DNA of 56,437 nucleotides, the filler included, from Basidiobolus ranarum (Eukaryota), in the NCBI GenBank assembly GCA_040143965.1. It is 3 parts of 3 records of this genome, joined end to end, with 100 filler letters (N's around TTAATTAATTAA, not from the genome) between each part and the next. Parts side by side here need not be neighbours in the genome. Positions count along the whole stretch, not along the records: positions 37,735 to 56,437 come from JASJQH010007145.1; 2 more parts are not named here. The stretch is one strand, 5' to 3'. Position numbers and translations under genes: made by a program. Below the pieces are notes generated by a model that was given only the letters and a program-made list of their open reading frames with translations, searched no databases and was not told where the DNA came from. This document shows, piece by piece, positions 1-56,437 of the stretch. Position 1 is the stretch's first letter. Every line of letters starts with the position of its first letter.

Positions 1-340
1 TCTTTACTGAGCCAGGGATGAAGTGTGAATGATATCATTAAAAACCTTGTTCATTCATGTTCGAGTCATTTAATAGATTAAACACTTGAAAGTTGTCAAC
101 AAAATCATAATGTACCACCAGCTCATTCTAGTGATTCTGAACAGTTCTTGAATGGATGATATGATACTTCTTGTCTTATACTAGCTCAAATATCGGTAAG
201 ACGCGCAATCATTAACAGGATTTGAAATCACTTTGGTCACGAGCTTGAATTCAATTTGGTACCAATAATGAACACACCAAATTCTGTGCACAATTAAGTC
301 GAATTCAGACCTCAACTATTTATTATGTATAAACAACAGA

Positions 341-651
341 TTATTTTCCAATTCCAAGGTTCTTAGCACAAGTGGTTACTTCACCATCAGGTTCAATAAG
401 TTTCACGTGTTCGGATACATTTAAAGAGGATAGATGGTCATCAGGAATAGAGGCAGCAAACCCAATGATGCCAGCGTCGTAACGATGCTTGATAGATCCA
501 CCTTGAGATTCGATCTTGGATGCCGCATCGTCGATAGCAGAGCGAGGGGTACCCTCATTGAACATAACAATATAGTCACCGGCTAAAATAAAATAAATTG
601 AGTGCATATTCATAGTGTAATATATGATGCCGTATGCTTACCTTGAGACAT
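341..651 (-). CDS. Peptidase inhibitor I9 family protein (subtilisin-propeptide-like; POIA1/Pbi2-like)
   Basis: ATG at 651, 10-nt exon 1 (642-651), GT-AG intron 583-641. Product MSQAGDYIVMFNEG...IKHRYD..IIGFAASIP...VKLIEPDGEV matches the I9 pattern YIV.F...Y...GF......V..IE.D. Confidence 0.85.
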
Positions 652-1561
652 TGTGTGGACGTGGGAAATAAAGAAATAAAGATTATACTTATCATGCTAG
701 CAGGGCGGCCTCTTAAATAGGTTCAGAAGGCCAAGTGTAATGCGGTCATTAGGGATTACGTAGTTGAAAGCCCAATTATATAAAGCATCGTCAGCTTGGC
801 AGTCCACGATCTCTACATCGATTAATTGGAGTTGATGATATCATTGATTTAGTCATCAGAGCGATCGATGGTTGAATTGTTGAATAAGCAAGCTTTATAG
901 ACAGATCAAAGTATTTTTATTAAGCAGTCAGTGAACATTTGGCTGATGATCATACCCATCTTGTACTCGAAAGATGACCCTAGCTCTAGTAGAACTCATC
1001 CGTTATGAAGACGCAATGTCTCCGTTGTTGACAACATTGTAGCATATCTTACATTCGCTCTGGAATTTTGCACTTGAGGATTTATTTAAGCTCAAAGCCA
1101 TACAAACCTGTTTCATTTAGAGATCACCGATCTACTTCTGAAGTATAGAAAAGCTCAGTCCAATCCTTCAAGCATGTAAGATTGAAACAATAATGCATAT
1201 CTTCAATGAAACATGAAGATACTTATTGCACTAGTGTTATCGGTTGAATTTGACAATTACATCATAGAAGCTTTACTTTGAAAGTTTGCATTGATGATAT
1301 TGATCTTCAGAATGGGTTGTGTTCCAATGCAGACGGTTAAGTGGGATGTCTTGTGTTTTTCTACATTCCATGCCATTTACGACTTTCGTCACCATCTGAA
1401 CCAATAATGGTAAACATGCTTGAGGAGTACCTAGAGTATAAAACGCTGGGTAGGCTCCGTCAAATGCACATTACAAAACACGTTGTTTCTTAACGACATC
1501 TGTTCTCCCTAATTACATATAGACCTGGGGAACCCATTGAATCTAATCATTGAATCTAAAA

Positions 1562-3116
1562 ATGAAAAAGGAAAATGACATTCAGATCTACATGTTGCCA
1601 CAAACTGACCAAGCCAAGGAGCAAGTGGATATCGAGATACATGTTTACGACTCTACTGATAGTAAAATCAACGTCTACATCGCATTTAGTGTATTCACAG
1701 CAGTACTCTCAACATACATCACTGGCTTCAATATCGGCTCCCCCAACATACCACAGCAAGTCATAATTGGCTGTAATTCAAATAATTACTCTTCATCAGT
1801 TCTTCCGGCATGCCTCCCGATGGCTCCTATAGTTTGGTAAGAGACTCAATCCTTGTTGCAATTCATCCAGATATATATAGCTCATTACAGATAATCTAAG
1901 GGGGTTCACTTTAGCTACGTTTGCTCTTGGTTCCCTAGTGGCAGGACTTAGTGCCGGATCAATTGCAGATCGCATTGGGAGAAGAAGAGCACTCTGGTTC
2001 AATAATACATTTGTAATTATTGCCGGAGTTTTGATGTCTACTGCTGGAAGTATTCCACAGATGATTGTCGGGAGATTCCTAGCTGGACTTGGAGGTGGTT
2101 GTGCCAGTGTGTTTGTTTCTATGTACAATTCCGAAATAGCACCGTTAAAGTATAAAGGTGTAGTGGGTACTATGACGCAAGTATCTTTAGTGAGTGGAAT
2201 ACTTAGTTCTCAAGGACTGGCATTACTATTTACTTACGTTCCTGGATGGAGGATACTCTTTTCTCTAACGGCTATTCCCTGTATTTTACAAATTGTACTT
2301 TTGTTCTTTTGTACTGAAACACCTACCTGGCTTATTAGACAAGGTCGGATTCATGATGCCAGGGCTTCTCTGCAAAAATTACGCAAAGGTCAAAGCATTG
2401 ACAACGAGTTTGATATTCTATATAGAATTAATTGCTCCACCGAGTCAGACTCTGACCATGAAGCTTCTGATAATGAAATCACTAGAGCCAAGACCATGGG
2501 GCTTATTGAGATTCTGAAAGTGAAAGAAACAAGACGTGGGCTTTTCAACGCACTTGCAATTCATGCATTTCAACAGCTATGTGGAGTCAATGCAGTCATA
2601 TACTATTCTACATCGATTTTTCAATCCATTCTCGGGCCTGAAAACTCTGGCGTCTTCACAGTGGTAGTTGCAGCAACCAATTTAACCATAACATTACTTT
2701 CTACAGTTTTGGTAGATCGTCTTGGCCGAAAGCCACTACTTTTAGTCAGCAGTTTTGGAATGTGTATATCTTGTATTCTAATGGTTATCGCCGCAAATAC
2801 TAGTATGGATATTATGGTTGTAATCTCAGTTATGCTATTTATTGGATTTTTTGCCACCGGTCTTGGACCACTTCCATGGCTTTTGGTCCCGGAGTTCCTT
2901 CCACCCGCGGCATTGGGAACTGGTGCATCTTTGTGTAGTGCTGTTAACTGGATGTTCACTTTTTTAATCGGATTCCTATTTCCGGCCATCAAACTTATTC
3001 TACAAGACTGGGCATTTCTACCATTCGCTATTACATCAGGGTGTTGCGGTTTGTATGTTCTCTTATTTTTCCCCGAGACCAAGTTTAAGAATTCCGAAAC
3101 AATCACTGAGCCATAA
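1562..3116 (+). CDS. MFS sugar porter (GLUT-like hexose transporter)
   Basis: Two exons (intron 1837-1900, gtaaga...ctaag). Sugar porter motifs ADRIGRR, GRFLAGLG, YNSEIAP, ETP.W, QQLCGVNAVIYY, DRLGRK, GLGPLPW, PETK. Confidence 0.93.
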
Positions 3117-4125
3117 TATTAGGAACACAAGAGCCCCTTCTTACCAAATATTTACCTCTGTACTTTAACATCGACGACCTATTCTATACATACACCAATC
3201 AAAAATGTTACAGCCACCGTTGAATTTTGACTAGATTTCCCTCTGTTTTGCTCTTAAAATATATGGCTTAGCGCATTCATTATCAATGTAAAAATAAAAT
3301 CAAGTTTTTCTTAATCTCTACGTATACGAACGAAACTTTTAAAAGGCCGAGAGAGTTCATTGTACCATGAGACGAAGCGATATCTCCAAACTGACCAATA
3401 AGGTCGATGGTAAAGAGTTAATGCTGGTTTCTCTTCGCCACCTGCAGGTTAATATCAAGTATCACTAATACAAGTGTGGCGGTATAAGCATCAAGTTGAG
3501 AGTTTATGATCGTTCTATCTAGCAGGTTTACACCAGAAATAATCATGGTCTTATCAACGATAGAAACCACTAGATAACAAAGACAAACTCTAGATCTAAG
3601 GTATACCAGTAATACGTGAGTTCTGACAGGGCCTAGATGGATGAAACCATAGTTATTAAGGAATTTGCGAAGTCACAGTAATTATTTCAATCGACTCTTA
3701 TTCATCCAAGCTATCTCAAATAATCCCACCATCACGAAGTTTTCATGTATGACCACATCGGTAATTCGTGTGCGTGTAGCGAAAGTGGATTTATTGTGTG
3801 AGCCGGGAAATGACCAGGGAAATAGTTACTTGCTGTAACTTAGTTCGTTAAAAATCTCTTCGTTTAACCACACTATCCAATGTACATTGCTGAAACCAAC
3901 CATTCCATTTCTTACCTGGAAGTAAAATCCAGATATGAAAACCAGATACTAAAACTATTCGACGAATGGTGGCGCTTGTACCTAATTACTGATCAAATCC
4001 ACGTTTGTTATCTACAGTGAGCTTCAATATCCACATCTCCAACTTCTTTCCTTATATCAACCCTCTCGTATCTAATCCTGTCACTCAATTCTTAGTTAAT
4101 CGAAGTTATCCTCATTCTTGATACC

Positions 4126-5218
4126 ATGCTTAATGCCTACCATCCAGAGTCTGCTGTCCATGACTGCCAAGCAAAGAAAGGTGATATTAAAGGCATCAAT
4201 GGCACATGGTTAAAGAGGATACTTACCCAACTCTAAATAGCTTGTTTAAGTTCTCTTTTGCAGAAGAACAGAGAGTGGTCTGCGAGTATCCAAGCACTTC
4301 AGAAGGACTTCTTCATCAAATCCGCACAAGGTCAAACCCCGGGTATCCTTTGGTTTGGTAAGATAAAACTTGGAGATAGGATTATGATGATGTCAGAAAC
4401 TTCAACATTTGATAAATTAGGTTGTTCTGATTCTCGAGTACCACCTGAGATGATAGTTCAATGTGGTAAGTTGCCAGTGGAAATCTGATGTAATACTTTA
4501 CTAACTATATATGTATGCCGTTTTACTAACGCGTGGACAGACCCTGGAGATATGTTTGTCCACAGAAATATTGCCAATGTCTGTCTCAGTGAGGATCTCA
4601 ACTGCATGTCGGTTATCCAATATGCAGTGGAAGTACTTAAAGTGAAGCATGTTATAGTGTGCGGTAAATATCCCTTCCCTAACGAAGCTTCCTATTTCTT
4701 TATACTAATATTTGTGTAGGTCATTACGGTTGTGGAGGAGTTAGAGCAGCAATTGAGAATCATAGCTATGGACTCATTGACAATTGGCTAGACAGGATAA
4801 AAGACATGATATCAGGCAGGTGCCCTTTAATATTCTAATACGTAGTAACGTTATATATTCTGACTCCCATTTTTATAATAGTGAATAGTAAACATCTCAA
4901 AAGTAAGCAGGAACTGCAAGTATAATTAAATCTTTAGTTAACACAAGTCACTACTATATAGATATCAAGGACGCTCAGCTTTACGAAGATTTGGTGGTTG
5001 AGTTAAATGTGGCGAAATCCATTCACAACATAACTCAAACTAGCTTCTTTCAAAAAGCATGGCAAAATGGCCAGTCGTTATCCATTCATGGATTCTGCTA
5101 CGACCTTCGTAGCGGAATATTAAATGATTTAGACATGGACTTTGATAATCACAATCAAACGATGCCCCCGGAGCAAATCAAGCATCTTCTGGGGAGAAAG
5201 TCTAGTGTCAAACATTAA
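4126..5218 (+). CDS. nce103: Beta-class carbonic anhydrase (paralog 1), multi-exon
   Basis: Spliced product carries [59 protein letters not shown] and IHGFCYD. The Zn ligands Cys/His/Cys and the Asp-Arg dyad are intact. Confidence 0.92.
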
Positions 5219-5829
5219 TCAATCTTTGGCAAAGAACATGATTAGCTACAACAATCGCATCACCAGTTAATCATTCACAGACTCATTTTTATTCAAGAAA
5301 TTATCAATAAACAATCGTTATTTATTACCGCGGTCACGGAGTTAACTAGCGGATCTTAGGTGCGGATATTTGCTCTCGCGTATAATAGAATTATGAATAT
5401 GCAAGTGTAGGGTTAGTTGTCTATTGGTGCCAATCGGATAATAAAAGGTGTTAGAATATCAACATTTGCAACATAATGAATGAATGACCTTCAATAATAG
5501 AGATGTGCCCTTTCTAACATACAACTGCCAATATTAATACAAATGCCAATACAAACACTACTGTTGTAGACCTCTTTTAGGTTCCTTCGGCGAATAAAAG
5601 ACTTAGGATCAACCAATGCGTTACGTTTATTACTCAAATCATATAAAGACCACTTGTTTTCGTCAATAAGGAGTTAGGAGGTTTCGGGTGAATCATCTGA
5701 GCTATAATCTAATAACTTGTTCCCTTTCCTATCTCTCGATTCACTCTTGACTAACCCCTCTTGTTGGCGGCCTATTGCCAAGAGAGCTCTTAACCAATAA
5801 CCAGATTAAAGCTTACTAACTCAAAGATA

Positions 5830-8800
5830 ATGTCTGATCCATTTAATAACCCCAAGTACCAAATATCCAACGGGAAACCAAGCCGTGAAGATCGTTCCCA
5901 TGATAACGGCTACTATATTCACAGCTCATCAAGTTCTCCACTCTATCCCATTGTACGTGAGAACTTCAATAACTCTACCTCAACCCTATCAAATCACCAA
6001 CAATACCAAGGAACACCCAAAGATCATCATTCTAAAGGATCGACCAAACACTCCCCGATCCATCATTCTCACCTGAGTCCATCCACGAATAGTGTTAATC
6101 ACAATGCTAGATCACGCTCGCCATTTGAGAGTGACACTTCCTCAGTGAGATCTTCTCCTTTCTCTGATAACCACAGTCGGACTCCCAAAGGTTTGCCTAC
6201 TAAGCCGTCAACCTATTCTTCAAAAGAAATCCTCAAAAAGAATGGTTCGCCAGTATCGCGTGACGTTGGGAAGTTGGACATTAATAAGCGTTGGCATTCT
6301 GAAGAGAAGCTCTCACCATCTAGGAATACTGAGCAGATGGAATCTTTGGATCCAAGCCAAGTTCGAAAATCACCAATTTCGGATTTGAGATCTCAAGCAC
6401 TTAAAAATCAATCTATCGCTAAATCTGGATACTCTGCCAAAAAGTCATCAGATGCTACGAAGAAAGGTGTAGATTACTCGAAGACCTCACCTGAGGCCAA
6501 GATTCAGCATACACAAGAGTTGTCCTCTCCAACAAAGGCGGCACATGATCCTGGAGCAAAGGCTATCGAGGAGCTCTATTGCAATAGGAATGCCCCACCA
6601 TCAAACGCTCGGCGTTACAAACAGTTTATGGAAGAGCGAAAGCGTAACATGAAATATGTTGAACTTACTTCCGGAAATCTTGTCATTGACTGTCCAGTTC
6701 CTGATAAGGTGATTAGTAACGTTCTGTACGCAGACACGGAAGAATTCACTCAAATGAGATATACAGCAGCTACCTGTGATCCCAATGATTTTCTTAAAGA
6801 GCGATACACTTTACGACCGGCCTTGTACGGACGCACCACAGAATTGTTCATAGTAATGACTATGTATAATGAAAGCGAGGAATTGTTTATCAAGACCTTT
6901 TCGGGGGTTCTTAAGAACATCCAACACTTGTGCAAGCGTTCGAAGTCAAGAGTATGGGGAAACAACGGCTGGCAAAAAGTGGTTGTTTGTATCGTTGCTG
7001 ACGGTCGGAGTAAAATTCACCCTAGAGTCTTACAAGTATTAGGATTGATGGGTGTCTACCAAGAAGGAATCAACCAAAACTCCGTCAATGGAAAGGTAGT
7101 GACTGCACACATGTATGAATTTACCACCCAGAAATATGTGGATAAAAACTTACGTGTGCACAGTATCAAAGAAAAGAACATGGACCCAATCCAAATTCTT
7201 TTCTGTCTGAAAGAGAAGAATGCGAAAAAACTGAATTCACATCGATGGTTCTTCAATGCCTTTAGTCCATTACTAAACCCCAATGTATGTGTGTTGTTGG
7301 ATGTCGGGACAAAGCCGAGTCGTACCTCGATATATCATCTTTGGAAAGGTAAATAGCAGATACACGATCCATAGCCTTTTGATATGTAAATAATTCATTA
7401 ATAATTGCTTTAATTCTTAGCCTTCGATCGGAACTCTAACCTTGGCGGTGCGTGCGGTGAGATCTGTGTTGAATTAGGAAGAGGCTGGAAAAACCTCTTA
7501 AATCCTTTGGTAGCAGCACAAAACTTTGAATACAAGATGAGTAATATACTGGATAAACCTTTAGAGAGTGTATTTGGCTACATTAGTGTACTACCAGGTG
7601 CCTTCTCTGCCTACCGTTATGCTGCTCTGAAAAATACCTCTCCTGGTGTTGGACCTTTGGCTTCTTACTTCAAAGGAGAATCAATGCATGGTGCTAACGC
7701 AACTGGAGGTATATTCGAGGCTAATATGTACCTTGCTGAAGACAGAATATTGTGCTTTGAATTGGTAGCAAAAAAGAATTCAAAATGGATATTGAAATAC
7801 GTCAAGGTAATCTTTTTCTAGCCTGATGTATGTTAGTAGAATAAGACTGACACTCTAATTCTCACCTAGTCTGCTAAAGCTGAAACTGATGTACCTGATT
7901 CTTGGCCAGAATTCATCTCCCAACGTCGTAGATGGCTGAATGGCTCTTTGTTTGCTGCCTTCTTTGCTACCGCTCATTGGTTTCAAATCTTTCGTACAAA
8001 CCATAGTCGCAAAAGAAAGTTTCTATTTCTTGTGGAGTTCTTTTACAATACTATCGCATTGCTTTTCAGTTGGTTTTCAATTGTAAGATTCTTTCATTTG
8101 CTAGCAATCTGTCCTAGTGAAGGAACTAAATCGTCGATTCTATTTACAGGGAAATTTTTATTTGTTTCTTTACTTTCTAACTGAAAAATCGATTGTCAAG
8201 GATGTTGATGGGAAGGTTCTTCGAGGTGGAGATCCAAGTCGACCAGATCCTTTCTTTGGTGCTGCATGGTTGGTTTACCCAGTGATCCGGGAAGTTTTTC
8301 TATTAGGCCTGATTGTTCAATTCATTCTGGCTCTAGGGAATAGACCTCAAGGCTCTCACTCTGTGTACATAATATGTGTGTGCTTGTTTGCTTTTGTCAT
8401 GTTAATTATGACATATACTGTATTTTTTCAATTGGTGTTGTACTTCAAAAATCCTGCAACCCTATTGTTGCTCCGTCAAGCACCATTTTCTGCTGAAAGT
8501 ATTAACCTCTTTGTAGCTTTGGCATCTACCTATGGTGTATATTTCATCAGTAGTTTTCTTTATTTCGAACCATGGCATATGATCACCTGCTTCATCCAGT
8601 ACATGCTGATCTTCCCTTCTTACGTAAATATCCTGATGGTCTACGCCTTTTGTAATACTCATGATGTATCCTGGGGGACCAAAGGAGATAATGTTCCAGT
8701 CTACGCAGACTCTGTTCACGGCAACGTTACCAGTACAACAAACCAGGCTGGTGTTGAAGTAGCCAAAGTTCAGGTACCAACAGAGAAGACAGATATCAAT

Positions 8801-9079
8801 GGGATTTACGACCGAATGGAACAAGATTTGAGTATTCGACCTAAAGTTGAAGCACAAAAACGGGATGCAAAAACTCTCAAGGACGATTATTACAAGTTGT
8901 TCCGTACCCGTGTGGTCCTGCTATGGATTGTCACCAATGCTCTACTGGCGATCTTTGTGCAAGGAAAGTTGGCCAGTGATTGGTATCTTAAGTTTCTTTT
9001 TGTGGCAATAGCTTCTCTTTCATCAATCAAACTGATCGGTTGCACAGCCTATCTCATCCTTAGATTGATATTTGGTTGA
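5830..9079 (+). CDS. chs: Chitin synthase (division 1, class I/II-type) with long Ser/Pro-rich N-terminus
   Basis: Motifs [93 protein letters not shown]. Introns 7349-7420, 7807-7869 and 8083-8149 join the ORFs in frame. Confidence 0.96.
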
Positions 9080-9570
9080 ACGGTCTTATGTTCAGTATCA
9101 CTTGGTTACCCTCTAATCACATCAGTTTCTAATTTTAGCCTTTTGCATACAGATATGGTATATTCCTTTGTACTTGAGATTCGCTTGTCTAGATAGAGAA
9201 CTAGTCTTAGAAAATTGTAACTTAGATAAAGTAAATTGATATTACCTTTTCACACCTTGAACATCTTCGTATCAACAAATTGCTTAATCAAAGGATGTTG
9301 TGAACATATTATGGTGATTGTTGTAATTAAGTCCGACTCTCATCCCATTACAGTAAGAATCCTCTTAACACTGCTATAGGCTAGAAAGACAAGGGTCGGT
9401 TTGATCGTATAATTTATTAAGACTGCGTATGTAACGTAAGCAGTCACTCAAAATCGTCTCCTTTTCAATCCTTAGCCACCACCGCTCACGTATAAGCCAC
9501 TTCACTTTAGCCCAGCAGTTAAAAGCACCCATACAATTTATATCAAGGACAACTTTAGAAACAGATTACT

Positions 9571-10647
9571 ATGGCTCAACCATTGGTGGTTCAGTCTCAC
9601 CGTCTCTATACTTTCCAATGGAAGTTAAGCAACTTGACTAAAGAGTTCAATTCTCAATTGATCACGCCTACTTTTGTCGCTCAAGAAGTTCCTTGGAAGT
9701 TATGTCTAACTCCATCACGAGATAAAATACACATATCAGTACATCTTCAGCCGGCATTACCTCTTCTACTTCCAAAGGAAGTGGAATTTTGTGTATATTT
9801 GCGTCGTGAACCAGGTACACGACGTCGTCTAAGGAAGTCAACAATGCGTCACCGGTTTTTCAAACGATCCAAGGCAGGTTTCGAGCGTTTTTTAGCGCGC
9901 TCTGAACTAAACAAATATGTTCATAATGGCCACGTAGTGTTAGGAATAGAGATGTATTACCAACCAGCTAATTCAATTGAGAGTCCCGAAGAACTACTTT
10001 ACCCTGAAGAAATTGAAAGTGATGAGGAATATGATGTTCCAGAATTCTTCGAGAAATTGAACGACCCAAGCTTTAGTGATGTGGAGTTCCTAGTTGACTC
10101 TCGAGTGATATACGCTTCAAGGTTCTTGCTAAAGGCGAGAAGCAAATATTTTAGAGATTTATTTAGTGGCTACTCTATGACTAAGGATGACCCTTTCAAA
10201 GTCTATGTGGATGGGTTCCACTTCGAACCATTACTTGGAGTGTTTGCATGGATTTACACGGGACGACTTCATCAAGTAGCCGGATGTGATGAAGATCCTA
10301 TGGGGTTTCTTTGTGAGATGTATGCGATCGCTAGAATGTACTCTCTCAAAGGTTTAATGTTGATACTAGGAAATCGTTTCAATCAAGTTATCGATGTAGA
10401 TAACTTTGACCGAGTGATGGAACTCTCGAGTGCTCTAGAAATCCCGATATTGTTGGCCAAGGTCTGTGTTTTCGCTGCTCTCCATTGGGATAGTGTTTGC
10501 AATAGCAATGCTTTATTGAGGCTATTAAAGTCCAAGCCTGATCTTTCGAAGTTGCTAATTAATGGGGTCATGTCTTCACGTGAAGGTGCAACTGAATCAG
10601 AAATCGCATCGCTTCTGAAGAAAAATAGTCACAACACACTATGTTAA
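9571..10647 (+). CDS. MATH-like plus BTB/POZ domain protein (SPOP-like Cul3 adaptor architecture), intronless
   Basis: N-terminal FQWKLSNL...PWKLCL...GFERFL (MATH-like), then FSDVEFLVD..IYASRFLLKARSKYFRDLF and WIYTG (BTB), then a BACK-like helical tail. Confidence 0.8.
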   Translation: MAQPLVVQSHRLYTFQWKLSNLTKEFNSQLITPTFVAQEVPWKLCLTPSRDKIHISVHLQPALPLLLPKEVEFCVYLRREPGTRRRLRKSTMRHRFFKRSKAGFERFLARSELNKYVHNGHVVLGIEMYYQPANSIESPEELLYPEEIESDEEYDVPEFFEKLNDPSFSDVEFLVDSRVIYASRFLLKARSKYFRDLFSGYSMTKDDPFKVYVDGFHFEPLLGVFAWIYTGRLHQVAGCDEDPMGFLCEMYAIARMYSLKGLMLILGNRFNQVIDVDNFDRVMELSSALEIPILLAKVCVFAALHWDSVCNSNALLRLLKSKPDLSKLLINGVMSSREGATESEIASLLKKNSHNTLC

Positions 10648-11116
10648 AGATTCCTGGTTCACACACTTTTTAGCTAGTGTAGTACTTTTTTACTGCTTAC
10701 ATTAAGCAGAATTACATGATCAATCGCATTCATATATTCACCATTATTAGCAGTCTCTAGAATCTTATTCGATTCCTCTTATTACGGTAATGTTAATGTT
10801 AATATGCGGCAGCTCTGCATCAGCTAGTTTTAAGGTTGTAAATAATTACGATTTAATATCAAATTGAATAAAACGATGTAACGTTGCTTGGTGCGTCCAA
10901 TGTCTCGTTCATGTCACAGTATAAAGAAGGAGCTAGATATTCTAAAATGGAACCTTCAGAGGAATAGGGGAAATATAAGATTCGTCAGCGTTACAAGACT
11001 TGGAAATAATTCTAGAAGAAATCAGGATATCCAAATATAATAAAAATGGAAATAAAGAGAAGTAAATGTACATGTCGATGTATCGAAATTATTCAAGTAA
11101 AATGTTCGGCCTGGAT

Positions 11117-14100
11117 CTACTCCAAGAGAGTGCAGTGGCTAGCCGGGAACCAACCGGTTCGTCCACTATCCATATCTTCACCATACCACATGGCGCCAGA
11201 ATCTTCGCCTTCAGTTTTACTCACCATGAGAACAGACCCCAGAGGTAGATTCATCTCATCAGGATGCTCTGCTTGAAATGGATATATTGCTGTGCATTTA
11301 AATACTTTAGTAGTGGTTCTACGTGGCAAGGGAGGAGATTGTGCAGCATTAGTAGCATAATCTGGCAAAACACTTGGGCCCCAACTTGAAGCTTCTTCTA
11401 AGGTCATAAATGGATCATCAAAGACTTGACGAACGGGCGGTTGAAAGTTCAAAGGTGGATTTCCATTGGAAACTAGAGTATCGAACAAAAAACAAGATTA
11501 GTTTTGGTGCGTACATCAAAATCTACAGATAAATTTACCTGATCTTGCCATTGGTTGCTGCACTCGGTTTACATTAGATTTAGCTGAAAGACTTGGATAG
11601 TCTGTAGAAGTGCCATTAATAATACAGAAAACATCAAGAATATAGCATTTGTATTGAACCTTTTCGAGATCTAACGGAATGGCTTCCCAGACTAGGGTAT
11701 TCAGAATTGTTGGCTGCTTCTAATTCAGTTGAATACGCAGATTGCAGACTAAGTGTGCGGCCTACCAAAATGTACAAATGTTTAGAGCAGAGCTGATGCA
11801 TACTATACAAGTAGATCTATTAATACCCAGTGATACTGAAGTGATAGAGCTACTATCCAATGAAGTTCGACTTGGAGAATCTGTTGAGAAAGTCTAGTAA
11901 GCGAAAGAATTTCATCTAAAGTCTACATCAATGCACATACAGTTTCCATCTTTTTTGAGCAAATGGATCTCATCAAGTTGATGATGGAATCCACCCTCGT
12001 GCTCTAAAGATTGGTGATAATCTTGGATGATATTCTTCAAATCGTCATTTTCAGAATCATTGGGAGTAAGGAACTGATGTACATGTTCGAGTTCTTGAAC
12101 GAGCCCTTGGTAAAACTTGGCCTGGATGCTTGCTATTACCTGCACCAAGATGTTATAGAATTGCGTGGTAAGACCAAAGAACTTTGGTAGCTCGTCTTGC
12201 AACTGAGCATTAATGGCAATATAATCGTTGGCAGATTTCTCCAGCGCTGCATCAGGCTACGAAGCGAAAAGGATTAGGTATCGACGTTGTGAACATAAAA
12301 TCCATTGGAATTTTGGCTATTACTTTATCTCCTCTGAGCTTGATACCACGAGCTCTGTCATAATCTAAGAGTTTTTTCTCTCGTTTTCTTATAACCGTTT
12401 GGGGCTTTTGGAAGAGACTCAAGAATTCTTCAACTTGTGGAATAATTAGTGATTTAATACTAGAATCCTGAATAAACAATGGCTTAAGTAAAGAGGGAGA
12501 ATTATTGGATACTGAGTAGCACTCACCAATCGTCGTTGAGCTTCCATATAAATTTTAGTCATAGAGAGGCGATACTCTTTCGCTTGACTTTCAAGCCCTC
12601 GCTTTGATTGATCTCCAAAGCTATCGTTAGCGTACATTCTCTCTATCATCTCGGAAAACTTCATTTGCATATCGAGATACTCTGAAACTAATGTTAGATC
12701 TCTCACTAAAGAGTTGGCAGAAGCTAGGCTATTTACCTTGTACTCGACATTTCCAACTTTCAACTTGCGCAACGAGATTCTTGGCTTCGCACTGCTGATG
12801 TTCGAATTTCGCAAGGAAATGATCAAACAATACATCCGTCTACATAAAAACATAAATCTGGTTTGATTTGGTTCAAAACGTATTACTAGCATTCAAAATT
12901 TACTGTAGCATCTTGGAGTCCAGCTGCTTGCTTAAACTAGAAGAATTCCATACATTAGTGCATTTGCAAATATGAGTCAATCAAATATCTTCAATATACT
13001 TGTTGAGTCCTCCGGGTAATTCTCTTGTTGATACCGTGACTGAGTACAACTTCTTTCTTCTTGATCCCAACTATAGTCTCCACAATATCTTTACGCTTCT
13101 TGATCTCGTTAATACGTTCAGCCACCTTTTGAATATCTTGGTTAGCACTTCTCAAGTGACTGAAGTCGGGATCTGATTCAGGAGTAAGAACTAATATTTG
13201 CTGTTAAAGTCGACAAAAATTGATATTCGTCTTTTAGTACTGAGTGATGAAAATATAGAAAAGTCAACATATTTGTGGCAAGTACCTGAAGCAACAATGG
13301 ATACTTGAGAACCCTCTGGACAGGTTTAATCAATAAAGAACCAAAATCCCAACTTGTTGTTTGTCCTTTCATTTCTTCTTTACATTTCTAATAAGCACTC
13401 TAGCTTTAGTAAGCTCATCAAAGTGCGTGCACTCTTCAGAAACAACGAACCTCAAAGAAATCATTCGCACCCTGGTTGCTCTGCAACTCATTTAGTCGAA
13501 TTACCGCAGACTCGTGAGCTTTACAATAGTTGCAATAGACGGTCTCCAAAGAGCCCATCTTGAATTCGATATGTTATACAATACATCCAATTTACACCTG
13601 CATAAGCAACTAAAAACATACCATCAAAGAAAATGCTTCCCCAATCCATTTTGATGGCTTCTCAGATTCATTAGAAGGCCCGCTAGAAGCTACTTTGAGT
13701 AGTTCACTAAATTCTTGAGTAAACTCAATTACTTGTGGCAAATTACAAAACAACGTCTTAATGTCGCGCGAATGAAACACTTCAGATTTCTGTGCCTGTT
13801 GGAAGTAAATCTAGCAATATAAAGAGATCATGGAGGTTGATTTAATGTGTGAATTGGCGAACAGGAAGGTAAAATTCCTTACCTGGTCTAAAATATGTAG
13901 ATCTTTGAGATATGAGATTTCCGTATCAACTAATTCTTGAATTACTTTCGCTTTTTTTTCCGCATTTTTATGTTCTTGATCATTCATGGAACTGTCAATA
14001 CTAGGTCGAGTAGATAGCGATTCACTTGAATAGCTTCGAGGCCGGCCCGGGAGTGGTGGCGAAGGTTTATAGATAGGAGAGACATTGTTGATAGAGATGT

Positions 14101-15163
14101 CAGGATTAGACTCACTAAAAGATGTGGTACGATTTCGAAGAATTTGATCAAGATTTCTAAGAACATTCTCGCCGGGGTTAACTCTACCAGCATCTCCGTG
14201 AGTATATCCTCTAGGCCTGTTTATTCGCGGAGACGCAATGGAAGGAGACGAACTGCCATTGGAAGAGCTGGTTCGAGAGAGAGGAGTACTAACATGATTT
14301 GCAACCGATAGATTGTCCGAATGAGATACAGTTGCAGGCTGGCCAGTATCATTTGATCCCAATCTACGCAAAGGCGGAGGGACTGGCGGCCTCCTCTTGA
14401 TAGTGGGTATAGGAGGTACGAAAGTTTTAGTGATGCGCGATATATTTTCTGGCAGTTTATTAGTGGATGTTGAAATACTCTCTTCACTGTCTGATTGACT
14501 ATTTTCACTTGAATCGTAAGTCTCCTCATCGCTACCAAGAAAAGGATTTCGTTCAGTAGTTATATCTTCTTCAGATTCTTTGGATACATCCATTCCTGTT
14601 ATACTGATTTTGTGTTGGGTATCTTCCATCGTTTTTTCCGTGACAATACTTGGTCTCTTAGGTCCAGATTGTAAATGTTGAACTGAAGTACGTGGATTTG
14701 GAGCAATCTACAAGGGGATAAATTAGTTTAGTATAATCGGGATAAAATAACTACATAATAGATATTGAATCACTTTATTATTATTAGCTGCTTGCTGAAA
14801 CCTAGCCTTAATTTCACTGTAGGCGAGTGGTGTTTCATCTACTTCAGAATTCTCTTGAATTGACCCTCTCCTTGGGCTAGTAACCTCTACCTTGTTTGTA
14901 GCAATCGAACTTATTTGGGGTCTCACCGGGGAAGAGTTTGAACGCGATCTACTTTCTGAAATATGCAGAAAATGGTTGGAATTAGGTGTCATTTTTGCTT
15001 CGAAAGCTTGAGCCAAGGAACTAACTCCACCAGGCTTAGGTGCTGTAGCGGATAGGGGTGACTCTTCCGCTGAGGTGCTATCCTGAGTATTAACAGTAAG
15101 AGAGGATACTCTAGGTCTATGCATTCTAGTGTTGGGTTTTGGTGGTGGCGGACGTGAATTCAT
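11117..15163 (-). CDS. RhoGEF (DH)-BAR-SH3 protein, Tuba/DNMBP/Gef1-like, multi-exon
   Basis: Pro/Ser-rich N-terminus. DH motifs VIQELVDTEISYLKDL and SLLIKPVQRVLKYPLLL. BAR-like KREKKLLDYDR and QDELPKF. C-terminal SH3 AIYPFQAEHPDEMNL...WYGE...GWFPASH. Internal exon boundaries are not all resolved. Confidence 0.85.
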
Positions 15164-16227
15164 TATATCTTCAGTTGAAACAAGACTGGTATATAAAGCT
15201 CATGTAGGGTACATTAAATGATTTTATAAGTTGGACTAGCATATGCCATGTGGAATATAATGATTAAAATTAGATGTCTAATTCCTATTTAAATTACGAC
15301 GTTGATTGATTTTCAATGAGTATCCACTAATAAACACATAATTGAATCTACAAACACCATAATTTCTAATTATCTTACAGAGTGAAATGAAAACCCTTAC
15401 ATACGTGCTACCAGAAGATATTTGTTTTGAGTAAAGAAAAGGACTGTTTGACGTTCTTATACAGGCTCATAGACGCAAAGGTAAGGTAAACTAGATAAAA
15501 GGTTTCAATCTCACCGTATAAAGTGGTAGCTAATACAAGCTTTCTACTAATCAATGACGTCGCGCTATTTTTGAGGTACATTCCATCATTTGATCCATCT
15601 AGTGATATTCTTCAGGGTAATATCCATGAGAACTAGGATTATCAGTCATGAACACTACTTATCATGAAGTAAATCATTCGAGAAGCTCTGATATGTACTT
15701 CAGGTGTTAATAATGCGAATTCGCACCCTTTGAAAAGCTCTTGTACAATCCTTTAGCTAGAGAATTGAGTGTAAAGATAATATATTACAGGCTATTTGGG
15801 TATGGTGTGTATCTCACAAGTAGCATTCGAAATATACGACTCTTTCGAAACCCCCCCCCCGTCAGAAGCAACGGCATAATCAATCGTAATTGGAAGACTG
15901 CCTCAAGGTTCACAGATCAAGTGTTCAATGCATCACCATAGGAAAGAATCCTTACAATGAATATTCGTACATGGGATTTAATGAAAGTGTTATTGTGAAT
16001 ATATTACATGTTGAAAAGATTTTCTGTATTTAGAAACATAAAAAACAAATTACTACTTGGAGATGAAAAGTACTAATTAACCTAAGCAATGAAGAGATCA
16101 TTACCCTACGTGAAAGAAAGACTTCAAGGAACAAAACGAGAATTGATCTTAAGCTGGGCAGAGTTAAGCCAGTACTTTGATGAACTGTTGATAAGAGGTT
16201 AACAAGAGACTATACTGACTGACTAGA

Positions 16228-17227
16228 TTATTCGATTTCCGTCGCAAATTCCAAAAGCTCTGCATCACTAGTAGTATCAGTCCCAGAGTCTAACAGAAAT
16301 CGCCATGGTCTCTGGTGTGTCTTGGGCTTGTAAGAACGTACCACTAAGAGTAAACTCTCCTGTGTTGCCCAAAAGACAGCATCCAATTTAACCCAAGTAA
16401 GCGTTGGAGAGAAGAAATGAAGAACTGTCATGGATACTGTGGCGTCGTCTTGAACTTGCTTCATTCTATCAACAAGAGTAGGAAGCTCATCGGGATGTAA
16501 ATATGCAGTCAATTGATTGCTTGTAAGCTCACCACTTTGTACACCTAACAAAAATTCGGCTGAAGGTGAGGCATACATGATTACCGGATGATCTTTGCTC
16601 CGCTCAAGAACAAAACATACTCGTGGCTCAGGGTTGATGGGTATATCTACATTTCTCATCAGTCGTTGTTGCAGTTCATTTAGAAGAATTTCATGACTTT
16701 GTCTCCAATTCTGTTCGTTCACATATATAGAAATCGTTCCATTAGCATATGAACTAACAATGAATTACTAGTTACATACTTTAACCGACACGTCACCGCG
16801 TAAACTGAACTCAAACCACTCGTCAACCTTTTTGTGTGGCTCTTCAGAATGGATTTTAAGCATTTGTGTTTGAATAATGATTAACGATAGAAGAAAACTT
16901 ACTGAATTGATCTACAGGTACGATTCTGATAACCCTTTTTGTATAACAACAACAACCCATAGCTTCCACATTGACCCAAGTTCCGTTCTTGTGTTTTATA
17001 TGAAAGGTAGAGCCAGAAAGAAAAATATCTCTAACCAACGTGTAAACGGAAAATAGACGCATGGACACGGCTTGATCTGGGTGGCAGTAATCTATAAATT
17101 TTTGACCAACCAGTTCATCTGGGCGATACCCAAGTAACTCGGTAATACCATTCGAAATATAGAGAAAACGAGGCTCCATATTTTGCTCAATAAAAGCAAA
17201 AAAGTCCGGCACTGGTGTTGTGGCCAT
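16228..17227 (-). CDS. Tandem PAS-domain protein with no evident output domain (3 exons)
   Basis: PAS1: FLYISNGITELLGYRPDELVGQKFIDYCHPD...KHKNGTWVNVE. PAS2: IMYASPSAEFLLG...YLHPDE. A short middle exon (about 16780-16844) joins them in frame. Confidence 0.85.
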
Positions 17228-18063
17228 TATGTAAAGGATATAGCTTGTTCTTCTCCTTGTAGGAGTAGGTATAAGAAGGAATTGAGTTGCGAAATGTTAA
17301 GGAAAAAAAGGTACTTCTGTATCAAAAATCAGGACACAACTTGAGCTTTAAAGTAATGTCTATATTTGAAAGATATTATCAAGAACAAGAGAACTTCATA
17401 TATCTTTTGAATGAAAACCAAAGAAACTATAATGCTAGTTGAGTTTATGGACAAAAGGCATAGAGTCGAGTTAGCCAATATAATATCAATGAGAGTACAC
17501 TATACCAATTCCCTATATCGCTACTTAAACAATATCAGTCTAAGGGCTAATAAAAGAGGAGCTAAACCAAAAAATGGGTTTTGAATCGGTTGTATGTAGG
17601 TTGAGGTATCAATAAAGGATCGCTTTCAAAGAACTTATTGGTCTTGTTTCATTTACATCCCATGACCAACTGAAGTCTGCATAGATCTAGTTTAGTGGAT
17701 CAGATTCTAAAGGATTGTTGTATTGTATTGAGGTGAATTGATTATTAAAATCTACGAAGAGGGAAGCCTCGTTTCTGAGCGTATTATACAATAGTACAGC
17801 TACTCTCTCACCTCAAGGCAATACTTGAAATATATACAGACTCTCACTTATTATCTCGAATTCAATATATTTCAAATATAGAAAGGTATTAGAGATAGTT
17901 TGAACTGTACAATCAATCCAACAAATCCTAACTCGACTAAACTTGAAATATTACTAGGCCATTTCAAACATAGAGAAGTAGGTACAATGTTCAAGAGATA
18001 TCATTTTGGGGTATGTAATTAACATAGGGGTATGTTATTGACATGGTTTGAGATTAGGTATAT

Positions 18064-18423
18064 TTAATCAGAGTCATCGTAGGAATCGTCGTCAGAATCA
18101 TCGTAGTCTGATAGATCTTCTTTTTGAAGCTTTTGAAAACATTTCAGACAACAAGCGTTCTCTTCAGATTTGCGTTGCTTTTTTGAAAACTCTGTAGAGG
18201 GTTTGCTTTTATCACAATGCTTGCAAGTGAGTCGAGAAGTTGCCGGTGCGGTGCATTTCTTACAGGTCGGTTTGTGCTGACGGATGTATGTTGAGCTTCT
18301 ATATAAATTACCTTCTGTGGCTTTTTTGAACTGAGAGCTTGAAAAATCGTGAGGGTACTTCGTTTTCTTGCAAACGAAGCAATAAATCTGGTTATGATTA
18401 GGTTGCGTGCTTTGGGAATTCAT
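18064..18423 (-). CDS. Stc1-domain (LIM-like tandem zinc finger) protein
   Basis: CxxC-K.K...FS.SQ...CxxC...CxxC-K.K...FSKKQR...CxxC followed by an acidic tail. This is the characteristic pattern of the Stc1 domain. Confidence 0.75.
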   Translation of the reverse strand: MNSQSTQPNHNQIYCFVCKKTKYPHDFSSSQFKKATEGNLYRSSTYIRQHKPTCKKCTAPATSRLTCKHCDKSKPSTEFSKKQRKSEENACCLKCFQKLQKEDLSDYDDSDDDSYDDSD

Positions 18424-18779
18424 CTGATACTATTACTCGAGCAAAAACATAGATAGAGTTCTATCACCTCTGACGAAATAAAAATATTCAAAGGTTGGGC
18501 CACTCAATTATTCTCCATGATGTAATTGATCTTTTTGATAATATAAATTCTATCAGGCATCAGGCCATTGATCCATCCTTAGCTCAGCCTCTAGGTGCGC
18601 TCTACAGTTGTTCCAAAGCCTTGGATGTGGGTTTTAAATTCCATGACTACAGTCATTATCATCCCAATCTAACGAGGACAGATCTTTAGTTTGCGACTAA
18701 ACGTTTCAACGCAGGTAATGTGGGGGGGGGTGATGAACTGAAGTGGATTGGATGTTGATCAGACACTAACCGACTTTAA

Positions 18780-18879
18780 NNNNNNNNNNNNNNNNNNNNN
18801 NNNNNNNNNNNNNNNNNNNNNNNTTAATTAATTAANNNNNNNNNNNNNNNNNNNNNNNNNNNNNNNNNNNNNNNNNNNN
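18780..18879. other. Artificial contig linker (N44-TTAATTAATTAA-N44)
   Basis: 100-bp N run with a six-frame-stop palindrome at 18824-18835. Confidence 0.97.
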
Positions 18880-19045
18880 TGCACATTATGTCAGCAGCCT
18901 TCGAGTGTCTTATGTCTATGATTGAATGCAAACAACCAACAATGAATAAAGATTTCCTGATTTTCTTCTATGATCATGTTCCAATCATTCCCAGCACTTG
19001 ACAGTCAGAGAATAGATAAATGTGGTAAAAGCATCAGACTGTGTT
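18880..19045 (+). repeat. Inverted repeat copy A (about 166 bp), reverse complement of 24071-24240
   Basis: tgcacattatgtcagcagccttcgagtgtc...gcatcagactgtgtt matches the reverse complement of 24071-24240 with one 4-bp indel and a few substitutions near the distal end. Confidence 0.95.
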
Positions 19046-20209
19046 AATGAACGTTGCTGTTTATCTAGCTAATCAACTATGCTATATAGATCCAAAAATA
19101 CCAATTGTGTGAAAAAGCTAAGTTTAGAATTTAAAATTGGCACATCACGTTGTGTATCTCATACCCCCTCTATGGGAATATTCGGTACTATTTATAGCCA
19201 ATACGTAAATGGCAGAGAAGCAACTACTTAGCTGACACCATTCCGAATGCTCACAAAGTACGTGAGAACCAAAAAAGGAACTGTTTTTGGTGCCACCTAA
19301 TTGTGTAACTCCATGTATAATTTGGAACGTTGCGAAAATTCCTGTTGCTCTATTTGGTATCAAATGGTATGGGGAGCAGGTTCGATTACTGTGAGGACGA
19401 GTTGGGAAGAGCGTGGGCAAGCCTCATTAATTTGACAAAATTGTGAATCCTTTATTAAATTCAAGTCAATCAGAACTGAGAAGCACTACGCATCTCTAGA
19501 GGCTCTACACATTGACGAACACCAATATCCGCTGCTTCCATGAGTCATATGTGTGCAATAGGTCTTCATGACGAAGTGATATTACTTGGGTTGGAAATGC
19601 TACCTGCACTCTCATGAATCATTCGAAATTCTAATCTCGACAAACAATTCCCACTTATTACTGGTTGTGGTGTAGTGCAATCTCTACGGCTCAACCAGAT
19701 TGGGACGAATGTAACCATATATGCTTGCAGTTGGAAATGAGAAAGTGCAATCCGCGATTATGACATAATATGGTTGAAAAAACATCGAATTAGTACAAAA
19801 ACCAGTGCTTTTATTTACATTTCGTTTGTTTACATGAGAACGGAGATCAGATCAGTCTTGAGATCATCAGTGAACCCAAATGCCACAAATGAAGCAATAT
19901 TGTAGATTGATGATGTGCGCCATGTAGCTATGTGCAAAGATATTTGGTGAGAATGCTGGTGAAGATTGCTTTGGGATGCTATACAACAGTTAAAAGTTTC
20001 GAATATCGACATGGAATCTAGATCGACGATGACTCCGATAGTTATTATACATTGAGTTATACGTATGCGATGTAAAATATTGTGGTATGGGTCGAGAGCT
20101 ACTCAATAGGTACCTACGGGTACAATGTTAATGTAGGCGGGCCTGATGATATTCTGCCCAAGTGGTGATAGTTGTTGACCTACTCCCATGATTGCCCCGC
20201 AGCTCCCGG

Positions 20210-21285
20210 TTAGAAGGCCGCAGTGGTTCGTCGGACACTGGTGAGATAATCTGGGGGTTTGGCCAGTGCGGCTTCATATGGTGGCAATACTTCATCACTT
20301 TCTTTCAATTTTTCGGAGAATATATGGACGGGAACATGCACTGTCAAAAATCGCTTTTTTCTCGACAAATCGATCAGGCGTATTTGGACTTCAATGAAAT
20401 GCCATAAATGAATATATCTGGATTTACTATCCGCTCTTACTGAAGTTCCGTTCTTCGGAATTTTAAGGGTAAGCGCTTGTTCCCACCAGCCAGACAGTTT
20501 CGGTCTCCATACGCACGATACCTCATCTATCTTTTCTTCGTGCGTGTCCGACCACTCTTCAAAGAAAGTACGATATCTTGTAGCCTCCATTAGTCGAAAA
20601 TAAACTTTGAATACTTTGATACCACGTGACATGGGGCGAATTCCTAACATGACGGGGATATCTTGCCCAGTAATAAAGCCAGAACAAGGTATTACAACAT
20701 AGAATTTCATTTGTCCTTGGACATCCCCAGTACGAATCAGCGAAGGTTCCAAGTCCACTGACATAGGGCCGAGTGATCGTTGAACACTAACATTCTGCTC
20801 ACTTTCAATACTAGTACGAAGCCCTGTCTTCCGAACGATGGCTTTAAATTGGTAGCCAACATAACCCTTTTGTGTGCTTACTGACTCAGGGATATTTCCG
20901 TTCAGTGGCATTTCGAAATGGTACTCATACCTTCCCTTTTTAAATAGACATGGCATATCGGAGGATTCAATGAAGTCCCATTTCTTTTCGATTATCGTAT
21001 TCTTATATGGCTTTGTTTCTAAAAAAGTCCATAAGCAAAATTAGAGTCCATTTACAAAAGGAAGAAAACTCTCTCTCCTTCATTTCAAAGCAGAATTACT
21101 AAAGACTTACCGTGAATAAGAGCATGTCCCAAGAAGGTTAATTCGATGGACTTTATCTTGGTAGGTTGACAAAGTTGTAGTAGTAAGTACCCTCGCACTA
21201 CATAGCCTGCTGATTCTTGACTGCTCCCACGAAGAATGATATGGTCGTTCTCCAAATTGATGGAGAGAGAATTCCTGTTAAACAT
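20210..21285 (-). CDS. Alpha-arrestin (ART/Rsp5 adaptor)
   Basis: Exon 1 21111-21285, intron 21019-21110. Arrestin_N: IILRG...GYLLLQL..PTKIKSIELTFLG, GRYEYHFEMPL.GNIPES, GYVGYQFKAIV. C-terminal PPxY motifs LPPYE and PPDY. Confidence 0.9.
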
Positions 21286-24070
21286 TAGTATTCTTAGGTT
21301 TCAAACTAGCTTTGTGTGGGAGTAATGAATTTGGGATAGGGTAATAGTTGATATGGTTGTGTTTGGTTTAAGCACAGCTAACGATGCTTTAAAGAAATGT
21401 TGATAGACAAGGCTCGAAGGCTAACAGAGGGGAGAAGAAAGAAAAATCAATGAAAGGTATTAGAGAAAACGAAGGCGTATTCAAGATTCGACTGTTTCGA
21501 GACAGGTGACCACTTGAAAATAGATGAGGAAATCGAGACTTTAAAAGTATCGGCGGACCAGGACGAACAACAGTCCGATTATCTCACAGAAGGGAGCCGG
21601 TCGATGGTATTGGGTAGCCTGACATAATATATCATGCAGATTTCTCACCCACCCCTCCTAACCAGATATGGAATCTAGGATTGAGGGATGATCCTACGGC
21701 ATATCACGATGATGTCAGATGGATTACCAAATCAACGAGTGTCGAATGATAGCTAATTTGTGAGTGAGGCGATGGGCCGTGAATTGCGATATTGATCAAG
21801 GGTTTTCCGGCCTCATGAGCCATTCATGTGGGTTGAAACTTGACGTAGCCATTGGTATAGGAACTCTGAAAGACGTTGCGTGCAAACTTTTCTACGAATA
21901 GAATTGCTTGTTTCAAGCGACATTCGTCAATTCCATTACACCCGCAATGCAATTATATGGTCATGGATGATGAATAGGGCTTCCTTACAGATACAGCTTG
22001 TGCCCAAAAGGAGCTCTCGGTAGAGGGTGATTCACCCTTGACTTCATGTTGCCTTGAACGGATGATACTCCCTACGCTACAGACGGAATGCCCAGCTCCG
22101 AATCATGCAACATTGCCTACGACTACCATCATTAGCCATGATACAGTGGCGAAGGTGACCCTGCTCCGATCAGTCATTCATCGGATTAGCAGGTGATCTC
22201 CCCGTCAATCTGAGGTGCTCTCCATGTTCAACAAATGGGGCCCTTTTGCTGCGATCAAGCGGCATCCGATGTTGGTGATTCAGTCTATCCACAGTTTGCA
22301 AGAGCTACCCTGAAAACTGAAGGGACATTTCCATTCCGAGATACGTCAAGATGGTTAGGTATGATGATCCATCTCAGAGTGACAGCACTAATCACTGTTG
22401 TGGGCTGTTTTACCGGCGGTAAGCGCAGTTGCCAACTCGCGTAGTTGAAAAAAACCCGCATCTATGTGTGATCTTAGGATTGGCTATCATGCTGTGCTGC
22501 CTTGATATGGGTCAGTTAATTTCCACAGGTTCGAACATCCAAAACCTTATTGCCATTTTCCAATCTATGCATAGCTTTGGATCAAGAATAATAAAACGAC
22601 TCATCTCCCTGTAACGCCGCACACAGGCGTCGTGGAGCTAAGACCTTCTAGAATACAGACTCGTTTTGGGAGCAACCCAAAGGAGCTACATACACATGAA
22701 ACTGCCGAAACGCCTAACTTGAAGCTGTCGCCTTGGCCAATTTAAAGGCAGTATTTCAGGCATCCTTGATCCTTACTCAATAGTAGCAGAGGCCTTCCTC
22801 AATACATTGTTTAAATCTGGGGCTTCGAGGTCTTGGTTCTAGATGGATTTCATAGCACGGATTGGGTTTGGATAATGGCCATCTAAGCAAGGTACTTCCA
22901 GCCCTATCCAAACATATGGATCCAAAGGAGAATATGCTGATCCGAAGGGTTGTTTCGTATGGTAGAAACCTGTCTGGTGTAACAATGACTCTGAAGCCGG
23001 TGTTAATTTGTTCTGTAAGCCCATGGAGGGGGATGCCGAGATACTCATTTTGGATGTATTTGTTATATCGAACAAGCTAAGCCAATGGTACTGCAGATGT
23101 TCTCGCCGCTCCTTCAGTTCTAAGCTTTTGTATCTGGCTTTGACAAGTACTTGACTCTGATGATGTTCCAAATAGCAAGCTGGATCAAATGGAGCTTTGG
23201 ATTTGCCAAATCAACTGAATATAGGCCAGCCCCGGTTGCGTGGAAGATCAGTTAATCATTCATCCAGCGGCAGTCGAGTCTAAGTGATTGGTTTAAATTG
23301 GGACATTTGTCTTATCAAATATCAGCTGACTTCCTTCACATTGCAAAGTGGAAAAATGATCTTCGTCTAGTATATTGTCCGTAGGTGTTCCTCTTTAGGA
23401 TAGGATTCACGATATAACCGCCTAGCTAGAGCAAAATGTTCCTTACTATAGGTGTTACCTTGATGCATGCAGACAAATATCGGAATTACTCATCCAAAAG
23501 TGCGATTGGTATTTTCGTACTCTCGAAACACCGCATCACGTGCTTGCGTTGTGTATCATACATTGTCATATAAACCGCATAATTGATAGTTCCGTTGACT
23601 GGTACGAAACAGTGGCGTATAGTGGCAAATATCCGATTAAAAATATCCTATTCGCGAAAATATGCCATTTCATCCAGGGAATCAACGCCAGGTTGACATG
23701 CTTAATTTACCTGCGAATTATCTTCATACTTACCTGATGACACTGATCAATCAACTAGACATATTGATACTTCATTATCAGCCCCACTGTATTTCCCAGT
23801 CTAAATATGTCAGGCAGCCAATCTCCACGGTCAATGAATGAGAATGTAGCCAAAGTTTATGAATAAGGTATGGCTACGTTAGAATTAAAAACAGAAATAG
23901 CAGCCAGTAATACTATGTCGGTGATAAACTACGATTCGTTACACGGATACTACTTGAAGATCCAGCTTTGAATTCAGTGTACCTATTATGTAATGTCCAT
24001 CAAAGCTGCATCATCAGAAATCGTACTGTAACGAAGGATATGCGTCATACGAGCGGTAGCTGGTGAATCC

Positions 24071-24240
24071 AACACAGTCTGATGCTTCCAACACATCTAT
24101 CTATTCTCTGACTGTCAAGTGCTGGGAATGATTGGAACATGATCATAGTTAGAAGAAAATCAGGAAATCTTTATTCATTGTTGGTTGTTTGCATTCAATC
24201 ATAGACATAAGACACTCGAAGGCTGCTGACATAATGTGCA
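24071..24240 (-). repeat. Inverted repeat copy B; 3' UTR/flank of the 24313-24693 gene
   Basis: Reverse complement of 18880-19045. Starts about 70 bp after the stop codon of the minus-strand gene and contains a minus-strand AATAAA. Confidence 0.93.
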
Positions 24241-24312
24241 CAGCCTTACTTACACTTAGTAGCTACACTCTGGATGAGTGAGCAGAGAAAGGCCTACAGC
24301 ACCAAGGGCGCT

Positions 24313-24693
24313 CTACATAGGAATGGGATAGGATGATCTTCCTTTATACTCGTGTTGCTTGAATCCAGTTTGCTCACCCTCCAGCTCCACACTTGGGCCA
24401 TCCTGATACTTGACTCCAAGGTTCTTTTTCTTGGCAGCTTGGGCAGTGTTCAGGTTATTGTGGTTTTTGGTGATGGTGACGAATCGCTGCTTGAGTAGGG
24501 GGACTAGCTTAGGCTTGGAGGGGGCTCCTGAGGTGACCTGAGTCAAGCAATAGCCATGATAGCGAGCACATCTGGCCCAAACATATCTTGGTCTAGCTAA
24601 CAGATATGCACGGTTGGGATAGTAGCTCAATGGAATTGAGCACACCAGCTGGATGAGCATCATCAAAGCGACGGCGAAGATAGAGAGGTGCAT
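24313..24693 (-). CDS. Small secreted cationic protein of unknown function (126 aa)
   Basis: ATG start, clear signal peptide MHLSIFAVALMMLIQLVCS, Arg/Lys-rich mature region with a C-x6-C loop. Upstream CT-rich tract and TATAAAA (about 24879-24886, minus strand); downstream AATAAA. Confidence 0.7.
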   Translation of the reverse strand: MHLSIFAVALMMLIQLVCSIPLSYYPNRAYLLARPRYVWARCARYHGYCLTQVTSGAPSKPKLVPLLKQRFVTITKNHNNLNTAQAAKKKNLGVKYQDGPSVELEGEQTGFKQHEYKGRSSYPIPM

Positions 24694-26601
24694 TCTTTCT
24701 AAGGGTGAAAGTAAGCGTAAACGGATGAGATGGGGGGACTAAGAGAGGGTTCCTGGATGCAGCGGAAAAGATAGCTGTGGTGTTCAAGCTGTAGAGTGAA
24801 GCAAGGCTTTGCTGAAGAGGTGAGGTGAGGAGAGGAGAGGAAGGCTCAGATACTGTGAAAACTCTATCTGGTGGGCGGTTTTATATGGCACCACTAGCAC
24901 GCTCACCATCGTAGTTGTAGTATCCATGTTGGTGTTCATGCTCACAAATGAAGTGAGCAACAGTATAGAAGCTATGGATGCTGCATCCAGTCACCATAAT
25001 AAACTTTCTCCTCTTGAGTTTGATGAATAGCTTTGCCTAATACAGTCTGTACGCTAGGGTTTTAAGGAGTTTCTTTTGTAGTGCCTCAATATATACCATG
25101 GATGTTCAAACTGGTAAAAGTAGAACAAGTTAGAATTTGTAGTATTCAAGTTTAAAAGATGAATTAAGTTCCCTACCCGAAACTCGATTCGTTTTGTCTT
25201 AAAGAAACCATTTAAGAATCTTACTATCCATGATCACGGCTGCTTTATCTAGACGGTTGTTGCATATTATCTCAAACAAGGCTTATTACAACTTTGATAA
25301 ATGTATATACATATCTAGTGGGTTCAGTCGCAAGTATAATTTGCGCCATGGTCACCATAATTGATGGTTGCTGTAACAGCTGCCACTATTCCATTTTAGT
25401 GGACAATGTTGACTGGAGTGCAAGTAGTAAAATACTGAGTATAACCCGGTAGTAACCATGTCTGCAGCGCTAATAATTTTTGCCCGATGTCTAGACTGAT
25501 CAAAAGAAGTTGAGCTTCTGTTTTGGATCAGATTTAATGTAGAGGATTGAATTAGTACCTTGGCTGTATCCTACTTGGTATCTTATTCAGGCATTCACAA
25601 TTTCATAGCGCTTTGGAGCATAAGTGATACCTAGACCGTTGATTACGGTAAGCCAATGACCACATGAATGAATTTGTGGGCATCTATCTGGATCAATTCC
25701 AATAGCAATCTTTGAGTGAACTGAATGCAATCCATTCAGAATATATATATCACAACAGCAGGCATCATGCGCTTTACCCAGTCTAAATTGCATTTTGCGA
25801 TCAATCTTAATCAAGCATTCATGCCAAATAGCCAGCCTTTCTGACAAGCCACCCATCGACCATTAAGGTTGGCTCGAGAACATGGATGTCCCTATTTGTC
25901 GTATCTCTCTGAAATCTGGATCTCACCATGTCCCATCTAGGAGTCTTCGATTGAACAAAACATCTTGATTTGCGCAGTGCTCGTCCAATGCAAAGGTCAG
26001 CCTGGTGACGTAAGATTAGGTTGTCAGTTGCTTGCCACATCCAGATGACTAGGCAGATAGTTGAGCTGAACTAGCGATGAATATTATGAGCGTTTGAATG
26101 CAATGCATCATGGTTGGGTGGGTATTGATGATGTGGTGTAGAGTCAAACCTGTTGCTCGGGCAATGGAGCTACGTAAAGCTGACCGGCCTTGCTGGCGGG
26201 CTCTTCTCTAGGCCATAGCTAAATGATTTCTCACTGTATGCTTGATTTGTGATTTACTTGTTTGACAAGAGGCTGCGAACCTAGGAACACAGATTGGATC
26301 CAGCGATCAATAGATTGTAGCTGGCCTCTTGACCAATGGGTTGGTTAATCTCTTACCTTGCTACACCGTAACTCCCCCAATGGGTGTTTCTGGTGCACAG
26401 TTTGTAGAGAAATTTATAATTCGACACTCGGATACCTCATCTATCTCCATGACTGTCCATGCTAATCTGAAATATCTAACCCAGATTTCGTATGGTATCG
26501 AAAAACACTCCGATTTTCACTCCCCCATCAATTCTTATTTATACATGGAGCAGTTGCAAGTTTGCAGTTACTTTTCAGTCAATATATTATTTTGAATAGT
26601 T

Positions 26602-28779
26602 ATGACTGTTACAACGATGAATCTAAATTCTACTACACCTGTCAATGTTCAACATAACCATGGTGAACGAACCAACGATTCGACTGTTCCTGGTACTGGA
26701 ATCATCGAACTAGATCCTTGGCTCAAGCCTTTTGCTCCTGTACTTGCTAAAAGGTATTCTATTTACTTTTCGTGTGTTTCTTGGTAGAAGTATTCTTAAT
26801 CAATTACTAATCTATCTTTTTATTCTAGATACGCCAAATTTCAAGAATGGTGCAGTAAGATCGAGCAATATGAGGGTGGTTTGGATAAATTTTCTCGTGG
26901 TTATGAGAAAATGGGTTTGAACGTTACTCGTGAAGGTATCCTTTACCGAGAGTGGGCTCCTAACGCAGTTGCCGCTAGTTTGATCGGTGAATTCAATAAC
27001 TGGGACCACCAAGCTAATCCTATGAACAAAAAGGAATTTGGAGTCTGGGAGATCCTTCTTCCCAATAAGCCTGATGGTACTACGGCAATCCCTCACGATA
27101 GTAAAATCAAAATATCGATGGTAACACCCAACGGAGAGCGCATTGATCGTCTTCCTGCCTGGATTAAACGCGTAACCCAAGATTTAAACGTTAGTCCAAT
27201 CTATGATGCGCGTTTCTGGAATCCAGAGCCATACGTCTGGAAAAACAAAGCACCTCCCAAGCCTGAAGATCTCAAGATTTATGAAGGTCACGTTGGTTTC
27301 TCCAGCCCTGAACCTAGAGTCGCTACTTACAATGAGTTTACCGAAAATGTCTTGCCTCATATCGCTAGCCTTGGTTACAATGCTATTCAGCTTATGGCAA
27401 TTATGGAGCATGCTTATTACGCTAGTTTTGGCTATCAAGTTACCAGCTTCTTCGCTATCTCAAGTCGTTTTGGAACTCCAGAAGATTTAAAGAGACTCAT
27501 CGATACCGCTCACGGAATGGGAATATATATTCTTCTTGATATGGTTCATTCACATGCTTCTAACAATGTACTTGATGGCCTGAATCATTTCGATGGCTCT
27601 GATCATTGCTATTTCCACGAAGGGACCAAGGGTCGTCATGAACTATGGAATAGTCGTTTGTTTAACTATGGCCACCACGAAGTACTTCGTTTCTTACTTT
27701 CCAACCTTCGTTTCTATATGGAGGAGTATAGAATTGATGGGTTCCGCTTTGATGGTGTTACTTCAATGATGTACGTTCATCACGGTATTGGATCCGGTTT
27801 CAGCGGTGGTTACCATGAGTATTTCAACGAAAACGTTGATGAAGAAGCGGTTGTCTACCTGATGCTCAGCAACCACATGTTGCACAAATTGTACCCTGAA
27901 ATTATCACTATTGCGGAAGATGTGTCCGGTATGCCAGGACTTTGCCGCCCCGTTCAAGAGGGTGGTGTTGGTTTTGATTACCGTTTAGCCATGGCAGTGC
28001 CAGATATGTGGATTGAGTTACTCAAAGAAGTACGTGATGACGACTGGAAGATTGGACATATCGTGCACACTTTAACTAATCGTCGTCATATGGAAAAAAC
28101 CATCACATACTGTGAATCCCATGACCAAGCTTTGGTAGGCGATAAGACCATTGCTTTCTGGTTGATGGACAAAGAGATGTATGACCATATGTCAACCTTA
28201 AGTCCTTTAACTCCTATCATTGACCGCGGTATTGCTCTTCACAAATTGATTCGGTTAATCACACATGGCCTTGGCGGTGAAGGCTATCTTAACTTTGAAG
28301 GCAATGAGTTTGGTCACCCTGAATGGCTTGACTTCCCACGCGATGGAAACGGAAGTAGTTTCCAATATGCGAGACGTCAGTTCAATTTGATAAACGATGG
28401 TTTACTTCGTTTCAGGCATTTAAACGACTTTGACCGTGCTATGAACACTACAGAAGGCGAATATCGTTGGTTACAAGCTCCACAAGCTTATGTCTCTCAT
28501 AAGCATGAAGAAGACAAGATCATTGTATTTGAACGAGCTGATCTTCTTTGGATCTTTAACTTCCATCCCAGCAAGAGCTTTAGTGATTACAAAATTGGTG
28601 CAGGTTGGGCTGGAAAGTATCGGGTAATTTTGAATACCGACAGTCCAGCCTTCGGTGGACATGATCGTATTGATTCTAACCAAGAGTACTGCTCGAAGAA
28701 TGAAGAATGGTATGGTCGCCCCAATTGCATTCAAGTTTATATCCCCAGTCGTACCGCTATCGTTCTCAAGCATGAATAA
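26602..28779 (+). CDS. GLC3: 1,4-alpha-glucan (glycogen) branching enzyme, GH13_8
   Basis: Single intron 26754-26828. Motifs [84 protein letters not shown]. Confidence 0.97.
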
Positions 28780-29367
28780 GTATTGTTGACTACATCCATC
28801 CAATGTATAATCCATCACCTCTACCTTTCACCTACTTCCGAATTTTTCCTTTTTGATCAATTACAAAGCAATCCCGTTTGTCTTCTATGTATTTCTCCTA
28901 AACATTCTTGATGTCCTCGTTTTACTCGCCGTTAAATCTCACGTAAAATACCGATCATTTTTAATAAGTTCACCTCACCAAAAGATTTTGAATTGTATGG
29001 TTTCCGAGTCTTGTCTTATATGAAAACTATAAAACTTTGTTATGTCCTCTCGCATCTACGCTTTACTCTTGTTTTCAATCAGGTTGTTGCTAGATCACAT
29101 CAGATATTAAAAATCTGACAGAATCTGTACATGGGTGTTGATTGTAGGTAGGGAGCAATATCTTGGATCGAATATCAGGATAAGCCGAACTTTTATAAAT
29201 ACGCTTTTGAGCATTGGATTCCTTGATAAATATAGTTCGTAAACACTAAATACATAGATTACATTTTAGATTAATCATCAGTTGTGCGGAGTGTGAAGTT
29301 TGTATCCCATTTTCTTTACGTGATGGTACCTGGATATTTGCCGATAAGTTGGATCGTTTTCTGGTAT

Positions 29368-31080
29368 TCAAAGGGATTCTTCCAAGAATGCTGCAACCAA
29401 AGAGGGAATTGGTCTAGCGGTGACATTACTAATGCTAATTCCACGGGGAGGTTCTAAGGCAGAGCCAGCAATATCAAGATGGGTATAAGATATCTGTTGG
29501 TTAGACTCAGCATCTAGTCCGTGCTTATCAAGGCCAGAGGCCACAATCATGAAGGCTACTGGCAGTTGATGTCCACGATTAGTCATGGTACTTGGCTTAT
29601 CGTTGGATTGAATTACATCTTCACGAGAACTACAAGATGAAACAATCGACATGTCTTCTCTACGTAGGGTAGATATCTCGCAGGGATCAGCCCATTCAGC
29701 CCCAGCATTGAAAATTCGGGTGGAGATCTTATCCTTACGTGCGGGTCCATTATCAAGAGTGCATGTATATGGACCAACAGCTCTAATAGCATGACCAGTT
29801 AAAGTAGCAACTGTAAGTAATCGAGCTGGAGTTTTATCACCTCCTTCACGTGCTTTCAAGACTCGTTCACGCATGTGACACAAAAGATCTGTCATTACCA
29901 TACGACCTTCAGCATCAGTGTTACCTACAAGAACCCTAACTCCAGCTCTGGAATATATCACTTCATCACTAAGATAAGCATCGGACCCGATACTATTACG
30001 TACCATACCCAGATCAGCAACAATATTTACATGCGTAGGTTGCTGTTCAGCAACAGTTTTCATAAATCCAGCAACGGTAGCCGCTCCCAGTTTATCTCGA
30101 GACATCCCACGCATAGCTCCATTAATCTTTAAATCAGCACCACCGGTATCATAAGTGACTCCTTTACCAACAAAGTAGAGGTTTTCCTTCACTTTGGAAG
30201 GTTCCGGAGATTTGTATTCAATTCGTACCACACATGGTCTATGTCTTTCAACGTCCACAGAGCATCTGGACACAGCATGTAGCAATGGATATTCCTTCTT
30301 CAATGTATCCAAATCCTTGATAATAGTTAATGTAGTATTTTTAGCACCCGCTAAAGATTCTTTAACATATTCGGCAAATTTCAGAGGAGCCATACGTTCA
30401 GGATCTGGGCTACCAACATCTCTACATAATCTTCTTCCTTGTTCAATTGCAGTGACTTTCTTGATAATCCCTTCAAGAAGAGAATTATCCACATCATTAG
30501 CTAAAATACCTAATTCCGTAATATCTTCGGGTGAAACTTGACCAATTTTTTCTCTGTGCTCTCTTAATTCAAGGTATTCGTAACACGCTTCAAGAGCCCC
30601 CAAAAGAGTGACTTCCAAATAACGTTTGTATTCAGGGTGCCCTTTAGGAGGGTCTACAAAATGAATTAGAGGACTGGTAGCACCAGCCTGACGGGCACGC
30701 TGGACAGCCTTGAGGGTAGTTTCTTGTTAAGAAAAGAAAAAAGTTACTATGTTATACGGTCAAGGAAAGTATCAATACAAGTGGGAATTAAAAAAGGAAA
30801 TACCTCCAATCTTACGAACATCATCAGTGTCAGCAAATAGAGATCCAGTAGGAGCCAAGATAATTCTACCTCCGGGGGCTTTGGAGTCAGCAATGAAAGA
30901 GATATTGGAGCCAGCATGTTTATCAGCTTTAGCATAAGAAGCAACGGTGGCAGAAAAATCGAAAGCTAGCACTTCTGGAGATAGCTTTTTAACGTCAGTA
31001 AAAAGTAAAATAAGGCCGTCGTAGTTGGAAGAGCCCAAATCCTGGCTAGAGGAGAGAACGGCAATTTTAGGGACACCCAT
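29368..31080 (-). CDS. Cytosol leucyl aminopeptidase, peptidase family M17
   Basis: Two exons (intron about 30723-30803). Metal-binding motifs VGKGVTYDTGGADLK, MSRDKLG, NTDAEGR, ATLTG, HLDIAG. Confidence 0.93.
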
Positions 31081-31808
31081 TGTTTCAAAGAGAGATGAGC
31101 AACTGGCAATTGTACTCTATAGTTCAACTATAACCCCCACATTTATATGAAATAGATATGACTAGCTAGCAAATGGTTTGATTTCTAAAACTATTTATCC
31201 AACTCTTTGATGATGAGTTTAATCCCTGTTCCATTACGCAAGTGTTCGTAGCTTCCAAGAGCACATCGTGTGTTTAGTAGTAATATATAATGCTGACCAA
31301 TAGAAAGCACGAGTACCAAGGAAGCCTAAGCCACCTTGAATAGATGTGAATATACCTCTCCATATGAGCTAATTGGGCTCATCACCTTTACTAATCCACA
31401 TAGAAGCGGATTGCTTGTCCAGATAGGGAGTGATATTCATTCAGGTGTATATTTATACTGGTGTAAGTCCTGCCCCCAGGATACCAAATAATTATATGCT
31501 CTTATAAATCAACTGATCATAAAAATGACTTGGAAAACTGGAATACTAGTCACCAGGATGCTCTCGAGGAGGTTCAAAGTAGTAATCTAACTGTTACCGC
31601 AACAGGATTAGCCTCAAATATACTCGAATCACTGAACGTCCATTGTCGAGCTCACTGATAATTCCTTCAAGAAGCCTTCAAACTAGCTGTGACGTATCAT
31701 TCCTAAACTACAATCTCAGTACTGCTGTTTGTGTGGTAGAAGATATTAATACTGAATATTCATTCAAATTTATTGACTCAAATTTCAAATATAAACATAG
31801 AATACAAA

Positions 31809-32255
31809 CTAATCTCTACTAGAATTCACACGCATACGGCTTTGACCTTGAAGTTTCTCTGATTTGCCTTCAGCCAATATTTGTTGATCGTTAAGTTTTT
31901 CACCCACTGCCTCTTTGAACTGGCCCTTCAACTCTTCCCCTGCCCCTTCTGCATACTCTCGTACTCTGGCCGACTCATAGTCCGCGGCCGCTTGTGCATG
32001 GTCGCATAGACCTTCGGCTGTCATCTCGTCCTTGCCAAGCAAACCACCTACAACTTGTTTCATACTGCCTTTAGCTGCTTTGATGTTTGCTGAGGTTTTA
32101 GTAGGCTCGGTCTTTGTGGAGGCATCCCAAATGGCATTAGCCTCGGCTTGCTTGTGCTGCCCGTCAGATTGCATTTGATCATTCCCTAACAAGCCTCCAA
32201 CTGCTTCTTGAATATAGCCTGAGGCTGATTTCGCTGTAGTTGAGATTCTGTCCAT
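31809..32255 (-). CDS. CsbD-like repeat stress protein (Hmp1/LEA-like)
   Basis: Three repeats, GYIQEAVGGLLGNDQMQSDG / GSMKQVVGGLLGKDEMTAEG / GQFKEAVGEKLNDQQILAEG, typical of the CsbD family. Confidence 0.8.
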   Translation of the reverse strand: MDRISTTAKSASGYIQEAVGGLLGNDQMQSDGQHKQAEANAIWDASTKTEPTKTSANIKAAKGSMKQVVGGLLGKDEMTAEGLCDHAQAAADYESARVREYAEGAGEELKGQFKEAVGEKLNDQQILAEGKSEKLQGQSRMRVNSSRD

Positions 32256-32777
32256 ATTTCAATTGTGAGTGGATACGAGGTATCTAACTGGAGCAGCTCT
32301 CTAGTATTTATAATATTCGTTCTATACGTTGGGTTTGCCCCATATAATAAGGTAACTTTGATCAGCAATTCTACTACTGAATAGAATACGGCATCATAAT
32401 ATGACCTCATCTACCATTGGGACTGACTGATGAGGTCAGATGAAGGCTCATTATTTATGGATTCACATTATGAGATGATGTCAATTATGACGGTCATGGT
32501 ATCTTTATGTAATCTTACCACTACTGGCAAATGCCCTTCACATACGATACATATGACTCAATAGAAATGCATCAATGAATTTGGAAATACATCAGAAATA
32601 CTAGGAAACGTGAGTCATGTAACTAAATTGAGAATTAGCGTTGAAGTACTTCAAGCAGAAATCAATATTTGTGAGGTTTAGATAAAGCGAGGAATCAATC
32701 AAGCTGGAACTTGTAAGAATATTAATGTACAGACAGTAGAAGTAAAGGATATACCGAACAGCGCAAGTTGGCAACCC

Positions 32778-35444
32778 TTAATTGGTAAAATTGGAAATAC
32801 TACGTAAACTCCAGTCCGTAGAAGAGCTAGTTCTAGATAAGCGCTCGTAAGCGAGCTTATGAAAGTGGTTCAAATCGTGAATGAATCTAGCACCAGCCTA
32901 GCATATAGATTGGTTATTGTTAATTCAGACGGCAATCTGCAACTCCCCACTCACCTTGTGCTGTTTAATTTTGTTGAATAACTGAACAGTGAATTCCCGC
33001 ACAGCTTTGGAGGGGTGATAGAGACCAGAGGCTAGAACAAACAAGCCGCCTTGGTTCTGCGGTAGATTTGCCAGAAGCTATACGGAATAGTGTTAGATAC
33101 TGTACGCATTCCTCGAAACTTCGAAATATTACCTCAATCACTTGATCATCAGTGATAACGGCATCTAAGAATGCTTTGAATATAGCCTCAGCTTCGGTAG
33201 AAGACATTTCACGACATACTTTAAGCTTCATTATTTGCCTAGCCACATCAATACTAGTGATGCTTCTAGACTTGAGGTAGCTTTGAAAGTCCTAAAAACA
33301 GGTTAGCTAAGCTTGACATCATTAAACAATAGTAAGGGATTTACTTCTTGATAACACTCGTATGAGATGGTTCCAATCCACCCTTCAATTCTACCTCGAT
33401 TAGCTAACAGCTCTTTCTCGCGGGAGCTATTTGGTCCCATATCAGGGAAATATAATCCGTTCCCTAAGAGCTCGTTTGCACTCTCGGTATTTAGATCGGT
33501 AATACCAATGCTTGTGGATCCCCTGGTTTCTTCCTCATACAAAGCGGCGAGACGAACAAATCTTTGAATATATTCTTGAATCTTCGCTCTGATTACGTTC
33601 TCTCCGTAATGGGATTGTATGGCAAGCATGACCTTTGATTTCAAAATCATCAGGACCTGTCAAAAATCGACCAAAAATTTAAATCCTTTTCAAAGCACAA
33701 ACCTCACTCATAAAATCACTATCGGACATGTTTTCAAAACGTTGTGGATGGGAGGCAGTTGAACCAGGTTTAGTTGTTGGGTCACTGCCAATCTTTTCTT
33801 TTCCTACTAGTGTGCCTCCACCAACACCAGACATATTAATTTCGCTACTTACAGTAACTTTTCCAGTTCGAATATTACAAAGTACATCCCACCACTTTGG
33901 GTGCTCTTCGAAAGTAGGATTTGTCACACCGGCAATAAATCCAGGGCTAAAGTAAATGATAACATCAGAATTTATGTTGGTAACTTAAGAGTATACGTAC
34001 AACTCACAATTTGCGAAGTTCATCGACGTTAGTCAAGTTTGTATAAGGGAACGCACGCTCGGTAAACCCTCTTAGAACTGCACCACTGCCGCTACCCATG
34101 GCACACGCTGCCAAAACGTAATTAGCCACCTCACCAGAGGGAAGGCCATGACCCAAAAAAATTATCTTCTTCTGAGTAAGAAGTGCATTAATTAAGAGTA
34201 TAATCGGATGAGTATGAGGCCCGCTCGTATGTAAATGTGGGTGCGTCATATGATATGAAGCTGCACTTTGCGAAAATGTGGTAATCAATTTAATAAGCGA
34301 AAACTAACAAAAAGCGTTAGAATCAAGTAACTCTTAACAGATACGAGAAATACCAGCTTACATCTCCGACTTCCTCCGGGTGAACAGTCAACGGAACTCT
34401 GATAGGTAATTTATGTCCCTCATAAATTACCTTTGTCTCAAAGAAATGACGGTCTTTGTTTTTGTTACTCATAGTTGTGGTCATTTCCTTTTTCTGCCCA
34501 GATGAAAGATCGATGTATGTGTTTCTTTTCTTTTTTCTCATAGTATACTCGTCTATCTCATCCCCAGACACCTGCTCTAGTTCTCTTGGGTCTCTAAAAT
34601 CAGGGTTATTGATCTCTTCCATCTCCACAAATTTCTCTTCAAACATGTCCTTATTCTCTGATGCACGAAGAATCAATCGTTCATTCAAAGAAAACGCCGG
34701 CATTGTTCGTAAATCCATGGAATTAACTGCATCAAATAGGGAAGCCAATATATCTTGAGATGGGTTCTGGAAGTAATTTTCTAAGGCTAACAGCAAAACG
34801 GGCTGTAGAGATAACCATATGGTGTCAGAGTATTTTCACTTGTATCGGCAAGAGCAACAGATTTATTACAAACTCTAACCTTGTAAACGTGTAGGTATTG
34901 ATGTTTAGTGCAAATAGCCATAGCCTTTACCATGGCCCCTCTAAAATTGACAGATTTAGAGCGTTAATAAGTCTGTTATTACAGGCCGAAACCAAAACCA
35001 AACTAACCTGGGAGCTCCAGGGTCATGTTTCGTACAAACTCGATTAAGTACATAAAGTAAAGGCTGATGGTTTGCATTTTGCTTTGCAGACTCACTCCCA
35101 TTTTCGAGGCTCTTTCCGGATTCTGGAACTTTTTGATTTAAAAAGAAGATTGTCCAGTCGTCTTCCCATTGATGGGCTCCATCTGGAAGCATAAGTTCAG
35201 CCAGAACACTATTTTGTATTAAAATTATTCATTAATCCGTACACACAGAGAATAGAGACTCAAAGGACACTGCTATGTACCATCCTTATTACTAGAACAA
35301 AGTTAAACCCAATAAGCGAAGAACTGAAGAACACACTTACTGAGGATCGGTTCCAGTTGGGGCGGGATACTGGTAGGTTAAAGATGAACCTTTGTCAATG
35401 TCAAATTCAGCTAGTAGTATGAACTGGACATGGTTGTACTTCAT
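32778..35444 (-). CDS. Afi1/MesA-like polarity protein (DENN-related Afi1 and SPA domains), multi-exon
   Basis: N-terminus [27 protein letters not shown], then [91 protein letters not shown]. Confidence 0.88.
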
Positions 35445-36153
35445 CTTGAAATTATCTGTGGATACCAGAAAGATAAGCTACTCAATAATTAGACTGTTCA
35501 ATATTGAGAAATTGCTTTTGTGCGTATAATGTCTCCCACTCCTTTACCAATTTAGAATAGTAAACCATCTTAGCCAATTGATGTAGTCGTTTTTAGCTAA
35601 ATATGTTATTTAAACTATAATTTGGAGTGTCTCCTTGTAATGGTCAGATGGTTTTAAATCGAAATTTAACAACTGTTCTAATTCAGACAATCTAAGTGGG
35701 CTTAAATTACAATCTAGGAAGCGTTGAAGTCACAAACATAAACTTATCAGCCAAATCAAATTCCGAGCAACTGAAGGCCAACGACCTATTCAGGAATTGG
35801 CTATGTATCAATTTGATTCAACATTGCAAGAGGAATCCTCAACACTCCAATTGAAAGCGGTTCTTGTCAATTAAGTAAGCCTTGGGTGTTGGAGCTATCG
35901 GCTCTACACGTTCGGAACAGACTCAAGTCTTGAAACAATTAAACAGAAATTAAGTCACTCAACAGCGTGACTCTGATTGATAGGGACTGTATTTGAGAAT
36001 ATTATTGAATCCTCCCCGATTGTTAATGCCAGATAGAGTTTCCCAGCTTGAAAAGAAAAAAGTAATGATCTCTTGATTGTTTTGGGATCAAAGCTTACAT
36101 GTGGAGGAATGTCAAAGTGTTTACAAATACACTAGATATCCTTGTGGCCCATA

Positions 36154-36533
36154 TGACTAAGAAATATGCTCGCCTTGGGCCCACATGTTACTTTGCGACC
36201 AACGAATGAGCGCCTACGTGGTACAACGCATTTCCAATGACTTCTGTAATCTGGCATTGGCTATGTGTAGTCTCAACTCTATGAGATCTAGAAAGCATTC
36301 TGCTTAATAATGGAGAATTCTTGTTCAAGTAGTTAGAAGGAATCTCGAATATTTCGTAGATTTTAATTACTAACTAATCATGGCTATATCGTTCGATCAA
36401 GAGATTTTAAATCATCCACTAAATCTGTAAAACTCGACACTTAGTCCTTCCTTCCAAACAGCAAACCTCCTCTCAAAAACCGTACTGTGTAAGTTTTATA
36501 TATAATAGGCTGCCTCCGTTCGTCAGTTACTAA
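36154..36533 (+). promoter_or_regulatory. Putative Yap1/AP-1 response elements upstream of glutamate-cysteine ligase
   Basis: TGACTAA at 36154-36160, TTACTAA at 36367-36373 and 36527-36533, TATA-like TATATATAA at about 36497. These are short motifs in AT-rich DNA, so chance matches are possible. Confidence 0.4.
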
Positions 36534-36581
36534 CGCTACAACATTTCCAAATTGATTTTCTAACAAAGTTTTCGTCTTACA

Positions 36582-37634
36582 ATGGGTCTACTTTCTCTTG
36601 GCACTCCTATGCATTGGGATGAGGCGAAGAAATACTCTGATTTCGTTCGTAGCCACGGGATTAAGCAATTCTTATCCATTTACCACAAGCTCAAGGACCG
36701 CAAAAAGGATTGTCTACTCTGGGGTGATGAGGTATGTTACTGATGTATGTTTTTACATTATCACTAGCGACACTTACCTTTTCACTACAGATTGAGTACA
36801 TGGTAGTTGATTACGATCACAAGAACAAGAACGCTCGTCTATCACTTCGCGCTTTTGATTTGATAAATGAGCTCCAAAAAAGCGAAAACGAAGCGGCCAC
36901 TAATCCGGAGTAATCATTTATTTTTATAATATAACGCACCCCTTTCCGTATTTACCAAACTGCTCGTTAAGAATTATTGTAGAAACTTCTTGGAGACCTG
37001 AATACGGCCGTTACATGCTCGAAGGTATTTAATGAGAAACAACTCTATTCTAGCTTTCTTTTCTAAGTAATTATATGTTCAGGTACGCCTGGTGCTCCCT
37101 ATGGAAGTACATTGGACGATTTGCTATTGGTAGAGAAAAATATGATACTTCGGTATGCTTTAAGTGAATACAATTAAATATATACTGAAATGATAGTACT
37201 GGATTAGACTTGAAGGCTAATGTGTCATATCTATATAACAGGAGAAACACTGTTATGGAGTATATGAACGAAAACGAGTTTCCGGTCACCGTTACTAGTT
37301 TTCCTCGTTTAGGATGCCCTGGGGAATTTTTGACACCATATCATGAGCCGAATGGGCCAGCCTCTAGAAGTATGTTTGTTCCTGACGAAATTATCAACCC
37401 ACATGCTAGATTTCCGTAAGAGTTTGTTAAGATTAATTGCTTACTTTCTGAAAACATTTCTGAGCTTATTCAAATTGAAATATGTTTAGCACTCTTACTG
37501 CCAATATTAGAAGACGTCGCCAAGCTAAAGTTGCTATCAACATGCCCATCTTCCATGATACTAATACACCCAAACCTTTCATCGATCCTACCATCCCCCA
37601 CGACAGAGATATCTTCCCTGAAGACAAAGCGGCT
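36582..37634 (+). CDS. GSH1: Glutamate-cysteine ligase catalytic subunit (5' part, truncated by contig end)
   Basis: [12 protein letters not shown]...[75 protein letters not shown]. Confidence 0.96.
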
Positions 37635-37734
37635 NNNNNNNNNNNNNNNNNNNNNNNNNNNNNNNNNNNNNNNNNNNNTTAATTAATTAANNNNNNNNNN
37701 NNNNNNNNNNNNNNNNNNNNNNNNNNNNNNNNNN
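37635..37734. other. Artificial contig linker (N44-TTAATTAATTAA-N44)
   Basis: Same structure as 18780-18879, with the palindrome at 37679-37690. Confidence 0.97.
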
Positions 37735-38070
37735 GCCACCATTTCCTCCATAGCCACCATTGTCGTCATCATCTCCGCCATTACCGCCAGAGCCGTTTCC
37801 ATTACCACCAGACCCGCTGTCGTACCCACCAGCGCCACCACCGTTACCTCCTGGGCCACCGCCATTGCCACCAGCACCACCACCGTTTCCTCCATAGCCA
37901 CCATTATCACCACCATTTCCTCCACCATTGTCACCAAGACCTCCGGAAAGGTCACTAGTGTCATATGCTGACCCAACACCACCGGAGCTACCACCATGAG
38001 CGGAGGATCCGGCGCTTACGGAGCATGCGGCAGACAGAACAAAAAGAAGAGTAGGGGCGGAGAATTTCAT
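37735..38070 (-). CDS. Secreted Gly/Asn-rich low-complexity protein (3' end lost at contig edge)
   Basis: Signal peptide MKFSAPTLLFVLSAACSVSA followed by GGNGG/DNGGYGGNGG repeats running into the gap. TATAAAA upstream at about 38141-38147 (minus strand). Confidence 0.8.
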
Positions 38071-39021
38071 TCTGTAAAGGGTATTTTAAATAATTGATAA
38101 ATCAATATTTTTGTGAGTATAAAGAAAGTTGGTGGTGGGTTTTTATATTCCACTCTATGATGAATCCCAAATTCCCTTACATGTATGGCACCGTTTACCT
38201 ACTTTGACTAACATCCACTATGCGATAGAATTGTTGAATTAGCGAGTAAACGAATAGGTGGATACACGAATGGAGATTTGAAACCACTTACTTTGAAACG
38301 CAGTTCAATTGCATTATTCTCGATTATTCTTGTAATGCAAATCCACTTTATTCTCGCTGTTAATATGCAAATGGAACAATGTGGAGACACTTTCGTGAAT
38401 TCTAATGTAAACTTTCCCCTTAATCGTTGAAGAAAGTTATCCGATGACGAAAAGGCATCTCCTGAAATCTCTACCAATTATTGACTGGTTAAACACTGAT
38501 AAATTGGAACCTAGGTGTCAAATAGCGTAACAAACTGACTATTTCCTACTTTAATTATCAGAAAATTGGAACCCCTAGAACAAGCCCTACTTGTCCTACC
38601 GACCTCCTAAGTTTTTGAAGAATCAACCAGTCACCTTTAGTGTACGTATCACTTGGAAGAGAAATCCCTCAGAATAATCCTACTTTTCTATGGGAAAGCC
38701 TCCTCACTTCGCTCACCCTTACTCCCTATCCCTTTGCCTCCTTTGGATTGGTGCTAGGAGGTTATACAAACAGGAACAGGAATAGGCGTATACATGTTGG
38801 CTAGAGAGCATCCAATCTGTCCCCTAGATGAGATGAGGAATCTCGTTAAAATAGATGGAAGTGGCCAGAGCATGGAAATCTCATCAGGCAATTACAGACT
38901 ATCGGTTGTTTTATTTACATGGGTAGGTTGATGAATATTTTCAATCTGTGATTCGTGTAATCTCCAATTGGGTGGGGTACCCTTAGTGATTTGTTTAGAA
39001 AAGTGTAAGCCATCTGGCAGG

Positions 39022-39080
39022 GCTTTGTTTTTAATAGAGGATATTGCTTTGTTTTTAATAGAGGATATTGCTTTGTTTTT
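39022..39080. repeat. 24-bp tandem repeat (about 2.4 copies)
   Basis: gctttgtttttaatagaggatatt repeated perfectly. Confidence 0.9.
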
Positions 39081-39198
39081 GTAAGCCGAATATACTTCAC
39101 GCACCGACTTGAGTAAGCTAGACATACTTCACACACCGACTTTTCGTCTTGTTACTCAACGCATAATATAAACCTTAGCAAAGAGAAAACTTTGTACA

Positions 39199-41004
39199 AT
39201 GTCCGTATGCATCATTTGCACCGAATCTTTAGCTACTAAACCTCCAGAGGAATCGGGGTTGGAGAGTAAAAATAAAGCCCCTGTTTCAGTGACAATCTGT
39301 AAGTTTTCACCCACCTGCAGTAAAGCACGCTTCGGTCTTTCTAACCTCGACTCTGTTTCAATATGGGAACTTTAGGCGGTCACTTATTTCATACAACTTG
39401 GTAAACCGCAGCCTATTCCACCTTCATAAGCGCTATCATACTCCAGAATCTAACTTGGTTTATAGTATTCTCCACTGGTATAAAACTTTGGAAAATAAGC
39501 GACAAGTTCGTAGCCATAGTTTGGCAGTATCTTGTCCAATATGTAAACAAGATCAACTTAAACGTGATCTGCGGGATATTTACTGTAATTTCGAGGCGGG
39601 AATTGATATTGAAAATCTATCCGAAGATCAAATACATGTAATGAGTTCTATTGATATTGGCCCTCTTTCTCCACTCTTACCTTTTGTCTACGAACAGGAA
39701 CGTATGATCGCGCTGGAACATAAGGTCCAAAGAAGTGATGAAATCAATACCCTATTGAAGGTTAAATTAGTTACTTGCGAGAAAGAATTAAAAGAGATTT
39801 CTGAGAATACTGTGAAAGGGTTGAAGAGTGCTTTAGCTACTTCAAGAGAGCAATTAGAGTGTTCTAAACAAGTGAATTTTGACTTGAAACAGAAAATTTC
39901 CAAATACCAAAGAATACAAAGGTGAACGAATATTCCCTTAGCTTAATCACTGCCAACGTTTAACCATTGCTCTCGCTAGAATTCTGGAATTAGAAAATAA
40001 AGAGAAGGAGCCAGAGAGTGTCGATTTTCTAATGAACTATGAAAATATGAATAGACAGCAACTGATCGAGGCGTTCTTTGCGTTGTATCAGGTGCAACGG
40101 AATGGTGTGAAGTGAGTCTCTTTACGTCAATCTTAGGTGGTTTCCCATGAGCTCATATCCTGCGACTTCGATTAATTATTTTGAAGGGAGCTCAAGCGTG
40201 TTGAGCGATTCCAAGAGGAAGAATGCCGTAAATTACGCGCCGAGATCGAAGAACAGAAAAAACTGAGAGCATTAAAAGAGGATCGCATAAAGACATTGGA
40301 AACATGGATGAAGAATTTACAAGCAAAGGTAAGTTAACTCATCGCAGGTTGTGTCGTAAAAATAGCTACGCTAAATACACATGTATCGTCTTAGAATAAA
40401 AAGCTGCAAGCCCAAGAGAGTAGTCAATCGGAAGATACTGAAAGCAGAAACTCTCCTGAAAATGTAGCCAAAGTGGCTACATTTCGAAGGTTGGCCACCT
40501 TAGTTCAGCTTGGACGATATCCTATACTAATCCTATACTAATGCAATTTGTCCTATCTCATAGAACTCGATCTAATCCGCTTACAAAGCATCTTAGTAGC
40601 GGCTTCCAACCAATCGATCAGCTATCGAGACAATCTCGCCCGCAGATCCCGTCGAAGGAGTTGAAACAACCAAGTAATTAAAAAAACACTTTGACACGTT
40701 CTATATAGTATAATTAATAGATGTTGATTGTAAAGCTATTGAATCCAATGCATCTAAACCGCCATTACCACCTGGAAACTCTGAAGTAATGACTTTGAGC
40801 TCGGACCGTAGTAGCTCTGAGCCGGAACTCCCAGGGTTACGCTTGTCTGCACCATCCACTACAACTACTCAAAGCCAAAGTCGGGTAAATATATGTTCAT
40901 GGTTTAGCCGTGTATACTCTGATCTCATCTTCTTTACCTAGGCTGCTTTCTTCCAATTTGATGGCATGGGCGGCCGGAAGCGCAGAAACCCCTTTTCTAA
41001 ATAA
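39199..41004 (+). CDS. RING-H2 plus coiled-coil E3 ubiquitin ligase, TRAIP/NOPO-like, multi-exon
   Basis: MSVCIICTE...TI|CGHLFHTT|CILHW...SCPICK. The RING is split by a 25-nt microexon at 39376-39400. Long coiled coil; C-terminal FDGMGGR resembles the TRAIP DGLGG motif. Confidence 0.75.
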
Positions 41005-41137
41005 TTTCTCTATCTCTCGTTCATATTCTAGATAATAAACTGTACTTTTAGATTGTGTCACATACAACCCTTAGCTGTAACTACGCTCGTAGTAAAATGC
41101 ATTGTTGTAATTGGAGTTTTATTGGATTTTGAGTAAA

Positions 41138-42568
41138 CTAGACAATTGATCGACCGCTGGCTTTCACGACCTCAGACACATCTTTCGAGTATCTGTAAAC
41201 AGCATCGGCAATACTCTTAGCATTGATAAGGAAAGCCTTGGTGTTGAGGTTCTTGGTTGTGTCACACTCGAGATGATAGCACCAATCCCATTGTTTACCA
41301 ACAACTCCACCAAAGAGCTTTTGTTCTTCCACTGATTTGATGCCTCCAGCACCGGTACTTAGTCCTCCAGATGGAATCCCTGCCTCAGCGAACGGTCCAA
41401 TATCAGAGCCGGTATATGGGAAAGGAACACTCAAGTAAGTGACATTCTTAGCTTTAAAGTCAGTTTCGAAGTCTTTGGTGATCACTTCAGAACCTGGTGG
41501 AGTAGGGCCACCATTGGCATCTTTGTTATAAATGCGCAGAACATAGTTGGGACTGGCAATCATATCAAAATTGAGCATCAATGCAATCTTTTTACGTTCT
41601 TCTTGACTGAGTGAGGCAACGTACGCGTATGACCCTAGTAGTCCGTATTCTTCAGCGGAAAACCAGCCGAATCTCACCTTGTTGTTCGCTTTGTAATTAC
41701 GGCCTAGGTTCAAGGCAACCTCAAGTAATGCAGCTGATCCTGATCCATTGTCATTGATACCCGGTCCGGCCCAAACAGAATCACTATGGGCTCCAAGAAA
41801 CACAACATGATTGGGATCACCGGTCTTGGTTTCAGCAATAATATTGTGAGTGGTTCGATTTTCTACCTTTTCAATGATTGTTAGTTGCAGTTGAACTTGA
41901 CCTAGCTTCAACGATTGAATTAATTTCTCCCCAGAGATTTTACTAAGTCCTCCTGTAACCAGTGTCGAAGTTTCAGTCAGTCCAAGACGACCACGATACT
42001 CCTGGTCAGCATCATTGTAAACTAAGGCTGCCACTGCACCAGCCTTAGCAGCATTTAAAGATTTTACATTGGGTGTACACACACCACGTGAGATCAAAGC
42101 AATCTTTCCTTTTACGTCTACTCCCTCAAAATCCCCAGCTTCGCATCCGAAAGATAGCTCGGTGCCAACTTTGTTAGCGATATGAACCACCTCAGCTTTG
42201 ATTCCTTTCTTTGGTGTAGACTTGGTATATGCCAAGCCAAATACTGGGAACTCCTGCTTCTTACCATTGATGGTAGTTGAGGCTTGGGCATAGATGGTCT
42301 CCGAGTAAGTAGCAACAAAAGGATTGCGGTAAACATTAAACCCAGCACGTTTAAGGTTGCTCTCCAAGTAGCTTAGAGTCAATTTATGACCAGGAGTTGT
42401 AAAGACTCTTGTTCCTTTGTAAACCTTGGAGAAGCGTTGGAAATTGTCTGTGTGGCGAAGAAGTCCCTTGGTCGTAATCTTATTCTGTAGCCATTCGGAT
42501 TCCTGTTTGGAGTCCACCAACAAGGATAAGGCCAAAGCCAAAAGCGTAAAGCTAGCTTTAAGTTGCAT
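41138..42568 (-). CDS. Secreted M28 aminopeptidase with PA domain (aminopeptidase Y/LAP2-like), intronless
   Basis: Signal peptide MQLKASFTLLALALSLLV (ATG at 42568). PA domain VKGKIALISRGVC...AKAGAVAALVYN. M28 motifs GAHSDSV, GPGINDNGSG, AEEYGLLGS, LNFDMIAS, CYHLECDT. Confidence 0.93.
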   Translation of the reverse strand: MQLKASFTLLALALSLLVDSKQESEWLQNKITTKGLLRHTDNFQRFSKVYKGTRVFTTPGHKLTLSYLESNLKRAGFNVYRNPFVATYSETIYAQASTTINGKKQEFPVFGLAYTKSTPKKGIKAEVVHIANKVGTELSFGCEAGDFEGVDVKGKIALISRGVCTPNVKSLNAAKAGAVAALVYNDADQEYRGRLGLTETSTLVTGGLSKISGEKLIQSLKLGQVQLQLTIIEKVENRTTHNIIAETKTGDPNHVVFLGAHSDSVWAGPGINDNGSGSAALLEVALNLGRNYKANNKVRFGWFSAEEYGLLGSYAYVASLSQEERKKIALMLNFDMIASPNYVLRIYNKDANGGPTPPGSEVITKDFETDFKAKNVTYLSVPFPYTGSDIGPFAEAGIPSGGLSTGAGGIKSVEEQKLFGGVVGKQWDWCYHLECDTTKNLNTKAFLINAKSIADAVYRYSKDVSEVVKASGRSIV

Positions 42569-42979
42569 TTTTTTTGTGGATGCTTGCTTCAACTTGAAGG
42601 GAATCTTCGCTTTTTATGGAGTAAACATTAATGTTGTCTCATTTGGTGTGAGAATTATCTCATCCCATTAATTCTCACTAACACCAAGCGACTGGCTAAG
42701 TTGTCACTTGATTACGTGAATCTTTAGTAGCACCAAACTCTCTTTTCATTCTGTGGTACGACACAGATATTTGGTCAAGTGTAGTAAGTAAACCGGAGAT
42801 AAGGATATCAGCGAGTTTTAATTGGTAAAATAATGCTATCATTTCTGGGATTATTTAGCAATGTCGATCTACTCTAATTTACGGTGGGAATTTCTTACTT
42901 CTTTACCTCCAATGTGGATGGTAAATACGCAAGGATAATATAGATAGATAGGGAAGAACCATTCTTATACAACATGGAG

Positions 42980-43057
42980 TTTGAAATCCACTTGTTTAGC
43001 TGAGTGTAGAAGAGTGAATTTGAAATCCACTTGTTTAGCTGAGTGTAGAAGAGTGAA
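42980..43057. repeat. Perfect 39-bp tandem duplication
   Basis: tttgaaatccacttgtttagctgagtgtagaagagtgaa x2, head to tail. Confidence 0.92.
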
Positions 43058-43739
43058 TAAGCCGTGTTCTGCATATGCGTTTATGCTAAATATGGGGATT
43101 TTATAGAGATTTTATGAGGATTCAGTAATTCGTATGTGGTTACAGTATGTGGTTACATTTACATTTTACAGTTTACAGTTTAAAATAATACTGAGTTTGG
43201 GTTCTAAATACAGAGTGACCGGGTAGGGGGAAAGGTTTCACTAGATTTAACAGAATGGTAACTAAACAAGGTTCGTTCCGATTCATCCATCGTGGTTCTA
43301 TAATCGTGGTTCTGCAACGAGGATTTAAGAAATCTCAAAAAAGGTATCCCGATGATTACTTAATATAATCTAACGCCCAACACTTAACACCTAATATACC
43401 AGTATAATATATCGTTATACTCTCACTACATTTGATAAAGTCAATTCGCTGAATAAGAATAATAACTACCACGAACCATCCAACTGGATTTCACAAACTA
43501 CCATGGATTGTTGTGGGCATGTGTGCAGTACCATCCAATAAAGATCAAATGGTTGGTTTGATATCAGCTTATGCTATACTTGTTGTACTCGTGGCAAGAT
43601 TGATGTGCCAAAAGACTGAGTTTCGCATATAAGCATATCTAATATGGTCTAATCGCTCATATACTTTACTCGTTGACCTACCGATGCCAACTGAAAACAT
43701 TTCTGTTACCGAAGATCCATTTCACGTGGAAAGAAGGAG

Positions 43740-44490
43740 CAATGGTTCTGTGATCCAGCCGCTGAGAAAGCTTTAGTTCGTAAGTTGGACTGGCGGTTGG
43801 TTCCATTCCTATCTTTGCTGAATCTATGTTGCTTTCTTGATCGTGCAAACATCGATATGTAATGGGTGTGAGTATCACTTAGATTTGCTGATGTAATTGA
43901 CAGATCCATTGGTAGGGAATGTCAAAGTTGCTCATATTGACCGAGATCTCGGCTTAACACTGAGTTCAGCTGGTCATTGTCGATTTTGTTCTTCGGCTAT
44001 GTGAGTGGAATTCAGTTACGGAATTCAAATAGTCATTTTTGATGGTTATTAATTGGTTGCGCTATTAGCAGAAAGTGCAATCAGAAATGGATTTTCACAA
44101 TCACTGGCAAAATAGTTAAATCTTCTTTAGCCGGTATGACTCCGGTATGATATTTTATCTTTCAATATAGTACACAAGGAAAGAACAAGTTGTCCGCATT
44201 GCATTCACTTTTGGCGCAACTATCATTGCCGCTGCCTTTGGTGGCATACGGAATCGTCTAAATGAATGGAGTACTTGGCTGGCTGGTGATGGTTATTTAT
44301 CTTCGAGTAGGTTCTTTAAAATATGAAGGCCAGGCTTGATTTGGCACAAACTAATGATTTTAACGTAGAGGATTACCAACACTAGTTCCTGGCTTAATGG
44401 CATACTTCTATCTTCCAGACTCTCCGGAGACTGCAAAATTTCTTCTCAAAGAGGAACGCGAGCTGTTAGTGAATCGCCTTACGCAGATAC
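43740..44490 (+). pseudogene. Degraded ACS-family MFS transporter (allantoate/nicotinate permease-like)
   Basis: Fragments DPAAEKALVRKLDWRLVPFLSLLNLCCFLDRANI, GNVKVA..DRDLGL (frameshift) EFSWSLSILFFGY, SI*YTRKEQVVRIAF..A..IAAAFGG, YGIV*MNG, *WLFIFE, GLPTL...YFYLPDSPETAKFLLKEER. In-frame stops, frameshifts and missing segments. Confidence 0.85.
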
Positions 44491-45009
44491 AAGTGCTACC
44501 TCGCAGACAGAGTTCTCCTGTCAATTGGTACCGTTGGCGGTAAATTGGGTGGTCAGCATCCTTATTTCCGCTACATTTCGTAAATGGACAATATAAAGCT
44601 GAGATCATATGCATCTTCTAGGTATTTTCATGAGTTCAACTGACTGTATACATCCTTGCTCCGAATTTGTTTCATTTTTTGTATTTTTCGTTACAACCAC
44701 CATTATTATCCCCATTGTTAATGAAGGTCAAAAACACTATCTGCTACGCTTAGTCATGAACTCTTTACATAAGCATGTAAGGATACTGTGTCACCTAAGC
44801 TGTAAGGAAACCATATCCCAAAAACTCTGTCAACAATCGTCTGTAGCGCTTTTATAGACTTGAAACTGTGGATTAGCTATCTAGGATAATGCCAACCATT
44901 ATTTGCAATGTTATTATCAGGGTCAAGATTTTTATTGAGAGTTTATTTTTATGTCATCCAATGTCACATTCACAACTGGACTCTAGGTTAGGTTATACAC
45001 GTCTTGTTT

Positions 45010-45969
45010 TCATATACTTTTCTCACTGGCCTTGGTACTAACTGTCTTGTTCATTACTGCCATTTTGTACACTTTTTCTACTTGCTCTTGATTAGAAATA
45101 ACCAAACCCAGTTCACGAATTAGCCCATCCTCCAGTGAATAGCACCAGCCATGTACTGACAATGGTTGCTTGTGCTCCCAAGCTGATTGAACTATCGAGC
45201 TGTGACAGATATTATAAACGCTATTACTAACATTTAATTCGACTAAAAGGTCAGTTCTGGCGATGGGATCTTCGACAGCTTCAAGATTCTCTCTATTGGC
45301 TAAGGAATCATGATGTCAGTTGAATGCTGTATTGGCATATTGAAAAGAAAATTGTTTACCTCTGTAGACATCTTTAATATTGCACAACCAGGAGTCAATC
45401 AGTCCGTGGAATTTATTTTCTGCCGCTGCAGTAACACCTCCACATCCGTAATGCCCTGTAGAGTTGAATGAATGAGTGAAGGTGGGACCCTCGTTTAGAC
45501 GTTGCGTGAAAGTAAAAGGAATTTTGCTTCATTCAACATACCACATACAACTATATGTTCCACCTTAAGGACATCTACAGAATATTGAAGTACCGATAGA
45601 AAATTCATATCCGTGTGGATACACATATTGGCAATGTTACGATGAACAAAAAGATCTCCAGGAGCTACGAAAAGACTTCAGTTTGTGAAAGATTCACCGT
45701 ACACTAAATACACATAACATACCACACTGTACAACCTGTTCAGCAGGAACTCTAGAATCCGAGCAGCCAATCCATAGAACCTTGGGACTTTGCCCTTTGG
45801 CAGAAGTGGAAAAGAATTGGGGTTGTTCTTCTTGAATAAATTTCGCCCATTCCTTGTTTCTATTGAGCATATCTTTCAATCTGTCATCTAGAGCAAAGTA
45901 AGTTACCTAAGTTTAAAGTGAAGGCATTGAAATTTACTTACCTTCGGATAAGGGGAGATGAGAGTGCAT
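45010..45969 (-). CDS. nce103: Beta-class carbonic anhydrase (paralog 2), 5 exons
   Basis: [23 protein letters not shown]...[17 protein letters not shown]..|[36 protein letters not shown]..|..[20 protein letters not shown] at 45010-45012. Confidence 0.93.
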
Positions 45970-46759
45970 GTTGGACGACGTAAAGAGGATTTGTACAGAT
46001 AGTAAATATTTATTGCAGCTCAAGTTGCAACAATGGTTAGGCTACGAGATGCATATCACTTTCAAGAGAGTCGGCCAAATATAACCCTTTAACCCTATCA
46101 GGGTGTGTCTCATTGACCCAATCTGCTACAGACGGTATATATTTGTATAATCTTAATGTCGATCAGTGGATAAGATCTGGTACATTGTTTGAATCTAGTC
46201 CAGTACTTGTGCTCAGAGCAGTTATTAAATGTCCTGTTCCATAATCAAAATGTTCTGTCTATGTCATGTGGTATAATCGATCAAATTTGGTATTATCAGC
46301 TATAATAGTGATCAACGGCTAAATATTGTCACTTTACTTGCTACTTAGGGTTAAGTGCTGTTTGACCTATCCGCTGTCCTGCCGCATCTATTTTTCACTA
46401 ATCATCTAACTTTCAACTAAGCTATTTACTGTTGAAATATTGGAGTTAAGCACCTAAATATTCATATTTATGATATTCGCCATAACTAACATGTGTGTGT
46501 TTCGTTGCGAGTGTTTCGTTGCGTGTGTTTCATTGTCACAATAACTGCAGAAATAATTCATTGATATTGGCTGAGAAAATGTATGTATATAGTACAACGT
46601 TGCCAATATACTACTATGCCATTTACCTTCAAAAAGTAGACTACTAACCAACAGAATTTCCATACTATTATGTACATTATTTATAGTCTAGCTGTAAATT
46701 TAACACAACTGGGAGCGTAGAATTCCTAACCCTAATTGCCTTGCTAGAGCTGGAAGATT

Positions 46760-49700
46760 TCAACAACGTTGTGATTTGCCTAGTTCCAGATTCAAAATAC
46801 GAGCTATCTCAACTGTATTTGTTGATCTGATCATATCTTCTTGTTGACAGTGGATACTATAGGTCTTAATATTGCCGTCAATGTACGGTTTCCATAAATA
46901 CGGGGAGAGCTGAGTGGTAGTTTTGTCCTTTTTCTCTGTTGCTTGTACGAAGAGAAGGTCGCCCTTGAAAATTCGAGGCGAGGTGTTCTGTCGAGTGGGA
47001 GGGGTGGTTAAGTACAAACCCTGATGATTTGCCAACTTATTCGTATCGATGACTATGTCACCACTACAACAACTAAAGAATTGACAATAAGGGGGATCGG
47101 GAGTCATCTCTGAAGTGCAATCTGGTCGCGAGTAGTCAGGATAACCATCCAGAAACGCGAGCAATTCCACACTTTCACCTTCAACTTCAAGTTGGATAGC
47201 GATACGGTGTGCTACACTGGCACCGAATGACCACCCAAGAAGATAATATGGCCCGTTTCTCTGAACTTGACGAATCTGATGCAAACATTCTGACGCCATG
47301 GTATCAAATGCCATGTCAATTGAAGTTACATTACTGCGTAAACGGGGCTCAAGATAGTAGACTGGTTGATCTTTATGTAAGCGTTCTGATAAGTCGGCAA
47401 CACTCCAGCGATGACCAATTACAGCATGGATGCAGAATAGAGGAGATCTCTGGCCTGTCGGTTTGATGGGAACCAAAATATCCAATGCATTGTCTAGAGA
47501 GTTTTCTGACTCGCTCAAACTCTGTGCCAATTCGGCAATGGTGGGTGATTGGAATACCATATGAGCCGTAACCTCGATGCTTAACGAAGTTTGAATTCGA
47601 TTACACAATAGCATTACGAGTAGAGAGTGACCTCCAAGTGAGAAAAAGTTATCATGGCGACCAATTTGCTCTTTGTGCAGTAGGGCGCTCCAAATATCTG
47701 CAAGCATATTCTCAATATCGCCTTGCGGCTCATCGTATACATGACTAGTGAAGTCACTTTCTTTCGGTACTGGAAGTACCCGGTAATCGAGTGTGCCATC
47801 AGGAGAGAGTGGTAGTGCATCTAACAGAATAAAACAGGCAGGTATTTTATATTCAGGTAATTTAGTCTTGAGGTACACTTGTAATGCGCGAATTAGATGT
47901 TCGTCAGACTTAGCCACAACATATGCTACAAGGTGCAAGTTAACTCCTTCACAGAGAGTGGTTACAGTGGCATCCCGCACTTGTGGATGCTCGATTAAGT
48001 GTGCTTCAATCTCTCGAACTTCGATCCGAACGCCCTGGATCTTGACTTGCTGATCATTGTGGCCTAGGTATACGAGTGTTCCATCAGGTAAATAACGAGC
48101 TAGATCTCCAGTTTTATACATCCTAGCATTACTTTCTTGACTGAATGGATCGGCTAGGAAACGCTCAGCAGTCATCTCGGGAAGGTTCAGATAGCCACGA
48201 GTGACACCAACACCACCAATGTAAATCTCACCTATTGTCCCAAAGGGTACTGACTGACGATACGTATCAAGCAAGTATACACGAGTGTTTGCAACTGGTT
48301 GGCCGATAGGTGCCAATTTCCCTTTGAAATTAGTTGGACAACGCCACATAATGGAGTAGACCATTGTTTCTGTCGGCCCATAAACGTTGATAAAAACACC
48401 TTGAGACATCAGAGATGGAAGCAATTTTGCACGGGGTCCTTCACCTCTCGTGATTACAGTTAGAGGTGAACTCAGAATCGGTAAATCCTTGGCATCTTGT
48501 AGCATCGCGGGTGTCAAAGTTACATGGGTAATCGCATGCTTTGCCAAATAATCCCACAAAGCATTCCGGTCGATATGAGCGATATCAGGTGGTAAATACA
48601 ATCTTGCACCGCAGCTTAATGCCATAAATATTTCCAAGAAACTCATATCCAAACTGAGTGAGGCAACTTGTAACATCCTACTAGATGAGTTGACCTCAAT
48701 ATAGCTCATTTTACCCTGGATGCTATTTACCACATTCTGATGTTCCACCATCACTCCTTTCGGATTACTAGTAGAGTCAGAAGTATAAATCACATAGGCG
48801 AGGTGTTGTGCAGTCAACCATGATGCATGTGGATTGGTAGTGGGCCATGTCGTCTGTGTATTCGGATCAAGAACAGTCATCGAGGTGAGATCCTCTTCAC
48901 TCAGTGCAGTACGTCCAGTCTTATCAGCTATCAGCACTATTGGGGAGGAATCTTTGAGTATGTACGAAAGCCGGTTGCTAGGATAGGTCGGATCAAGTGG
49001 AACATACGCGCCACCCGCCTTTAAGACCGAGAGTAACCCCACAACCATGGCTGGCGACCGTTCGACACAGATCGCGATGCGCGTATCCGGTTTGATGGAC
49101 AATTTCATGAGCTGATGTGCCAGACGGTTGGCACGCATGTTCAGCTCATCATAAGTCAATATCTGATCCTCATGTACTAAAGCAACAGCATTCGGAGTTC
49201 GCTCTACCTGCTGCTCGAACAACTGGTGAATGCACAGATGTTCTTGGTATTGCCTCCTTGTCTCATTCCACGTTTCCAATAGAAGTCTACGCTCAGCAGG
49301 AGCTACAATGTTGATACTATGAACGGGTTGCATGGGGTCAGCTATCATTCCTTGTAACATGGTTTTTAGATAATTGACATGTCGCTCAATTGTCTGATGA
49401 TCGAATAGAGCAGTTGAAAAGCTCAATTCGCCAACTATCTCATCACCGATTGTTTGCACATCTAGTTCAAGATCAAGCAAGGAGTCAGATACAAACCCTG
49501 AATGACACTTACTTTGATATGAGAACGTGACCTGAAACAATTGATTACGATTCAGCTCTTGAGGCGGTTGTACTCTCTCGATAATTTCATTAATGGATAT
49601 GTCTTCATTCTCCTGTGCTTCTAGTATACCAATTTGAACTTGCTCTAATAACTCAATTGTACTTGGCTCACTTGAAAGGTTGATACGCAATGGAAGCCAT

Positions 49701-50095
49701 CTGCCAAAACTACTCATCAAATATTCATTTTCACTGCGATTATTACGGGCTCTTGGTATCCCAATGATAATATCATCTTGGCCGGAGAGACGAGCTAGTA
49801 CTGCACTCCAGGCAGTTAACAAAACTATGGATACAGACACATCATTTTCCTGGCTCAGCAATTCTATGGAGTGGGTTATTTGTACATCAAGCTGGACCGT
49901 TGTTACAGACTTAGTAAAGTGTTGTTGAGGTTGATGAGGACGATCGGCAGGGAGGTAGAGTAAAGGAGGGACATTGGCTAGCTTTTTACACCAATACTCA
50001 CTATAGGAATTTGTACTTGTTGAGGTGATAAACGCACGCTCGTGGTTTTTTAGCGATGAAATGTGTATTCTTTTTGGAGTACTTGGAATTGGCAT
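46760..50095 (-). CDS. Monomodular bacterial-type NRPS-like protein (partial C - A - T - TE), intronless, with degenerate catalytic motifs
   Basis: C-domain second half (YW.KKL..VPPLLYLPADRP, LARLSGQDDIIIG, LPLRI, LFQV). A domain (LTYDELNMRANRLAH, LKAGGAYVPLDP, LAYVIYTS, NVYGPTE, GEIYIGG.GV.RGYLN, MYKTGDL). T domain (FFSLGGHSLL). TE (PLFCIH, GPYYLLGWSFG). First ATG at 50095. Confidence 0.93.
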   Translation of the reverse strand: MPIPSTPKRIHISSLKNHERAFITSTSTNSYSEYWCKKLANVPPLLYLPADRPHQPQQHFTKSVTTVQLDVQITHSIELLSQENDVSVSIVLLTAWSAVLARLSGQDDIIIGIPRARNNRSENEYLMSSFGRWLPLRINLSSEPSTIELLEQVQIGILEAQENEDISINEIIERVQPPQELNRNQLFQVTFSYQSKCHSGFVSDSLLDLELDVQTIGDEIVGELSFSTALFDHQTIERHVNYLKTMLQGMIADPMQPVHSINIVAPAERRLLLETWNETRRQYQEHLCIHQLFEQQVERTPNAVALVHEDQILTYDELNMRANRLAHQLMKLSIKPDTRIAICVERSPAMVVGLLSVLKAGGAYVPLDPTYPSNRLSYILKDSSPIVLIADKTGRTALSEEDLTSMTVLDPNTQTTWPTTNPHASWLTAQHLAYVIYTSDSTSNPKGVMVEHQNVVNSIQGKMSYIEVNSSSRMLQVASLSLDMSFLEIFMALSCGARLYLPPDIAHIDRNALWDYLAKHAITHVTLTPAMLQDAKDLPILSSPLTVITRGEGPRAKLLPSLMSQGVFINVYGPTETMVYSIMWRCPTNFKGKLAPIGQPVANTRVYLLDTYRQSVPFGTIGEIYIGGVGVTRGYLNLPEMTAERFLADPFSQESNARMYKTGDLARYLPDGTLVYLGHNDQQVKIQGVRIEVREIEAHLIEHPQVRDATVTTLCEGVNLHLVAYVVAKSDEHLIRALQVYLKTKLPEYKIPACFILLDALPLSPDGTLDYRVLPVPKESDFTSHVYDEPQGDIENMLADIWSALLHKEQIGRHDNFFSLGGHSLLVMLLCNRIQTSLSIEVTAHMVFQSPTIAELAQSLSESENSLDNALDILVPIKPTGQRSPLFCIHAVIGHRWSVADLSERLHKDQPVYYLEPRLRSNVTSIDMAFDTMASECLHQIRQVQRNGPYYLLGWSFGASVAHRIAIQLEVEGESVELLAFLDGYPDYSRPDCTSEMTPDPPYCQFFSCCSGDIVIDTNKLANHQGLYLTTPPTRQNTSPRIFKGDLLFVQATEKKDKTTTQLSPYLWKPYIDGNIKTYSIHCQQEDMIRSTNTVEIARILNLELGKSQRC

Positions 50096-50485
50096 TTTGA
50101 GCTTGAGATGTAAGAAGCAACAGTAACCAATAGTATTTATGAAATTAGTGAGCGTATGGTCTAACAACCGATATCTGGAGAGCTCTGAGATAAAAGTTGA
50201 TTTCTGCCGGGGATTTATTTGATGGATGCCATTGCATTATATGTAATTAGCTCTTAAAGCAGACTCCAATATAATAGGGGTTACGAAAGGGGTCCACTAG
50301 GGGTCAAATGAGTTAATTTCCGTGTAAGTGTATGTCCTTTAGGGTTAGGTGTAAGTGTATGTCCGAAAGGATTAAGGGCTCATTTGTATCATTGTGTAAG
50401 ACTCTATTTTTACCTGATAATTCAGTTAGGCTTTATTATATTAGAGTTGAAAATTTCTGCATCAGACTTGAACGGGGAATCTACA

Positions 50486-50537
50486 TGATACTGATACTGT
50501 TGCTGATACTGTTACTGATACTGTTACTGATACTGAT
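50486..50537. repeat. 12-bp-period minisatellite (ctgatactgtta)
   Basis: tgatactgatactgttgctgatactgttactgatactgttactgatactgat. Confidence 0.85.
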
Positions 50538-50848
50538 CGCTTGGGACACATACTTGAATTTGTATTGTGGCGCATGACTAAAATTAGCAAATTGAGCATG
50601 AGTGAGAGAATGAAATGGAGGCCGTGCCCCAGATACCTGACATCACCTGCTATCAACATAATTAAGATTGTTGCCAGATTGATGCATATACAGATTGATG
50701 CATACGCTTAAACATATGATCGAATATATATATGAACCTCTATGTATACATATACGTTGGTTTGATCCTTAATTACAGACTCTGTCACTCTATGCTGAAA
50801 TGAGTAATGCTGAATAGAAACTGTAATTTAAGAATATGAGCACAATAT

Positions 50849-53800
50849 TCAATGTGTTACATTCAAATTCTGCTGCATGCAAAGACTGGCATATACTCCG
50901 TTTTGGGCTATTAACTCGTAGTGCTGGCCGGATTCAACAATTTCGCCGTTGTTAATCACAAGAATCAAATCTGCATCTTGAACGGTGCTCAAACGATGTG
51001 CTATCATAATGGTAGTGCGACCGGTTCGCGCTCGGTCGAGTGCATCTTGCACATGATTCTCCGACTCGGAATCCAAGGCCGATGTAGCCTCATCTAACAG
51101 CAGGATCTTCGGATTGCGTATCAGTGCCCGAGCAATAGCAATTCGTTGCTTCTGACCTCCGGAAAGATGGGAACCTTTGTCTCCTACTCGAGTATCATAT
51201 CCGTCAGGTAAAGAAGTAACAAAATCGTGAATGTTTGCCGCTTGAGCAGCTGCAACAACCATTGCGTGATCCATGTGCTGACCGTCAGGGATTCCATATT
51301 GAATATTCTCTCCAATGCTCATGTCAAACAAAACAGGCTCTTGACCCACGAGTGCCATATAACTTCGAACATTTGAAAGCTGAATATCACGCAAATCATG
51401 GCCATCAATGGTTATCCTACCCCCGCTAACATCATACCATCGCTCAAGAAGAGCAATAACTGTGGACTTTCCGCATCCTGAGGGGCCTACTAACGCTATC
51501 GTATTACCTGGGTTTATTTTCATATTAATGCCATCGAAGATATTTACATCAGGTCTGGTGGGATAATGGAACTTGACATCCTCCAGAGAAAGAGAGCCCA
51601 TTGGGATGAACGAAATACCATCTTCAAATGCATCAATTGCCGTATGCTTGTCAAGGAGTTCAAAAATATTGATAGCAGACTGTTTTCCCCTGACATACGC
51701 AGGGAGTTTGGCTGCCATTTCTCCTAGATTCATAGCCAAGAAAACTACGTAGAACATTGTACTAGAAAGCAAGAAAAACCAAGGATTAATAAAAATTATA
51801 AATATGGTGTAAATCAGGCAATTCCAAACTCACGTGAACATTTCACTCCATTGCATTACACCTAAACCAACAAATCGATATCCTGCATAGAATCCGGTCG
51901 CATATATCCAGAAAACTATACTTTGAGCCATTGCATAGCCGATTGCTCCTAGATATGCTTTTCGCTTGGCAAACTGGTGCGGCACGCGCATGGCATCTTC
52001 GTACCGAGCTTCAAAATGAGACTCCTTTGCTAGACAGGTAACAGTGCGTACATTCATTATTGCTTCACTTGCAATTCTACCTGACAACTCGTAAGCTTCT
52101 GCGGTCTCTTCTTCAATTACAGTAAGAGCCCAGACTTCAAAATATTCGGCCGCCACTAAGAATGGGAGCACAGCTAAGATTACTAATGTGATTCTCCAAC
52201 TGGTGTTAAAGGCGAGCGCCAAACTGAGGGTCACGGTAGTTAAGGTTTGAATGACTATCCTGATCATCTGAGATACGAGTTCATGCATGCGATAAGCATC
52301 TGTTGCTAAATGTGAGGTCAGGGAACCAGTAGAATGCTCTTCTTGATCAAAGAATCCAGCTTCCTGACTCAAAATAGCCTCAAAGCTGAGACTTCGCATT
52401 CGAAGGGCCATTCGCTCACCAATCCAACCAAATATTATTGCCGATCCACCCATAGTCAATCCCGCTGCAGTTGCTATAATAATTGTCATCAAAGCATTAA
52501 AGTTAATATTTGAGTTCCAGTCTGGTTCCTCAGGTTTCGTCAGCAGATCCCATATTTGACCGAAGTATTTTGCAAACAGTGGGAAAATCTAACGAGAATA
52601 CTCGTTATTAGTTGTTATAATCACGGAAATGTCCACTAAATGTAAACTTACTACACCAGAAGCTCCACTCAACACAATGCCTGCTAATACTAAACCAGCA
52701 TCCGGCCGCATATATTTCGCCACACGAAGTACAAGCCCTATTCGTGTTCTCTTGGCTTTTATCTCTTCTTTGTGGTGCTTCTCAGTCTCGCTCTCGACTT
52801 TTTCAATTTCGATAGTGTCCTCGTCTAATTGAGTTGTCAATTTGGATTTCGATGCCGATTGTATAGACACACGACACTCACTCGATGGTATCGTGCATGG
52901 TCTGAGAGGTTCCATATCGTTTTCAACCTTTTTTTGGTCGCAAAGATAGGACTCATTCGATAAAGACGTCACTTCAGATAAAGATAATGTTGATTCAGGT
53001 CCGACATTTTTATCAACACCTCCAGACTTAAGTTGCTGCTTCGATACAAGTTCAGCATATCTACCTTTCAATGCCAACAGGGATTCATGGGAGCCAGACT
53101 CCACTATGACTCCTTTGTCAATAACATAAATCACATCTGCATTCTTAATGGTGGAGAGCCTATGTGCTACGACAAGAGTAGAGCGTCCAGCTGACGCTTT
53201 CTCAAGGGCTTCTTGTACTATTTTCTCCGACTCGGTATCCAGTGCTGACGTAGCCTCATCTAACAGCAATATCTGAGGTTTCTTGATTATTGCACGAGCA
53301 ATTGCAATTCTCTGCTTCTGGCCACCAGATAAAAAGACTCCCCTTTCACCGACAAGGGTATCATATTTCATCGGTAGTTTCTCAATGAAATCATGCGCAT
53401 TGGCTAGACGACATGCTTCTTCAATCTCATGCTCTGTTGGCTGTAGTTGTCCATTGCGAGCCCCAAGGGTAATGTTTTCTTTGATGGTTGCATTGAATAG
53501 TACTGGCTCCTGGGAGACAGTGCCTATCATATCTCGCAAGAATGACACATTGTATGATTTGAGGTTAATATCATCAATGGTAATTGATCCAGCTATATGT
53601 GAAAGTTCAAGATTTGGTTACAAACTGAGAATTATATTCGATGCAATGACTAGTGTACTAACATGTAGGATCGTAAAGCCGTTGTAATAGCTCAACAATA
53701 GTGGACTTTCCACTTCCTGAGTGACCAACTAAAGCTACTGCCTGTCCAGGTTTAACTTGTAAACTTATGTTTTTTAGAACTGGGACGCCTGTTCTCATAG

Positions 53801-55178
53801 GGTAAGTGAAGTTTACATTTTGAAATACAATACTTCCTTTTACGCTCTCAGGCTTGTCTCCCTCATTGCTTGACGAATCAATATTGGGAGTTCGCTCAAT
53901 GACTTTAAAGATATGGTATGCGGCGCCCTGAGCTCCAGCAAATACCCCAACATTGGGGGCTACATCCCAAAGAGCGTATGCGCCTACAGTTATTCCCATG
54001 AAGACAGTCATTACTTCTTCAGCAGTCATCTCTTTGCTAGAAATTAGCTTAGCGCCATACCAGAAAGCAAGCGAATCGGGAGCAAAGACTAAAAACATAA
54101 TGAACCCAAAACCAATACCACTTAAAATGGCCTTTCTAGTCCCGCTTTTGTACGCTGTCTTGAGGTGGTTTACGTAAGCTTCGTATTCTCGCTTCTGACC
54201 ATTGAAAACATACACAGTTCGGATAGAAGAGATGGCTTGCTCAGCTATTACCCCTGCTGCAGAATAAGCATCTTGCTCCTCTGCAGAGGTCTCGACTATG
54301 TATTTCGCAATAGCCACACAACCAACTGTTCTTGGAATAAAAAGGATGAATATTCAAGTTTAATTTGATGATTGACCTATAATACTTGCCAATCATGAAG
54401 GGTAATAAAGCTAACAACACAAGTGACAAACGCCAGCCTCGAGCAAAGCTGATAACGTATCCTGCGAAGAAAGTGGCGGAGTTTGAAATAACTATGCCCA
54501 CTTTTTCAGCCATTCCATCATAAATCACTTGAGTATCAGCGCTCAAACGAGTCGTCAGAGAATCTGCCTGCTTCTTTCCAGAACTCGAATCTTCACTCCC
54601 ATCAGTCGGGGTACCAGCACCATCATGCCATGCCATATCTTGGCGTAGAACAGCATGCAAGTACTTCTCTCGGATTTGTTTGCCTTGATTCTCAGCTGAG
54701 AGGGTCCAAAAGTACATTTGACCGTAAGCAGCTACTAGTATCACCAAACCAAGAATGAAAAAATATTGAACACTACGCAAAATCTGCGACTCAGCACCGG
54801 CAGTGGTGAGGTCTATTGTAACGTCACCGAATGCAACTGCAATAAGAGCCTGCGCAACACCAGCGGTGAGAGAGCATATTATTGCCAATCTAGAGAATCA
54901 AAAACTAATCAATAAGTGCTAAGAGAAAGAAACAAGCTCAAAGCTATTCGTATAAGCAAAGCAGTAACGTACAAAATGTATAAGCGGTCCCAGAGAGACG
55001 CAAAGCGATAAAGAGAGAAATAGGGTACTGATTTCACTTCAGATTTTCTTTTGGTCGAGTTCGCTTCACCTTTTTTTAGGCCAAATAGACTCTTCAGCCA
55101 TGAGGTGGATATTCGTTGTACAGAGTTATTGTCCTGCTCTGGGGGTTCTGAAGGCTGATTATTCAAGACCGATGCCAT
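50849..55178 (-). CDS. Full-length ABCB (MDR1/P-glycoprotein-like) exporter, multi-exon
   Basis: TMD-NBD-TMD-NBD. NBD1: [52 protein letters not shown]2: [29 protein letters not shown]-terminal [25 protein letters not shown]. Confidence 0.95.
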
Positions 55179-56437
55179 CAGTGGAATATGTTGGCGATAA
55201 AAGCTAGACAGATAGTGAAGCTGGCTTAAATGGCCTCTTTAGGGGTAAGGAGGTAAGGGTTTACTTAGTTAAGAGTGATCCGTTATTGAGATAAATAGCG
55301 CTCTGACTAAAGTATCTGTACTGTGCGCTGATCGCTCAGTGGAATGAATTGATTCGGATTCAGATATCAGGGATTGTTCTAATATCCAGAGAGGAGCTAC
55401 ATGGTGTCATATGTGGGATGTCATGCAGTAAGCATAATGATGCAAGAATTATGTATTTTCTGAGATGGATCAGTGGATTGAGTGGGGACAGGAGTCAATG
55501 TAAAATATAATTTGAACAATCCATATTGTAAGTCGAAAAGTGTAAGTCGAATTTAGCCAACCGAACTTCCTTCTTATTATCCTAGAAACATACCAATTTC
55601 CTTTATTTCCCCCTTCGATATAGACATTGGCTTTCTTCTCAAAAAGCTACCATATTTCTTCTATGCAACTACGACCAAGTCTGCTATCATATTTACAGCA
55701 TCGCAAACTGCTTTCGATTGCTTGCATTTCAATCATGAGGTGTTGCAAATGTATGCTACTCAAAAAGATTGCCCAAGCGATCCTAGGCAAGTATTGTGAT
55801 GCAAAAATTTAATTACTAAACTTTTGCCATTCTCGTGAGATATGAATTGTTGGCGTACTTGTGAGATATTAGTAGTTATGGGACTACCTGTCCAAATACG
55901 GAAAGATGTAACTCTGTTTTTGGCTTAGTCACAAATAGTGTAGTTATTTGGTTACCATTCAGGAGTAAACAAGAAATGGCAAAATGCCAAATCAGTAAGT
56001 TGAATAACCATGCATACAAAGCATGTAGAGTATAGTACCTCCTGCAAGGACAGTACAGACTACCAATCTTTGCTAGTACTAAAAAATTAGGCTGAAGCAG
56101 ACAACATCAATGATATTGTGCACTTATTTTCTCACATGCTTGCTGCACAGAGAAGAGGAGGTCCTATAATGAAAGTGAAGATTACCAAATGCTGAGAAAC
56201 AATAGTATTGCATCCAAGAGAAAAGTGATAGACAGTCTTGAACTTAGGGGGATGAAAAGCACTGGGTGGTGTGGACTTTATTTAGCTTATATACTAGGGG
56301 GATGATAAACACCAGAAGGTGTAATATTTATTTATCAATTTACACAAAGTCAATAAATAAATAAGCCAAGGTAGAACATAATATTCAAAGATAAAGTCAA
56401 GAAGTTGACAAAGCTGAGTTTCCTAGTAAGCTAGGCC

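Follow-up and report, generated by a model that had tools for sequence, protein, structure and literature searches.

The assembled locus and its motifs

The window, that is, the whole 56,437-nt stretch of Basidiobolus ranarum DNA analyzed here, consists of three contigs with runs of N between them, and the true context of the gene studied is positions 37735-56437 only (contig G000:C7145). On the minus strand, a single open reading frame (ORF; 46760..50095) runs without internal stop from an ATG at 50095 to a TGA ending at 46760 and encodes 1,111 aa, with Pfam matches to a C domain (profile positions 181-456 only), an A domain, an A-C-term domain, a T domain, and a TE domain. From these matches, the orthologue ORX97912 of Basidiobolus meristosporus, and overlaps with contig G000:C1383, we read the ORF as a truncated starter condensation stub (Cs, 49277..50095), a full-length A domain predicted to be catalytically dead (A3*, 47768..49246), a carrier domain (T3, 47522..47704), and a TE domain (TE*, 46760..47458). 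A repeat, R (gene nt 662-1103; 48993..49434), covers the end of the C domain and the start of the A domain, and an intron-containing ABCB1-type exporter (50849..55178) lies directly upstream; all of these features share the minus strand. The preliminary description of this locus, which had noted an uninterrupted ORF, departures from several core motifs, and retained T-domain and TE serines, holds on these points: its motif readings were all reproduced (YTSDSTSNPKG, SLSLDMS, ITRGEG, GHNDQQVKIQGVRIEVREIE, LPLSPDGTLDY, and HCQQEDM), the departures are in excess of those in 617 control A domains, and LGGHSL and GWSFG are present.

The starter stub comprises only the C-terminal half of a C domain, has its final part within R, and matches the Cs of ORX97912 at 52.8%. 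The HHxxxDG half that had been described as missing is indeed absent, but this is not decay: proteins of the full-length orthologue family begin with such a stub too, and it is also known from Mortierella MpcA/MpbA, so what looks like half a C domain is a starter stub of the usual kind and not damage. Those Mortierella alpina synthetases are likewise bacterial-type proteins of an early-diverging fungus, with dual C/E domains, a terminal TE, and a truncated Cs of ~250 aa without HH motif; they differ in having five modules each with a predicted substrate, a proposed cyclization by the TE, and nine introns, and the available text of the report mentions no dead module (bioRxiv 2020.08.21.262279).

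In A3*, 6 of the 55 sites that are at least 97% conserved are changed, compared with a median of 0 and a 95th percentile of 2 among the 617 control A domains (40% identity cutoff). The catalytic A10 lysine, found in all 588 controls covering the site, is Thr here (47792..47794), Val in ORX97912, and deleted in C8294, which carries a paralogue. The A3 P-loop (48755..48787) departs from SGSTGxPKG by two single-base Gly codon changes (48778-48776 and 48769-48767) within a tract that is 93-100% identical to A1 on C1383, and the degenerate A8 motif (48005..48064) has both invariant arginines replaced, by His and Gln. The pocket code reads DMLTIRVVYT; its Arg (48446..48448), which we take from GrsA numbering anchors to occupy the GrsA-301-equivalent position, is common to the ORF, ORX97912, and C8294 and occurs in 0 of 617 controls. 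At the ≥97% sites, the changes of the ORF are concentrated in catalytic motifs (6/28 versus 0/27 outside, P = 0.013, for motif windows drawn after the data had been seen), while the enrichment is not significant at a 90% threshold (7/34 versus 5/56, P = 0.11) or in C8294 (P = 0.13). A1 also has 3-4 invariant sites changed. Taken together, Thr in place of the A10 Lys and the P-loop and A8 changes lend support to the earlier proposal that this A domain cannot adenylate, and on these sequence grounds A3* is very likely unable to do so.

Several candidates for further dead modules were rejected: the outliers P0062 and P0291 are alignment artefacts; Lys and His are present in P0253/P0171; and P0349 (Streptomyces, 33% identity, below the 40% control cutoff) is degenerate, but its TE His is present and no link to the dead-module clade was found. 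An AlphaFold model of A*-T-TE* (34-row alignment) reaches a mean pLDDT of 85 with a low TE lid and does not discriminate between the functional readings considered below.

A predicted trimodular gene

The preliminary description had treated the ORF as an intact stand-alone module, a view disfavored by the C1383 overlaps and by ORX97912, both of which point to assembly collapse. The orphan contig C1383 is open in a single frame over its 2,062 codons, with the domain order A-T-C/E-A-T-C. It starts with the last 111 nt of R and ends with the first 104 nt of R, in both cases exactly and in frame, and these overlaps stand in loop order, adding 6,414 nt; insertion of the contig into the ORF gives a predicted protein of 3,249 aa. 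ORX97912 has 3,244 aa and the same domain order, and C1383 is collinear with its residues 299-2360 (72.8% over 2,062 aa). Nine exact runs of at least 25 nt connect the ORF with C1383, compared with none for 21 other NRPS-bearing stretches, and among the contigs searched for R, none besides C1383 matches above 76%. The stand-alone 1,111-aa gene is thus probably a collapsed form of a longer NRPS, in which R would be the point of collapse; we consider it highly probable that the ORF joins the start and the end of a trimodular NRPS, the middle of which (2,138 codons) was assembled separately as C1383. The predicted order is likely Cs-A1-T1-C/E-A2-T2-C3-A3*-T3-TE*, and the middle would have dropped out of the contig because modules 1 and 3 had become identical over 442 nt by gene conversion.

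Two observations speak against collapse, namely, that one of the two C1383 overlaps measures 104 nt and not 111 nt and that the contig joins both ends, as a true pop-out allele would also do. In favor of collapse, 111 nt is the length by which another contig pair, C12220/C6626, overlaps as well. An assignment of C1383 to the paralogue split between C9061 and C8294 was ruled out, as its overlap with C8294 is at 75%, i.e., that of a paralogue; the middle of that paralogue was looked for and not found. In the literature on NRPS misassembly, we found nothing specific.

Could the short form nevertheless be real? Recombination between 442-nt direct repeats is plausible, and a recent in-frame pop-out between the R copies on one allele or nucleus would leave a stand-alone Cs-A*-T-TE* beside a full-length allele, in agreement with a contig that is continuous and in frame across R. 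Yet the existence of the long form is evident from C1383, the only database member of the 1,111-aa form comes from C7145 itself, and the Cs end and the A*-T-TE* end were each found in a single copy, so such an allele would be very young and without a selective history of its own. We regard this scenario as quite improbable.

Relatives, age, and selection

The NRPS is of bacterial type (Burkholderiaceae-like), with its closest non-Basidiobolus homologues in Mycetohabitans and Mortierellaceae, fungal neighbors, a truncated Cs, and a dual C/E domain. Region searches returned P0008 and P0122 (ORX97912.1) as the only close relatives, and among the best 150 matches of the TE end to 1.84 billion representatives, none except the query exceeds 46% identity. 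ORX97912.1, an uncharacterized protein of B. meristosporus CBS 931.73, shares with the predicted gene its domain order, a dead A3*, the TE Gln, and the C3 changes described below, as well as the A1 code (DTSTIGAISK), while the A2 codes differ (DPSTIGEINK in ORX97912 versus DLLGIAIVHK in B. ranarum). It may correspond to gene model 368581, which the available text of PMC7466969 describes as the sole three-A model in the clade and as highly expressed. The literature on ORX97912 and on Basidiobolus NRPSs, mostly outside subscription journals, yielded no characterization of this gene.

ORX97912 and C8294 likewise lack the catalytic Lys and the P-loop. The dN/dS comparison with the paralogue that had been suggested earlier gave GY94 omega values of 0.21 for A*, 0.32 for T, and 0.19 for TE, well off 1 and compared with 0.22 for the live A2-T2-C3 part; omega = 1 is rejected for all of them, although these values derive from one paralogue pair, are averaged over a long time, and are compatible with a recent loss of function at the ORF locus. 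No stop was acquired across a dS of ~0.9-1.7, where ~8 stops would be expected per 0.1 neutral substitutions per site. Since the dead state is common to ORX97912 and C8294 and omega is ~0.2, the dead last module, judged by these comparisons, is an old one that selection has maintained in both Basidiobolus species and not a young pseudogene. Of the two options offered in the preliminary description, a noncatalytic module kept by selection is therefore the one that gains support.

A recent loss of function at the ORF-locus copy, too young to have acquired a stop, would fit the terminal branches of the three dead T-TE segments in a quick tree, where the ORF has the longest (0.44 versus 0.15 and 0.19). 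It would also fit the decay of the duplicate locus, seen as a frameshifting deletion on C9061, an Asub deletion on C8294, and the missing middle. However, the key losses are older than the species split, the dead T-TE clade has an SH-aLRT of 100 and a stem of 0.61 in the quick tree, C1383 remains open throughout, and the youngest converted tract (aa 368-443) has an omega of 0.26, its sole two clearly lineage-specific changes being the P-loop glycines. We therefore consider a decaying relic highly improbable. The dead module does evolve faster, with 61% identity to ORX97912 versus 68-77% for the live parts, and A3*-specific pocket residues persist within the converted tracts. C9061/C8294 is the closer counterpart of ORX97912 in this genome (79-82% in the live A, T, and C3 parts; 62% in Cs), and the ORF locus is therefore an older paralogue.

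Possible functions of the third module

The serines of T3 (GG[H/D]S; 47626-47624) and TE (GWSxG; 47230-47228) are kept in the ORF, ORX97912, and C8294. The triad of TE* is incomplete: Ser and Asp (47149-47147) are present, and a Gln (46843-46841) aligns with the His of 7CRN and EntF. All 211 controls that span the site have His, and all three genes, whose TEs share further changes, have Gln. Their C3 domains read YHIILDG, YHLVSDG, and YHMVSDG, retaining the second, catalytic His, with Tyr in place of a first His found in 143 of 143 controls. In addition, the C1-motif Arg (99% of controls) is replaced by Ser, Ser, and Gly; by its R-x-W spacing it matches the FscG R2577 gate, and the FscG R2577G structure scores 3.5 bits above wild type. 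C3 has thus probably lost its acceptor-gate Arg, the equivalence to the FscG position being indirect. The R2577G variant of the LCL-type FscG C3 likewise has a small residue at the gate of the acceptor tunnel, but it was engineered (PMC8097023, available text), whereas the change here occurs in nature, is conserved, and goes together with a dead A domain.

We tentatively favor, with a probability of roughly 0.45, a bacterial-type trimodular NRPS with an anciently inactivated but kept release module, in which C3 would release a dipeptide onto a free amine. A1 would load residue 1, which from the code match we assume to be aromatic, perhaps Tyr; the dual C/E domain would invert it and couple it to residue 2 on T2; and C3, with its remodeled active site (YHxxxDG) and opened acceptor tunnel, would hand the D-L dipeptide to a small free amine. 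A3* and T3 would be retained as a folding scaffold: because A3* could not load T3, no third residue would compete, and because TE* lacks the His, intermediates would not be hydrolyzed. The adjacent ABCB1 pump is a candidate exporter of the amide product; on C9061, too, the region upstream of the paralogous Cs contains remnants of such a pump, in a decayed state.

This arrangement resembles the terminal C13-A*-T13-TE of glidonin synthetase GdnB from Schlegelella brevitalea, where, in the available text, C13 (amine-binding residues S9963/D9965/E9984) attaches putrescine, A*/T have a structural role, and hydrolysis by the TE reduces the yield (PMC10587159). Compared by description only, both are terminal modules of Burkholderiales-type NRPSs with a nonfunctional A domain, kept T and TE serines, and a C domain as proposed releasing catalyst; this C-A*-T-TE order is directly visible in ORX97912 and C8294 and predicted at the ORF locus. 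They differ in that the GdnB A* lacks the Acore subdomain, whereas A3* and the ORX97912 A domain are full length and A3* is point inactivated with a pocket Arg, and in that GdnB has tandem, still hydrolyzing TEs, whereas there is one TE with His-to-Gln here. Unlike bacterial GdnB, the fungal gene has two upstream modules and a hypothetical amine nucleophile. The three C3 domains have not gained an acidic residue in common where the glidonin amine-site spacing would place one. An inactive A domain with a proposed structural role is also kept in dolastatin 15 Dol15D-M2 (Ax), which, in the text available, is an internal keto-acid module with an embedded ligase and not a release module (PMC13643306).

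An open gate fits amine release and transfer to T3 equally well. With A3* dead, an open-gated C3 could move the dipeptide from T2 to the thiol of unloaded holo-T3, where it would cyclize to a D-L diketopiperazine or attack other dipeptides, forming cyclic oligomers. Small residues replace the gate Arg in all three C3 domains, R2577G admits unloaded phosphopantetheine and the Arg is proposed to block pass-through (Izore et al., PMC8097023, available text), the T3 Ser is retained in all three genes, and Basidiobolus makes cyclic peptides. On the other hand, release by the TE requires the His that is Gln in all three, the T3 Ser is essential in glidonin too and hence does not discriminate, and many ordinary C domains have a small gate residue, with Arg in only 73% of LCL domains in the account available. 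We see such a transfer as possible but rather unlikely. Its more specific version, that selection keeps A3* dead so that T3 stays empty, with the ungated C3 as transthiolase and cyclase and the TE as a His-less pseudoenzyme, is unlikely; here, gene conversion would have restored the A3* P-loop, which would then have been lost again, and the Arg would plug the pocket beside the retained amino-binding Asp. The literature on dead terminal modules, TE His/Gln changes, and pass-through, mostly outside subscription journals, contained no such release route.

Alternatively, T3 might be charged in trans, either by A1 or A2 or by a separate A domain; A3* would then serve for docking, and a tripeptide would leave by a His-independent TE. 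The T3 Ser, the TE Ser and Asp, the C3 catalytic His, and the pocket residues surviving in converted tracts would suit this scheme, and kutzneride KtzN is a precedent for trans loading with a docking A domain (cited in the available text of PMC10587159). Against it, the ORFs listed on C7145 include no stand-alone A gene, the TE His is invariant in the related TEs, and an aminoacyl-T3 acceptor would need no opened gate, which makes trans loading very unlikely. The earlier suggestion of a sensor, decoy, or carrier, taken as a free-standing protein, is not supported, given the probable placement of the module at the C terminus of a trimodular NRPS with its middle on C1383.

The analysis thus corrects a probably false stand-alone pseudo-NRPS and indicates how a draft assembly can lose entire modules without a break in the reading frame when gene conversion has acted between modules. 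The predicted trimodular gene is left as a conserved oddity: a fungal NRPS, bacterial in origin, with a last module that unites a remodeled C domain, an A domain inactivated by point changes, and a TE lacking its His. The peptide length would be overstated if its three A domains were simply counted. If C3 releases the chain onto an amine, the module would be the fungal equivalent, in compact form, of the glidonin module, a swappable engineering part already in use; if the chain is passed to T3, what the gate Arg of C domains has been proposed to do would be put to the test in a natural system. Under either route, a two-residue Basidiobolus metabolite, so far unreported, is predicted.

A terminal module with altered catalytic motifs

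The focal open reading frame runs on the minus strand from an ATG at 50095 to a TGA at 46760 and encodes 1,111 aa without a stop, with Pfam matches to the C-terminal half of a condensation (C) domain, a full adenylation (A) domain, a T and a TE domain. It lies on contig C7145, one of the three contigs separated by N runs in the window; these runs (18780-18879 and 37635-37734) carry 12-nt spacers and join contigs of 18.7-18.8 kb, so that genes across them are not neighbours. The flanks on C7145 are intron-containing fungal genes, with an ABCB1-type exporter upstream and a beta-carbonic anhydrase-like gene (~45010-45970, minus strand; a weak match, one exon) downstream. On the second contig, we also observed a small ORF with three CsbD-like repeats (31809-32255, minus strand); CsbD is a mainly bacterial family of stress proteins.

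All motif readings of the preliminary description were correct on rereading. Against 617 control A domains (kept of 746 aligned, leaving out those below 40% identity and seven focal ones), the focal A domain (A3*, the asterisk denoting a catalytically dead domain) is altered at 6 of 55 near-invariant sites, the control median being 0. The altered A10 Lys is Lys in 588/588 controls covering the site, and in alignment the TE Gln at 46843 takes the place of the His in 7CRN and EntF, a position held by His in all 211 control TEs spanning it. Using catalytic-motif windows that were set after the data had been seen, alterations at invariant sites fall within motifs at 6/28 sites versus 0/27 elsewhere in the focal gene (p=0.013), 8/28 versus 1/27 in Basidiobolus meristosporus ORX97912 (p=0.014) and 7/26 versus 2/21 in the paralogue on contig C8294 (p=0.13); at a 90% threshold, the respective values are p = 0.11, 0.014 and 0.29.

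The top single-module match is P0008 of Basidiobolus ranarum, identical to the frame on C8294, followed by NRPSs of Mycetohabitans and Mortierellaceae; an expansion of bacterial-type NRPSs in Basidiobolus is already described in the accessible text of PMC7466969. Sequence searches found no close relatives of the dead module outside Basidiobolus. An unrelated C-A-T-TE protein of Streptomyces (P0349/P0405), whose A domain is broadly degenerate (Lys to Ser) and whose TE His is intact, is a separate candidate for a dead module. The half C domain is a normal starter stub (Cs): ORX97912 begins with the same stub (52.8% identity), and truncated starter domains of ~250 aa without the HH motif are reported for Mortierella MpcA and MpbA (bioRxiv 2020.08.21.262279, in part).

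A probable longer gene behind the single module

Contig C1383 (6,187 nt) consists of a single open frame, truncated at either end, that encodes 2,062 aa (A-T-C/E-A-T-C). Its 3' end is identical to nt 662-765 of the focal gene and its 5' start to nt 993-1103, which in sequence terms is the pattern of X-R-Y-R-Z built as X-R-Z plus a loose Y, R being a 442-nt stretch of the focal ORF (48993-49434). With Y placed back between an R on either side, the gene gains 6,414 nt, divisible by three, and by arithmetic is predicted to encode a protein of 3,249 aa, Cs-A1-T-C/E-A2-T-C3-A3*-T3-TE*. ORX97912, found after this length had been predicted, has 3,244 aa, and its residues 299-2360 align with C1383 at 72.8% over 2,062 aa. 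The focal gene has nine exact matches of 25 nt or longer to C1383, from A1, A2 and C3; it has none to 21 other fetched stretches, and no match to R above 76% was found in other contigs. An overlap of exactly 111 nt recurs in another contig pair, one example which suggests that this is the assembler's junction length. One C1383 overlap is 104 nt, not 111, and the join of the two ends was made by the assembler itself, both of which count against a collapse; a true recent deletion allele coexisting with a full-length one is an alternative that we consider improbable. Given the C1383 overlaps and the length of ORX97912, the stand-alone module, originally described as an intact candidate pseudo-NRPS, probably arose through a collapse in the assembly.

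Age, selection and exchange between modules

The dead module of ORX97912 reads YTTAPAGNPKG, ITRGEA, LPLSPNGVLDN and HCQQEDL, and that of C8294, without its A10 region, YTSTITGKPKG, ITRDQV and CCQQEDM. All three dead A domains retain the amino-binding Asp and carry an Arg at the GrsA-301 equivalent (0/617 controls), a position that we place by presumed GrsA numbering anchors. In a quick tree of 48 rows, the T-TE ends of the three genes share a single branch (SH-aLRT 100, stem 0.61), and because the focal gene branches outside the pair of C8294 and ORX97912 (88), the duplication and the dead state predate the species split; C8294 is nearer to ORX97912 than the focal gene is. Between the focal gene and C8294, a codon model gave omega values of 0.21 (A*), 0.32 (T), 0.19 (TE) and 0.22 (live A2-T2-C3 stretch), with omega=1 rejected for all four, and a counting method gave 0.22, 0.20, 0.17 and 0.17. 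Under neutrality, every 0.1 substitutions per site should bring some 8 stops into these 744 codons, and dS is 0.9-1.7. The sequence comparisons thus indicate that the dead terminal module is ancient and kept by selection: the omega of 0.19-0.32 against the paralogue fits the retained function that had been proposed, and the shared dead state, this omega and the stop-free frame speak against a young pseudogene. That the focal copy alone lost function recently is very unlikely, even though the dead module diverges faster than the live parts, the focal copy has the longest branch in the T-TE tree, and a duplicate locus on contig C9061 is decaying, with a frameshifting deletion and ABC remnants.

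This duplicate (C9061 1-3973, minus strand) comprises a Cs-A1 start in which a deletion of ~90 codons shifts the frame. Ahead of it lie the decayed ABCB1 remnants and 135 nt that match the far end of C7145 at 87% identity. C8294 1-4401 holds a paralogous A2-T2-C3-A3*-T3-TE* that has lost most of the A3* C-terminal subdomain in frame. The middle modules of the C9061/C8294 duplicate were not found in the assembly, and C12138 559-1014 holds a fragment from the same family of A domains, interrupted by many stops.

A tree of the N-terminal A region pairs dead A3* with C1383 A1 (99/98), while a tree of the pocket region unites the three dead A domains (94/86); from these conflicting groupings we infer that gene conversion has acted between modules. 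Identity to A1 is 93-100% over the tract that holds the focal P-loop; the loop differs from that of A1 by two single-base Gly changes, the sole clearly lineage-specific replacements there. Since the catalytic Lys had been lost already, free drift accounts for them no less well than selection against activity. In the next tract, 6 of 8 differences from A1, among them the pocket Leu and Arg, are the same residues that set A3* apart from A1 in B. meristosporus. The pocket region of A2 in C1383 (code DLLGIAIVHK) also clusters with the dead A3* domains (93/92), hinting at pocket exchange between modules.

Upstream modules and release of the chain

The A1 code DTSTIGAISK, which we take to resemble Tyr-type codes, is identical in both species, while the A2 codes differ. 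A1 of C1383 and ORX97912 shares some odd residues, namely His in place of the KIRG Arg of A8 and PNDK in A10, with Lys and P-loop kept, which may reflect an unusual substrate or reduced activity. Residue 1 would become D, since the second C domain carries both histidine motifs of the dual C/E type. ORX97912 may be gene model 368581, which alone in its clade has three A domains and is reported as highly expressed in the accessible text of PMC7466969.

C3 retains its catalytic His; its first His is Tyr (His in 143/143 controls), and its C1-motif Arg (99% of controls) is Ser, Ser or Gly in the three dead-module genes. By R-x-W spacing this Arg matches the FscG gate R2577, and when compared with the Gly-bearing C3, the structure of R2577G (7KW2) outscores the wild type (7KVW) by ~3.5 bits, which is indirect evidence for equivalence. 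FscG R2577G lets in an unloaded phosphopantetheine arm, and Izore et al. suggest that the gate Arg blocks pass-through (PMC8097023, in part).

The closest working likeness is the last glidonin module, C13-A*-T13-TE, for which the accessible text of PMC10587159 reports release of the chain onto free putrescine via C13, protein stabilisation by A* and T13, a T13 Ser essential in vivo, and TE hydrolysis that reduces yield in vitro. By this analogy, we rank first, at roughly 45%, release of the chain by C3 onto a free amine, because the dead A, the kept T and TE serines, the lost TE His and the open C3 fit it; one feature differs, as the glidonin A* is truncated and A3* is full length. Pass-through to T3 with cyclisation ranks second and is a tentative alternative, and loading of T3 in trans is hard to credit. 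Searches for such dead terminal modules, and for ORX97912 by name, returned none and no mention in a literature coverage outside which most subscription journals lie. The peptides published from Basidiobolus are pentapeptides of cyclic form (PMC10964425, in part), for which this gene cannot account by colinearity. The conserved dead terminal module, a variant without an earlier description in the literature searched, is real.
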